Assembly (NCBI GenBank): GCA_977020255.1
Contig: CDROCS010003797.1
Location: 62,001 to 126,000 of the forward strand
DNA: 64,000 nt
Direction: 5' to 3'
From: Obrimoposthia wandeli
Lineage: Eukaryota
Shown here: positions 1 to 64,000 of the stretch, one piece after another
Layout of the letters: every line of letters starts with the position of its first letter
Numbering within the stretch: position 1 is the first letter of the stretch
The notes under the pieces: model-generated
What the model was told of the DNA's origin: nothing
Database searches by the model: none
Seen by the model: only the letters and a program-made list of their open reading frames with translations
Program-made: the position numbers and the translations under genes

Positions 1-1566
1 TTCTTTAAAACGCATTTGAAAACGTTCAAGAAAGTTAGCGTTTTCAGCGGTTAATGGTACATATTTCATGTGCGCTAAATGCGCCGGTAAAATCCACTTT
101 GACTCAATCAACGAAAAGACTAAACAAAAGCTCACCACGATTGAAATTGAGCGGAAGAAAGCGGCAAAGGTAGCATCTATAAACAATAACGGAGTAAAGG
201 CTGCGATGGTGGTTAGAACACCAAAAGTAGCGGGCATAGCAACGCGCATGGTGCCACTAATAATGTTATCGCGAGAATGACCATACTTTTCAATTTCAGC
301 ATAAGCACTTTCACCAATGACAATGGCGTCATCAACCACAATACCGAGCACCATGATAAACGCGAACAAACTTAACATGTTGATTGAGACTGACCATTCG
401 CCTAATAGTGGCATCATGAGCAAAGCACCAAAAAAACTGATTGGAATACCTAGCATCACCCAAAAAGCGATTTTTATTCTCAAAAATAAGGCTAACACGA
501 TAAAAACTAAGAACGCGCCCATCAGCATGTTATCAATCATCATATCTAAGCGTTCAGAAAGGTAATAAGAGCTATCGCCCCAAACCGTTAATTTGGCGCC
601 TTGAGGCAACTGATGATTTTTTTCATCAACATAATCTCTAACTTGTGCTGCAATTTCTAAATCGTTTTGATCACCCGTTGATTGCACCATAATACTGGAG
701 GTATTTTCATCATCGAAGGTGGCAAAATCGTCCTGCTCAACAAAACCATCGTTAATATTAGCGATGTCTGACAGTATTAAACGTGTACCATCAACATTAG
801 TACGCAACACTAAATCACCATAATCATGGCCTGTGTACGCTTGGCCTTCGGCGCGCAGTAAAATGTCACCACCACGAGTTTTTATCGTGCCGCCTGGCAT
901 GTCGACCGATGAACTTCTCACTGCTTGAGTAATTTCATCAAAGGTCAGTTGATACTGTTGTAGTTTTTCTTCTGATACTTCGATACTGATTTCATAATCA
1001 CGGCTACCGACTATTTCAGCACTGTTAACACTGGGCAACGCCATGATTTCATCACGGATATTTTGCGCCATCACCTGTCTAGCACGCCGCTCCATTGAGC
1101 CACTCACCGACAGCCACATCACCTGACCTTTAAATTCTTGTTTCGTGACGATAGGTTTTTCGGCTTGTTCAGGAAAGGTTGTGATCGCGTCAACTTGCAT
1201 TTGCACTTCATCAAGTTTTTCAGACATTGAATAGCCTGACTGTAACTCGATAGTGATAACACCAACACCTTCGCTAGCGGTTGCTGTAATGCGTTTGATA
1301 CCTTCAATATCTTCCAGTGACTCTTCAACTTTAAGAATAACTGATTGTTCGACTTCTTCTGGTGCCGCGCCCAAATGAGGCACCACAACCTGAATACTGT
1401 TGGCATTAAATTCAGGAAACATCTTTTTATTAATGCCCTGATAGGAGAAGTATCCTGACACTAAAATAAACACCATCAGCAAGTTTGCTGCGACACTATT
1501 GTGAGTAAACCAGGCAATAATGCCGGTGTGTTTTTTTTCTGGCTCAGTTTGAGAGAACTCGCTCAT
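1..1566 (-). CDS. RND efflux transporter permease subunit (AcrB/AcrD/AcrF family), 3' part outside window
   Basis: Manual translation from ATG at 1566 (overlapping the upstream stop, TAATG) is open to position 1: MSEFSQTEPEKKHTGIIAWFTHNSVAANLLMVFILVSG...VLGIVVDDAIVIGES. This includes the RND TM4 proton-relay DD motif. It is missing from the ORF track because no stop lies in the window. Confidence 0.9.
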   Translation of the reverse strand, partial: MSEFSQTEPEKKHTGIIAWFTHNSVAANLLMVFILVSGYFSYQGINKKMFPEFNANSIQVVVPHLGAAPEEVEQSVILKVEESLEDIEGIKRITATASEGVGVITIELQSGYSMSEKLDEVQMQVDAITTFPEQAEKPIVTKQEFKGQVMWLSVSGSMERRARQVMAQNIRDEIMALPSVNSAEIVGSRDYEISIEVSEEKLQQYQLTFDEITQAVRSSSVDMPGGTIKTRGGDILLRAEGQAYTGHDYGDLVLRTNVDGTRLILSDIANINDGFVEQDDFATFDDENTSSIMVQSTGDQNDLEIAAQVRDYVDEKNHQLPQGAKLTVWGDSSYYLSERLDMMIDNMLMGAFLVFIVLALFLRIKIAFWVMLGIPISFFGALLMMPLLGEWSVSINMLSLFAFIMVLGIVVDDAIVIGESAYAEIEKYGHSRDNIISGTMRVAMPATFGVLTTIAAFTPLLFIDATFAAFFRSISIVVSFCLVFSLIESKWILPAHLAHMKYVPLTAENANFLERFQMRFKE

Positions 1567-2828
1567 TATTCTTCACCTTGAGCATTAGCGCTATCATCTA
1601 GCGCTTGCGTTACGGGTGTTTCTTCTTGCTCACCGACAATACGTAAAGCCATACCTTCAACCGGTGCTTCCATTTGTGTCATAACTAAACGAAAGCCTGC
1701 GCTGAATTGGTCATGGCTATAAACATAGTCAGCGTCGTTACGCAGTACATTAATTTCTTGAATATGAAGTTTGTTATCGCTATCAACAAGATAAAGCTTA
1801 TTGGCGCCATGTAATGCATCACGCGGAATAGTGACAATATCATTCACTGTTTTGCCTGAAATATTGGCATTAACAAAAGTGCCCATACGTAGCTCTTGGT
1901 GCTCGCTAGATGATAAAACACTATAAGGGTCATCCACTTGCGCAATCACATAATGTACTCGGCTTCGGCTATCAACTTCACCTTCATAACGCGTTAAGTT
2001 TGCTGCCCAAGAGTGTTCGACACCCGACAGTTGATAATGAATATCGACTTTTGAAAGCTTATTTTGCTGTTGATTTATTTTAGGTAGGTTTAAAAACGCA
2101 ACATCACGCTGTTTGATAGGTAGCCTGACTTCGGCATAATCTACGGCAAAAGTTTTCGCTAATACCGCCCCTGTCGTGACATATTGGCCAATATCGACTT
2201 GCTTTTCTTTCACTATAGCGTCGTAAGGGGCAATAATTTTAGTGCGAGTAAGTTTAACCTCTGCGTCAGTAACATCAGCTTTTGCTGCTTTGATATCAGC
2301 CTGTGCTTTTTGTAATTGTGGTAAACGTAAAGCCAAGATTGGCGCTTCAGATAAGGTTTTTCCTGATAACATCCATTCGTCTTCTGCTTGATCTTTTCTT
2401 GCCTGCTCTTCAATTAATACCGATTTAGCGGCGTCTAAACGAGATTGCGCTTGCAATAGCGCCACCTGATAACTGATGTCATCAATAGTTAACAGCTCTT
2501 CACCTTTTTTGAAATAACCACCGACATTGAACTTTTCGTTTACTGAAGTAATTTGCCCAGAAACTTCTGATACTAAATTGGTTTGTGTACGAGGTAAAAC
2601 ACTACCTTGGCTAGCAATAATAAAATCGACATCTTGTCGCTCAATCGCTTGGACTTCAACCAATGGCGCTTTAATTATGGCTGGCTTCTTTGCAGGTTTA
2701 GGTGCTAATGCCGCAAATATAATCAAGCCTACAATAGCGAATAAGATAATGGCGATAGGCGTTAATACATAACGTAACGGGATCATGCGTCTGTTTTTTT
2801 TGTTGTTATTTTCGGCAGTTGAACTCAT
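1566..2828 (-). CDS. RND efflux periplasmic adaptor (membrane fusion protein)
   Basis: N-terminal TM segment; motifs LVSEVSGQI and IIAPYDAIV...GQYV typical of MFP barrel/lipoyl-like domains; translationally coupled to the RND permease. Confidence 0.9.
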   Translation of the reverse strand: MSSTAENNNKKNRRMIPLRYVLTPIAIILFAIVGLIIFAALAPKPAKKPAIIKAPLVEVQAIERQDVDFIIASQGSVLPRTQTNLVSEVSGQITSVNEKFNVGGYFKKGEELLTIDDISYQVALLQAQSRLDAAKSVLIEEQARKDQAEDEWMLSGKTLSEAPILALRLPQLQKAQADIKAAKADVTDAEVKLTRTKIIAPYDAIVKEKQVDIGQYVTTGAVLAKTFAVDYAEVRLPIKQRDVAFLNLPKINQQQNKLSKVDIHYQLSGVEHSWAANLTRYEGEVDSRSRVHYVIAQVDDPYSVLSSSEHQELRMGTFVNANISGKTVNDIVTIPRDALHGANKLYLVDSDNKLHIQEINVLRNDADYVYSHDQFSAGFRLVMTQMEAPVEGMALRIVGEQEETPVTQALDDSANAQGEE

Positions 2829-2952
2829 AACTTATTCTCAATTTAAATATAGTAAAATGTATAGGGCAATAATAAAGAGCTTAATAATATAGCAATAATA
2901 ATAATAACTTAGCGTGATGAATTAACAAGTTTTCAACATAAATTCATCAAGC

Positions 2953-3333
2953 TTAATATTTACGAATAAACGTTGCCCAAGACAGTAATATTTCTCTAAG
3001 ATCTTCACTGCCACAAGCAGCTGAGTCTTGTTGATCAAAATCGATATTCTCTTCAACAAGCCCGTCAGGTAAAACCTCTAATCCGTCCATGCTGGCATTG
3101 GTTTGTATCGTGACATCACCGCGATTAAACACTGCACTGTATTCGTTACCTGTAATGGTAATTTCTGTTTGCTTTTCTTGCTCTATATCTGAAATAGCTG
3201 ACAATAATTGCTCTAGCTTTTCCACACTTGTGCCTACTTCCACTTCTAACCACGGCCCGATAACTTCATGCTCAAGTGAAAACTTTGCGATTGCCGCCCC
3301 TGTAATTGGATCATCTATAAATTGATATTCCAT
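2953..3333 (-). CDS. yacL: UPF0231 family protein YacL
   Basis: MEYQFIDD...AKFSLEHEVIGPWLEVEVG resembles YacL; lies downstream of and co-oriented with acnB as in E. coli. Confidence 0.7.
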   Translation of the reverse strand: MEYQFIDDPITGAAIAKFSLEHEVIGPWLEVEVGTSVEKLEQLLSAISDIEQEKQTEITITGNEYSAVFNRGDVTIQTNASMDGLEVLPDGLVEENIDFDQQDSAACGSEDLREILLSWATFIRKY

Positions 3334-3800
3334 ATATACCTCATAAATTTTTTGGAAAGCCCATTTAGGGCTCGTCTTATACTAGTCAGGATTATAAGCT
3401 AATTCTCTCGATAAAAATCACAAAAAAATAACTCGTTACATATTGTGTTACCCATTAGCGCGCTGCATCAACGCCCTACAATTATTGTCGCGAGCTAAAA
3501 GCTGCCCATCCGATAACCCTGAACAAAATTAATACCATTGATTAAGATTTTGCGTCATCAATTAGACTGTCGCTAGCTAGCAATAGTGCGATCACGCCTA
3601 AACATGAATTTGACGTTATCTTATCGCTTCAAACTAAGCGATAACCACAAAAATAGGCTATATTAATGGCTGTTATTTAAATTAATGACCGCAAACATTA
3701 CCTTCAAACAGAGACCACGTTTAAGTTCAGTTCAGTTCAGCAAAACTTAGCCACGAGAAAAGAATAAAAGTTAGGATGATGAGTTGAGTGAAAATGTAAA

Positions 3801-4658
3801 ATGAACGAAAATACCGATCTAATCGTTGTGCTCAGGGAATTTACTATTAACTATAAAACTTATAATTTTTCAGACCAAGTAATACCGTCGCGGACAACAG
3901 CTTCACGTGCATTTAGTTTGATGGCTGCCTGCTTTATTAGCTTATTCTTTATCGCTTCGAAAGCTCACGCAACACCGACAAAAACGATCATTGTTGCTAT
4001 GTATATTGAACCCCCATTTTCTGAAATTGTTGATGGTGAATTTGTTGGTGAAAACATCGATATTACTAATGCACTAGCAGCCAAGCTAGGTTATAAGGCT
4101 AAGTTTGTTTACTGCCCTGTCGCACGCTGCTTTTCACTTATAGAAAGTGGCCAAGCAGACATGATCATAGCGGTGAGAAAAACCGCCATAAGAGAACAAT
4201 TTTTACATTTTATTGAGCCACCGATCAAAATACAAAAATCACCTCTGATGTTCTATACACTTGCCGACAAAAAAATCGCTTTAAACCATTATAATGATTT
4301 GCTGCCCTTAAAAGTTGGTGTAATAAGAGGTGCTTCATATTTTGATCCGTTTGACCACGACACTAAAATAACTAAAGTCCCGCTAAGTAGTCATCAGCAG
4401 CTTATTGATATGTTATTAAAGGGCAGGATTGATACTTTTTTAGAACGCGAAGAGTCAATTGTACCGTTAGTAGATCAGAGCATTTATTCAACTGACATTA
4501 ACTTAGCAAAATTCTCTTACGATAAAGGTGTTGGCTCTTATGTTGCCGTTGCTAAAAAATCATCTTTAATAAATGAAATCGTCGATTTATCAAAAGCATT
4601 ACAACGCTTGTCTAACAGTGGTGAGCTAGCATTATTATTACATAGAACCGAAAAGTAA
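3801..4658 (+). CDS. Periplasmic substrate-binding protein (family 3-like), standalone
   Basis: Signal-peptide-like segment ending KAHA; motifs EPPFS, G..DI..A.A..LG, P.ARC...IESGQADM, GVIRG.SY, GRID.F. True start probably downstream of 3801. Confidence 0.75.
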   Translation: MNENTDLIVVLREFTINYKTYNFSDQVIPSRTTASRAFSLMAACFISLFFIASKAHATPTKTIIVAMYIEPPFSEIVDGEFVGENIDITNALAAKLGYKAKFVYCPVARCFSLIESGQADMIIAVRKTAIREQFLHFIEPPIKIQKSPLMFYTLADKKIALNHYNDLLPLKVGVIRGASYFDPFDHDTKITKVPLSSHQQLIDMLLKGRIDTFLEREESIVPLVDQSIYSTDINLAKFSYDKGVGSYVAVAKKSSLINEIVDLSKALQRLSNSGELALLLHRTEK

Positions 4659-4735
4659 CTCGAATTCGTATTGAACTAACCAACGCTGATTACGTCTATT
4701 CATTACCTATTCGCTTACCGTGTATTGATGTTATT

Positions 4736-5536
4736 GTGCTAAAAGGAAATTACACTACGGTTATCTATTCCCTGCTTGTTCATGGCTTGTTATTTTTTAT
4801 CATATTTATCGCTCAGCCGAAAAAACAACTTTTAGTCAAGCCCGTAGCTAAAGTAGTTCCAATAAAAAGCTTTATCTATTATGCCCCAAAATTAACGGAG
4901 CCAGCAGCAACGGTTACTGATGAACTACAAGTAAAAGCCACTCCCCTTGCAAGCGCTGAAACAGAAAAGACTTTTGAGAAAAAACAGCAAGAGCAGCAAA
5001 AAAAACCTGACAATGATGCTAGAGAAGTTGTAAAACTGCCTGAATTATCAGCTGATAACAATAAATTAGATCATTCATCTAAAACAGTCATCAGCACTGT
5101 ACCAGCAGAAAAAAAATCGGTATTTTCACCACAACCACCTCCCCGACCAAAACCGATAAAAAGAAAACTGGATAGCTTGACACAGCTACAAAACCTACGC
5201 AGTAAGCTTAACCAAAGCGCAAGCAATAATGCTGATAATCCTTATCAACGGTATCAAGAACCCTCTGTTTTTAATGCTAATGTCAAATCAGTGCCTCACT
5301 CTACGCCATTGCGCGATGAAGAAAACGAACGAGAAAAGCGCACTAAAAACATGGGCGCAGGCATAGCAATCACTAAAGGTGAAGATGGCGGCTGTGAGAT
5401 CAAGCAAGATTTGAGTGTCTACGGGCTTAGCGAAGGCTCCTCTATTCAGAAATTTCGCTGTGGCGAGTCAAAGTTCGATAAAAGCTTTCGCGAGCATATG
5501 AAAAAAGTAAAGGTAAAGCTTGGGACAGCAAAGTAA
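4736..5536 (+). CDS. Hypothetical membrane-anchored protein with Pro/Lys/Glu-rich linker
   Basis: 266-aa ORF; N-terminal hydrophobic stretch (YSLLVHGLLFFIIFIA); low-complexity middle; C-terminal domain with two Cys. Confidence 0.6.
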   Translation: MLKGNYTTVIYSLLVHGLLFFIIFIAQPKKQLLVKPVAKVVPIKSFIYYAPKLTEPAATVTDELQVKATPLASAETEKTFEKKQQEQQKKPDNDAREVVKLPELSADNNKLDHSSKTVISTVPAEKKSVFSPQPPPRPKPIKRKLDSLTQLQNLRSKLNQSASNNADNPYQRYQEPSVFNANVKSVPHSTPLRDEENEREKRTKNMGAGIAITKGEDGGCEIKQDLSVYGLSEGSSIQKFRCGESKFDKSFREHMKKVKVKLGTAK

Positions 5537-5730
5537 GGCTATACCCCTTAGCTTTAAACTCACCGTTATCAGCTCCCATTTTTATTTCATGATTCATATG
5601 ACACCAACGAACGACCTATCAACGGTGCTTTGCACCAACCACAGGTTTACTCAGAACATTTCGATAGGCTTAAAGGCGACACTGGGTTTATTGCTGACAT
5701 AGCAAAGAGCGCGCACGGCCCTTATAAATA

Positions 5731-6142
5731 TATACCCAAGCCACTTGAAGATGCAGGATTGTGCAAGTCGAGAAAGGGTTAGCACCAAGGCATTGATTGA
5801 AGAAAATGGTTGTTCCATTGTCGAAATCAATAACGCCACAGATGACCCTTTATCGCCTTGCCCGAAGGGAGCTAAGCTAGAAAACCATCTCCGCGTTGCA
5901 TACACGGATGTATGTACTTAGCTTTTGTCTGGAGCAAAAAAGCTGTGCATACACGGATGTATGTACTTAGCTTTTGCCTGGAGCAAAAAAGCTGTGCAGC
6001 ACTTGATAAGGTTCCTACATGGATGTAGGACATTAGGGTAATGCAGGAGCAATTACCGAGAATAACCATTGTCTTCGTGCTGCGCCTTGACCTGATTTCC
6101 TAGCTTAGCGCTGAAACTGCATATTCAAGTGGTTTGGGTATA
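5731..6142. mobile_element. ERIC/MITE-like non-autonomous element, 412 bp
   Basis: 26-bp terminal inverted repeats: TATACCCAAGCCACTTGAAGATGCAG and CTGCATATTCAAGTGGTTTGGGTATA (2 mismatches). TATACCC...GGGTATA ends as in enterobacterial ERIC; extensive internal inverted repeats; no transposase; sits between convergent genes. Confidence 0.75.
5897..5998 (+). repeat. 49-bp tandem duplication (2 copies plus 4 nt) inside the MITE-like element
   Basis: TGCATACACGGATGTATGTACTTAGCTTTTG(T/C)CTGGAGCAAAAAAGCTG at 5897 and 5946, one mismatch (5928 T / 5977 C). Confidence 0.95.
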
Positions 6143-6195
6143 AGTGCGTACGCGTGATACCACTAACTGCTAGTAAACAACGTGTTAACTGCAAA

Positions 6196-8787
6196 TTAGG
6201 CTTCTACTTGTAGAATAACTTTATCCGCTTTACTGGTATAGCTGTCCATTTTATGAAAATTCAAATAACGGTAAGTATCAGCTGCAGTCGCATTAATTTG
6301 CGATGCATATTGCATGTACTCAGCAACTGAGGGTAATTTACCTAAAATAGCACCAACACCCGCTAACTCTGCTGACGTTAAGTAAACATTGGCACCATTG
6401 CCTAAACGGTTAGGGAAGTTACGTGTTGAAGTTGAAAGTACCGTAGATTTTTCAGCAACACGTGCTTGGTTGCCCATGCACAATGAACAACCCGGAGTTT
6501 CCATACGCGCACCGGCTTTGCCGTAAATGCTGTAATAGCCTTCAGCGGTTAATTGGTCTCGGTCCATTTTCGTTGGTGGCGCAACCCATAAACGGGTTGG
6601 TAAGGTTTTTCCGAAACTCTCAATCAATTTACCTGCCGCGCGAAAATGACCAATATTGGTCATACATGAGCCAATAAAGACTTCATCGATATCAACACCG
6701 GCAACTTCTGATAATAGTTTTGCGTCATCAGGATCGTTTGGGCAACAAACAATGGGCTCTTTAATATCAGCTAAATCAATGTCAATAATATAGGCGTATT
6801 CTGCATCTTCGTCGGCTGACATTAGAGATGGATTATCTAACCATGCTTGCATCCCTTTAATGCGACGGGTAATGGTGCGAACATCGCCATAACCTTCACT
6901 GATCATCCACTTCAACATGACAATATTAGAATTTAAGTATTCGGCAACAGCATCTTCTTCAAGTTTGATTGAACACCCCCCCGCAGAACGTTCAGCGGAA
7001 GCATCTGATAATTCAAAGGCTTGCTCAACGGTCAGACCTTTCAGGCCTTCAATTTCTAAAACTCGACCAGAAAACTCGTTGATTTTCCCTGCTTTTTCAA
7101 CCGTGAGTAAACCATTTTTAATACCGTAGTAAGGAATAGCATGTACCAAGTCACGCAAGGTGATACCCGGTTGCATCTCTCCTTTAAAGCGCACTAAAAC
7201 TGATTCAGGCATATCGAGTGGCATTACCCCTGTAGCTGCGGCAAAGGCAACTAAACCAGAGCCAGCAGGGAATGAAATACCTAAAGGGAAACGGGTATGT
7301 GAATCACCACCTGTGCCCACGGTATCAGGTAGTAACATGCGATTGAGCCACGAGTGAATAACTCCATCACCAGGGCGCAGTGAAACGCCGCCACGATTCA
7401 TCATAAAATCAGGCAAGGTGTGATGTGTTACAACATCAACAGGCTTAGGGTAAGCAGAAGTATGACAAAACGACTGCATGGTTAAATCAGCTGAAAAGCC
7501 TAAACAGGCTAAATCTTTCAATTCATCACGTGTCATCGGGCCGGTGGTATCTTGCGAGCCTACGGTGGTCATTTTAGGTTCACAGTATTGGCCAGGGCGA
7601 ATACCTGCAACGCCACATGCCTTACCCACCATTTTCTGCGCTAAAGTAAAACCTTTCGTTGAAGATGTGACTGCCGCTTGCTGTGCAAAAATACCCGGCA
7701 TAGGCATATCTAACGCTTCACAAGCTCGAGCTGTTAAGCCTCGGCCAATAATTAACGGAATACGACCGCCGGCACGCACTTCATCTAATAAGACAGCACT
7801 AAGCTTAAATTCAGCAATAACTTCTCCGGCTGAGTTTTTAACGACACCTTCATAGGGGTAGATATCAATAACATCACCCATATTCATTTTTTGTACGTCT
7901 AATTCAATCGGTAATGCACCAGAATCTTCCATGGTATTATAAAAAATAGGGGCAATTTTACCGCCTAAACATACACCGCCAGCACGTTTATTTGGGATAC
8001 AAGGAATATCATCACCCATAAACCATAACACAGAGTTAGTGGCTGATTTACGTGACGAGCCAGTGCCAACGACATCACCAACATAAGCTAATGGAATGCC
8101 ATCTTTCTGCATCTCGGCAAGCTGAGCAATCGGGCCAGTCACACCATCTTCATCAGGTGTGATACCTTCGCGCTCAATTTTAAGCATAGCTTTGGCGTGC
8201 AATGGAATATCTGGGCGAGACCAAGCATCAGGTGCAGGTGAGAGATCATCGGTGTTAGTTTCACCGGTAACTTTAAACACTTTTACGGTAATTTTTTCCG
8301 CTACTTTTTCTTTTGAGGTAAACCATTCGGCATCAGCCCAAGACTGCAATACTTGCTTCGCCGCCGCATTACCAGCTTGTGCTTTTTCTTGCACGTCATG
8401 GAAAGCATCAAACATTAATAAGGTATGCGATAAAGCTTTAGCGGCAGCAGCAGATAGCGCGTCGTTATCTAAAAGTTCGATCATAGGTTGAATGTTGTAA
8501 CCACCTAACATAGTACCCAGTAACTTCGTTGCTTGCTCTGGTGATAAAATGGGTGAAGTCGCTTCACCTTTAGTGACCGCGGCTAAAAACCCAGCTTTTA
8601 CATAAGCGGCGTCATCAACGCCAGCAGGTACACGATTAGTCAGTAAATCAATCAGGAATTCTTCTTCTCCTGCTGGAGGTGCTTTAATTAATTCTACCAA
8701 AGCCGCGGTTTGTTCTGAATCTAATGGCTTTGGTACAATACCTTCTGCGGCACGTTCGTCTACATGTTTACGATAATTTTGAAGCAT
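6196..8787 (-). CDS. acnB: Aconitate hydratase B / 2-methylisocitrate dehydratase, E. coli-type (~863 aa)
   Basis: [22 protein letters not shown] start, preceded by AGAGG SD; motifs [29 protein letters not shown]; Fe-S Cys in FIGSCMTN and PGCSLCMG. Confidence 0.97.
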
Positions 8788-9287
8788 AGTGTTCACCTCT
8801 AAGATAAGAGATAGTTAACCTTAATTTTTTATCTAGCTCCCTTTACTAAACGGGCGCTAATTAAGCTTGTTAAGTATCCGAGATTAAAAAAATTCACTAA
8901 GATTATACGACAACAAGTATATTAATTGCACTACAGCAACAATCATCAGTGTGTATTACTACTATGAATATATTTTATAGTTCTTTTAAATCAAAACATT
9001 ACATTTGTAGTAACTATTGACTCTACGACTAAATGATTAGAGCGAATCAGCAAGTTTATGTTTAAGATATTTCTTTGTCACAAACAACATAAGCATATAA
9101 TCGACTATTGTTAAGTCATGGCATATAACCAACATAACTATAGCTTCTGTTGGCTATATCCACCGTGAATAGTGTTTATTTTATCAAATGATTCATAGTC
9201 ACTAAAAAATCAGGTAAAATAGCACCAAAATATGTCCCAGCTAATGATCATGTTATTAGCAACTTATAGCTAGAGAGAGAATATCAA

Positions 9288-12083
9288 ATGAGCCTGTATT
9301 TAGAATATATAGCAGAAATTGAAAATCGTAAAAATAAGCTAGGTTTAGCCCCTAAGCCTATCGATAGTGCTGAGTTATTAGCGGAAATCATTGAACAAAT
9401 TAAAGATAAAGGACACGCACACCGCGAAGATTCTTTGAACTTCTTTATCTATAACACGTTACCGGGTACTACAAGTGCCGCCGGTGAAAAAGCGGCATTT
9501 TTGAAAAAAATTATCTTAGGTGAAGAAATTGTAACAGAAATTTCTGTTGAATTTGCTTTTGAACTACTTTCCCACATGAAAGGTGGTCCATCTATCGGCG
9601 TATTACTTGACCTAGCGTTAAGTGACGATGCTGCATTATCAACACCAGCTGCTAACGTATTAAAAACACAAGTATTCTTATACGATGCTGATACAGCTCG
9701 TCTTGAAGCAGCTTACAAAGCAGGCAACGCTGTTGCTAAAGAGTTGTTAGAAAGCTATGCAGCCGCTGAGTTTTTCACCAAGCTGCCTAACATTGAAGAA
9801 AAAATTGAAGTTGTGACTTATATTGCTGGTGAAGGCGATATCTCAACAGATTTACTTTCTCCAGGTCATCAAGCGCATTCTCGTGCTGACCGTGAGTTAC
9901 ACGGCCAGTGTATGATCACGCCAGAAGCACAAAAAGAAATACAAGCGTTACAAGCTAAGCACCCGAAAGCAAAAGTGATGCTAATTGCTGAAAAAGGCAC
10001 AATGGGCGTTGGCTCTTCTCGTATGTCGGGTGTTAACAATGTCGCTCTTTGGGCTGGTAAACAAGCAAGTCCTTACGTACCATTTATTAACATTGCCCCT
10101 GTAGTTGCTGGTACTAACGGTATTTCTCCAATCTTCTTAACGACTGTTGATGTTACTGGTGGTATTGGTCTTGATCTTAAAAACTGGGTTAAGAAAGTTG
10201 ATGCCAACGGTAATAACGTTGTTGACGAAAATGGCGATGCTATTCTAGAAGAAGCTTACTCGGTAGCCACAGGTACGGTATTAACCATTGATACTAAAGC
10301 GAAGAAGTTACTGAATGGTGATAAAGAACTATCTGACATTTCTTCAGCTTTCACTCCACAAAAAGTAGAGTTTATGAAAGCAGGCGGTTCTTACGCGGTG
10401 GTATTTGGTAAAAAACTACAAACGTTTGCCTCTGAAGCTTTAGGGGTAGAAACTAAACTTGTTTATGCTGCTTCGAAAGAAATTTCACATGCAGGTCAAG
10501 GCCTTACGGCTGTAGAAAAAATATTCAACCGAAATGCGGTTGGTGTTCTTTCTGAAACTGATCTTCATGCCGGTTCAGATGTGCGCGTTAAAGTAAACAT
10601 TGTTGGTTCACAAGACACCACCGGCCCAATGACTTGCCAAGAGCTAGAAGCAATGGCAGCATCAACTATCTCGCCTTTAGTTGACGGTGCATACCAATCG
10701 GGTTGTCACACTGCATCAGTTTGGGATAGCAAAGCTAAAGCTAACATTCCTAAGCTAATGAGCTTTATGAATAAGTTTGGCCTTATCACGGCTCGTGACC
10801 CTAAAGGTGTATACCCTGCGATGACAGATGTTATTCATAAAGTATTGAATGACCTTACTGTTGACGATAGAGCAATCATCATCGGCGGTGACTCGCATAC
10901 TCGTATGTCTAAAGGTGTCGCATTTGGTGCCGACTCAGGTACGGTAGCGATTGCACTAGCAACAGGTGAAGCGGCTATGCCAATTCCAGAGTCTGTTAAA
11001 GTTACCTTTAAAGGCAACATGCAAGGTCACATGGATTTTCGTGATGTGGTACATGCAACACAAGCGCAAATGCTTAAGCAGTTTGGTGGTGAGAACGTAT
11101 TCCAAGGTCGTATCATCGAAGTACATATTGGTACGTTAATGGCTGACCAAGCATTCACCTTCACTGATTGGTCTGCAGAAATGAAAGCGAAAGCTTCAAT
11201 CTGTATTTCAAATAATGAAACCTTAATTAAATCAATCGAGCTTGCTAAGAGCCGTATCCAAATCATGATCGACAAGGGTATGGAAAACGAAGCTAAAACA
11301 CTTAACGGCTTAATCGCATTAGCTGACAAGCGTATTGAAGAAGTTCAATCAGGCACGAGTCCAGCACTAGCACCTGACGACGCCGCGAAATACTATGCAG
11401 AAGTTGTGATCGATTTAGACGTTATCGACCAACCAATGATTGCTGACCCTGATGTAAACAACGATGATGCATCTAAGCGTTACACCCATGATGTTATTCG
11501 TCCAGTATCATACTATGACGGCAAAACTGTCGACTTAGCCTTTGTAGGCTCTTGTATGGTACACAAAGGTGACATGCAAATCATCGCGCAAATGTTACGT
11601 AACATTGAAAAACAAAATGGCAAAGTAGAATTTAAAGTGCCACTCGTTGTTGCGCCACCAACGTACAACATTGTTGATGAACTTAAAGCTGAAGGCGATT
11701 GGGATATTTTACGTAAATATTCTGGTTTTGAATTTGATGATGCTAACCCGAAAAGTGCTGCACGTACTAAGTACGAAAACATCATGTATTTAGAACGCCC
11801 TGGTTGTAACTTATGTATGGGTAACCAAGAAAAAGCTGAACCTGGCGACACGGTTATCGCCACATCAACGCGTTTATTCCAAGGTCGTGTTGTAGCCGAT
11901 ACTGCAGAGAAAAAAGGTGAATCATTACTAGGTTCAACACCTTTAGTTGTGCTTTCAGCTGTACTTGGCCGTTTCCCAACACTCGAAGAATATAAAGCTG
12001 CTGTTGAAGGTATTGACTTAACTCGCTTCGCTCCTCCTACAGAAGAGATGAGCACTAAGTACGTACCGATTAAAATGGTATAA
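9288..12083 (+). CDS. acnB: Second, longer-type aconitate hydratase B (931 aa)
   Basis: Motifs [31 protein letters not shown]; Fe-S Cys in FVGSCMVHKG and PGCNLCMGNQ; clearly divergent from the 863-aa copy. Confidence 0.93.
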   Translation: MSLYLEYIAEIENRKNKLGLAPKPIDSAELLAEIIEQIKDKGHAHREDSLNFFIYNTLPGTTSAAGEKAAFLKKIILGEEIVTEISVEFAFELLSHMKGGPSIGVLLDLALSDDAALSTPAANVLKTQVFLYDADTARLEAAYKAGNAVAKELLESYAAAEFFTKLPNIEEKIEVVTYIAGEGDISTDLLSPGHQAHSRADRELHGQCMITPEAQKEIQALQAKHPKAKVMLIAEKGTMGVGSSRMSGVNNVALWAGKQASPYVPFINIAPVVAGTNGISPIFLTTVDVTGGIGLDLKNWVKKVDANGNNVVDENGDAILEEAYSVATGTVLTIDTKAKKLLNGDKELSDISSAFTPQKVEFMKAGGSYAVVFGKKLQTFASEALGVETKLVYAASKEISHAGQGLTAVEKIFNRNAVGVLSETDLHAGSDVRVKVNIVGSQDTTGPMTCQELEAMAASTISPLVDGAYQSGCHTASVWDSKAKANIPKLMSFMNKFGLITARDPKGVYPAMTDVIHKVLNDLTVDDRAIIIGGDSHTRMSKGVAFGADSGTVAIALATGEAAMPIPESVKVTFKGNMQGHMDFRDVVHATQAQMLKQFGGENVFQGRIIEVHIGTLMADQAFTFTDWSAEMKAKASICISNNETLIKSIELAKSRIQIMIDKGMENEAKTLNGLIALADKRIEEVQSGTSPALAPDDAAKYYAEVVIDLDVIDQPMIADPDVNNDDASKRYTHDVIRPVSYYDGKTVDLAFVGSCMVHKGDMQIIAQMLRNIEKQNGKVEFKVPLVVAPPTYNIVDELKAEGDWDILRKYSGFEFDDANPKSAARTKYENIMYLERPGCNLCMGNQEKAEPGDTVIATSTRLFQGRVVADTAEKKGESLLGSTPLVVLSAVLGRFPTLEEYKAAVEGIDLTRFAPPTEEMSTKYVPIKMV

Positions 12084-12191
12084 GCTTAGCCTATCGGTTT
12101 AGCTAACATGTCTCGTTAACGTTAGCTAAACTCGGTGTTCGACTCAATGCTTAAATCAAGCATTAAGACATAACACTGTAGGTTTAATACC

Positions 12192-12224
12192 AAAAAAGGT
12201 GACTTAATATAAGTCACCTTTTTT
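12192..12224. terminator. Bidirectional intrinsic terminator between acnB (long) and the lipoprotein gene
   Basis: AAAAAAGGTGACTTA-ATA-TAAGTCACCTTTTTT perfect inverted repeat between convergent genes. Confidence 0.9.
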
Positions 12225-12266
12225 ATGTCTTCGCTTATGACAAACCGTAAGAAAACATTCAATAGA

Positions 12267-12611
12267 TTACGGCTTAGGACACTCAATATTCGCAGATAAT
12301 GAAGGCATGATCATATTAGGAAATGACAATTTATCATCGAAGCGCTCTACCCCCTTCAATACTTCAATTTTAAAACCGTAACTTTTACATATCTGTAACG
12401 ATTGACGCATCAAAAAAGTAGCTAACTTGCTAAATTCGGTATTATTTTTTGCAATAACTTGCAGGTGATATTTCCCGCTTCCTAAATCTGATTGCTTAAA
12501 CTGAACCTGATGATCAAAATCCCATTGAGACGCACCATTCGGTGTCGCTACAAGGTTTGAACAAGCACTCAGTAATACTAAGGTAACTAACAAAGCTATT
12601 GTTTTCTTCAC
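12267..12611 (-). CDS. Putative lipoprotein, unknown function
   Basis: Likely GTG start at 12611 gives MKKTIALLVTLVLLSA-C (lipobox); two further Cys (ICKSYG, IECPK). The ORF track extends the frame to 12662. Confidence 0.7.
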   Translation of the reverse strand: MKKTIALLVTLVLLSACSNLVATPNGASQWDFDHQVQFKQSDLGSGKYHLQVIAKNNTEFSKLATFLMRQSLQICKSYGFKIEVLKGVERFDDKLSFPNMIMPSLSANIECPKP

Positions 12612-12727
12612 GATTAACCCCTTACTTAACAAACCTATTATTAATAAACATAATCTAAACACTATACAATAAACATTATCATACGAAAGTCATCGCATTC
12701 AGTACAGTATTGCAGAAAATGAAGAGT

Positions 12728-12773
12728 TATACCCAAGCCACTTGAAGATGCCGTTTCAAGTGGCTTGGGTATA
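12728..12773. repeat. 46-bp minimal copy (termini only) of the element at 5731-6142
   Basis: TATACCCAAGCCACTTGAA-GATGCCGT-TTCAAGTGGCTTGGGTATA: perfect 19-bp inverted repeat; first 24 nt identical to the left end of the 412-bp element. Confidence 0.9.
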
Positions 12774-12791
12774 TAGTCAAATTTAAAAGAC

Positions 12792-12819
12792 AAAAAAGCC
12801 AGCATAGTCGCTGGCTTTT
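12792..12819 (-). terminator. Intrinsic terminator of lpdA
   Basis: AAAAAAGCCAGC-ATAGTC-GCTGGCTTTT hairpin with U-tract on the minus strand, about 45 bp after the lpdA stop. Confidence 0.85.
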
Positions 12820-12863
12820 CAATTAACTAATCGTGAACGTTAACATTTACATTCACACAAAAA

Positions 12864-14294
12864 TTACTTTTTCTTTTTAACTGCTTTTGCATTAGGTAAA
12901 TCAGTGATTGAACCTTCAAAGATTTCTGCTGCTAAGCCGATTGATTCATTTAGTGTTGGATGAGCATGAATCGTTAATGCAAGATCTTCTGCATCGGCAC
13001 CCATTTCAACCGCTAAACAAACTTCGCCCAGCATTTCGCCAGCATTGATACCAACAATAGCACCACCAAGTACACGGCCAGTTTCTTTTTCGAAGATCAT
13101 CTTAGTTTTACCTTCAGTACGTGCAGAGGCAATTGCACGACCAGAAGCTGCCCAAGGGAAGTTAGCTACTTCAATATTTAAACCTTGCTCTTTCGCTTCA
13201 CGTTCAGTAACACCAACCCAAGCCATTTCTGGATCAGTATAAGCAATTGAAGGAATACAGCGTGGGTCAAATACGTGCTTCTTACCAGCAATAACTTCAG
13301 CAGCACAATGTGCTTCATGTACAGCTTTATGAGCAAGCATAGGTTGACCCACAACGTCACCAATAGCAAAGATATGATTTACGTTAGTACGAAGTTCGTT
13401 AGTTACATTGATGAAACCACGTTCATCAACATTAACACCCGCTTTATCAGCCGCAACTAAGTGACCATTTGGCTTACGACCAACAGCAACTAAAATCTTG
13501 TCGTAGCGTACTTGCTCAGCCGGTGCGTTTTTGCCTTCAAATGTTACATACAAACCATCGTCTTTTGCTTCAACGGCAACAACTTTCGTTGATAACATGA
13601 TGTTGAATTTTTTCTTGTTGAAGTTAGTGTAAACTTTAACAATGTCTTTATCTGCCGCTGGAACCAATTGATCAGCAAATTCTACCACTGATACATTAGA
13701 GCCTAATGCATTGTATACCGTACCCATTTCTAGACCGATAATACCGCCACCAAGTACTAACATTTCTGCTGGTATGTCTTGAAGCTCTAAAGCACCCGTT
13801 GAATCAATAACACGTGGGTCTTCAGTTGGAATGAACGGTAAATCTACAACCGAAGAACCTGCTGCGATAATCGCATTATCAAAAGTAATTGTTGTTTTGC
13901 CATCTGCGCCTTCAACTTCGATAGTTTTATCAGAAGTGAATTTGCCGTAGCCAAATACTGTTGTAACTTTACGTGCTTTAGCCATACCGCCTAAACCACC
14001 GGTTAATTGACCAACAACACTTTCTTTCCAGTCACGAATTTTGTCTAAATCAATTTTAGGAGTACCAAAAGTAACACCATGTGATGCCATTGCTGCCGCA
14101 TCATCAATAACTTTAGCTACGTGTAAAAGTGCTTTTGAAGGGATACAACCCACATTCAAACAAACGCCACCAAGCGTCTCACGGCTTTCAACTAAGATTA
14201 CGTCTAAACCTAAATCTGCTGCGCGAAATGCTGCTGAATAGCCACCAGGACCCGCACCTAAAACTACTACTTGAGTTTTAATATCGTTACTCAT
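12864..14294 (-). CDS. lpdA: Dihydrolipoyl dehydrogenase (E3)
   Basis: GAGPGGY FAD motif, GGVCLNVGCIPSK redox disulfide, HAHPTLNE. Confidence 0.98.
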   Translation of the reverse strand: MSNDIKTQVVVLGAGPGGYSAAFRAADLGLDVILVESRETLGGVCLNVGCIPSKALLHVAKVIDDAAAMASHGVTFGTPKIDLDKIRDWKESVVGQLTGGLGGMAKARKVTTVFGYGKFTSDKTIEVEGADGKTTITFDNAIIAAGSSVVDLPFIPTEDPRVIDSTGALELQDIPAEMLVLGGGIIGLEMGTVYNALGSNVSVVEFADQLVPAADKDIVKVYTNFNKKKFNIMLSTKVVAVEAKDDGLYVTFEGKNAPAEQVRYDKILVAVGRKPNGHLVAADKAGVNVDERGFINVTNELRTNVNHIFAIGDVVGQPMLAHKAVHEAHCAAEVIAGKKHVFDPRCIPSIAYTDPEMAWVGVTEREAKEQGLNIEVANFPWAASGRAIASARTEGKTKMIFEKETGRVLGGAIVGINAGEMLGEVCLAVEMGADAEDLALTIHAHPTLNESIGLAAEIFEGSITDLPNAKAVKKKK

Positions 14295-14546
14295 GCTAAC
14301 CTCAAAAATTGATGTATTTATTGCTGGTTGTGCCAGCCTATATTTGCCAAATTTTTATTAACGGCGTTAGCAATTAATATTTCAGCACATTTTTGTATTT
14401 TTCTTGCCGGCAATTTTACTTAAACCGCACAAGGATCGCTATCTTTTAATTAGCGAAAATTTGGTAAAAGTGAAAATTCAGCTAAGGACTTTCACTTTAC
14501 CAACATTATCTCAAATCATTGATTCTTTAAACGCTATTACAGCAAC

Positions 14547-16205
14547 TTATAGAATCAGTTTTCTGATGTCACTCATCACACTTGCCAAATGCACGGTAAA
14601 GCGTGCCGCTAATGCGCCATCAATAACACGATGATCGTATGACATTGACAATGGCAACATTAATTTAGGTTCAAAGTCTTTGCCATTCCATTTAGGTTTC
14701 ATTTCTGATTTAGAGACACCTAAAATAGCCACTTCGGGCGCATTAACAATCGGCGTAAATGCCGTACCGCCAATACCACCAAGGCTTGAAATAGTAAAAC
14801 AGCCACCTTGCATGTCATTCGCTTTTAACTTGCCATCACGCGCTTTCATACTGATTTCAAGTAACTCACGTGATAACTGGTGAATACCCTTTTGATCAAC
14901 ATCACGCACTACTGGCACAACTAAACCGTTAGGCGTATCAACCGCAACACCAATGTGAATGTACTTTTTAAGGATTAAGCTTTCGCCATCTTCACTTAAG
15001 CTTGAGTTAAACACTGGGAAAGCTCGAAGTGCATCAGCAGCCGCCTTTAAAATAAACACTAATGGCGTAATTTTAAAGCCTAACTTTTGCTTTTCACAAA
15101 TAACATTTTGTTCTTTACGAAATGCTTCAACATTAGTGATATCAGCTTCATCAAATTGGGTTACATGTGGAATAGTCACCCAGTTACGATGTAAAAATGG
15201 TCCAGAAATCTTCTGAATACGCGTTAATGCTTTCGTTTCAACTTCACCAAATTTAGAGAAATCAATTTGCTTAGCACTAACAACTTGTAAACCACCTTCA
15301 CCGGCAGCAACTGAACTACCCGCGTTGGCTTTCGGACGAGACAATTCATACTTAACATATGATTGTACGTCTTCTTTTAGAATACGCCCTTTACGACCAG
15401 AACCTTTCACTGCCGTTAAATCAACGCCAAATTCGCGCGCTAAGCGACGAATTGAAGGCGAAGTATAAATAGAACCGGCATTCGTTAAACCCACTTGTGG
15501 ATGATGCGGTACTGGTGCTGCTTTTTTCGCAACAGGAGCAGGCACAGCCACTTCAGCTTTTTCAGGGGCAGCAACCGGCGCTTCAGCAACAACCGGTGCA
15601 CCAGAGCTAGTTTCTAGCTTGATAACAATTGAGCCTTGCTTAACTTTATCACCCGTGCTGATGAAAACTTCTTTCACGGTTCCGGCGTGTGAAGAAGGTA
15701 CATCCATGGTCGCTTTATCAGTTTCTAAAGTGATTAAACCATCTTCGGCTTCAATCACATCACCAACAGCAACGAGTACATCGATAACATCGACTTCGCC
15801 GTCTTCACCAATATCAGGTACAGCGATATCAATAATTTCACTGCTTGTTGCCGCCGGGGCTGCTACAGGTGCTGGCGCTTGAGCGGCAACCTCTGCTTTC
15901 ACTTCAGGTTCAACAGGCTTTTCAGCAGGTGCTGCAACTTCAGGCTCTGAAGATTCGCCACTCGCGGCGGCGCTCTTCATTTGGGCAATGACATCACCTT
16001 CTTTGATCTTGTCGCCAACACTTACCGTTAGCGCCACAAGCTCACCCGCAAATGGCGCAGGAATATCCATTGAAGCTTTATCAGTTTCTACGGTAATAAT
16101 ACCTTCGTCAGCTTCTAAGTTATCGCCAACAGCAAAGCATATTTCGATAACTTCGACTTCATCGCCACCGACATCAGGGACGAGAATTTTTTCAATAGTA
16201 GACAT
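14547..16205 (-). CDS. aceF: Pyruvate dehydrogenase E2, dihydrolipoyl transacetylase (two lipoyl domains)
   Basis: Two lipoyl motifs (ETDKASMDI, ETDKATMDV), Ala/Pro linkers, GSGRKGRI binding domain, DHRVIDG catalytic motif. Confidence 0.98.
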   Translation of the reverse strand: MSTIEKILVPDVGGDEVEVIEICFAVGDNLEADEGIITVETDKASMDIPAPFAGELVALTVSVGDKIKEGDVIAQMKSAAASGESSEPEVAAPAEKPVEPEVKAEVAAQAPAPVAAPAATSSEIIDIAVPDIGEDGEVDVIDVLVAVGDVIEAEDGLITLETDKATMDVPSSHAGTVKEVFISTGDKVKQGSIVIKLETSSGAPVVAEAPVAAPEKAEVAVPAPVAKKAAPVPHHPQVGLTNAGSIYTSPSIRRLAREFGVDLTAVKGSGRKGRILKEDVQSYVKYELSRPKANAGSSVAAGEGGLQVVSAKQIDFSKFGEVETKALTRIQKISGPFLHRNWVTIPHVTQFDEADITNVEAFRKEQNVICEKQKLGFKITPLVFILKAAADALRAFPVFNSSLSEDGESLILKKYIHIGVAVDTPNGLVVPVVRDVDQKGIHQLSRELLEISMKARDGKLKANDMQGGCFTISSLGGIGGTAFTPIVNAPEVAILGVSKSEMKPKWNGKDFEPKLMLPLSMSYDHRVIDGALAARFTVHLASVMSDIRKLIL

Positions 16206-16230
16206 TTCTTAATTCCTTATCTCGTCTTAA

Positions 16231-18906
16231 TTACGCGTAAAGCGGATTAATTTTGTCAGCGTTAATATTAAAACGTGTGATAGCTTCACTCACGACTGAG
16301 TGCTTAATATCACCACGATTTGCCAGCTCATAAAGTGCAGCAACTACAATGTAGTTTTGATCAACTTCAAAATGCTGGCGTAAGTTAGCGCGACTATCAC
16401 TACGACCAAAACCATCAGTACCTAAAACACGATATTCAGTATTGATATAACCGCGAATTTGGTCAGAATAATTTTTAACATAATCAGTTGCTGCAATGGC
16501 AGGGCCTTTATCAGCAGTAATAACGTTAGCAATATAAGCCGTTTTTTGTTTGCTTTCAGGGTGCAACATGTTCCAACGAGCAACTTCTTGTCCGTCACGT
16601 GCTAGTTCATTAAATGAAGTCACTGAGTAAACATCACTTGATACACCGTAATCAGCTGACAAAATTTGCGCTGCTTGGCGTACTTTTTGTAAAATAGTAC
16701 CTGAGCCCATCAACTGTACATTGGCTTTCGCTTTTTTCGCCTCAACACGTTCAAGTTGGTAAATACCTTTGATAATTTCGTCTTCAACCGTTTTATTATC
16801 AGGTATTGCCGGGTGTTGATAGTTTTCGTTCATTAGCGTTAAGTAAAAGAAAACATTTTCATTTTCTTCGTACATGCGACGTAAACCTTCACGTACGATA
16901 ACAGCAATTTCATAGCCATAAGTTGGATCATAAGTAACACAATTAGGAATTAAACCCGCTTGTACATGTGAATGACCATCTTGATGTTGTAAACCTTCAC
17001 CATTTAGCGTGGTTCTACCGGCGGTTGCGCCTAATAAGAAACCACGTGCTTGGCTATCGCCAGCTGCCCATGCTAAATCACCAACACGTTGGAAACCAAA
17101 CATTGAATAGTAAATGTAGAATGGAATTGTCGTTGCATTACAGGTTGAATAAGAAGTACCTGAGGCAACCCAAGACGCCATAGCACCTAATTCGTTAATA
17201 CCTTCTTGTAATACTTGGCCTTTCTTATCTTCACGATAATAAGCAACTTGGTCAGCATCTTGAGGAACGTATTTTTGTCCTTCGCTAGCATAAATACCGA
17301 CTTGACGGAACAAGCCTTCCATACCAAAAGTACGTGCTTCATCAGGAATAATTGGCACAATACGCTTACCAATTTTTTTGTCTTTTAATAAGCTATTAAG
17401 TACACGCACGAAAGTCATTGTTGATGAAACTTCGCGATCTCCAGAACCTTTTAAAATAGGCTCAAAGATTTTTAACGCTGGCACATCAAGCGTTTCTTCA
17501 GCTTGCTGACGACGAGCCGGTAATGAACCACCTAGTGCTTCACGACGCGCTTTCATGTACTTGAATTCTTCACTGTCTTCAGGGAATTTGTAAAAAGGTA
17601 AATCAGCAATTTTGTCATCGCTAACCGGAATATTGAAACGGTCACGGTAATGTTTAATCGCATCAACGTCCATTTTCTTGACGTTATGAGCAATATTCAA
17701 TGCTTCGCCTGAAGCACCTAAACCAAAACCTTTAACCGTTTTAGCTAAAATGACTGTCGGACGACCTTTCGTGTTTATCGCTTTTTCATAAGCCGCATAA
17801 ACTTTAACTGGATCATGACCACCACGATTTAAACGCCAAATATCTTCGTCTGACATATTAGCAACCAGTGCCGCAGTTTCAGGGTATTTATTGAAGAAGT
17901 TTTCGCGCGTGTACTTACCACCTTTCGCTTTACAGTTTTGGTATTCACCATCAACGGTTTCGTTCATCAACTGTAGTAATTTACCTGAAGTATCACGGGC
18001 AATAAGTGAATCCCAGTATGAACCCCAAATAACTTTAACCACTTCCCAGCCTGCGCCACGGAATGTGCCTTCAAGTTCTTGAATGATTTTACCGTTACCA
18101 CGAACAGGACCATCTAAACGCTGTAGGTTACAGTTGATCACGAACGTTAAGTTATCTAAGCCTTCACGTGTTGCTAAACCGATAGCACCTAATGATTCTG
18201 GCTCATCAGTTTCACCATCGCCTAGGAAACAATAAACACGTTGACCAGAACAATCTTTAATACCGCGATCAGTTAAATACTTAAGAAAGCGTGCAGTATA
18301 AATAGCTTGCAGTGGACCTAAACCCATTGAAACCGTTGGAAACTGCCAAAAGTCTGGCATTAAATGAGGATGCGGGTATGAAGACAAACCTTTACCATCA
18401 CACTCTTGACGGAAATTATCCATTTGCTCTTCGGTTAATCGACCTTCCATAAATGCACGAGCATAAATACCTGGAGAGATATGACCTTGAGCGAAAATGA
18501 AATCACCGCCATCTTTTTCTGATGATGCTTTAAAGAAATGGTTAAAACCAACATCATATAACGTTGAAGAAGAAGCAAAGCTACCAATGTGGCCACCCAA
18601 CTCTAAATCTTTTTTCGAGGCACGTAATACTAATACCAAAGCATTCCAACGAATAGCAGCACGAATGCGTGACTCTATTGTTTGGTCCGCAGGCATATGT
18701 GGTTCTAACCCTGGTGGGATAGTGTTTACATAAGCTGTTTTAGCATCAAATGGTAAATGTGTACCGCTACGACGTGCTCTGTCGATTAACTTTTCAAGTA
18801 GAAAATGAGCGCGCTCTGGCCCTTCATTTTCTAACACAGACTCCATTGATTCTAACCATTCTTGGGTTTCCATTGAATCAATATCTAGATTTGGGAGCTC
18901 AGACAT
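16231..18906 (-). CDS. aceE: Pyruvate dehydrogenase E1, homodimeric type
   Basis: GGHIGSFASS, PTVSMGLGP, GDGETDEPES TPP motif, GEGLQHQDGHS. Confidence 0.98.
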   Translation of the reverse strand: MSELPNLDIDSMETQEWLESMESVLENEGPERAHFLLEKLIDRARRSGTHLPFDAKTAYVNTIPPGLEPHMPADQTIESRIRAAIRWNALVLVLRASKKDLELGGHIGSFASSSTLYDVGFNHFFKASSEKDGGDFIFAQGHISPGIYARAFMEGRLTEEQMDNFRQECDGKGLSSYPHPHLMPDFWQFPTVSMGLGPLQAIYTARFLKYLTDRGIKDCSGQRVYCFLGDGETDEPESLGAIGLATREGLDNLTFVINCNLQRLDGPVRGNGKIIQELEGTFRGAGWEVVKVIWGSYWDSLIARDTSGKLLQLMNETVDGEYQNCKAKGGKYTRENFFNKYPETAALVANMSDEDIWRLNRGGHDPVKVYAAYEKAINTKGRPTVILAKTVKGFGLGASGEALNIAHNVKKMDVDAIKHYRDRFNIPVSDDKIADLPFYKFPEDSEEFKYMKARREALGGSLPARRQQAEETLDVPALKIFEPILKGSGDREVSSTMTFVRVLNSLLKDKKIGKRIVPIIPDEARTFGMEGLFRQVGIYASEGQKYVPQDADQVAYYREDKKGQVLQEGINELGAMASWVASGTSYSTCNATTIPFYIYYSMFGFQRVGDLAWAAGDSQARGFLLGATAGRTTLNGEGLQHQDGHSHVQAGLIPNCVTYDPTYGYEIAVIVREGLRRMYEENENVFFYLTLMNENYQHPAIPDNKTVEDEIIKGIYQLERVEAKKAKANVQLMGSGTILQKVRQAAQILSADYGVSSDVYSVTSFNELARDGQEVARWNMLHPESKQKTAYIANVITADKGPAIAATDYVKNYSDQIRGYINTEYRVLGTDGFGRSDSRANLRQHFEVDQNYIVVAALYELANRGDIKHSVVSEAITRFNINADKINPLYA

Positions 18907-19010
18907 AATTACTTAGTCTCCAATTGTTATATGTTAAGTAAATTTATTTGTTTAAAGATAGCTGCTTTTAAGCAAATATCCTTATCGTAAAGTCATTGTT
19001 CAAAAAAGCG

Positions 19011-19787
19011 TTAAAATTCTGTTTTTTTCATTCTACGTATAGAGCGTTCTATACGACTATTCTCTTGCGACATTTTTAATAATACTTCTTCAATAAAAGC
19101 TAAATGTCGATGGCTTGCTCCCCAAGCAACTTGGGGTTTACCACTAACAATCGCACTCATTAAACGAGTACGATAATCAGATATTTGACTAAATACATCG
19201 GGTCTTTTAGCCAAAATAGTTAAATTTTTCTCTATGTTATCAATCAGCAGCGGCGCCATGCTCTGCGCCAAATGTAAAATCACCACATTATGACTGGCGG
19301 CGCATATCGCTAAGTAAAACTCAAAAACAGCTTGCGCCTCAATACGGTAATTATCTTCTAGCTGCGCACTGCCAATATTGTCATGCTTGCGCTGAATTTC
19401 ATCGAAATCAGCTTCAGTACCACGCATAGCAGCATAATAAGCCGACATGCCTTCAATACCGTGACGAAATTCTAATAAGTCAAACTGCGATTCTTTATTA
19501 TTCGCCATTAATGCAAATAATGGATCTGACAAACCACCTAGAATTTTATCATTAACAAAAGTACCACCACCTTGACGACGAGTAATTAAGCCCTTCGCTT
19601 CAAGCTTTTGAATGGCTTCACGTAATGAAGGACGAGAAACGTCAAATTGTTTCGCCAGTTCACGTTCCGCAGGTAACTTTTGTCCGGGTTTTAAGCTCCC
19701 TTCAAGGATCATCGTCTCAAGCTGAGCCATAATAATATCTGATAGCTTGGCTTGCTTTACCGGTTTTTTAATACTCGGAATTGACAT
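19011..19787 (-). CDS. pdhR: Pyruvate dehydrogenase complex repressor (GntR/FadR family)
   Basis: GQKLPAERELAKQFDVSRPSLREAIQKLEAKGL helix-turn-helix; first gene of the aceEF-lpdA unit. Confidence 0.95.
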   Translation of the reverse strand: MSIPSIKKPVKQAKLSDIIMAQLETMILEGSLKPGQKLPAERELAKQFDVSRPSLREAIQKLEAKGLITRRQGGGTFVNDKILGGLSDPLFALMANNKESQFDLLEFRHGIEGMSAYYAAMRGTEADFDEIQRKHDNIGSAQLEDNYRIEAQAVFEFYLAICAASHNVVILHLAQSMAPLLIDNIEKNLTILAKRPDVFSQISDYRTRLMSAIVSGKPQVAWGASHRHLAFIEEVLLKMSQENSRIERSIRRMKKTEF

Positions 19788-19855
19788 CTAAAACCCTTTA
19801 TTATTCAAATTCATTGCATCTAAATACATTAATTTAATTAAAAAAACGCTTGGTA

Positions 19856-19872
19856 AATTGGTCTGACCATTC
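19856..19872. promoter_or_regulatory. PdhR operator
   Basis: AATTGGTCTGACCATTC closely matches the E. coli PdhR box AATTGGTnnnACCAATT, about 70 bp upstream of pdhR. Confidence 0.8.
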
Positions 19873-19998
19873 GTTTTTTCGACTCATAATGTAGCAAATG
19901 AATACTAACTTGTAAACCAGTGAGTAAAAAACAAGCAAAAATTTAGGTGGAATGAACCACCCCCGCGCTTAGGCTCAGATTAAAGTAGCTGCCGATAG

Positions 19999-20871
19999 CT
20001 AGGTTAATACACCCGTTAATATCAGTACGGATAGTATCGCTAGAAAAAGTAAGAGAGTTCGTTTAGCTAGCTTAACCAACAGACAAGGCTCTGAACTGCA
20101 GTCGTCTGCGTCAATCATATAATCCTCAGACATTTGAGCGACTTCGATCAACACCCGACTAGGGGCCTTTTCAAACTCGAAAAAGTTTTCTAGCCAGACC
20201 GGAAGAGCTTTTGAGAAATGGCCAACAAACATGTAGCCCAACGCGACCACTCTCACAGGCAACCAGTCAACCCAAAACAGCAGTTGCTGGTTTGCTTGGC
20301 AAGTGTGATCCCTGTCTTGAATATTTTCTTCGCTATTTTCATCATTAGCCGAACGGCTTTGATTGTCAGCGTACTCATTAACGGTGGTTAATAGCCGATA
20401 AAACAAGGCTCCTGCGGCACCAAATAAAACGAAAAACAGCATAACAGCAATAAAGTAACGATAATTTAGCCAAACCAATGTTTGGCCAAAGCCCATATCG
20501 GCAATATTTTTATCTTGCTGTAATTGCAAACGCTGAAGGTCGCAACTGGTCATTTCACCCTTAAATGCCGATTGTAAATAACATTTATAAGCTTCTCGGG
20601 TTTTTACACAACCAAAGCACATAATTAAGATCAACGTTGAGACGATTAAATACAGTAAAGCATTATCGATTTGCGCCAATAAGAAATAACAGCCCAGCAC
20701 TGGAATAAAAATCACCAGATAACTTAACATCGCTGAGTCGCGATAATCAGCAAAAAACTTAGTTTGCTTAAGCAGCGAGGCATAGCGTTGATAAAAAGTG
20801 TTAAATTGCCAAGCACTCGATGATAAATATCGCTCAGCAATCAGCGCAATTAACAAACTAATTAAACTCAT
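19999..20871 (-). CDS. ampE: Beta-lactamase regulator AmpE-like membrane protein
   Basis: Multi-TM protein with RYFIAVMLFFVLFG and WVDWLPVR motifs; downstream of ampD. Confidence 0.85.
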   Translation of the reverse strand: MSLISLLIALIAERYLSSSAWQFNTFYQRYASLLKQTKFFADYRDSAMLSYLVIFIPVLGCYFLLAQIDNALLYLIVSTLILIMCFGCVKTREAYKCYLQSAFKGEMTSCDLQRLQLQQDKNIADMGFGQTLVWLNYRYFIAVMLFFVLFGAAGALFYRLLTTVNEYADNQSRSANDENSEENIQDRDHTCQANQQLLFWVDWLPVRVVALGYMFVGHFSKALPVWLENFFEFEKAPSRVLIEVAQMSEDYMIDADDCSSEPCLLVKLAKRTLLLFLAILSVLILTGVLT

Positions 20872-21021
20872 TTTTTAATTATCCTATGTTAAATAAAATT
20901 TTTATTTTCTGCTTATTAAAAAAATAGAAAGATCGTTGCCCGTTAAAAAGCCAATCCACTCGCCGTGAGTATTTTGGGTTTTACTGACAGCTCAAAACGG
21001 GTTGCTGCCAACTAACAAAGA

Positions 21022-21618
21022 TCAATCCCTTTCAAGTGTTAACCTAAAGTGCTGCCAGTCAAATACTGCTCCGGGATCTGTTTTACGCCCAGGAGCAATA
21101 TCGCAATGACCAACAATATTATCTTTTAATGCTGGGTAAACAACCATTAGCGTTTTACTTAGCTGACTAAGCTGCTGGTATTGCTCTTTAGTATATGGAA
21201 TATCATCTGTGCCTTCCAACTCAATACCAATAGAAAAGTCATTACATTTATCTCTATCTTGATAACGAGAAACGCCTGCATGCCAAGCTTTATCATTAAA
21301 TGAGACATATTGCACAATATCGCCATTACGCTTGATCAGGCAATGTGCTGATACCCTAATGTTATATATAGTTTCAAAATAAGGGTCTATTGTCGGATCT
21401 AAATGACCAAGAAAAAAGTCAGTGACATAATTATTGCCAAACTGTCCAGGTGGTAGTGAAATATTATGCACAACGAGTAAACTAATACTTTCGTTTTCAT
21501 TTCTTGGTTCAAAGTGGCTAGAAGGTTGAATGTCAACACCAGCTAACCAACCGTTATTAATGACCTGTTTTGTAGTATCTGTCCGATTATCTGGTCGGCT
21601 ATTTTTCAACATTATCAT
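21022..21618 (-). CDS. ampD: 1,6-anhydro-N-acetylmuramyl-L-alanine amidase
   Basis: LLVVHNISLPPG, VSAHCLI, AWHAGVS, NDFSIGIELEG, GHCDIAPGRKTDPG. Exact start uncertain. Confidence 0.95.
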   Translation of the reverse strand: MIMLKNSRPDNRTDTTKQVINNGWLAGVDIQPSSHFEPRNENESISLLVVHNISLPPGQFGNNYVTDFFLGHLDPTIDPYFETIYNIRVSAHCLIKRNGDIVQYVSFNDKAWHAGVSRYQDRDKCNDFSIGIELEGTDDIPYTKEQYQQLSQLSKTLMVVYPALKDNIVGHCDIAPGRKTDPGAVFDWQHFRLTLERD

Positions 21619-21708
21619 ACAATAATCGCCATCATGTTTATCCTAACGCTATTAAATAGTAAAGTAGGCAATAGGACAAGCTATCAACTTAAGATCAATA
21701 CACTACTT

Positions 21709-22230
21709 ATGACTGAAAATGACACCTCAACAAGCTTTGGAAAATATTTTATTTGGGTCGCTTGGATTCTTGGCATTGCGCTCTTAGTTTTTGTTTTTCA
21801 AGACTTACTCGATGAACAATACAATCCAAACCAGGACCCTAAACTGTCATTGCAAAACAATGGCAAAGCGCAAGTAACTTTGCAACAAAACCGACAAGGC
21901 CATTATGTTACCAACGGTGCTATTAACGGTACTAATGTTACTTTTTTACTCGATACCGGTGCGACTCAAGTATCAATACCTGGCCATATCGCTGAAGAGT
22001 TATCCTTGCAAGCCGGCGATAAATATCGAGTGCAAACGGCCAATGGCACTATCACCGTTTATCAAACCGAGTTAAATGAATTACGTATTGGCAATATCTA
22101 TCTGTATAATGTTGCCGCACATATCAACCCGAGTATGGCTGCAGACGAAATTCTGTTGGGCATGAGTGCCCTAAAAAGAGTAGAATTTAGCCAAACCGGA
22201 AAACAACTTATTTTACGAGAGCAGCTTTAG
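21709..22230 (+). CDS. Clan AA (retropepsin-like) aspartic protease, TIGR02281-like
   Basis: FLLDTGAT catalytic motif, QTANG, ILLGMSAL; N-terminal TM. Start placed at ATG 21709 (ORF track frame opens at 21634). Confidence 0.85.
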   Translation: MTENDTSTSFGKYFIWVAWILGIALLVFVFQDLLDEQYNPNQDPKLSLQNNGKAQVTLQQNRQGHYVTNGAINGTNVTFLLDTGATQVSIPGHIAEELSLQAGDKYRVQTANGTITVYQTELNELRIGNIYLYNVAAHINPSMAADEILLGMSALKRVEFSQTGKQLILREQL

Positions 22231-23118
<888 letters not shown>

Positions 23119-23417
23119 ATAGTTAATGAGTTAATTTGTGCAGGTCAAACCCAATGTCGACCTGCACAAGCGATTGAATTTCAACAGCCTTATATATTTA
23201 ACTTCACCACGAGTAGCAAACGCCTTCAGCACTCAACTATAGCTATCCCCAAGTCAGTAATAACCGACTAAAATTGTAAATATTGACTCCAACGTCAGTA
23301 AAAAGCCCAACAAAGTGTTACGCACACCAAAATAATCCGACACAATATTTTACATTTGGTTACTTTTGAACCAGTATTATTTTTAACCACCGCAATAATA
23401 TATGGGAATAACTGATC

Positions 23418-23900
23418 ATGAAAAAGACATTACAAAACTTTAATATGAAGAAAAAATCTCAAGGCTTTACACTGATTGAATTGATGATCGTTGTAGCGAT
23501 CATCGGTATATTAGCTGCGGTAGCATTACCGGCTTATCAAAGTTATACAACAAAAGCTAGATATACAGAAGTTGTTTTAGCTGCAACACCAGCAAAAACA
23601 GCTGTAGATATTTGTATTCAAACGGGTACTCAATGCGATAGATTCAATAGCGTTGCCACAAATTGGAATGCAGCACCGACAGTTACAAGTGTTGTAGTTG
23701 ACCTAGAAACAGAAGATACTACTAATGATAATGTTGATAACCCGACACTTGTTTCAGATGGTGATGTCACTATTACGGTAACTTCTGATGCTAACTCTTT
23801 TGGTGGTTCTGAATACACCTACATATTAACAGCTACTCAAGCTAATGGTTCTGCAACTTGGGCGAAATCTGGGACTTGTATCGCAGCAGGTCTTTGTTAA
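23418..23900 (+). CDS. pilA: Type IVa major pilin
   Basis: [27 protein letters not shown] prepilin cleavage motif with Glu5; Cys pairs; upstream of pilBCD. Confidence 0.95.
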
Positions 23901-23931
23901 TATTTTAAAGTCAAAAATTTTATTAATAACT

Positions 23932-23953
23932 AAAGCCCTTCTGGGCTTTTTTT
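23932..23953 (+). terminator. Intrinsic terminator after pilA
   Basis: AAAGCCC-TTCT-GGGCTTT followed by a T-tract. Confidence 0.85.
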
Positions 23954-24039
23954 ACGTTGAAAATTCAATGTTGTTTTTGTTTTTTAACGTAAAACTAAGC
24001 TAGACTAAAAACAAATAAATTTAAATTTTGCAAGGTGAT

Positions 24040-25746
24040 ATGAAAGGTCTTCACCAACAATCAAGCCTACTTTTGGCGCTAACTAAACATCATATTGTAC
24101 CTAGCGAGATGGTGAGTAAAATTAGTGCGGGTTTTATTCAGCAAAAAAAACCTTTTGTACGATATTTAGTTGAAGACAACAGCATTAATGCCGAGGCCAT
24201 TGCCGCCACTCTTTCTCATAGTTTTGGCTACCCCTTGATAGAGCTAAAAGACTTTGATACCAGTTTAGTTCCTGATGGCGTACGAAACGAAAAATTAATC
24301 AGAAAGCATCATGCACTACCGCTATTCTTACGCGGAAAAGTATTATTTGTTGCGATGTCGGATCCAACAAATCATGATGCGTTAGAAGAAATACAATTCA
24401 ATACTGGCTTTTCTACTGAGTTAGTACTCGCCAATGAAAAAGATCTTAGCCGTTGTATTGAACGGGTGTTAGAAGCGGATAGTGATGCTTTAGACATCAC
24501 TGATATGGATACTGCAGAATTAGCCGGTATCGATATCCAAGATGAACATCAAGAAGACGATGATATTGGCGGTAGCGATAAAGAAGATGCACCGATTGTT
24601 GTCTATATTAACAAAATATTACTCGACGCTATTCGCAAGGGTGCCTCTGATTTACATTTCGAACCCTATGAAAAATCTTTCCGTATTCGTTTTCGTATAG
24701 ATGGTATTTTAACCGAAGTCGCTAAACCACCGATATCTCTAGCATCACGCATGGCCGCACGTTTGAAGGTAATGTCAAAGCTTGATATTGCTGAACGCCG
24801 TGTGCCACAAGATGGTCGAATTAAGCTCGCGCTGTCGAAAAAGAAATCAATCGATTTTCGTGTCAGTACTTTACCGACTATGTGGGGTGAAAAAGTGGTT
24901 ATGCGTATTCTTGATTCCTCCAGCGCTATGCTAGGTATCGAGATGTTAGGCTACGCTCCTGAGCAAAAAAAAATCTATATGGACGCCTTAGCTCAGCCCC
25001 AAGGTATGATACTGGTCACCGGCCCGACCGGTTCAGGTAAAACAGTATCACTGTACACTGGGTTAAATATTCTAAATACTGAAGAGCGTAATATTTCAAC
25101 CGCGGAAGATCCGGTTGAAATTAACCTTGAAGGTATTAATCAGGTACAAATAAATACCCGTGCAGGCCTAACTTTTCCAAACGCTCTGCGCTCATTCTTA
25201 CGCCAAGATCCTGATATAATTATGGTCGGTGAAATTCGCGATTTAGAAACCGCAGAAATTGCCATTAAAGCAGCACAAACGGGTCACTTAGTCTTATCAA
25301 CATTACATACTAACTCTGCAGCAGAAACCTTGACTCGATTATTGAATATGGGCGTTCCTTCTTATAACGTTGCCAGCTCGGTCACAATTATTATTGCTCA
25401 ACGACTTGCAAGACGATTATGTATTAAATGTAAAGCGCCTGAACATATTCCTAACAATGAACTACTTACTCAGGGTTTTTTAGCTGAGCAACTCTCTAAC
25501 ATTACTTTATATAAACCTGTGGGTTGTGATGCATGTACTGGCGGTTATAAAGGGCGAGTGGGTGTATATGAGGTCATAAAAATTAGTGAAACTACCGCTA
25601 ATTTAATTATGACAGGAGCGAACTCCTTAGATATTGGCGCTCAATGCCAGCGAGAAGGTTATAATACTCTCCGCCAATCAGGGCTAGAAAAAGCAGCCTT
25701 AGGAGTCACTAGCTTAGAAGAAATTAACCGAGTGACCAGTTCATAA
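24040..25746 (+). CDS. pilB: Type IV-A pilus assembly ATPase
   Basis: [16 protein letters not shown], Walker [30 protein letters not shown], Zn Cys motifs. ATG at 24040 preferred over TTG 24028. Confidence 0.97.
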
Positions 25747-25938
25747 TACCTGAAAGTCTCCTCTTAACTTATGACTAACCAAGTGGTTAAAAGCTAAGTT
25801 ATGAATCACAATTAGTTATCGTTAGTGCGGACAGTGATTCATAAAAATCTCATGATTCAACCATAATAAGTTACTGGAACATTAAAAACGCTCACCAAGT
25901 AAATAGTTTCTAAATCCTCAAAACAATAAAGTTAGGTT

Positions 25939-27201
25939 ATGCAAATGGCTATTTCTTCTACAATGAAAAAAAAAGATAAAAAAAGTAAAGTTAAAATACT
26001 TGATATCTATAAATGGCAGGGCTTAAATCGAAAAGGTAAAAAAGTAGGTGGTGAGCTCAATGCTAACAGCATACTAGAATTAAAAGCTCAACTACGTAAA
26101 CAAGGTATTACACCAGGAAGAATCAGTAAAAAAGCCAAACCTCTTTTCGGTATAGGCGGCGATAAAAAAATATTGCCCGTTGATATTGCTGTGTTAACTC
26201 GCCAGATAGCCACTATGTTAGGTGCCGGTGTCCCCTTAGTGCAAACAATTGAAATGATTGGTTCGGGTCATAACAATGGCAATATGCAAAAGCTATTGGC
26301 GACTATCAGCAATAAATTACAATCGGGTATCCCACTTTCTGAATGCTTACGTGAGCACCCAGCCTATTTTGACGATCTGTATTGTGACCTAGTCAACTCT
26401 GGCGAGCAGTCGGGCGCATTAGAAACCATCTATGACCGTGTTGCCACCTATAAAGAAAAAGCCGAGCAGCTAAAAGCTAAGATAAAAAAAGCAATGACCT
26501 ACCCTATTGCGGTATTAGTTATCGCCTTTGTTGTCACCTCCGTATTATTAATATTCGTCGTGCCGGTATTTAAAGATATATTTGATAGCTTTGGTGCTGA
26601 GTTACCTGGCTTTACCTTATTTGTACTGGCCATTTCTGAGTTTATGCAAGCTTATTGGTATTTTGGTCTTGGTGGTATTTTTCTTGCTATTTTCTTATTT
26701 AAAAAAGCACACTTAAACAGCCAAAGTTTTCGTGATAGTGTCGATAGAAAAATATTGAAAACCCCTATTGTGGGTGATGTTTTGAAAAAGGCTGCTGTTG
26801 CTCGTTATGCTCGAACATTATCGACCACTTTTGCTGCCGGTGTACCTTTGCCTGATGCCTTAGAGTCGGCCGCTGGAGCTTCCGGTAATGCGGTGTTTCG
26901 TGAAGCGATTTTAGATATTCGCGCTGAAGTCATCTCTGGCATGCAAATGAACTTGGCCATGCGTAATTGTGCGATTTTTCCAGATATGGTTATTCAAATG
27001 GTTGCTATCGGTGAAGAATCAGGTGCCGTTGATGACATGCTAGCCAAAGTGGCGACCGTTTATGAGCAAGAAGTCGATAATGCCGTTGATAATTTAACCA
27101 CCTTACTTGAGCCCATGATCATGGCAGTTCTTGGCGTTGTTATCGGTGGCTTAATCATTGCGATGTATTTGCCAATATTCCAAATTGGTATGGTAGTGTA
27201 G
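25939..27201 (+). CDS. pilC: Type IV pilus platform protein (GspF family)
   Basis: GEQSGALE, KIKKAMTYP, GEESGAVDDML, LLEPMIM...AMYLPIF. Confidence 0.96.
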   Translation: MQMAISSTMKKKDKKSKVKILDIYKWQGLNRKGKKVGGELNANSILELKAQLRKQGITPGRISKKAKPLFGIGGDKKILPVDIAVLTRQIATMLGAGVPLVQTIEMIGSGHNNGNMQKLLATISNKLQSGIPLSECLREHPAYFDDLYCDLVNSGEQSGALETIYDRVATYKEKAEQLKAKIKKAMTYPIAVLVIAFVVTSVLLIFVVPVFKDIFDSFGAELPGFTLFVLAISEFMQAYWYFGLGGIFLAIFLFKKAHLNSQSFRDSVDRKILKTPIVGDVLKKAAVARYARTLSTTFAAGVPLPDALESAAGASGNAVFREAILDIRAEVISGMQMNLAMRNCAIFPDMVIQMVAIGEESGAVDDMLAKVATVYEQEVDNAVDNLTTLLEPMIMAVLGVVIGGLIIAMYLPIFQIGMVV

Positions 27202-27264
27202 ATCATTCAACGCTATGATACGGTGAAACAAAGCTCAATTTAATGCTTTATTTAATACTTAAAG

Positions 27265-27288
27265 AAACGATGCTAGCCATCGTTTTTT
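27265..27288 (+). terminator. Possible intrinsic terminator after pilC
   Basis: AAACGATG-CTAGC-CATCGTTT followed by Ts. Confidence 0.65.
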
Positions 27289-27411
27289 AATTGCTAAAAA
27301 TAGTATAATTCATAGGCTAATTTAAAAGTAATTGCCCTTGAGTTACGTCATGCATGATTATGTCTTTCATGCAGGGCAATTTTATAAAAACTTTACACTA
27401 AGGCTATTACC

Positions 27412-28293
27412 TTGACTGAATTCATCGCATTATTGTCTCATTCATCGACATTATTTTTCACCCTTGTTTTTGTTTTTTCTTTAGTTATTGGCAGTTTTTT
27501 GAATGTGGTTATTTATCGCTTACCTAAAATGCTAGAACAAGGCTGGAAAAGAGAATGTCGTGAATTTTTAGCTGATGAATTAGCTAAGCCAATAAAAATC
27601 AATGATGAACCCATCACCCTGTCAACACCTTGCTCTAGCTGCCCGTCATGCCAACATAAAATTCGTTTTTATGAAAATATTCCTGTTATTAGCTGGTTGT
27701 TTCTTCGTGGTAAATGCAGCCAGTGCAAAACAAAAATATCGCTGCGTTATCCCTTAGTAGAATTAACAACGGCAGTCTTGAGTGTTGTTATTGCTGCCTA
27801 TTATGGTGTGACATTAACGACATTATTTTTACTGGTATTAACCTGGGGCTTAATTTGTTTAACCTTAATAGATTTTGATCATATGTTATTACCAGACCAA
27901 ATAACCATGCCACTATTATGGCTAGGTTTATTAGTTAATATTAATGGCGATATTGTGCCGTTAAGTGACGCTGTCATTGGTGCTGTTGCAGGATATATGA
28001 GCTTATTTAGTATCTTCTGGCTCTTTAAATTAATCACAGGTAAAGAAGGCATGGGGCACGGTGATTTCAAACTAGTCGCACTATTTGGTGCTTGGATCGG
28101 CTGGCAGTTACTACCATTACTTATTTTAATGGCGTCTGCCGTTGGCGCTGTGATCGGTATCGGTTTAATCGTGTTTAAAAAGCATCAACGAGAACAAGCA
28201 ATTCCATTTGGTCCATATTTAGCCATTGCTGGTTTTATTACTTTGTTATGGGGTAACGGTATTTGGTCTTGGTATTTAAGCTCTCTAACCTAA
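27412..28293 (+). CDS. pilD: Prepilin peptidase / N-methyltransferase
   Basis: GSFLNVVIYRLP, CPSC/CSQC Cys cluster, LIDFDHMLLPD, GMGHGDFKL, IPFGPYL. Confidence 0.97.
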   Translation: MTEFIALLSHSSTLFFTLVFVFSLVIGSFLNVVIYRLPKMLEQGWKRECREFLADELAKPIKINDEPITLSTPCSSCPSCQHKIRFYENIPVISWLFLRGKCSQCKTKISLRYPLVELTTAVLSVVIAAYYGVTLTTLFLLVLTWGLICLTLIDFDHMLLPDQITMPLLWLGLLVNINGDIVPLSDAVIGAVAGYMSLFSIFWLFKLITGKEGMGHGDFKLVALFGAWIGWQLLPLLILMASAVGAVIGIGLIVFKKHQREQAIPFGPYLAIAGFITLLWGNGIWSWYLSSLT

Positions 28294-28384
28294 ATCAAGC
28301 GAACAACGAGTCATCACAAAATATGCTGTTGATAGTCGAGTCAGCAGTACTGTTAAATAACCCATCAACATAAGTAGGAAAACT

Positions 28385-28996
28385 ATGTCACAATTTATTG
28401 TTGGTTTAACAGGTGGTATCGGAAGCGGTAAAACCACAGTAACTAATATTTTCGCAGAGCTAGGCATCGATATTATCGACGCAGATATTGCTGCTCGTAT
28501 TGTTGTCCAGCCCGGTAGTAAAGCGCTTATTGCCATTGCTCAGCATTTTGGTAATGACTATATTAATGATGCAGGTCAGCTAGATAGAACAAAGCTGCGT
28601 AGTAGGATTTTTAGTACCCCTGCAGATAAGTCTTGGCTAAATAGCTTGTTACACCCTCTCATTCGTCAAGAGATTCTAGCCCAAATAGCGAGTTCAACTA
28701 GCGACTACTGTATATTAGTTGCACCGTTACTTTTAGAGAATAACTTACAGAAGTTAGTCAACCGTGTTTTAGTTGTCGATATTGAAGAAAAAAGCCAAAT
28801 TGAACGAACAGTTGCACGCGATCCAAGTTCATCAGAAGAAGTCGAACGCATCATAGCAAGCCAACTACCAAGAACAGAACGTCTTAGTTTTGCTGACGAC
28901 ATCATCGACAATCAAAATGTTACTTTAGAGCAAGTCCGTCAACAAGTAACCGAATTAGACACGCGATATAAAGCGCTCTTCAATTGTCCTGTATAA
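28385..28996 (+). CDS. coaE: Dephospho-CoA kinase
   Basis: GLTGGIGSGKT P-loop, DADIAAR, LNSLLHPLI; conserved position after pilD. Confidence 0.96.
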   Translation: MSQFIVGLTGGIGSGKTTVTNIFAELGIDIIDADIAARIVVQPGSKALIAIAQHFGNDYINDAGQLDRTKLRSRIFSTPADKSWLNSLLHPLIRQEILAQIASSTSDYCILVAPLLLENNLQKLVNRVLVVDIEEKSQIERTVARDPSSSEEVERIIASQLPRTERLSFADDIIDNQNVTLEQVRQQVTELDTRYKALFNCPV

Positions 28997-29101
28997 ATAG
29001 TGTTATAAAATGTTACTTTTAATAAAATAATTCGCCATTTTGCTTAGCTATAGTTACTATGAAGGTATAAATCACTCTTTTATCACACAAGTTTCAAATT
29101 A

Positions 29102-29848
29102 ATGACTGCAATACTGTATGAACATCCGCTCAACGAGCGTATACGTAACTATTTAAAACTTGAGCAGTTATTTGTTCAAGCTGCTGATTGTTTACAATAC
29201 AATATTGTCAGTAGCCATAGTGTATTTTTTAATGCCCTATTTGCTATTTTAGATACCTTGGAACGTAATGATATTCGTGGCGATCTTCTGAAAGATTTAG
29301 AAAAGTTAGAACAAAATTTGGTCGTTTGGTCGCAAGTACCCGATATTGATAACGCTGCACTTGAAGAAAACTTAAAGCAAACAGTTCAACTATCAACCAA
29401 GTTGAAGACTACAAATCCTCAATGGTTTCAGCTTAAGTCTGATAAGTTCTTAACGGGTCTAAAACAGCGCTTTGTTATTCAAGGAGGAAGTTCTCTTTTT
29501 GATCTACCCCAATTACAATTTATGTTGAATCAGCCTTTGGCGCAAGTTGAAAGCCAGTGCCAACATTGGCTTTTGCTTCTCACCCAGATTAATGAAGCAT
29601 TAAGCTTGATACTTAAATTTGTTCGTCAACGTGCGGTATTCAAACAAATTGCTACAGAGAGCGGCTTTTATCAAGATAATGGTGAAGGCTTAATACTACT
29701 GCGTATTAAAGTCGCTGATAATTGTCCATTTTATCCAACAATTAGTGGTAATCGCTTTCGCTACTCTATTCGTTTCATGATGCCTTGTGAAGAAGCGGGT
29801 CGTAAATACGCTAAACAAGCGATGACTTTCCAATTAGCCCAGTGCTAG
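29102..29848 (+). CDS. zapD: Cell division protein ZapD
   Basis: YEHPLNERIRNYLKLEQLF N-terminus, FYPTISGNRFRYSIRFM; coaE-zapD-yacG synteny. Confidence 0.93.
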   Translation: MTAILYEHPLNERIRNYLKLEQLFVQAADCLQYNIVSSHSVFFNALFAILDTLERNDIRGDLLKDLEKLEQNLVVWSQVPDIDNAALEENLKQTVQLSTKLKTTNPQWFQLKSDKFLTGLKQRFVIQGGSSLFDLPQLQFMLNQPLAQVESQCQHWLLLLTQINEALSLILKFVRQRAVFKQIATESGFYQDNGEGLILLRIKVADNCPFYPTISGNRFRYSIRFMMPCEEAGRKYAKQAMTFQLAQC

Positions 29849-30070
29849 TGATAAAATAGCTCTCTAAACATCTATTAACATTATAATTTTAGCTGTAATC
29901 ATGATTAAGATTATCGAGTTAAACCGCGTTAATTCAATTGCTAGACTTTAGCCTTTGCTAATCTTACTATAAAACTTACCATTTCAATCTTACGCTTATG
30001 CTTTCTACTAGCCGCCCAATAAAAACTCTCTTATAATGATGTTATTATTTACTAGCCAATAACCATTATT

Positions 30071-30307
30071 ATGACATTAACAGTATCTTGCCCCACTTGT
30101 AAAAAATCAGTCGTATGGCAAGACGAGAGTCAATATCGCCCATTTTGTAGTAAACGTTGTCAGTTAATTGATATTGGCGATTGGGCTGATGAAAACCATA
30201 AAATCAGCCAACCGATTCAAGGCGCTGTAGATTTAAATGAAGAGATGCTTGATGCTTTAGAAGATCAATTTCTGCAACATAATAAGTTCTTCGTCGAACC
30301 TGAATAA
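30071..30307 (+). CDS. yacG: DNA gyrase inhibitor YacG
   Basis: CPTC...[17 protein letters not shown] zinc finger. Confidence 0.95.
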
Positions 30308-30333
30308 TGCCCCCAGTATTCATTACAACAAAC

Positions 30334-30732
30334 TTACCCAGGGTAAGTTTGTTGTAGCTTATCAATAATAGCTTGATTGGCTGCCGGAAAATCCAACGTA
30401 GTAAATTCAGCTAATGTAAACCAACCTTCTTTTTGACCTTCCAATGCTTTTGCTTGTCCCTCAAAGTTATCAACGACGAAAACATCTAATAGCACCTTCT
30501 TATCACCGTAATCGTGGCTAATTTGCATTAATGGTGTACAAGTCAATACATCGATAGAAACTTCTTCTTTGAGCTCCCTATGAAGCGCTTGATGTACTGT
30601 TTCATCGGCTTCAACTTTGCCGCCAGGAAATTCCCACTTGCCCCCTTGATGACTATCGGCTAATCGCTTAGTGAGAAAATACTGATTCTCCTGCTTAATT
30701 ACCCCAACAGCGACATGAACAACTTTTGTCAT
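30334..30732 (-). CDS. mutT: 8-oxo-dGTP diphosphatase
   Basis: Nudix box GGKVEADETVHQALHRELKEEVSI; follows secA; ends FPAANQAII. Confidence 0.92.
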   Translation of the reverse strand: MTKVVHVAVGVIKQENQYFLTKRLADSHQGGKWEFPGGKVEADETVHQALHRELKEEVSIDVLTCTPLMQISHDYGDKKVLLDVFVVDNFEGQAKALEGQKEGWFTLAEFTTLDFPAANQAIIDKLQQTYPG

Positions 30733-30903
30733 TATTTAATCCTACATATTCTAGTTAAACTTAATAAAAAATTAGTATTCTGAAAGTATCAGCACATTAC
30801 AGAGATAGCACGTTAGAGCACTTCGAATCACCAGGTAACATAATGACTCATATCATTAATTTATAAACAAGGGGCTAGAATAAAACTATCCTTGCCTAGA
30901 CAT

Positions 30904-30930
30904 AAAAATGCCAGTCAATAGACTGGCATT
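30904..30930 (-). terminator. Intrinsic terminator of secA
   Basis: AATGCCAGTC-AATA-GACTGGCATT with A-tract on the left (U-tract on minus strand). Confidence 0.8.
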
Positions 30931-30955
30931 AAAAGGCAAATTGCTCGATAAGGAC

Positions 30956-33640
30956 TTAAGTTAATTTACCATGGCATTGCTTATATTTCTTACCTGAGCC
31001 ACATGGACAAGGCTCATTACGACCAACACGTGGTAAAGCTGCTTGCTCAGAGTCTGATTCTAAAACAGATTCATGAGTGAACTCTTTCGGCACTTCTTCA
31101 GCTTTTCTGTGTTGCTCTTCAACAGCTTCAACATCAGACTCAGCTTTAATTTGCACTTTACTTAAAATACCAATAACGTCATATTTTAAGGTATCAAGCA
31201 ATTCTGTGAACAGCTCAAACGACTCACGTTTAAATTCTTGCTTAGGATTCTTTTGCGCATAACCACGTAAATGAATGCCTTGGCGTAAATGATCCATTGC
31301 CGCTAAATGCTCTTTCCAATGTGAATCTAAGCTTTGTAACATAACTGCTTTTTCAAATTGACGTAAAACTTCAGCACCCACCATCTCTTCTTTGGCAGCA
31401 TAACTTGCTTCCACTTCGGCAATGATTTTTTCACGCAAGGTTTCTTCATGCAATTTAGTGTCTTCTTCCAGCCATTTTGCAATGGGTAAATCAAGCGTAA
31501 GTTCACCTTTAAGGCGCTCTTCTAAACCTGTTATATCCCACATTTCTTCTAATGATTGTGGCGGAATATGTTGAGCAATAATGCCATTAACCACGTCAAA
31601 ACGAATAGCTTTAATCACTTCTTCGATATCAGCTTCATCCATAAGCTCATTACGTTGCTCATAAATAACTTTACGTTGATCGTTTGAAACATCGTCAAAT
31701 TCAAGTAATTGCTTACGAATATCAAAGTTACGACCTTCAACTTTACGTTGTGCGTTTTCAATACTCTTCGTTACCCAAGGATGTTCAATGGCTTCACCAC
31801 GCTCCATGCCCAGTTTACGCATCATATTGCTAATACGCTCAGAGGCGAAAATTCGCATTAAACCATCTTCCATAGAAAGATAAAAACGTGTTGAACCTGC
31901 ATCACCTTGACGACCTGAACGACCACGTAATTGATTATCAATACGACGAGACTCATGACGTTCTGTAGCAACAATATGCAAACCACCGGCCGCTAACACT
32001 TTATCGTGTTCTTCTTGCCAAGCGCTTTTAACTTTTGCTATTTGCTCTTCGCTCGGATTATCAAGCTTAGCAATCATCATGCTCAGGTTACCGCCAAGTA
32101 CAATATCAGTACCACGGCCAGCCATGTTCGTTGCAATAGTTACTGCGGCAATTTTACCTGCATCAGCAACAATCTCAGCTTCTTGCTGATGAAATTTAGC
32201 ATTAAGCACTTTGTGCTTAATTTTTTCTTTCTTTAAAAATGAAGATAAGAATTCAGACGTTTCAATACTAATCGTACCCACTAATACCGGTTGACCACGT
32301 TTAACACAGTCTTTGATATCTTCTAAAATCGCTTCAAATTTTTCTTCACCCGTTAAATAAATCAAATCAGGTAAATCTTTACGTACCATAGGCTGATTTG
32401 TTGGGATAACAACAGTTTCTAAACCGTAGATATGATTAAATTCAAATGCTTCTGTATCAGCAGTACCTGTCATACCCGACAGCTTATTGTAAATACGGAA
32501 AAAGTTTTGGAAAGTAATTGACGCTAAAGTCTGATTTTCATTTTGAATATCAACACCTTCTTTTGCTTCAACCGCTTGATGTAAACCTTCAGACCAACGA
32601 CGACCTTCCATTGTACGACCTGTGTGTTCATCAACAATGACAATTTCACCGTCTTTGACGATGTAATCAACGTCTTTTTGGAACAATTTGTGCGCACGTA
32701 AGGCAGCCATAACATGATGAAGTAAAGTGATATTTGCTGCAGAGAAAAGTGAATCTCCTTGCTGCATCAAACCTTTTTCGATCATGATTTCTTCGATATG
32801 TACTTGGCCAAGCTCAGTTAAATAAATTTGCTTAGCTTTTTCATCGATGGTGAAATCACCGGTACTATCTTCGCCTTCTTTATCTTCTTCAGCCTGCTGA
32901 ATCAGTGTTGGCACAACTAAGTTAATATTGCGATAAAGCTCAGAGCTATCTTCAGCTTGACCTGAAATAATTAACGGCGTACGCGCCTCATCAATTAATA
33001 TCGAGTCAACTTCATCAATAACAGCAAAGTTTAACGGCTTTTGCGCACGTTCTTCTGGCGAAAATGCCATATTGTCACGTAAGTAATCAAAACCGAATTC
33101 GTTGTTCGTACCGTAAGTAATATCAGAATTATAGGCTTCTTGTTTATCGTGTGGAGCCATACCGGCAACATTACAACCAACGGTCATGCCTAAAAATTCA
33201 AATAACGGTCGACACCAATCAGCATCACGAGTCGCAAGATAATCATTTACTGTGATGACATGCACACCTTTGTTAGTTAGTGCATTCAAATAGGCAGGTA
33301 AAGTCGCGGTAAGGGTTTTACCTTCACCAGTACGCATCTCCGCTATTTTTCCAGAATTTAGTACCATACCACCAATCATTTGCACGTCGAAATGACGCAT
33401 GCCAAATACGCGTTTACTCGCTTCACGTACAACAGCAAATGCTTCTGGTATTAGGTCATCAAGCTGTTCACCTTGCTCAACGCGTTCTTTAAACTCAAGT
33501 GTTTTTGCTTTTAGTTCTTCATCACTGAGGGCTTCAAAAACAGGTTCTAGAGCATTTATTTTTATTACTTCTTTGCGCATTTGTTTAAGTAATCGATCAT
33601 TTCGACTACCAAACAGTTTTGTCATTAACTTTACAAACAT
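30956..33640 (-). CDS. secA: Preprotein translocase ATPase SecA
   Basis: [37 protein letters not shown]-terminal [19 protein letters not shown]. Confidence 0.99.
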
Positions 33641-33766
33641 CGTGTTAAACCATATTGAGAAGAAAATCTTCCGCTGAAAATAAGATGATCGGTGGGGCCG
33701 ATCACATAAACTTGCTTAGTATTGTAATCGCAGTAGTATTTTAAACAACTGAAATTCTAGCAAAAG

Positions 33767-34666
33767 CTAATTTTTTGCTTTTCGATAGACATATTTTTTT
33801 GGATCTATTTGGCGATTATTACGTAAAATTTCATAGTGTACGTGCGGTCCTGTAGAGCGACCTGTACTACCCATTTTTGCAATAACTTGACCTTTAGTAA
33901 CGACATCACCAACCGATACTTTTATTGCTTTATTGTGGCCATAGCGAGTTTTTAAACTATCACCATGATTAATTTCAATTAATTGACCATAACCATAGCG
34001 CTCACCGGCCCAACTTACTACACCTGATGCCGTGGCAATAATGTCAGCATTTTCACTACCAGCAAAATCAACACCTTTGTGCATCGCAGGTTTACCATTA
34101 AAAGGGTCTTTACGCAGTCCATAATAAGACGACAGCCAACCCTTCTTAATTGGTCGACCAGACAAATACCTAGTATTCTCTATATGGTGACCTAAAGTGA
34201 CAGATTCAAGCATTTTCAATTGTTTTTCTTCATGCCCTAACGATTCTTCTAAGCTAGTGATATCGACAAGCAACTCGGCTAAGCTTTTAGACTCAGTGTC
34301 ATGGCTTTGCGTGATCGGGCCACCGCTGTAAGGTAGTTGCTCAAAATTAAATTCGTTATCAGGAATACTCGCCTCTTCGGCTAAGCGATCGCCTAAAGCA
34401 TTTAATCTCAGTACTTGGCTTTGAAGCTCAGCCAACTTCATCGCGACGGCAGTCACTTGTTGACTATTGACCTGGTTATTATCAATATCAGGCAGGTTTG
34501 ACATCTGATAGGTAGGGTTTGCCGGCACATCATCTGCAGAAGCAATCAAATGGACGATAAAACCTGAAATCAGCGCAAAAGCAGTAAGAGCAGATAACCA
34601 ATGGAACTTATTTAGCTTCATCGAAAATCTAACGTTCTTTCCGCGGTATAGTAATGTTAAACTCAT
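33767..34666 (-). CDS. M23 family metallopeptidase
   Basis: MHKGVDFA, TRYGH, STGRSTGPHVHYE; N-terminal TM and coiled coil. Confidence 0.93.
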   Translation of the reverse strand: MSLTLLYRGKNVRFSMKLNKFHWLSALTAFALISGFIVHLIASADDVPANPTYQMSNLPDIDNNQVNSQQVTAVAMKLAELQSQVLRLNALGDRLAEEASIPDNEFNFEQLPYSGGPITQSHDTESKSLAELLVDITSLEESLGHEEKQLKMLESVTLGHHIENTRYLSGRPIKKGWLSSYYGLRKDPFNGKPAMHKGVDFAGSENADIIATASGVVSWAGERYGYGQLIEINHGDSLKTRYGHNKAIKVSVGDVVTKGQVIAKMGSTGRSTGPHVHYEILRNNRQIDPKKYVYRKAKN

Positions 34667-34698
34667 AATTCATTCATCGTTTGTTCAAGAACTGACTC

Positions 34699-35166
34699 AT
34701 GGCACGAAAATCTAAATTCCCTACAGACATGTCAGCCCTGTTTAATTCTACGTCAGGCACTTTGGCACAAATAGCTACAAAAACCAACTTTTTAACTATA
34801 TTGTCGGACATTGTACGTCAAATTTGTCCGGACCTGCCAGCAGATGTCTGGAAAATAGCAAATTTTAGAGCTAATGCCATCGTTATCGAGGTAAATTCGG
34901 CGGTTTGGAGTCAACGCTTACAGTTTGAAAGAATGAATATTTGCCGTGAGCTGAGTCAAGTCACTAACAATGAATTCAATCAAATCGAAATCAAGATCAC
35001 GCCTTTTCGCAACAAAATGCCAGAGAAAACCGTACTACCTAATGCTATTAGCACCACCATTTCTTTAAGCACCGCCGAACGCTTGCTTGAAGTAGCTAGA
35101 ACAGCACCAGACAGCTTACGTAAAAAACTTGAAAAGCTTGCCGCACACGCGAATAAAAGCAGCTAA
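34699..35166 (+). CDS. dciA: DUF721 / DciA family protein
   Basis: Size, the IVIEVNSAVWSQRLQFER segment, and position opposite M23-secA typical of DUF721 genes. Confidence 0.75.
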   Translation: MARKSKFPTDMSALFNSTSGTLAQIATKTNFLTILSDIVRQICPDLPADVWKIANFRANAIVIEVNSAVWSQRLQFERMNICRELSQVTNNEFNQIEIKITPFRNKMPEKTVLPNAISTTISLSTAERLLEVARTAPDSLRKKLEKLAAHANKSS

Positions 35167-35179
35167 TACCATTATTCAT

Positions 35180-35204
35180 AAAAAAGGCGCCATTACTGAC
35201 GCCT
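35180..35204 (-). terminator. Possible terminator of the chemoreceptor gene
   Basis: AAAAAAGGCG-CCATTACTGA-CGCCT between convergent genes; short stem. Confidence 0.5.
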
Positions 35205-35230
35205 CACACTAAGACTTAATAAGTAATAAT

Positions 35231-36931
35231 TTATTCGATTTCAATTAAACTATCGAGTTTATTTGAAATAACACCTAACTCTTGTGTTTGCGTTACCGTT
35301 TTTTCTGCGCCCGATAATATCTCACTGCTCATTAATGATATATCAGTAACATTTTTTCCTAACGAAATTATGGTTAATGACTGTTGTTCGGCAGCCTTGG
35401 CAATATGTTGATTCAACTCGTTAATCGTCATTATTTGTTGCGTGACTTGTTGTAGGCTTTCACTCGCTTGAAAAGCGTTATCAACCGTACCTTTGGTTCT
35501 TTCACTGCTACTTATCATCACAACACTTGCTTGCTGGCTATCTGACTGCAGCTCCCCGACAAGTTGATTAATTTCGCTAGTTGCTGTTTGTGTTCGCTGT
35601 GCTAGCGTACGAACCTCATCGGCAACAACCGCAAAACCACGCCCTTGCTCGCCAGCACGAGCAGCTTCAATCGCCGCATTCAACGCCAGCAAATTAGTTT
35701 GTTCAGCAATACTATCAATCGTACTAATAATACCGCCGATACTCTCGCTACGTTGAGATAACTTCCCAACAACATTGTTTGCTTCTTCTACGTTGTCTGC
35801 AAGCAAACGAATAGCCTGTAGCGTTTCTTGCATTTTCTCATAACTCGCTGTTATACCTTGCGTCATCATTTGCGTTGTTGAAGTGGTGTTATTAGCCCCT
35901 TCGGCAACCTCTTGACTGACCTGTTCTAAATCAGTAATAGCAGTCGAAATATCAGTTATATTTGCACGTTGAGTAAAAATATTTTGTTGGGCATTTTCAG
36001 CAAGAACTAACGTCGCTTTTGCATGTGCATCGACATCATTGGCTTGCGTTTTAATGTTTGTTAGCACGCTATACAGCACACTGTGCAAGGTATGAATGTT
36101 TGATGACAACAGACCTATTTCATATTTAGCCGCTTGATCTTGCCACGCGCCTAATTTTCCTTGCTTTAATCTATCAGCCATTGCTTGTGTATGCTTTGTT
36201 AGGCTTGCAATAGGGCGAGAAACATTGATATATAGAAAGTAATAAACAATGATAATAACAACCGTCAGAATAACAAACACTAACCCACTCATTTTTAATG
36301 CCCAATAATAAGCATGAGTCATTTTCGGTTCAATATTAGTGACAACAGACAGGCCACCTAACACCTTAGCTGCAGACGTTGGAATACTATGACAATTTGC
36401 ACAACCATCATGCATATTACTCATCAGCGGTATAGATATTTTATAATAATGATCATCAAGTGTGGTAATAGCGGTTAAATTTCCTTGTGAAAACTGTTCA
36501 ATAGCTTCTTGTTCAAAAGCACCATTCGTTGCCGTCACCGATTTACCAAATGAGGTGAGATTGAGAGCTTTTTCATCAGTGAATAATCTAACCCGAGGAA
36601 TATCTATACCAAAATCATGGGTAACGGCGGTGTCGACAGCTTCAATCGTTTTAATCCAGTTATTATGTATGATTGCTTTTTTTTCAGCATTTGTTTCACG
36701 AGTAAACTCCTCATTGAACTTCACGGTTGAAACCATGAACATTTGAGCTGTACGTTGAATTTGTTCGTTACTTTGCTGTTCTATATTTTGCAGTGCATCA
36801 GCTTTAAAACCATTAAGTAAAATAATGGCTAAAGCCACACATGCAATAACACCAACAATGGTCAGTCGTATTAATATATTAAAATTTAGAGTTGATAAAC
36901 CTGATGAGCCCTGTGCCATTGTCATTGTCAT
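35231..36931 (-). CDS. Methyl-accepting chemotaxis protein with periplasmic CxxCH (putative heme c) sensor domain
   Basis: Two TM segments flanking a periplasmic domain containing MHDGCANCH; signalling hairpin IAEQTNLLALNAAIEAARAGEQGRGFAVVADEVRTLA. Confidence 0.93.
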   Translation of the reverse strand: MTMTMAQGSSGLSTLNFNILIRLTIVGVIACVALAIILLNGFKADALQNIEQQSNEQIQRTAQMFMVSTVKFNEEFTRETNAEKKAIIHNNWIKTIEAVDTAVTHDFGIDIPRVRLFTDEKALNLTSFGKSVTATNGAFEQEAIEQFSQGNLTAITTLDDHYYKISIPLMSNMHDGCANCHSIPTSAAKVLGGLSVVTNIEPKMTHAYYWALKMSGLVFVILTVVIIIVYYFLYINVSRPIASLTKHTQAMADRLKQGKLGAWQDQAAKYEIGLLSSNIHTLHSVLYSVLTNIKTQANDVDAHAKATLVLAENAQQNIFTQRANITDISTAITDLEQVSQEVAEGANNTTSTTQMMTQGITASYEKMQETLQAIRLLADNVEEANNVVGKLSQRSESIGGIISTIDSIAEQTNLLALNAAIEAARAGEQGRGFAVVADEVRTLAQRTQTATSEINQLVGELQSDSQQASVVMISSSERTKGTVDNAFQASESLQQVTQQIMTINELNQHIAKAAEQQSLTIISLGKNVTDISLMSSEILSGAEKTVTQTQELGVISNKLDSLIEIE

Positions 36932-37122
36932 ATTCCTTTATATAATTATTACTCGAGTAAACAAAGCTTAGTCCAGTTAAGTCATTTTATACCAATTCGA
37001 TTAAATTCAAACGTAAGAAAGAATAACTTAACTGACTAGGTACAACGCTGACACACCGAAGGTTGTGACTTTACTCTATTTTTTCCTTTAGAATTCGATA
37101 GCAAAACGTAACGAATAAAAAC

Positions 37123-37148
37123 AAAAAACCAGCATGATGGCTGGTTTT
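37123..37148 (-). terminator. Intrinsic terminator of lpxC / end of dcw transcript
   Basis: AAAAAACCAGC-ATGATG-GCTGGTTTT. Confidence 0.8.
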
Positions 37149-37176
37149 ATATAGCTATTATCGCAAGAAAGTTAGC

Positions 37177-38094
37177 TTAAAATGCTGTAGCACCGACTTC
37201 TTGAAACTGAATTGGCGATTCTACCGCATCTTCGTACGTAACCCACTCCCAACAATCAACTTGTTTAAATACTTCACGTAACAACATGTTATTTAGGCCA
37301 TGACCAGATTTAAAGGCATTAAGCTCACCTAAAATACTGACTCCGCCCATATATAAATCGCCAATCGCATCTAATATTTTATGCTTCACAAACTCGTCAT
37401 CGTAACGTAGTTCATCTTTATTAAGCATACGATACTCATCCAACACAATAGCATTTTCCAAGCTACCGCCTAAGGCAAGGTTATGTGAACGTAAAAATTC
37501 AATATCCTTCATAAAACCGAAAGTGCGTGCACGGCTAATTTCTTTGATAAATGAACTACTTGAAAGGTCCATACTCATCGTTTGACAAGTATTAGCAATC
37601 ACAGGATGTTCAAATTCAATTGCAAAGTTAACGCGAAAACCTTCGTAAGGCTTAAGCTCTGCCCACTTATCATCTTCTTCTACGCGAATGGTTTTAGTAA
37701 TACGTAAAAAGCGCTTAGCAACATTTGATGTTTCAATACCAACAGACTGAATTAAATATACAAAAGGTAAGGCACTACCATCCATAATTGGAATCTCAGG
37801 TGAATCAACCTCAACAATAAGGTTGTCTATACCTAAGCCTGCAACAGCAGAAAGTAAGTGTTCGACGGTGGAAATCTGAACACCTTGCTCATTCACTAAA
37901 CACGTACACAAAGTTGTTTCGCCAACGGCTTCCGGTGTCGCTGGAATATCGACAACGGGATCCAAATCGACTCGGCGAAAAATAATACCGGTGTTAGCAG
38001 GCGCAGGACGGAGAGTGATCTGCACCTTTTCACCTTTGTGTAACCCCACACCAATAGCAGAGACACTTTCTTTTAACGTACGTTGTTTAATCAT
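37177..38094 (-). CDS. lpxC: UDP-3-O-acyl-N-acetylglucosamine deacetylase
   Basis: MIKQRTLK start (ATG 38094, 305 aa), [26 protein letters not shown]. Confidence 0.98.
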
Positions 38095-38232
38095 AAATAG
38101 CCTTCTTAAGCCTATAATTTGCACTAATTAGCAGCCGCTGGAATTAAGCGGAGACGTAATATAACAAAAAAGCCTAACAAAATCAAAATACCAACATTTT
38201 CAGATCTATTCGCTTCGTGCTTTTTCAGTAAT

Positions 38233-39396
38233 TTAATCTGCTTGCTTACGCAAAAATGCTGGAATGTCTAAGTAATCATCGAGATCTGTTGCCGCTACTT
38301 TTTGTGCTTGAGCATTCGCTTCAGGCATAGTCACTGGGTTCGCTGAAAGCTCTGGTTGTGCGCTAGGAACATAATCACCACCGACAACTTGTGGTTCAGC
38401 CACAGGAGTAGGGTTGACTAAAGTAATATCAGGTTTGCGTTCAGCACCAATGCCAGTAGCCACTACGGTTACACGTAGATCTTCAGTCATATCTGGGTCA
38501 ATAACGGCACCAACAACAACCGTAGCATTTTCTGAAGAGAATGCTTTAACGGCATTACCAACAGTTTCAAATTCATCAATGCTAATATCCATACCGGCGG
38601 TAATATTAACTAAAATACCACGAGCACCCGCTAAATCTACATCTTCAAGTAATGGACTTGAGATAGCCGCTTCAGCAGCTTCTTCTGCGCGATCTGGACC
38701 TGATGCTGTACCAGAGCCCATCATTGCGGTACCCATTTCAGACATAACAGTTCTAACATCAGCGAAATCGACGTTGATGAGTCCCGGACGCGTAATAAGT
38801 TCAGCTATCCCTTGTACTGCACCTAATAAAACATCGTTAGCGGCTTTAAAAGCATCTAATAAACTCGTACCAGGGCCAAGCACTTTTAATAGTTTTTCAT
38901 TTGGGATCGTGATCAATGAGTCAACATGCTTTGATAAAAACTCAATACCTTGATCAGCGTAGTTCATACGCTTTTTACCTTCAAAAGGAAACGGCTTAGT
39001 GACTACAGCAACCGTTAATATACCCATTTCTTTCGCTATTTCAGCAACTACTGGTGCTGCGCCAGTACCTGTACCACCGCCCATACCGGCAGCAATAAAG
39101 ACCATATCTGCACCACGAAGGGTTTCTTTGATAGTCTCACGGTCTTCTTCTGCGCTTCGACGACCAATTTCAGGGTTAGCGCCAGCGCCAAGCCCTTTGG
39201 TTACGTCTTGTCCTAGTTGCAAAGTAACATTTGCAGCAGAATTTCGTAATGCCTGTGAGTCAGTGTTAGCCGTAATAAACTCAACACCTTCGATAGTTTG
39301 TAAAACCATATGTTCTACTGCGTTTCCGCCACCACCACCAACACCAATAACTTTAATGACGGCTTCTTCGTTGTGATCTTCCATTAATTCAAACAT
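38233..39396 (-). CDS. ftsZ: Cell division protein FtsZ
   Basis: [17 protein letters not shown] tubulin signature, C-terminal [13 protein letters not shown]. Confidence 0.99.
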
Positions 39397-39474
39397 TTAA
39401 TTATCTCCGATTTTTATACGTTTTGTTCCACCAAAACTAACTTTTCATCTCTAATTATCCGCACATGCAGCTAA

Positions 39475-40710
39475 TTAAAATTCCCCTTTGAACCATGCAA
39501 GTACTCTCGAGCCGATACTACTAACTGATTCACTTTTACTTTTTTCTTTATTTTTTTGTTGGCTAGCTTGCATACCATAATGTAGCAAGCCAACTACCGT
39601 AGAATATGTTGGGTCATTTACATACTCTTTCAATCCACAGACATCCGATGGTTGTGCAACTCGGGCTGGCATTTGAAAGACTTCTTCTGCAAATTCAACC
39701 ACACCTTCCATTTTTGCTGTGCCGCCGGTTAATACATAACCTGCAGCAATTTGATCTTCTAAGCCACTTTCTCGTAATTCTTCCTGGATCAGTTCGAATA
39801 ACTCCTGATATCTAGGCTCTACGACTTCAGCCAATGTATGACGAGACATGGAGCGTGCAGGACGCCCACCAACACTCGGCACTTCAATATTTTCTTCCAT
39901 ACTAACCATTTGGCGTAAGGCACATGCGTACTGCACTTTAATATCTTCAGCGTGGCTTAATGGTGTACGAAAAATTTTAGCAATATCACTGGTCACTTGA
40001 TTACCAGCAACAGGAATAACAGCAGTATGCCTCAAAGCGCCACCGGTAAACACGGCGATATCCATCGTACCTGCGCCCATATCAACCACACAAATACCTA
40101 GCTCTTTTTCATCATCAGTTAACACCGCATAACTAGACGCTAGTGCTGAAAAAATCAATTGGTCTGCTTTTAAGTCACATCGTTCGACACATTTTACAAT
40201 GTTTTTTGCCATGTCATTAGCACAAGTAACAATATGCACTTTTGCTTCCATGCGTACACCTGACATACCAATAGGGCTTTTTATGCCGTCTTGACAGTCA
40301 ATACTGTATTCTTGTGGCAAGACATGCAACATCCGGCGTTCGGCAGAAATAGGTACAGAGCGAGCGGTATGAATAACGTTATCAACATCATCCTGCATCA
40401 CTTCTTTATCATTGATCGGCACCATACCATTCTCATTCTGGCAGCTAATATGCTTGCCAGAAATCCCCAGATAAACTGAGGTGATATGGCAATCTGCCAT
40501 CAGTTCAGCTTCATTGATCGCTCGTTGAATAGATTGAATAACGAGGTTTAAATCATTTACTCCGCCCTTATCCATGCCACGCGCAGGTTGATTACCAACA
40601 CCAACGATACTGAGTTGATTGTCAGGCGTGATCTCACCAACGGCTACTGAAATTTTTGATGTTCCAATATCTAATCCAACCACTAAATTTCTTTCAGTTA
40701 TTTTTGACAT
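39475..40710 (-). CDS. ftsA: Cell division protein FtsA
   Basis: VGLDIGTSK, VDMGAGT, VLTGGTAK, C-terminal amphipathic WFKGEF. Confidence 0.98.
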   Translation of the reverse strand: MSKITERNLVVGLDIGTSKISVAVGEITPDNQLSIVGVGNQPARGMDKGGVNDLNLVIQSIQRAINEAELMADCHITSVYLGISGKHISCQNENGMVPINDKEVMQDDVDNVIHTARSVPISAERRMLHVLPQEYSIDCQDGIKSPIGMSGVRMEAKVHIVTCANDMAKNIVKCVERCDLKADQLIFSALASSYAVLTDDEKELGICVVDMGAGTMDIAVFTGGALRHTAVIPVAGNQVTSDIAKIFRTPLSHAEDIKVQYACALRQMVSMEENIEVPSVGGRPARSMSRHTLAEVVEPRYQELFELIQEELRESGLEDQIAAGYVLTGGTAKMEGVVEFAEEVFQMPARVAQPSDVCGLKEYVNDPTYSTVVGLLHYGMQASQQKNKEKSKSESVSSIGSRVLAWFKGEF

Positions 40711-40715
40711 TAAGG

Positions 40716-41495
40716 TTAAACTCTTTCTTTATTTTCAATGGTTTTCCAACCAACGGCTAAACCGGTATCATATCTCAGGTCAACATAATCAACTTGCTGA
40801 TCTTGCTTTTTATTCAACTTTATTTCTGGATAAACGTCCATAAAGCGTTGTATACGCTCTACTCGATTATCGCGTCCTAAATTAATGGTTACGCCATCAT
40901 CTAGGATTAACTGCCAAGCAAAGCGCTCGGTCAGCACTAATTCATCTATTGCTAATTGGCTAAAATCCAATAGCTTGTTCAAATCTCTAAAGTTCTCTAA
41001 GGCTATTTTTTCAGTGCCTTCAGGACCAAAGAATGCGGGTAACTTTTCAGGTAAACGCTGTATGTCAGCCTGAAAGGTTTTGCCATTTTCGTTAATTAAA
41101 AAGTCACCATTCCAATGAGCAATAGGTTTTTGATCAACCACGTAAATCTTTAATTCATCAGGCCATTTTTTTCGCACTGATACCGAGTAAACCCATGGTA
41201 ATTCAGCCACTTTTTGCTGAACATCATTAACATCTAAGTTAAAGAAATTACCTAAATTAACTCGCTCAATGGCTGTTTCAATATCTGAACGCGTAGTGTA
41301 AGGCATTTCACCTGCGATAGAAATCGACGTAACAGGCGCTGACTCTTCAGCACTTAATTGTTTATTTAAAAAAATACCAAACGATAATATCGCGATAATA
41401 ACCGCAACGAAAAAGCTAACACCAAACCAAAAGGACCAGTGTAGACTTGCTAGCTCTTCCTTTAACGGGAGTTGCTTTTCCATTGCTGCTGCCAT
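40716..41495 (-). CDS. ftsQ: Cell division protein FtsQ
   Basis: Single TM, POTRA region (LPWVYSVSVRKKWPD), YVDLRYDTGLAVGW. Confidence 0.95.
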   Translation of the reverse strand: MAAAMEKQLPLKEELASLHWSFWFGVSFFVAVIIAILSFGIFLNKQLSAEESAPVTSISIAGEMPYTTRSDIETAIERVNLGNFFNLDVNDVQQKVAELPWVYSVSVRKKWPDELKIYVVDQKPIAHWNGDFLINENGKTFQADIQRLPEKLPAFFGPEGTEKIALENFRDLNKLLDFSQLAIDELVLTERFAWQLILDDGVTINLGRDNRVERIQRFMDVYPEIKLNKKQDQQVDYVDLRYDTGLAVGWKTIENKERV

Positions 41496-41498
41496 CTA

Positions 41499-42434
41499 TT
41501 ATGCGCTACCTTGGGCACTAATTTCGACAATTTTTGTTACTAACTCACTAAAATTTAAGCCATAAACTTTAGCAGCTTTAGGCACAAGTGATGTTTCTGT
41601 CATGCCTGGTACCGTATTAACTTCTAATATTTGCCATTGTCCCTGCTCATTTCTCATTACATCTACTCGGCCCCAACCTTTCGCTCCCGTGGCATTAAAA
41701 GCCTTAAGAGCAATACTTTGCAGCTCAGCTTCATCATCAGCGGATAACGAACACGGGCAATGATATTGCGTAGTAGTCGATTGATATTTTGCCGCATAGT
41801 CATAAAAGTCGTTTGGCGTTTCCATATGTATGACCGGTAAAGGCGTTTGCCCTAAAATAGCCACGGTATACTCAGGTCCTTGGATCCAAGCTTCAACTAA
41901 TACTTGTTGGTCGTATTCAAAAGCGGCAATTAATGCTTGATGTAATTCGTCAGCATTATTGGCTTTTGACATGCCAATACTTGAACCTTCATTTGCAGGC
42001 TTAACCATGACAACATTGCCCAATGGCTGCAAAATTTTCGCGGCATCGCCAGCCTGATAATGTGCTTTATCGACAATAGCAAACGCTGCTGTAGGTAAAT
42101 TTAGTGCTTGAAATACTTGCTTACTACGAATTTTATCCATCGATAATGCCGAACCAAGTACATCAGAGCCGGTATAAGGAATATTCATATATTGCAATGC
42201 ACCTTGCACACAGCCGTCTTCACCGCCACGACCATGTAAGGCGATAAACACACGATCGATATCAAGCGTTGCTAAGTCGCTTAAGCAATAATCCTGAGTA
42301 TCAATTAGTTGAACATCAAAACCCGCTTCCTTTAAACCTTTCGCAATCGCTCTACCTGAATTTAACGACACCGCTCGTTCTGCAGATGTACCACCATACA
42401 AAACAGCTAGTTTTTGTGCTAATAACGCTTTCAT
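41499..42434 (-). CDS. ddl: D-alanine--D-alanine ligase
   Basis: [39 protein letters not shown]. Confidence 0.97.
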
Positions 42435-43918
42435 GCTGTCGCCACCGTTAACTTTTCATCTGTCGCTAAATCGCGAGCAATAGCGCCAATATTTCCAGCG
42501 CCTTGGGTAATAACCATGTCACCATCACGTAATTGTGCTGCCATGAGTTGCGCTAACTTATCGCTATCACTGACATAAATAGGCTCTATCTGCCCACGTT
42601 GACGAATACTACGCGCTAAACTTTTACTGTCTGCATTTGTTACTGGTGCTTCGCCTGCGGCATAAACATCAAGTAAAAATAAGCAGTCAACTTCTGACAG
42701 TACCTCAACAAAATCTTCATAAAGATCACGAGTACGTGAATATCGGTGCGGTTGAAATACCATCACCAGCCTTTTTTCCGGCCAGCCATTGCGCATGGCA
42801 GCAATAGTCGCTTTTACTTCTGTAGGATGATGACCGTAGTCATCGATTAACAGCATTTCGCCTTGCTGCGTGCTTAATGTTGCTAGCTTTTCAAAACGTC
42901 GACCTATACCAGCAAAATTTTGTAGCGCTTGTTGAATAGCAATATCGGCTACGCCTTCATCCATGGCTACCGCAACACCTGCTAAGGCATTCAATACATT
43001 ATGCTCACCAGGTAGATTTACGCTAATAGGTAATGCAGCACTGCCCTCTCGTTCAACAACAAAAGAGCTTACACCGGCTGATTGCTGGTATTGCGTTGCT
43101 CTAACATCCGCGTCTTCACAGAAACCGTAAGTAATCACCTGTCGACCAATGCGAGGTAATATTTCTCGCACCACGGGGTTATCTAAACAAACCACCGCTA
43201 AGCCATAAAAGGGTAAATTATGCAGAAACTCAATGTAGGTATCTTTGAGTTTCTCAAAGTCACCTTGGTAGGTTTCCATGTGGTCTTCGTCAATATTGGT
43301 GATCACCGATACCATAGGTTGCAGATGTAAAAATGACGCATCACTTTCATCTGCTTCAGCGATTAGGTATCGACTACTACCTAAACGTGCATTAGTGCCG
43401 GCACTATTAAGCAAGCCACCAATCACAAAAGTTGGATCTAAATTCGCCTGAGCAAAAATGCTCGCAATTAAACTGGTTGTCGTCGTTTTACCATGGGTAC
43501 CCGCGATAGCAATACCATGACGAAAACGCATTAGCTCTGCCAACATTTCAGCTCTACGCACCACTGGAATACGCTCTTCATGAGCAGCAACTAACTCAGG
43601 ATTATCAGCACTAATGGCGGTTGATACTACAATAACACTAGCGTCTTTGACGTTATCTTGATGATGGCCTAAGGTTATTTTCGCCCCTAAAGCACTTAAA
43701 CGTTTAACGACTTGATTTTCACCAATATCAGAACCGGTAATTTGATAACCTTCGTTCAATAATACTTCTGCGATTCCGCCCATGCCAGCACCACCGATAC
43801 CCACAAAATGGATAACTTTAACGCGTCGCATTTCAGGGACTTTATTGTTAGCTTTGTGCAGCTGTGTTTGCTGTAATGCCGAACGGCTACTATTTTCTAC
43901 TGTCATTTTTTTACTCAT
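42431..43918 (-). CDS. murC: UDP-N-acetylmuramate--L-alanine ligase
   Basis: [39 protein letters not shown]. Confidence 0.98.
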
Positions 43919-45021
43919 ACTTGTGCAACCTCAATACAGGCATTAGCCACATGTTTCGTAGCGTCGGCATGTGCAGCATTATGAGCTGCTTTTGACATCT
44001 GCTGTAATACTTTGTCTGATATAAACAAACTATTTAGCGTTTGCCCTAAGGTTGTACCGTTAAACTCTTTCTGTGCAATTAGTTTCGCTGCGCCACAATT
44101 AACTAAATACATGGCATTTTTTGTTTGATGATCATCAACCGCATGCGGTAGCGGCACAAATATAGCGGGCTTCGCCGCCATCGCTAATTCAGAAACGGTT
44201 AATGCGCCCGCTCGACAAATAACCACGTCAGCCCACTTATAAGCTGTCGCCATATCATCAATAAATTCAGTTACTTTAACTTTCTCTTCTGGCAAACCGT
44301 AATCTTGATAACTTTTTAATACTGTCTGCTCGTTACCACCACCCGTTTGATGCCAAACATCAATACTTTGTACTCTAATTTGCTTCATCGCCTGTGGCAC
44401 AACGTCATTGAGTATTTTCGCACCTAAACTGCCGCCAACTACGAGTACTTTTTTACTGGTTGCTGGTTGTTCCGGCATGACGTTCTCAATAGCAATAATA
44501 TCACTACGTAAAGGGTTTCCAACGACTTGCGAGGTCACTCTGTCACTAAAAGCACCTGGAAATGCACTTAAGGTTCTAGTCGCGATATACGAGAGAAAGC
44601 GATTGCTCATTCCCGCCACTGCATTTTGCTCATGCAAGACCAGTGGAATACGTAATAACCACGCCGCTACACCGCCAGGTGCACTTGCATAGCCGCCCAT
44701 ACCTAGTACCACATCAGGTTTAACTTCTTGAAGCACTCGAATAGATTGCATCACAGATTGCAAAATTTTAAAGGGTGTTTTCACCCAAGTTTTCCAGTTT
44801 TTATTACGGATACCCGCAATATTAATAAATGAAATTGGATAACCATTTTTCGGTACTATTTCAGCTTCCATTCGTTCAGCCGTGCCCAACCAATGTATTT
44901 TCCAGCCTTGCTGTACTAATGCTTCAGCGACCGCAATGCCCGGAAATATATGTCCGCCTGTACCACCCGCCATCACTAGCAGTGTTGGGCGCTTTACGTC
45001 ATGACATCTTTGTTCAGTCAT
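43915..45021 (-). CDS. murG: Undecaprenyl-PP-MurNAc-pentapeptide N-acetylglucosaminyltransferase
   Basis: [33 protein letters not shown]; ATG 45021 overlaps the ftsW stop. Confidence 0.97.
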
Positions 45022-46276
45022 TTTCACCCTCAATAAGTTCTGTTTTCTTCACTTTACTTCGTTTCTTTTTTGCGCTTTTGTCATTACTAGTCACACGACT
45101 AGTTGCTTGAATACTTTGCAATCTAATTTCATGATCAATACGAATCAAAATCACCACCGCGAGGGTCATAATAATCATCGAGCTACCGCCATAGCTAATA
45201 AGTGGCATTGTTAAACCTTTCGTAGGCACTATTCCTGCGCTAGCGCCAATATTAACCGCTGCTTGGAAACAGAACCAAATACCAATGGCATATGCAAAAA
45301 AACCTTCAAAATATTTTTCTTGATTAACCGCTTTTCGCCCCAGTAGTAAAGCTTTAAATACTAGCGTCATACTCAGCAATAAAATCACACTAATACCAAT
45401 AAAACCAAACTCTTCAGCTAGTACAGCCATAACAAAATCAGTATGTGCTTCGGGTAGGTATTCCAATTTTTGTACGCTGTTACCTAAACCTTGTCCAAAA
45501 ACTTCACCGCGACCATAAGCCATAAGCGACTGTGTTAGCTGGTAACCACTACCAAAAGGGTCTTTCCATGGGTCAAGAAAGCCTGTGACGCGTGCCCAAC
45601 GATAAGGCGAAAAATACGCTAACATTGATAACAAACTAACGCCAACACCTGCAATAGCAATGAACTGCCATAATTTTGCGCCCGCTAAAAACAGCAAACC
45701 AAACGTGGTGACAAACATAACGATAATGGTACCAAGATCAGGCTGCATTAATAGCAATGCACCTAAAACGCCAAATACCACTAACGGCTTAGCAAAACCT
45801 TTAATGTTTTCCATCACTTCATCACGGCGTCTCACCAAATAAGCTGATAAATAACAGAAGAAAAACAGCTTTGCTGGCTCTGCTGCCTGAATAGTAATCG
45901 GCCCTATGGCGATCCAGCGCGTTGAGCCGTTTACACTACGGCCAATAACTAAAACAACAATTAATAAAATAATCGCCAGTAACAATAAGTTACCACTGTA
46001 TTTATGCCAACGATGCAGCGGAATTCGCAAAGCAATACCCGCAACAATCAAGCTTAAAATAATATAAATGGCATGGCGAATAATAAAGTGAAACGGATTC
46101 GAAAATAAACGTTCAGCAACTGGCATAGATGAACTTGCCACCATAATTAAACCAATCATGTACATGCTTAACGCAAGTACTATATAGCTACGATCAAAGG
46201 TTTTTATCGTGTTTGATTCGCTCTGTAGCCATTGTGGTAATGTCCACTGAGATAAATTTGCTAAGGATGCTGACAT
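45014..46276 (-). CDS. ftsW: Cell division protein FtsW (SEDS)
   Basis: NGSTRWI, QPDLGT, GYQLTQSL, YLPEAHTDF, PLISYGGSS. Confidence 0.97.
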   Translation of the reverse strand: MSASLANLSQWTLPQWLQSESNTIKTFDRSYIVLALSMYMIGLIMVASSSMPVAERLFSNPFHFIIRHAIYIILSLIVAGIALRIPLHRWHKYSGNLLLLAIILLIVVLVIGRSVNGSTRWIAIGPITIQAAEPAKLFFFCYLSAYLVRRRDEVMENIKGFAKPLVVFGVLGALLLMQPDLGTIIVMFVTTFGLLFLAGAKLWQFIAIAGVGVSLLSMLAYFSPYRWARVTGFLDPWKDPFGSGYQLTQSLMAYGRGEVFGQGLGNSVQKLEYLPEAHTDFVMAVLAEEFGFIGISVILLLSMTLVFKALLLGRKAVNQEKYFEGFFAYAIGIWFCFQAAVNIGASAGIVPTKGLTMPLISYGGSSMIIMTLAVVILIRIDHEIRLQSIQATSRVTSNDKSAKKKRSKVKKTELIEGEND

Positions 46277-47670
46277 TAATGTCCATCCTTATGCAATAAC
46301 ACCGACTTAATAAAAATCACACCACGTTCAACATAATTGGCAAACATATCTAAACTTGCACAAGCGGGTGACAGTAAAACCATATCTCCAGGCTTAGCTT
46401 TTGTTCTGGCAAGAGCAACCGCCGCGGCTAATGAATCGACATGCGAGGTTTTCTCTGCTTGGCTAGTTAATCGCAATGAACCAATCGCTTGGCCATCTTT
46501 TCCTAGCGTGATTAAATACTCAACTTGTTCAGTTAATGCTTGCGTCAAAGGAGAAAAATCAGCACCTTTGCCATCGCCGCCAGCAATTAAAATCAGTTTA
46601 TTGCCCTGCAATGTAGGTGATAAACCTTCAATAGCGGCCAATGTAGCACCGACGTTAGTTGCTTTTGAGTCGTTTATCCATTTAATACCATCGCTTGTTT
46701 CAATCACTTCGCATCGGTGAGCTAGTCCTTGAAAGGTCATTAAGCTAGCTATCATGGCCTTTAAATCCCAACCTGCAGATGCTCCCAAAGCCAATACGGA
46801 TAAATAATTCAAGGCGTTATGAATACCTTGTAATGGCAGCTCAGCTAACGAGCATAACACTTGCTCACCTAGCATTAAGTGCTTTTCATTTGCACTATCA
46901 ACCAAACCAAAGTCACCGGTTTTAGGTTGATCGCTACCAAAACTTAACGCTTTGTCATTCATATAATTCGAGTTAGGCGTAGTCGCACTATCATCGCGAT
47001 TATAAATAGCATGCAAACAATTATGATAAATGCTTTGCTTGATAGCACCATAATTTTCAAGCGTTTTGTGACGATCAAGATGATCATCACTTAAGTTAAG
47101 TACGGTCGCCGCTAATGCTTTCATGCTTTTTATTGTTTCAAGCTGAAAACTCGAAAGTTCTAAAACAATAAAATCTGCCGCAGCTTTATCAATTTGATCC
47201 AATACGGGCAAACCAATATTGCCACCTAGTTGCACTTGGTAGCCTAGCGCATTGCCAACGTAATTTAACATTGAAACAACGGTAGATTTACCATTAGAGC
47301 CGGTCACGGCTAATATTGGCGTGTCGCTCAAGCGACAAAACAGTTCAATATCACCAATAACATCACAGTCTTTTGTTATAGCGCTACAAATTTCATGCGT
47401 GGAAATATCAATACCAGGACTGACAATTAACACCTCAGCTTGAGCAATCAACGCTTGATCCCAAGCCCCTAAAACCAGTGTGTTACTAGCAAACTGGTGC
47501 TTAAAGTCTCCAGGAGAAATCGGCATTGGGCGGCTGTCGTTCACCGCAAAAGTAATGTCATGGCGATGTAAAAAACGCGCGCACGATAATCCCGTGATGC
47601 CGATACCTAAGATCACAATTCGTTTATTCGCTAATTGCGTCGTTACCGACTGGTGCAATTGTTTATTCAC
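46276..47670 (-). CDS. murD: UDP-MurNAc-L-Ala--D-glutamate ligase
   Basis: VTGSNGKSTV, LELSSFQL, NDSKATNVGA, LLSPACASLDMF. Confidence 0.97.
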   Translation of the reverse strand: MNKQLHQSVTTQLANKRIVILGIGITGLSCARFLHRHDITFAVNDSRPMPISPGDFKHQFASNTLVLGAWDQALIAQAEVLIVSPGIDISTHEICSAITKDCDVIGDIELFCRLSDTPILAVTGSNGKSTVVSMLNYVGNALGYQVQLGGNIGLPVLDQIDKAAADFIVLELSSFQLETIKSMKALAATVLNLSDDHLDRHKTLENYGAIKQSIYHNCLHAIYNRDDSATTPNSNYMNDKALSFGSDQPKTGDFGLVDSANEKHLMLGEQVLCSLAELPLQGIHNALNYLSVLALGASAGWDLKAMIASLMTFQGLAHRCEVIETSDGIKWINDSKATNVGATLAAIEGLSPTLQGNKLILIAGGDGKGADFSPLTQALTEQVEYLITLGKDGQAIGSLRLTSQAEKTSHVDSLAAAVALARTKAKPGDMVLLSPACASLDMFANYVERGVIFIKSVLLHKDGH

Positions 47671-47680
47671 GCGTCAATTT

Positions 47681-48763
47681 TTACCTTAACTTCAAGGTTG
47701 CTAACCCAATAAGCACAAGCACTAAAGAGATAATCCAAAAGCGCACAATCACTCTTGGCTCAGGCCAACCTTTTAATTCATAATGATGATGTATTGGTGC
47801 CATACGAAAAATTCGCTGACCACGTAACTTAAAAGAGCCGACCTGTAAAATTACTGACAGCGTTTCGATAACAAACACGCCGCCCATAATAAACAAGACT
47901 AATTCTTGTCTTACCAATACAGCGATAACACCCAAAGCAGCGCCTAAAGCCAGTGAACCCACATCGCCCATAAAAACTTGTGCAGGATAAGTGTTAAACC
48001 ATAAAAAGCCTAAACCGGCACCGACAATAGCAGTACAAACAATGACAAGTTCACTAGCTAAAGCAATATGTGGAATGTTCAAGTACTCAGAAAAATTTGC
48101 GTTACCTGTCATATAAGCAAATATCGCAAATGCCCCTGCGACCATAATCGTTGGCACAATAGCCAAACCATCAAGACCGTCAGTCAGGTTCACCGCATTA
48201 CTGGTACCAACAATAACGAAATAAACTAAACCGATATAAAGTAAACCCAATTGCGGTAAAACATTCTTCACAAATGGGATCAATAAGGTGGTTTCTTCAG
48301 GACTTTGCGCAAATTGGTACAAAAATATCGCTGTGGCTAGGCCAATCACGGTTTGCCAGAAGTATTTCCAACGAGCGATTAAACCATTTGAATCTTTACG
48401 CACCACTTTGCGATAATCATCAACAAAGCCGATAACGCCAAAACTGACGAGCACAAATAGCACCACCCAAACATAGGTATTGGTTAAATCAGCCCACAAT
48501 AAAACGCTGATAACGATGGCCGCCAATATCAACAATCCGCCCATGGTTGGTGTACCAGACTTTGACAAATGGCTCTGTGGCCCGTCGTCTCTAACTGTTT
48601 GACCTATTTGCATTTTTTGCAGGCCGCGAATCAACTTAGGGCCAAAATACAAGGAAAGAACCAACGCAGTAAGCGTCGATATAATGGCTCTAAATGTTAA
48701 ATAAGAAAACACATTAAAGAATGAAAAATACTGAGTGAGAAACTCACCTAACCAAAGTAACAT
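47681..48763 (-). CDS. mraY: Phospho-N-acetylmuramoyl-pentapeptide transferase
   Basis: [42 protein letters not shown]. Confidence 0.98.
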
Positions 48764-50164
48764 TTATGCTTGCTCCTGCGTAGCTCGGCTGTTATGCCAT
48801 TGAATAATATCAGCCACTACGTATTCCATATGAGCACTGCGTGAACCTTTAACCAAAATTGTCACTTGCTGATCTTCACCTTGAAGCATCTGCTGTAATC
48901 GTGACACTAAACTTTCTTTACTACTGAAATGTTGCTCTTGTGCTTGCTGATTTTGATAAAAAGCATCAGATGTGTTTTGACTCAACACACCTAAAGTCAG
49001 CAAATCATTAATATTTTTACTTTTAGCGTGTTCACCTACCTCTTGATGATAACGACGAGCGTCACTGCCTAACTCTCCCATATCGCCGAGGATTAATATT
49101 CTTCTTCCGGGGAAACTAGACAATAAATCTGACGCCGCATTAATTGATTCCACATTAGCATTGTAGGTATCGTCAATTAACTTAGTGTTTTGTCCTAATT
49201 GATGTAAGTTCAATCGTCCTTTAACAGCGGCCATTTCAGCCAAACCTAAACGAATATCATCTAAACTAGCGCCAAATTCTAAGGCAATCGTTGCCGAGGC
49301 TACCGCATTACAAACATTGTGATGCCCAGGTACAGTCAACTCAATATAGGTACTACCAATTGGCGTGGTTAACTTAAAACTCGCGCAACCATTGTCATCT
49401 AAAACTTCTTGGTGACCATAACAGTCAGCAGGTCCATCACAAGAAAAGTTGCGCACTGTCTTGTCAGTTAAACGCCATTGCCATTTATCAGCCCATTGCG
49501 TGTCTTTATTGTATATCGCTACACCACCAACTTTTAAGCCCGAAAAAATTTCGCCTTTGGCGCGCGCAACACCAGACAAATCACCAAAGCCTTCTAAATG
49601 TGCCGCAGCGATATTGTTAATAATGACAACATCAGGTTTAACTAACCCTGAGGTATAAGCGATTTCACCAATATGGTTTGCGCCTAATTCAACGACAGCG
49701 AAGTCATGTTTTTGCTCTAAACGTAATAAGGTCAGTGGCACGCCAATGTCATTATTAAAGTTACCTTTAGTTGCTAGTACATTACCTAAACGATTTAAAA
49801 TGGCTGCTACCATTTCTTTTACTGTTGTTTTACCACTGCTACCCGTAATTGCTACGGTTTTGGGTGCGACTTTTGCTTTTACATAAGCAGCAATTTCACC
49901 TAAAGCTTTATGTGTGTCTGGCACCACAATTTGCGCAATAGTTATGTCATTTTGAATTTCTTGGACAATAACAGCGCTACAGCCAAGTTCGTTAGCTTGA
50001 CTGACAAATTTGTGACCATCGAAATTAGGCCCTTTCAAAGCGAGAAAAACATCATTCGCCTGCAATGCACGACTGTCTGTACAAATGGCATTTATGGTTA
50101 AGCTCTCGCCAAGCAATTGACCACCGACCGTTTGAGAAATTTCTGTTAACGTTAATGGGATCAT
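48764..50164 (-). CDS. murF: UDP-MurNAc-tripeptide--D-Ala-D-Ala ligase
   Basis: ITGSSGKTTVKEM, NFNNDIG, DDTYNAN, LGDMGELG, VKGSRS. Confidence 0.97.
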   Translation of the reverse strand: MIPLTLTEISQTVGGQLLGESLTINAICTDSRALQANDVFLALKGPNFDGHKFVSQANELGCSAVIVQEIQNDITIAQIVVPDTHKALGEIAAYVKAKVAPKTVAITGSSGKTTVKEMVAAILNRLGNVLATKGNFNNDIGVPLTLLRLEQKHDFAVVELGANHIGEIAYTSGLVKPDVVIINNIAAAHLEGFGDLSGVARAKGEIFSGLKVGGVAIYNKDTQWADKWQWRLTDKTVRNFSCDGPADCYGHQEVLDDNGCASFKLTTPIGSTYIELTVPGHHNVCNAVASATIALEFGASLDDIRLGLAEMAAVKGRLNLHQLGQNTKLIDDTYNANVESINAASDLLSSFPGRRILILGDMGELGSDARRYHQEVGEHAKSKNINDLLTLGVLSQNTSDAFYQNQQAQEQHFSSKESLVSRLQQMLQGEDQQVTILVKGSRSAHMEYVVADIIQWHNSRATQEQA

Positions 50165-51756
50165 AACGTTACCTCTTTTGAATAAAATGCATTTACCACA
50201 CCGCGTTCATCATAGTGATGTTTTTCATTACCAAAAATAATATAGTTTTCATGACCTTTACCTGCGCAAAGCACAACATCGTTAGCTTGAGCGCGCATTA
50301 ACGCACTTTCGACAGCGGTTTTTCTATCTAAGATTTTCTCAAAGCGGGTTGATTTTGCTAAACCCGCGATAATATCGGCGGCAATAGCTTCTGGCGCTTC
50401 AGTGCGAGGATTGTCATTGGTAATAATCAAATGATCAGCTTTGCTTTGTGCAACTTTGGCCATTAAGGCACGCTTACCGACATCGCGATCACCGCCACAA
50501 CCAAACACTAACCATAATTTACCTTGGCAATGTAAACGACATGCATCTAACGCACTAGCTAGTGCATCAGGCGTGTGTGCATAATCAACGACCGCTGTAG
50601 GCTTACCTTGCGATGAAAATGACTCCATGCGACCAGTGATGGGCACCAGTTTTTCAATCGCCTTCGCAATCGTGACAAGGTTGATTTTTTCTACCATCAA
50701 CACAGCTATAGCAGCGAGTAGATTTTCAACATTAAAGTCGCCTAATAACTGGCTACGAACTTCGCATTGTCCTTGGTCAGTATTAAGCTGAAAACTCACG
50801 CCATCAGCATAATGTTTTACATCAACAGCTTGCACAAAGCGCGTATAATGAGCAACATGATTGCCTCGACCATAAACCACCACTGCTTGAGCTTTTGGCC
50901 AATTTTCTAACCAACATTGTGCTTGTTTATCGTCACCGTTGATAACGGCAACTTGCTTATTATTACCGGTAAATATTTGCTTTTTCGCATCCGCATAAGC
51001 AGACATAGTATGATGATAATCTAAATGATCACGCGTTAAGTTAGTAAAAACAGCGGTATTAAATAAAGTTGCACTCACTCGTTTTTGTGACAAAGCATGC
51101 GACGATACTTCCATCGCCACATCAGTAATATTTTGCTCAGTAAACGAGGCTAATAATTGCTGCAACTGCGTTGCACCTGGCGTGGTATTGTCAATTTCTT
51201 CTAGCTGGGTAAGTTTACCCGCGCCATTAGTGCCGATAACCGCACAATTTTTCTGACAACTGTCGAGTAGATTAGCAATTATTTGGCTAGTACTCGTTTT
51301 ACCATTGGTACCTGTGATACCAATAACATTCAATGATTGCTGAGGGTTACCATAAAAAGCTTGCGCCACAGAAAACAACTGCTGATTTAGTTCAAAATAG
51401 CTCAGAATCGGCACTTGTACACCTGGTGCTTGTTGGCTCCAACTCAATGTTCCGTGTTCTGAAGGCACTGTTGTTTCTTGTAAAATCATCGCACAGTGCG
51501 CTGACAACGCTTGGGCAACATATTCGCGGCCATCCCTTAAGCTACCAATAACCGCGCAAAAGACATCACCGATTTTGATAGCTCGGGTATCATTCACTAA
51601 ATCAGCACGCACAAGACGGGTTTGTTGCTGACTAACTCGCGCTTTAAGCTTGGCCAAATCATCAGCGGCAAGTGTAATATTGCCAGTATCGAGTATGGCT
51701 TGAATAGCCATAGTATTTTTTTCTTGCACAGAAACATCTACAGCGCGATCAGACAT
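50161..51756 (-). CDS. murE: UDP-MurNAc-dipeptide--2,6-diaminopimelate ligase
   Basis: ITGTNGKTS, MEVSSHAL, NLTRDHLDYH, VDYAHTPDA, DNPR (DAP specificity), GKGHE. Confidence 0.97.
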   Translation of the reverse strand: MSDRAVDVSVQEKNTMAIQAILDTGNITLAADDLAKLKARVSQQQTRLVRADLVNDTRAIKIGDVFCAVIGSLRDGREYVAQALSAHCAMILQETTVPSEHGTLSWSQQAPGVQVPILSYFELNQQLFSVAQAFYGNPQQSLNVIGITGTNGKTSTSQIIANLLDSCQKNCAVIGTNGAGKLTQLEEIDNTTPGATQLQQLLASFTEQNITDVAMEVSSHALSQKRVSATLFNTAVFTNLTRDHLDYHHTMSAYADAKKQIFTGNNKQVAVINGDDKQAQCWLENWPKAQAVVVYGRGNHVAHYTRFVQAVDVKHYADGVSFQLNTDQGQCEVRSQLLGDFNVENLLAAIAVLMVEKINLVTIAKAIEKLVPITGRMESFSSQGKPTAVVDYAHTPDALASALDACRLHCQGKLWLVFGCGGDRDVGKRALMAKVAQSKADHLIITNDNPRTEAPEAIAADIIAGLAKSTRFEKILDRKTAVESALMRAQANDVVLCAGKGHENYIIFGNEKHHYDERGVVNAFYSKEVTL

Positions 51757-53506
51757 GATCGCGCTCCTTAGGTAAGCTTTCAGATTTTTGCTTTATTGTC
51801 ACTGCAGATACTTTAGTGTCGGCATCAGGTGGCACATTCAATAATTGTAATGTGCCCTTCACTATTCGTGAGAAAACGGGCGCGGCAACTTCACCGCCAT
51901 GATATAAATCACCACCGGGATCATCAATCACCACCACCACGGCAATCTGAGGGTCAGAAATCGGAGCAACACCGGCAAACAAGCCAACATAGTCATTACC
52001 GTAACCTCCAGCAAACGCTTTAATTGCAGTACCACTTTTACCGCCAACGCGGTAACCATCTATTTTTGCAACGGTATAATGTTCGTTCACCACATGCTCA
52101 AGCATTTCAAGTACATCTTGGCTATGCTCAGCAGAAAAAATTCGCTCGTGTTCTACTTTATCCGTTGCTTTTGGATCTTGTTTTAATATTGTTAACGGTA
52201 TTTTCATGCCGCCATTGGCTAATATGGTATAAAAACGAGCCAGCTGAATTGGCGTAATAGCCACACCGTGCCCCCAAGATAATGTTGCCAATTCAAACTT
52301 TGACCAACGTGCTCTGTCATGCATCATGCCTGAGCTTTCACCCACTAAACCGGTGCCTGTATCTTCAGAAAATCCCGCATCAAAAAACTTATCAATTAAG
52401 TAATCTTTAGGCACTGACAATGCCAACTTAGTGGTACCTATATTTGACGAGTGAATTAGCAATTCAGCTAAACTAATCTTTCCAAGGTAACGTCCATCAG
52501 AGACACGACTACCACCTAAGCGCATCCAACCGGGGTAAGTATCAATGATGCTGTTTTTATTTACGCTACCGAATTCTAAAGCCGTTAACACGGTTAGCGG
52601 TTTCATCGTTGAGCCTGGCTCATAAATATCAGTAATCGCACGATTACGATAGCGATGAATAGCAACTCCTGAACGATTGTTTGGGTTATACGAAGGACTA
52701 TTGACCAACGCCAATACTTCTCCGGTATTAACATTGGTGACGACTGCTGAGCCTGATGTCGCTTTAAAGGCTTTAACAGCGCCTTTTAGTTCACGATAAG
52801 CTAGCGCTTGAATACGTTGATCAATACTTAACGTGATTTCTTTTGGTGGGGTAACCGCCTTGACCGATAAAATTTCTATCTTGCGACCTTTTGCATCTTT
52901 ACGATATTTTTTCTCACCATCTTCACCGGTGAGCAGTTGATCGTAAACCCGCTCTACACCTTCAATACCTTTATCGTCAACATTGGTAAAGCCAACAACA
53001 TGAGCACTGATCTCACCAGCAGGGTAGAAACGCTTGGATTCTTTGCGTAAATAAATGCCCGGTATTTTCAATTCTCGAATATAGTTAGCCATCGCGGGAG
53101 CAACTTTACGTTCAATGTAAACGAAGCGTTTGGCAGGATTCTTGGTGACTCTGACTTTTAATTTATTAACATCTTGACCTAAAACATCGGCCAATGCTTG
53201 CCAATGCTTTTTCATCAGCATGGCGTCACTATCAAAAATTATTTTAGGATCAGCCCAAACCGTTTCTACGGGGACACTGATCGCTAATTCATGACCATTG
53301 CGATCAACAATTGATCCGCGTTGCACCGTTTTAGTGTTGGTACGTAACGAACGATTATCGCCCTGCTTTTTCAGCATATCCGGTTCAATAACCTGAATAT
53401 AAGCTGCGCGAGCCATTAAACCGGCATAAATCATCAAGACAGCACCTAGCACAACGTAGAAACGCCATGCCACTGTCTTAGGATTATATTGTGCTGGTTT
53501 TTTCAT
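51749..53506 (-). CDS. ftsI: Penicillin-binding protein 3
   Basis: SxxK (STMK), SxN (SSN), KSG motifs; N-terminal TM. Confidence 0.97.
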   Translation of the reverse strand: MKKPAQYNPKTVAWRFYVVLGAVLMIYAGLMARAAYIQVIEPDMLKKQGDNRSLRTNTKTVQRGSIVDRNGHELAISVPVETVWADPKIIFDSDAMLMKKHWQALADVLGQDVNKLKVRVTKNPAKRFVYIERKVAPAMANYIRELKIPGIYLRKESKRFYPAGEISAHVVGFTNVDDKGIEGVERVYDQLLTGEDGEKKYRKDAKGRKIEILSVKAVTPPKEITLSIDQRIQALAYRELKGAVKAFKATSGSAVVTNVNTGEVLALVNSPSYNPNNRSGVAIHRYRNRAITDIYEPGSTMKPLTVLTALEFGSVNKNSIIDTYPGWMRLGGSRVSDGRYLGKISLAELLIHSSNIGTTKLALSVPKDYLIDKFFDAGFSEDTGTGLVGESSGMMHDRARWSKFELATLSWGHGVAITPIQLARFYTILANGGMKIPLTILKQDPKATDKVEHERIFSAEHSQDVLEMLEHVVNEHYTVAKIDGYRVGGKSGTAIKAFAGGYGNDYVGLFAGVAPISDPQIAVVVVIDDPGGDLYHGGEVAAPVFSRIVKGTLQLLNVPPDADTKVSAVTIKQKSESLPKERDHV

Positions 53507-53673
53507 TGAACCACTCGTGATAATAAATCATCATTGTTTAATAACATTTCTCAAGCTTCTCTTTCGCTTGGTCATATTAAGTTATCTTTTATGCACTATT
53601 TTTAGTGTGCTATGCTCTTTTTGTTAATCATTACTTTTAATTAATTAACAAAAACTTACATTGTAAAACTATC

Positions 53674-53988
53674 TCAGAGCAACTTAACAATAATCTCAGA
53701 GCTTGAATCTGGCCTAGTCATATTCAGTTGTTTTTCAGCACTACTTTCAATAGTGCTATGCTCTGCAAGACTATTTTGCTCTAGCAATAAGTTACGCCAT
53801 TCATTTTCTAAGACGTCTCGTTCTGTGAGTAAAACTTCAATTTTACTGGTGGTTTGTCTATTTAAATGGGTGAAGTAAATCACCGAAAATGCTGAGATTA
53901 ATAGCAATAATAAAACGCCATAAATAAGTAAATGGCGCTGAATGTCGCGCCAAATATCCATTACCAGCACAACTTTCTTGGCCGTCAT
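53674..53988 (-). CDS. ftsL: Cell division protein FtsL
   Basis: Single TM then coiled coil ERDVLENEWRNLLLEQNSL; follows rsmH. Confidence 0.93.
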   Translation of the reverse strand: MTAKKVVLVMDIWRDIQRHLLIYGVLLLLLISAFSVIYFTHLNRQTTSKIEVLLTERDVLENEWRNLLLEQNSLAEHSTIESSAEKQLNMTRPDSSSEIIVKLL

Positions 53989-54003
53989 ACTAAAGCGCCA
54001 TCG

Positions 54004-54945
54004 TTATCTTGCTAGCCTCTGCGCCACTCTAAGTACAGAACTGCGAGAGCGAACATTTTCTTCGACTTCGTCTTTGCTTGGTTTTAGTTTTCGGCCAATC
54101 AAGCTAAATTTTTTGCCTTTATTCAACTCTTCTTCGCTGATCGGCATACCTCGCGGCACTTTCTTACCTTGCGAGTGCTTTTTCATAAACTGCTTAACAA
54201 GACGGTCTTCAAGCGAATGAAAACTGATCACCACCAAACGGCCATCGGTTGCTAATACGGATAAAGACGCTGCCAAAACCTTTTCAATTTGCTCCAATTC
54301 GCTATTAATATACATACGAATCGCCTGAAAACTACGGGTAGCAGGATGCTTTTTAATTTCTCTTTGTGGCGCTGTTTTTTTAATTAGTTGTGCTAATTGT
54401 CCGGTGCGGGTCAACGCGTTGATTTCACGCTCATCAACAATCGCATTGGCAATGCGCCAAGCATGTTTTTCTTCGCCAAAGGTGCGTAATACCCAAGTAA
54501 TATCTTCCACATCGGCAACCGCTAGCCACTCTGCAGCGGTTTGACCACGAGTGGTATCCATGCGCATATCGAGTGGGCCATCTTTCATAAAACTAAAACC
54601 ACGTTCAGCTTCATCAAGTTGCGGCGATGACACGCCCAGATCAAGTAAAATGCCATCAATTTTTTCAACTAACTGATGCTTTTCAACAATCATTTGTAAA
54701 TCGGCAAAGCCATGATGTTCAATGATAAAGCGTTCATCATCAGCATATTTTTCTGCTGCCGCGATGGCTGTTAAGTCGCGATCGATTGCAATCAAACGAC
54801 CATTAGGGCCGAGATTTTCAAGAATCAAACCTGAATGTCCGCCACGACCGAAAGTACAGTCGATATAAATACCCTCTGGTTTTATTGCGAGTCCTGTAAT
54901 TGACTCTGCTAGCAGTACTGAAATATGTGCATTATCGTGTTGCAT
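54004..54945 (-). CDS. rsmH: 16S rRNA m4C1402 methyltransferase
   Basis: [41 protein letters not shown]. Confidence 0.98.
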
Positions 54946-54996
54946 TATGAGTTTATTAACGCCATTTTGTTGTCATTATTTTCATTGAACGATTTA

Positions 54997-55455
54997 TCAT
55001 AAAGATAAATCAAGTAAGCGATCAGTCAGCTCTATTTCGCCCGACTGAATTTTCGCAATGCCCTGCTGCATTTGTGTTTGCCAAGCATCTTCGCTCCAAA
55101 TTTCAAACTTTTTCAATTGACCGACCAACATCAAGTTTTTTCCCAACCCTGCATGTTGACGTAAAGGACCGTTAATTAATAACCGACCACTTTTATCAAT
55201 GTCACAATCTGAAGCATTACCTAACAATACTTGCTGCAATAGCCGCTCTTGTGGGTTCATACTCGACAAACCACAAAGCTTTAATTCTATTTCTTCCCAT
55301 TCGGGCAGTGGATATAACAATAAACACGGATGTTGAATATCTACCGTACAGACCATTTTTCCTTGGCAATCAGCAAATAGCTCTTCGCGATACCTTGTAG
55401 GTATCGTGATTCTATTTTTACTGTCGAGCGTAATTGCGCTAGTGCCTCTGTACAT
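54997..55455 (-). CDS. mraZ: Division/cell wall cluster transcriptional repressor MraZ
   Basis: LDSKNRITIP, DIDKSGRLLI, GQLKKFEIW; first gene of dcw. Confidence 0.97.
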   Translation of the reverse strand: MYRGTSAITLDSKNRITIPTRYREELFADCQGKMVCTVDIQHPCLLLYPLPEWEEIELKLCGLSSMNPQERLLQQVLLGNASDCDIDKSGRLLINGPLRQHAGLGKNLMLVGQLKKFEIWSEDAWQTQMQQGIAKIQSGEIELTDRLLDLSL

Positions 55456-55487
55456 AATCCGGTTTATTATTTGAGGATCACTGATGA

Positions 55488-55512
55488 TCCACTAATTCCC
55501 ACTTTATCCCAC
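55488..55512 (-). promoter_or_regulatory. MraZ binding repeats
   Basis: Minus strand GTGGG-ATAAA-GTGGG-GAATT-AGTGGA: three TGGGN-type repeats with 10-bp period just upstream of mraZ, as described for MraZ operators. Confidence 0.8.
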
Positions 55513-55727
55513 ATTGCTACAGTTTAGTGAGTAAAGCAAACTTATGTCAAGCAAAGTTTTCGTAATTTGATCGCGCTGAGCGCCTATAAAATAAAGGCTT
55601 GGAGGGAAGTGAATGAATTTGTGGGCTTTTGTGGATCTCGTACCCAATTCTGGTCGAAAATTAATTATTTTTCGTCCAAATTGCGCTTTCACTGTCACAA
55701 ATCAGCGACAGTGGGCATGAAATTTCC

Positions 55728-56894
55728 CTAAGGGTGGGAGTTAATAATTGTCGTTATTGGGTATAAATGAAAATGCTCACCTTGCAAACGAATGGCTAAC
55801 TTATCACCTAAGAAAAACAAGGTTTGGCTATAAAAACTTAATTGTGAGAACGCTAATGCGTTATTTTGTTCAATACTACTTAAGAGATAGTGATAGCCTT
55901 GCTCGGTCACACCAATATGTTCAACAACAACATTAACAGGCTGTAGGGAAGATAAAGTGAGATCGCTCGCTTTAACTAACAGTTGATAGCTAAGTGCTGC
56001 TTCATTATTTACATTCTGGTTCTTATTTACATTCTGCGCCCGATGTTCGGCAAAAATATCACCAACAAAGTCATTAATAATGGCACTAGGCTCTAATGTA
56101 CCTATTAAGCTAGACACTTTTTTGCTGTGTTCGTTTGCTAATACAGCAACTGGCAACCAACTACCTAACTGTAAAAAATCAGCAACTTGCCAGCTATTTG
56201 GTTGTTGGCATACAAGTGCAGGAGCACCTACTTGCAGTACTTTACCTTGATGCATAACGGCAATTTTATCAGCAAAAGTGAATACTTCGTCTTTATTATG
56301 GGTAACAAATATAGCGGTCATACCTAGGCGCTTTAACAGCTGCCTAATTTCAATCATCAACTCATTGCGTAATCTTGCATCAATATTGGAAAAGGGCTCG
56401 TCTAGCAATAGTAAACTGGGTTGTGGCGCTAAAGCGCGAGCAATAGCAACCCGCTGCTGTTGACCGCCTGATAGCTGATGTGGATAGCGCGCTGAAAACT
56501 CAGTTAACTCAAGTAAAGTTAATAGCTCTTCGCAACGTGAGACTTGTTCAGCTTTAGCTATTTTTTTCAGACCAAAGCAAATGTTTTCACTCACCGTGAG
56601 GTGGGGGAACAACGCATAGTCTTGAAATATCATCCCAATATTGCGCTGCTCAGGCGGCAGTAAGTTATCTGGACTGATCTTTATTTTTTCCAGAGCCCCC
56701 GCGTCAATTTCAATCGTACCGGCACTTTGTCCGATAAAGCCGGCTAAAGTGTTAAGCAAGGTAGTTTTACCACAGCCACTAGGACCAACAAGGCCCATTA
56801 TTTCACCTGTAGCTAATGATAAATCAACTTGCGATAAAATCATTCTATCCTGTAACTCAACCGCTAGATCTTCAATGGTAATCAGTGCTTTCAC
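55728..56894 (-). CDS. fbpC: Fe3+ ABC transporter ATP-binding protein (FbpC-like)
   Basis: GPSGCGKT, LSGGQQQRVA, LLLDEPFS; in operon with iron permease and binding protein. Confidence 0.85.
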   Translation of the reverse strand: MKALITIEDLAVELQDRMILSQVDLSLATGEIMGLVGPSGCGKTTLLNTLAGFIGQSAGTIEIDAGALEKIKISPDNLLPPEQRNIGMIFQDYALFPHLTVSENICFGLKKIAKAEQVSRCEELLTLLELTEFSARYPHQLSGGQQQRVAIARALAPQPSLLLLDEPFSNIDARLRNELMIEIRQLLKRLGMTAIFVTHNKDEVFTFADKIAVMHQGKVLQVGAPALVCQQPNSWQVADFLQLGSWLPVAVLANEHSKKVSSLIGTLEPSAIINDFVGDIFAEHRAQNVNKNQNVNNEAALSYQLLVKASDLTLSSLQPVNVVVEHIGVTEQGYHYLLSSIEQNNALAFSQLSFYSQTLFFLGDKLAIRLQGEHFHLYPITTIINSHP

Positions 56895-58519
56895 TTGTTG
56901 TCCTTCTGGCGATTAAGAAAAATAATAGGTAATAAGCCAAACAGCACAATTAAAATGGCGCCTAATGCCCCTTGCTCTAATCGTTCATCAGAGATCAGCT
57001 GATATATTTGTGTGCTTAAGGTTTCAAAATTAAATGGTCGTAATAAAAGTACCGCGGGTAGCTCTTTCATCGCTTCAACAAAAACGAGTAGCCAAGCAAC
57101 CAGAATAGATGACTTTAATAAAGGTAAATGCACACGTAATACGGCTGGCAAAGTTTTCATGCCTAAACTGGCTGGCGCTAAATCAAGTGATTTGGGAATT
57201 TGGCCAATACCGGCGTTAATGGTGCCATTAGCGATAGCTGAAAATCGTACGACAAAAGCAAAAACAATGGCAAAAACCGTACCTGAAAGTATTAAACCAG
57301 GCGCTTTAAAATCTAAAGACTTGGCAACATCGTTAATCATATGATCAAGAGGACCAAAAGTCGCCAGCATTGCCATGGCAAGTACAGTACCGGGGATAGC
57401 ATAACCAATGCCTGATATTTGTACTGGTATCATGCGAGCACGACTTTGATGCAGTCGCTGAAACAAAGTCAACATTAAGGCAATTAAGGTCGCAATAGTG
57501 GCACTGTAAGTGGCTATTTCGATACTGTTTCTTCCGGTTTCAAGCAACGCAACGAACTGTGAGTAGTCAGCGTAATCAAGCGCCATCGACAGCAATAAAA
57601 TAACCGGTAATAAGAAACCAGCAAAAACGAGAAACCAACAAAATAGACTCGCGACTATTTGTTGCACAACAGACAGCTGCTTGCGCTCGTGCTGTGTATT
57701 AGGCCGGCTTGATTGATGTCTTTGCCCTGCGCGTGCACGCTGCTCAGCAACCACAATAAATAAAATAAAGAGCATGAGTACACTAGCAAGCGCGTTAGCC
57801 GCAGCAAAATCACTGTAGCCAAGCCAAGTATCATAAATGGCCGTGGTTAAGGTGTTAACCGCAAAGTATTGCACCGTAGCAAAGTCGGCTAGCGTTTCCA
57901 TGGTGACTAATGCTAGTGACACAGCAATCGCCGGGCGAGCTAACGGTAGTGCGACCTGATAAAAACTTTGACGTTCAGTACAGCCCAATAAACGACTGGC
58001 ACGCAATAAATTACGGTCTTGTTGTTCAAATGCGGTACGCGTCAACATATAAACATAAGGAAATAACACTAAGGCAATAACAATAGCTGCACCGCCTATG
58101 GTTCTAATATCAAAAAAGTAGTAGTCATTAGGCGAACTCCAGCCAAACCATGCTCGCAATAAGCGTTGCACGGGACCGGCATAATCAAATAGATCCGTAT
58201 ATAAATAGGCAACCAAATAGGCAGGCATAGCGAGGGGCAACATCAGCAACCATCTCAGCTGTTTACCCATAACAATATTAGTTTGACTGATAATCGCTGC
58301 GGCAGGCACGCCAAAGCCAAGCGATAATAGAGCAACTAAAACACCCAGTAATAATGTATTACGAACATACTCAGGTAATACGGTTGCCCATAAATGACTA
58401 AACAGTTCGCTTGAGGCGTTCATGCTAGCAAATAACATCACCGCAATGGGCGTCATTAGGACGAGAGCAAAAAACCAGCTGAAAAATTTCCAGCTGGCAC
58501 TTTTATTAGCGATGATCAC
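56891..58519 (-). CDS. fbpB: Fe3+ ABC transporter permease (FbpB-like, duplicated TM domain)
   Basis: PLAMPAYLVAY, PYVYML, ETLADFATV, EAMKELPAVLLLRPFNFETL. Confidence 0.88.
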   Translation of the reverse strand: MIIANKSASWKFFSWFFALVLMTPIAVMLFASMNASSELFSHLWATVLPEYVRNTLLLGVLVALLSLGFGVPAAAIISQTNIVMGKQLRWLLMLPLAMPAYLVAYLYTDLFDYAGPVQRLLRAWFGWSSPNDYYFFDIRTIGGAAIVIALVLFPYVYMLTRTAFEQQDRNLLRASRLLGCTERQSFYQVALPLARPAIAVSLALVTMETLADFATVQYFAVNTLTTAIYDTWLGYSDFAAANALASVLMLFILFIVVAEQRARAGQRHQSSRPNTQHERKQLSVVQQIVASLFCWFLVFAGFLLPVILLLSMALDYADYSQFVALLETGRNSIEIATYSATIATLIALMLTLFQRLHQSRARMIPVQISGIGYAIPGTVLAMAMLATFGPLDHMINDVAKSLDFKAPGLILSGTVFAIVFAFVVRFSAIANGTINAGIGQIPKSLDLAPASLGMKTLPAVLRVHLPLLKSSILVAWLLVFVEAMKELPAVLLLRPFNFETLSTQIYQLISDERLEQGALGAILIVLFGLLPIIFLNRQKDNK

Positions 58520-58543
58520 GAGAGAAAATATTAATGGCAGTAA

Positions 58544-59557
58544 CTATAGGTCAAATTGTGCTTTATCTAGCAAGATTAAAGCAGCTTTACGATGTTTTGC
58601 AATAGCTTCTAAAGACAAATTGTCTGCTTTGAATTCACCCCAAGAGGCAACTAATTTAGAAGGTTTTACACCTGGGCGTACTGGATATTCCATATTAGTT
58701 TCAGCATACATATGTTGTGCTTCTTCTGAGACTAAAAAGTTCATTAACGCTAAAGCGTTCGCTTTATTAGGCGCGTACTTTGCCATACCCATACCGGAAA
58801 TATTAACGTGCGCACCGCGATTACCTTGATTCGGAAAATTGATATTAACAGCATCAGCCCAAACTTTTTGTTTCTCGTCTTTGATCATATTGCCAAAGTA
58901 ATAGCTATTGCCTAACGAAACATCACATAAATTTTGGTGGATAGCTTGTACTTGTGCACGGTCGCTACCTTGAGGCTTACGTGCTAAGTTTGCTTTAACT
59001 TTCTCTAACCATACCAAGGTATCAGCTTCACCATGCTCTGCAATCATAGCAGCGACTAACGCAACATTGTAAGGGTGCTTACCACTACGAGTACAAATTC
59101 TACCCTGCCATTTTTTATCAGCAAGATCTTCATAATTAAAATCTATATTACCCAGTCTTTTTGCTGAGTAAATATTACGTACACGTGTCGTTAGCGCGTA
59201 CCATGTATCGTCAGCGGCTTTAAATTGTGTGGGAATAGCAGCAGTCAGCTCGTCCGATTGAACGGCTTGCAACAAACCTTTATCTTTTAATTCTATCAAA
59301 CGGCTAATATCAGTTGTTAATAGAAGGTCTGCAGGGCTGTATTCACCTTCTCGCTCTAAACGCTCTGCCATACCTTTTTTAGCAAAAACAACATTAACGT
59401 TGATACCCGTTTTTTCAGTGAATACATCAAACAACGGCTTAACCAAAAAAGGCTGACGGTAAGAGTAAACATTTACGTCATCACTTGCAGCAACATTAAT
59501 ACTTGCACCTAATAATGCAAAAAATATAAGTAGAGAAAACCAGATCTTATTTAACAT
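58544..59557 (-). CDS. fbpA: Fe3+ ABC transporter substrate-binding protein (FbpA/FutA-like)
   Basis: Signal peptide, NVYSYRQ, EGEYSPADLLLT, RSGKHPYN, GNSYYFG tyrosine ligands; Fur box upstream. Confidence 0.88.
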   Translation of the reverse strand: MLNKIWFSLLIFFALLGASINVAASDDVNVYSYRQPFLVKPLFDVFTEKTGINVNVVFAKKGMAERLEREGEYSPADLLLTTDISRLIELKDKGLLQAVQSDELTAAIPTQFKAADDTWYALTTRVRNIYSAKRLGNIDFNYEDLADKKWQGRICTRSGKHPYNVALVAAMIAEHGEADTLVWLEKVKANLARKPQGSDRAQVQAIHQNLCDVSLGNSYYFGNMIKDEKQKVWADAVNINFPNQGNRGAHVNISGMGMAKYAPNKANALALMNFLVSEEAQHMYAETNMEYPVRPGVKPSKLVASWGEFKADNLSLEAIAKHRKAALILLDKAQFDL

Positions 59558-59637
59558 AGAGCCCGCCTAAACAAAGAAGTTGATGGATTTAAATTTGCCG
59601 CCAGACTAATGAAGATGCCTAGCACTGTCAAGATTTT

Positions 59638-59652
59638 TGAGAATTATTCTCA
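59638..59652. promoter_or_regulatory. Fur box upstream of fbpA
   Basis: TGAGAAT-T-ATTCTCA perfect 7-1-7 inverted repeat resembling the Fur consensus TGATAATnATTATCA, about 80 bp upstream of the iron-binding protein gene. Confidence 0.8.
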
Positions 59653-59806
59653 TTTAACTTTTCGCTAAGAAAAATTAGGCCAAATAGCCGCGTAAGCCTT
59701 TATTTATCGCACGACAATAGAAAAATCATTATAATTAATAAGTTTTTATTACGCTAAAGAAGTATAAAATCGTCTATAAAAGCGTGCAATAACTAAACAG
59801 CTGAAA

Positions 59807-60298
59807 CTAGCCTGATGATTTTGTTTCACTTTTAGCTTTTAGAAAGGCTTGAGCCGACTCAGAAAGACAACGATTAGTAAGATAATGTCGGGTTGAATTA
59901 TGGCTAACTAACCAGCCTTTATGTGTTGGTGTTATTAGCTCAATATCACTAAAAAGCATTTCAATATCATTATAAAATGACCAAATATGAATACTACTTT
60001 CGGTTATCTCTAAACTAACTTCAGCTTTCGCTACTTTACTCAACATTTGCCGTGCTACCCACCATGCTTTACGATATTTAGTGCTGAGCAACTCAAGTAT
60101 ACCTAATGAAAAAATAAACCAGGCAGCATACGGGTTCAATTCAGAGAACAAAACTAAACCTGCGCCAGCAGCAAGTAAGAATGCTCCTTTACCATATAAC
60201 GTCATAAAAGGCTGTTCTTGCACAGACTCGTCAAAACACTCACTAAAGTGAGATTTATCTAAAATAAAAGTTGTTTTATAGCTAAAGGGGTTGGTCAT
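59807..60298 (-). CDS. YcxB-like membrane protein
   Basis: Two TM segments followed by a small beta-rich domain ending in YLTNRCL; family call by resemblance only. Confidence 0.6.
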   Translation of the reverse strand: MTNPFSYKTTFILDKSHFSECFDESVQEQPFMTLYGKGAFLLAAGAGLVLFSELNPYAAWFIFSLGILELLSTKYRKAWWVARQMLSKVAKAEVSLEITESSIHIWSFYNDIEMLFSDIELITPTHKGWLVSHNSTRHYLTNRCLSESAQAFLKAKSETKSSG

Positions 60299-60549
60299 AT
60301 GGTAATCGTATTCAATGAGGTTATCAGCATTTTACCTACATCTAAGGGTAATACCAAACGGATTAAGTGACTTTATGGTTTTTGAGCGCTTAATACCTGA
60401 ATAATGTCAGCGCTTATTAGGTATTACTTATTTTTTATCTCTTACGGTGTTATGCGCTTAAGTGTTAAATCAGCAGGCCAAAACAAGGCTAGGCTGATTA
60501 ACTCTCATTTGCTATTAGTGACTTAGTATAGAAAAATCTGTATTCACGA

Positions 60550-61161
60550 TTATTTATCTTCACTCGTGGGAGCACTTTCACTGACATTATCTGCTGATTT
60601 TTTTTCAAACGTTGTTGGAGAAACTTCTGACGTTGAATTTTTATTATCCTGTACACTGTTACTATTGTTATGGCTGTTGCTATGGCTGTTTAACAAAGCT
60701 AAATAATCAGCAATCTTTTGCTTTGCCGACGCGGTTAAATCACCGACTTGTTGCTGCTCTTCAATTATGGTTTCAATTTTGCCGAAGAGGTTATCAAGCT
60801 TACTATCGACTTGTGACTTTTCGACCTTCACCGTATCAAAATCTGCCAAGTTAGACTCATTCTCTGTGTTGGCAATATTGTCATCAACATAAGTATTATT
60901 TTTATCTTCATCACGCTTTGGCTGAGCATTTTCCGGCAAATCACCAAACAAATTTAACCAATGATCGGTATTATGCCCCCATTGCATTAAACGTTGAAAA
61001 TAGCCCTGTTCTTTACTATTGCCCTTGAACAAATCGAGCACGGTAAAAATAATAGCGACTGGACTCAGTAATAAATCTCTTACGGCATCTAAAGTCAGCT
61101 TGATCTGAAATTTGATACTTTCGCGAATCAATTGCCAGCGCTGTTTTTTAGAATCGGTCAT
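60550..61161 (-). CDS. Hypothetical protein
   Basis: 203-aa ORF; ordered-looking N-terminal half with hydrophobic segment (LLLSPVAIIFTVLDLF) and low-complexity Asn/Ser C-terminus. Confidence 0.65.
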   Translation of the reverse strand: MTDSKKQRWQLIRESIKFQIKLTLDAVRDLLLSPVAIIFTVLDLFKGNSKEQGYFQRLMQWGHNTDHWLNLFGDLPENAQPKRDEDKNNTYVDDNIANTENESNLADFDTVKVEKSQVDSKLDNLFGKIETIIEEQQQVGDLTASAKQKIADYLALLNSHSNSHNNSNSVQDNKNSTSEVSPTTFEKKSADNVSESAPTSEDK

Positions 61162-61454
61162 CTTGCTTCCTTTCTTATTGCTTCATCATTAGATTTTTAG
61201 CTTAAGTAACATTAATGTCATGAATTAGGCGAGCTACTTTTATGAGGGAAAAGCTAAATACAAAGCGTTAAATTTAGTCAATCGTTATTAATTAAATACA
61301 TTTTAGCATGCAGTTTTTATTCATTTTAACCATTAAAAGTGTGCCAATAACCAATCAGCTCGACATAACAAGCATTTCTTTTAATATCATTAAGGTATGC
61401 AGAATTGGCTTGGTATCATTGCCATAGTAGCGGTTTGAGTAAAATTTAGGTAAT

Positions 61455-61479
61455 AAAAAACCGCGTTAAACGCGGTTTT
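61455..61479 (-). terminator. Intrinsic terminator of mdh
   Basis: AAAAAACCGCGT-TAA-ACGCGGTTTT. Confidence 0.85.
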
Positions 61480-61500
61480 CTCAACTAACACTTAACAAGA

Positions 61501-62436
61501 TTAGCCGTTGATAAAATCAAAGCCTTCTTGGATGTCAGCTTTTAATGTTGCAAGCATGTCATCTTTTGCTTTTTGTTCAAAAGCACTAAGTTCGCCGTAT
61601 GGCAATACTTCAACAATACCATTAACACCTAAACGTACTGGGTGAGCAAAGTATGGTGCATCACCACCTTCAACTTCTACGTAAGCGTAATCAACAACGT
61701 CTTCACCTTGTAAACCTTTAACTAAAGATAAACAAAAACGAGCTGCAGCTGCGCCCATTGAAAGTGTTGCAGAGCCGCCACCAGCTTTAGCATTAACAAC
61801 TTCAGTACCCGCATTTTGAATGCGTGGTGTTAAGGCTGCAACTTCTTCATCAGAGAAAGTAACACCTTCAACTTGTGAAAGAAGTGGTAAAATTGTAGTA
61901 CCTGAATGGCCACCAATAACTGGAATTTTAACATCGCTAACGTTCAAGCCTTTTAATTCAGCAATGAAAGCTTCAGAGCGAATAACATCAAGCGTCGTTA
62001 CACCAAAAACACGGTTTTTATCATACGTACCGGCTTTTTTGAAAACTTCAGCAACAATTGGCACTGTACCGTTTACTGGGTTAGTAATAATACCCACTAA
62101 TGCTTTAGGACAGTTAGCAACAATGCCTTCCGCTAAAGTTTTGATAATACCAGCATTAACGGCAAATAAATCAGCACGATCCATACCAGGCTTACGTGGC
62201 ATACCCGCTGGAATAATTACAATATCAGCACCCGTAAGTGCGCCGGCTAAATCGTCAGCACCAAAACCAGCAACTTTTACTGCTGTAGGGATGTGTGATA
62301 AATCAACGGCAACACCTGGAACTACTGGTGCAACGTCATATAAAGATAGCTCAGAACCTGCAGGTAATTGAGTTTTTAATAGTAAAGATAACGCTTGACC
62401 GATTCCGCCAGCAGCGCCTAGCACAGCAACTTTCAT
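61501..62436 (-). CDS. mdh: Malate dehydrogenase
   Basis: [16 protein letters not shown] start at ATG 62436 (311 aa), [25 protein letters not shown]. Confidence 0.98.
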
Positions 62437-62691
62437 TTGATGTCTCCGAAAATTTGAGTAATTACGTAATAATTTGTCGGCCAAAAGATATAGCATAAAT
62501 GGCCAAAAAACAATGATTATAGCCATTCTATCAAATTTATTCGCCACTGATCGCGTCATAACTTAACAGAGCAAGTATTTTTCACCTGTATTGGCATATA
62601 AGGATAACGTATAATAAAAATTGTGAAATAATACTTAAGTATTAAAAGCCGATATTCGTCGGCCATAATTTTTATCAGGTAGTGAGCCTAT

Positions 62692-63165
62692 ATGCGCGGA
62701 CAACAAAAACAGGAAGCTTTAGTACAGGCATTCAAAGATTTATTAAAGCAGGAACAATTTAGTTCGCAAGGTGATATTGCCGATGCCTTAAAGTTGCAAG
62801 GTTTTGAGAACATTAGCCAGTCAAAAGTATCGCGTATGTTAAGTAAGTTTGGCGCGGTGCGAACACGTAATGCCCGTCAAGAAATGGTCTATTGCTTGCC
62901 TGCGGAGCTCGGCATGCCAACAGCTAAAAGCCCCCTTAAGCAGCTAGTGCTAGATATTGAGCACAATGATGTCATGATTATTATTCGCACTAGCCCTGGT
63001 GCAGCACAGTTAATTGCGCGCTTGCTCGATAGTGTCAGTAAAAGTGATGGTGTTTTAGGTACGATTGCTGGTGATGATACTATTTTTATTGCCCCAACCA
63101 ATGTCAAAGAAATTAAGCAGACCATCACTAAACTTGAAGCGTTATTTTTGAAAAACTTAACATAA
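62692..63165 (+). CDS. argR: Arginine repressor
   Basis: [34 protein letters not shown]; divergent from mdh as in E. coli. Confidence 0.97.
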
Positions 63166-63315
63166 CTTCAAGCTAACTTAAAAGCTGATTTACAAATTAG
63201 CTTTATTTCTTCTTGCTAGCTGAGTGGGGAAATTAATTGTAAAGTTGCTATTAACACTTAGCAACGCTTATCTCAACTCTACATTTGGATCAGCAGAGTT
63301 GAGATGCAGCACTGG

Positions 63316-64000
63316 TTATGACTCGTCGAGCTGTGCTAAAACATTTAAGCTCGGCACAAAAAATGCTGCACCGGTTTCAGCCTGCGTGTACTTAAGTAGA
63401 TGATCACTATGGCCATGAGCATCGCCGCAAATCATGCTTTTTAGCATCAATTCAAAAGGCTCAGGCGAACTGCAATAAGACACAAAAAACAACCCTTGTA
63501 TCTTCATATCACCATACGGCATGCTTTGTCGTAATATCTCAAGACTATTGCCGTCACTATCTTTTAAGTTAACCCGTTTGATATGGGACGTAGGGGCTTT
63601 GTTTTCTTCTGAATACTCTTCGTTATTAACTTTAGTACGTGAAAAAACATCTTCTTGTTCTTTTACTTCCAATGAGTTCCATAGGTTTAAATTATGACGA
63701 TAACGTTGAATATGTAGATAACTACCGGCAGAGAAGTCAGCATCTTGCTCTTCATTAACCAGTGCAACTCGGCGACGATGGTGCCCCTGAGGATTTTCGG
63801 TGCCGTCGACAAAGCCGCTTAAATCACGACCATCTAGAAACCGGAATGCCCGCACTTGCTCAACTAACTCAACACTGTCAGCCAATAACTGACACACTTT
63901 AGTGGCGACAATGTGATTAACGTCAGCACGGTCACCCCGAATTTCGATATAAAGATCGTAATTATTGGTTGGTGCAATGCAATCTTCCACCGCCATTTCG
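63316..64000 (-). CDS. Dyp-type peroxidase, 5' end outside window
   Basis: RDLSGFVDGTENP (GxxDG motif), SHIKRVN, ILRQSMPYG, GLFFVSY; frame remains open past 63996 to the window edge. Confidence 0.92.
   Translation of the reverse strand, partial: EMAVEDCIAPTNNYDLYIEIRGDRADVNHIVATKVCQLLADSVELVEQVRAFRFLDGRDLSGFVDGTENPQGHHRRRVALVNEEQDADFSAGSYLHIQRYRHNLNLWNSLEVKEQEDVFSRTKVNNEEYSEENKAPTSHIKRVNLKDSDGNSLEILRQSMPYGDMKIQGLFFVSYCSSPEPFELMLKSMICGDAHGHSDHLLKYTQAETGAAFFVPSLNVLAQLDES

What the first reader, a model, noticed from the sequence alone, without database searches (positions are those of the whole stretch)
5731..6142. MITE/ERIC-like element carrying a cassette of CsrA/RsmA-type GGA hairpins: a possible mobile CsrA sponge
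Seen: 412 bp bounded by 26-bp inverted repeats (TATACCC...GGGTATA). On the + strand the core (5897-6060) holds 7 GGA triplets, 6 in small hairpin loops: CATACA-CGGA-TGTATG (5899, 5948), TTTTG(T/C)-CTGGA-GCAAAA (twice), TCCTACA-TGGA-TGTAGGA (6013-6030), and GGTAATGC-AGGA-GCAATTACC (6038-6058). Established: CsrA/RsmA binds GGA in hairpin loops, with E. coli SELEX consensus RUACARGGAUGU, and CsrB/RsmZ sRNAs titrate it with arrays of such hairpins. ATACACGGATGT and CTACATGGATGT differ from the consensus at only 1-2 positions. Inference: a non-autonomous mobile repeat may spread multivalent CsrA-binding modules into transcripts, as dispersed CsrB-like decoys or 3' UTR control elements. I do not know of a description of this combination but cannot check the literature.
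Basis: partly seen in the sequence, partly recalled or inferred. Interest (0 to 1): 0.78.

Follow-up and report, generated by a model that had tools for sequence, protein, structure and literature searches.

The report
ERIC-type MITE carrying GGA-hairpin modules
A 412-base mobile repeat related to the classic enterobacterial ERIC element sits between two genes of a Colwellia-like marine bacterium. It has picked up three tiny two-hairpin inserts whose loops look exactly like docking sites for the regulator CsrA, but nothing yet shows they are transcribed or bind it, and a similar idea is already in print for a related repeat.

Summary
The element at 5731-6142 has 26-nt inverted ends. It carries 7 GGA on the + strand, 6 of them in hairpin loops, and a 49-bp tandem duplication.

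It is an ERIC-superfamily MITE. Its termini are homologous to those of Vibrio and E. coli ERIC copies, and more than 120 loci in marine Gammaproteobacteria carry them.

The common form is a 266-bp backbone. The window copy equals that backbone plus three nested 48-49-nt two-hairpin modules: m49 twice and m48 once. These modules are a real family. Stems covary and loops are conserved. In the genome sample all 15 lie inside ERIC-like elements, but a metagenome scan shows the family is far wider.

Hairpin 1 (ACAYGGAUGU) matches the CsrA/RsmE consensus, and the second GGA lies 25 nt away.

The sponge reading is untested and gets little support:
- no promoter or GacA box;
- no orientation bias relative to genes (15 sense, 15 antisense);
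- inverted module pairs exist;
- here the GGA strand is antisense to acnB.

The closest known relative is TwoAYGGAY (RF01731), matched at 19.8 bits against a cut-off of 43. A 2026 preprint already proposes that family as mobile-like Csr/Rsm sponges.

This scan has flagged the same module type on other pieces of the same data set.

Verdict: new variant of a known kind, moderate interest.

The parts
5731..5756 (+). Left terminal inverted repeat (TATACCCAAGCCACTTGAAGATGCAG). The outer TA is probably the duplicated TA target.
   Evidence: homologous to ERIC termini
5757..5896 (+). Left arm of the 266-bp Colwellia-type backbone, including the local hairpin 5763-5861.
   Evidence: 96% identical to L064:4955-5220 and other 265-267-bp copies
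5897..5945 (+). Module m49, copy a. Hairpin 5897-5916 has loop CGGA; hairpin 5920-5944 has loop CUGGA.
   Evidence: 56.9 bits
5946..5994 (+). Module m49, copy b. It is a tandem duplicate, 98% identical. The T-to-C change at 5977 turns a G.U into a G-C in hairpin 2.
   Evidence: 57.6 bits
5995..6011 (+). 17-nt backbone linker (TGCAGCACTTGATAAGG) that is present in all canonical copies.
6012..6059 (+). Module m48. Hairpin 6013-6030 has loop UGGA; hairpin 6037-6057 has loop AGGA.
   Evidence: 63.2 bits; homologues in L067, L023, L104, L103, L096
6060..6116 (+). Right arm of the backbone.
6117..6142 (-). Right terminal inverted repeat.
12728..12773 (.). 46-bp solo palindrome made of the two family termini with 8 nt between them. 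It is an internally deleted or minimal member of the same family.
   Evidence: the same class occurs in about 10 other loci
4736..5536 (+). Upstream flanking ORF of 266 aa with no family match. Its 3' end is 195 nt from the element, and it is sense to the GGA strand.
6196..8796 (-). acnB (aconitate hydratase 2). Its stop is 54 nt from the right end, so its read-through RNA would carry UCC loops, not GGA loops.

Best explanation
SHOWN. The element is a non-autonomous MITE of the ERIC superfamily. It consists of a 266-bp Colwelliaceae-type backbone bounded by ERIC-homologous inverted ends and TA. Three 48-49-nt two-hairpin micro-modules are nested in that backbone: m49, tandemly duplicated, and m48. 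The modules belong to a widespread family with covarying stems and conserved loops (ACAYGGAUGU and GC-NGGA-GC, 25 nt apart).

INFERRED. The loops are conserved because they dock a conserved GGA-reading RNA-binding protein, most likely CsrA/Rsm. Each module would offer one dual-site unit for one dimer. The effect would be exerted only where the GGA strand happens to be transcribed, that is in cis on the host transcript (stability or translation), with incidental titration of the protein. It would not act as a dedicated, promoter-driven sponge gene.

At this locus only read-through from the ORF at 4736-5536 would display GGA loops. acnB read-through would display the complement.

My confidence in the identity and anatomy is about 0.9. 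That the loops bind CsrA when transcribed: about 0.45. That this copy has a selected regulatory role: about 0.15.
For: Anatomy.

Family and ERIC homology:
- More than 120 loci carry the terminus.
- A Vibrio 138-bp copy matches a 127-bp E. coli element over its full length at 74%.
- That E. coli element matches both ERIC primers at 17/22 and 18/22 (primers confirmed).
- Termini are aligned.

Modules:
- One m49 in the 315-bp class of Cognaticolwellia aestuarii.
- m48 in L067, L023, L104 and L103.
- A third type, m47, at another site in L084.
- 15 of 15 hits of the covariance model (CM) in 0.92 Mb lie inside ERIC-like elements.

Structure:
- 9 of 14 pairs have double-sided changes.
- On 93 distinct metagenome modules, 12 of 14 pairs do; 86% of cells are paired against 69% in shuffles and at most 42% when partners are slid.

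Loops: 15 of 16 loops in 8 lineages of the sample anchored on the inverted ends (TIR-anchored, so unbiased for loops) keep GGA.

CsrA fit:
- SELEX consensus RUACARGGAUGU, with ACA, GGA and GU conserved.
- Dual-site bridging over 10-63 nt, optimal above 18 nt (PMC7652899).
- Three perfect (A/U)CANGGANG(U/A) decamers.

Strand: weak G.U excess on the GGA strand, 31 against 14, p 0.016.
Against: - No sigma-70-like promoter and no GacA/UvrY box near the element.
- No Csr/Rsm Rfam match.
- GGA strand versus flanking genes: 15 tandem-sense against 15 tandem-antisense in metagenome loci. It is 6 against 2 in the small genome sample. The backbone is 7 against 6.
- No folding-energy asymmetry between strands over 96 modules.
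- Inverted module pairs occur within one element (L104, L129, L218).
- Stems of 6-8 bp are longer than the SELEX optimum of 4 or fewer.
- The nearest and probably stronger transcription unit, acnB, is antisense to the GGA strand.
- Reads were contigs only and show nothing about transcription.
- The loop conservation in the metagenome set is partly imposed by the search pattern.
Confidence: 0.45

Rival explanations
1. DNA-level selfish modules. The two hairpins are recognised as single-stranded DNA by a mobilising enzyme. Candidates are a REP/RAYT-type or IS200/IS605-type Y1 transposase, or the unknown ERIC mobiliser. The loops and the TAG/GTAG tag before hairpin 2 would be the recognition signals, and the likeness to CsrA sites would be coincidental.
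For: - No orientation bias relative to transcription.
- Inverted doublets and tandem arrays, as seen for REP/REPIN elements.
- Modules sit in apical loops of backbone hairpins. The m48 type is always inserted just 5' of GAATRAC.
- A conserved unpaired T.AG lies before hairpin 2, present in 60-78 of 93 modules. GTAG-tagged palindromes are a known REP hallmark (PMC3733652, listed but not read).
- TwoAYGGAY copies sit at fixed positions next to REP arrays in P. fluorescens.
Against: - No transposase or RAYT was found next to elements.
- The same loop decamer is kept across backbones from several genera and across GC contents of 0.32-0.67. That fits one universally conserved partner better than many co-evolving transposases.
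- Both loops contain GGA but have different closing pairs.
- There is a G.U excess on the GGA strand, although G.T is also tolerated in DNA.
Confidence: 0.25
2. The element is a dedicated mobile CsrA sponge: a CsrB-like decoy that spreads multivalent CsrA-binding cassettes and titrates CsrA globally.
For: - Six GGA loops in 164 nt, with three perfect high-affinity decamers.
- Tandem duplication suggests expandability.
- The repeat family is very abundant in the likely source sample: summed depth in the thousands against about 7-10 on the flanks.
- Module parts are present in contigs of a marine metatranscriptome.
- The same proposal has been made for TwoAYGGAY.
Against: - Most copies, the 266-bp class, carry no module.
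- Six to seven GGA is below the 9-25 of classical Csr sRNAs (PMC11882849).
- No promoter, GacA box or clear terminator.
- No orientation bias.
- Opposite-strand modules occur in one element.
- Metatranscriptome contigs cannot exclude DNA and give no strand.
Confidence: 0.12
3. Generic RNA-structure element. As reported for ERIC and REP, the stable hairpins act on co-transcribed mRNA as 3' stabilisers, terminators or RNase E entry sites, in either orientation. The GGA loops would have no specific partner.
For: - ERIC copies are co-transcribed and change mRNA stability through RNase E (De Gregorio 2005, as summarised in PMC3184786).
- The element lies in a convergent 3' intergenic region.
- Both strands fold with z about -9.5.
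- Two weak terminator-like sites lie inside the element.
Against: This does not explain why loops are conserved while stems drift. It also does not explain why both loops keep GGA in 15 of 16 independent cases.
Confidence: 0.15

Closest known systems
ERIC / IRU (enterobacterial repetitive intergenic consensus) MITE
   Same: - Homologous inverted ends (TATACCC-N5-ACTTGAAG-NTGCAG).
- TA at both termini.
- Intergenic, multi-copy, imperfect palindrome with no coding capacity.
- Intermediate 127-138-bp forms in Vibrio link the two (PMC3184786).
   Different: - The backbone is 266 bp, against 127 bp for ERIC.
- The ERIC central core (the primer region) is not conserved.
- The hosts are Colwelliaceae, Shewanella, Psychromonas and related marine bacteria.
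- This copy carries nested two-hairpin modules and reaches 412 bp.
TwoAYGGAY RNA motif (Rfam RF01731; Weinberg 2010; Li et al. 2026 preprint)
   Same: - Two consecutive hairpins; the first has a CAYGGAUG loop region and the second a GGA loop.
- Multi-copy, with mobile-element-like expansion, doublets and arrays.
- Proposed Csr/Rsm binding.
- The core aligns to m49b.
   Different: - It scores only 19.8 bits against a cut-off of 43.
- The basal stem and extensions are absent.
- The hairpin 2 loop is CUGGAG or CAGGAG rather than AYGGAY.
- It is a 48-nt unit nested inside another MITE rather than a stand-alone element of about 170 nt.
- 20 other loci with the module give no RF01731 hit.
CsrB/CsrC/RsmX/Y/Z and Pf1-3 sponge sRNAs
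   Same: Arrays of GGA motifs presented in hairpin loops, with spacing that suits CsrA dimers.
   Different: - No own promoter, GacA box or terminator, and no model match.
- 6-7 GGA, against 9-25 in the sponge sRNAs.
- The carrier is a transposable repeat found in either orientation.
REP / REPIN elements mobilised by RAYTs
   Same: Short hairpins with a conserved tag (TAG/GTAG), tandem arrays and inverted doublets, and an intergenic location.
   Different: - Two unlike hairpins in direct succession.
- AT-rich stems.
- Loops rather than stems are conserved.
- No RAYT was seen nearby.

Membership tests
MITE (generic) | Terminal inverted repeats | tested here: met
   26 nt, 92% complementary
MITE (generic) | Many dispersed copies, small size, no transposase | tested here: met
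Sizes run from 40 to 412 bp. Only short unsupported ORFs lie inside the element.
MITE (generic) | Target-site duplication | tested here: inconclusive
   Every copy begins TA-TACCC and ends GGGTA-TA. That fits a TA duplication, as reported for ERIC. No empty site was recovered.
ERIC / IRU | ERIC-type termini | tested here: met
   Termini align with E. coli and Vibrio copies
ERIC / IRU | About 127-bp unit with the conserved central core (ERIC1R/ERIC2 region) | tested here: not met
   The backbone is 266 bp. Only the termini of Vibrio-type copies match the window element. The core is present in the E. coli copy only.
TwoAYGGAY (RF01731) | Reaches the Rfam gathering score | tested here: not met
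   19.8 bits against 43, E 0.79 on 196 nt. No hit appeared in the 2-kb and 64-kb scans.
TwoAYGGAY (RF01731) | Two sequential hairpins with AYGGAY loops on a common basal stem | tested here: inconclusive
   Hairpin 1 fits (ACGGAU or AUGGAU). Hairpin 2 reads CUGGAG or CAGGAG. No basal stem encloses the pair.
Csr/Rsm sponge sRNA | Multiple GGA in hairpin loops | tested here: met
   6 loops in 164 nt
Csr/Rsm sponge sRNA | Own promoter with a GacA/UvrY box, and an intrinsic terminator | tested here: not met
   0 promoter-like sites in 5300-6500. No box lies within 5000-6500. Only two weak internal terminator-like sites were found.
Csr/Rsm sponge sRNA | Match to CsrB, CsrC or RsmX/Y/Z models | tested here: not met
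Csr/Rsm sponge sRNA | Binds and titrates CsrA; transcribed on the GGA strand | not testable with these tools
   Only assembled contigs of public runs were available, with no strand or end information

The most novel reading that the evidence does not exclude
A widespread family of about 48-nt two-hairpin 'CsrA-docking' micro-modules inserts into the apical loops of unrelated MITEs and expands in tandem. The ERIC-like elements here are one carrier; other repeat families in metagenomes are others. This would give marine bacteria a dispersed, copy-number-tunable buffer of CsrA binding sites, and would put CsrA control on whichever transcripts the carrier lands in.
Probability: 0.12. Interest if true: 0.8.

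Novelty: new variant of a known kind. Interest (0 to 1): 0.45.

Why it matters
If the modules really bind CsrA, mobile DNA would be a route by which post-transcriptional control sites are created, multiplied and moved. It would also be a source of CsrA titration outside the classical GacA-driven sRNAs.

Two results hold even without that function:
- The ERIC family extends well beyond enterobacteria, into 266-bp forms in Colwelliaceae, Shewanella and Psychromonas.
- A well-supported structured module with strong covariation is missing from Rfam and is only weakly similar to TwoAYGGAY.

The idea itself is no longer new, because it has been proposed for TwoAYGGAY. This scan has also met the same modules on other pieces of the same data set.

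Tried and rejected
- Rfam on the window at gathering score and at E-value up to 1 and up to 10: no Csr/Rsm family, only a sub-threshold TwoAYGGAY match.
- Rfam on 20 + 6 metagenome loci with modules: nothing relevant.
- Promoter and GacA-box scans: negative.
- Public reads: only contigs. They show the repeat is very abundant but say nothing about strand or transcription at this locus.
- Empty-site search through the exact AcnB sequence: not on record.
- Search for an autonomous partner next to single termini (L107, L058): only host genes and a HEPN protein, no transposase.
- Orientation tests of modules and backbone against flanking ORFs: no bias. ORF calling was crude.
- Strand asymmetry of folding energy: none. 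The G.U against A.C count gave a weak excess.
- The extra ACACGGATGT at 55324 lies inside a coding ORF without a hairpin and is a chance match.
- Rejected readings: structured housekeeping RNA (RNase P, tmRNA), group II intron remnant, integron attC. No model match and no fitting anatomy for any of them.
- Literature searches for CsrA together with MITE or repeat elements found no direct description.
- Wilson & Sharp 2006 is not held in the library.

Full report
**1. The observation**

The stretch 5731-6142 is bounded by 26-nt inverted repeats that are 92% complementary. The 19-nt terminus occurs four times in the window against 0.03 expected. Two of these bound the element. The other two form a 46-bp solo palindrome at 12728-12773.

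The core 5897-6060 has 7 GGA on the + strand and 1 on the - strand. Six GGA sit in the loops of the hairpins 5897-5916, 5920-5944, 5946-5965, 5969-5993, 6013-6030 and 6037-6057. The seventh is in a stem.

5897-5945 and 5946-5994 are a 49-bp tandem duplication.

The decamer (A/U)CANGGANG(U/A) occurs three times on the + strand of the element and never on the - strand. About 0.018 are expected per 412 nt. A fourth copy in the window, at 55324, lies inside an ORF without a hairpin and is chance.

**2. What the element is**

The hits were in Colwellia, Cognaticolwellia, Shewanella, Psychromonas, Psychrobium, Catenovulum, Vibrio, Aliivibrio, Photobacterium, Methylophaga and others, and many lay at contig ends.

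Paired termini define size classes:
- 40-57-bp solos;
- about 127-165-bp forms, in Vibrio and others;
- a dominant 264-269-bp class;
- a 314-317-bp class;
- the window's 412 bp.

A 138-bp Vibrio copy matches a 127-bp intergenic E. coli element over its full length at 74% identity. That E. coli element carries both ERIC-PCR primer sites at its centre, at 17/22 and 18/22. The primer sequences were confirmed in 257 papers.

The termini of the E. coli, Vibrio and window copies align as TATACCC-N5-ACTTGAAG-NTGCAG. ERIC is described as a MITE with inverted ends and TA at both termini (PMC3184786). All copies here start TA-TACCC and end GGGTA-TA.

The window element is therefore a member of an ERIC superfamily by its ends. 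It is not an ERIC in the strict sense, because the 127-bp unit and its central core are not conserved.

No transposase was found beside single termini.

**3. Anatomy of this copy**

Alignment with other Colwellia-type copies shows the following layout:
- backbone 5731-5896;
- m49 twice, at 5897-5994;
- 17 nt of backbone, at 5995-6011;
- m48, at 6012-6059;
- backbone 6060-6142.

The canonical 266-bp copies lack all three modules; L064 is 96% identical to the window backbone. The 315-bp class in Cognaticolwellia aestuarii (L041, L054, L090) and L040 has exactly one m49. L067 has m48 at the same site as in the window. L084 has a third module, m47, at another site.

m48-like modules also sit in diverged backbones: L023 (Psychrobium), L104, and L103 and L096.

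m49 and m48 are homologous, with about 31 of 48 positions identical and the same design: hairpin with ACAYGGAUGU, a TTAG spacer, then a hairpin with GC/UC-NGGA-GC.

**4. The modules are a real structured family**

On nine instances, 9 of 14 pairs show changes on both sides.

A covariance model, R1, found 15 modules in 0.92 Mb of sampled genome DNA. All of them lie inside ERIC-like elements.

In this sample, which was anchored on the inverted ends and so is unbiased for loops, 15 of 16 loops from eight lineages keep GGA while the stems diverge. The exception is hairpin 2 of L067, which reads AGGC.

Only about 13 of 126 sit in recognisable ERIC-type elements, and 71 with full flanks do not. The module family is therefore much wider than this MITE. 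It also occurs as tandem arrays (L133, L138) and as inverted pairs (L129, L218).

On 93 distinct modules, 12 of 14 pairs covary. 86% of cells are paired, against 69% in shuffles and at most 42% when partners are slid.

Some positions that the search pattern did not impose are also conserved: the G-C/C-G closing pairs of hairpin 2, the T.AG spacer, and a 3' G.

**5. Does it work as a CsrA sponge?**

In favour:
- The hairpin 1 loop region contains the three features that were invariant or nearly so in CsrA SELEX: ACA, GGA and GU.
- The two GGA of a module are 25 nt apart. That is inside the 10-63-nt bridging range and above the 18-nt optimum (PMC7652899).
- G.U pairs exceed A.C mismatches on the GGA strand, 31 against 14, p 0.016.
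- The + strand of the element folds about 9 kcal/mol better than the - strand.
- Csr systems with GGA-rich sRNAs exist in the related Pseudoalteromonas (PMC11882849).

Against:
- No promoter-like site and no GacA/UvrY box.
- No Csr/Rsm model match.
- Most copies carry no module.
- The GGA strand shows no orientation bias relative to neighbouring genes: 15 tandem-sense against 15 tandem-antisense. In the small genome sample it is 6 against 2. For the backbone it is 7 against 6.
- There is no folding-energy asymmetry over 96 modules.
- Some elements carry modules on both strands.
- At this locus the genes converge. The GGA strand is sense to an unannotatable 266-aa ORF 195 nt away. It is antisense to acnB, whose stop is only 54 nt away with no obvious terminator between.

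The public runs gave only assembled contigs. They show that the repeat is very abundant in the likely source sample, and that module parts occur in contigs of a marine metatranscriptome. They give no strand, ends or proof of RNA.

**6. Comparison with what is known**

The closest described RNA is TwoAYGGAY (RF01731). Its two core hairpins align with m49b, but the score is 19.8 bits against a cut-off of 43, and the basal stem is missing.

A 2026 preprint reports the following for TwoAYGGAY (10.64898/2026.09.22.753630):
- It is multi-copy in Pseudomonas, with medians of 11-23 and up to 202 copies.
- It forms doublets and is tied to REP arrays.
- Its loops have been proposed as Csr/Rsm sites.
- It may act as a multivalent sponge, with a mobile-element-like expansion.

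The concept thus has precedent. Three things are new here: the ERIC-type carrier, the nesting of 48-nt units in apical loops, and the breadth of the module family outside Rfam.

Earlier notes of this scan on other pieces of the same data set describe the same modules. I used them as leads and tested the TwoAYGGAY link myself.

**7. Verdict**

The CsrA-sponge reading is plausible biochemically but unsupported by context.

My best reading is a selfish ERIC-type MITE with nested protein-docking hairpin modules that act, if at all, in cis where the GGA strand is transcribed. The main rival is recognition of the hairpins at the DNA level by a mobilising enzyme.

This is a new variant of a known kind, of moderate interest.

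Noticed in passing
window:12728-12773: 46-bp solo palindrome made of the two family termini with 8 nt between, 91 nt downstream of the lpdA stop. A separate terminator-like hairpin lies at about 12793-12821. Similar 40-57-bp solos occur in about 10 other loci.
   Followed up: partly
window:9288-12083 (+): A second, divergent 931-aa AcnB-like paralogue lies head-to-head with canonical acnB (6196-8796, -). It scores 957 bits on NF006690 but only 376 bits on TIGR00117.
   Followed up: no
L133:1232-1328; L138:1523-1619: Tandem arrays of the two-hairpin module with a 48-49-nt period, in metagenome contigs without ERIC-type termini nearby.
   Followed up: partly
L104:383-428(-) and 455-502(+); L129:5671-5784; L218:2767-2952: Pairs of modules in opposite orientation within one element or locus. 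This resembles the divergent doublets reported for TwoAYGGAY.
   Followed up: partly
L190:1592-1690: Group II intron domain match (RF00029, 43.3 bits) about 1.2 kb from a module in a metagenome contig.
   Followed up: no
window:5736-5883 in run X3: Summed contig depth on the backbone is in the thousands, against about 7-10 on the unique flanks. The repeat family is extremely abundant in that sample, although other organisms' copies are summed in.
   Followed up: no
L107:4556-5050: A HEPN-domain ORF lies between two convergent family termini 3.3 kb apart in a Methylophagaceae MAG. No transposase is present.
   Followed up: partly
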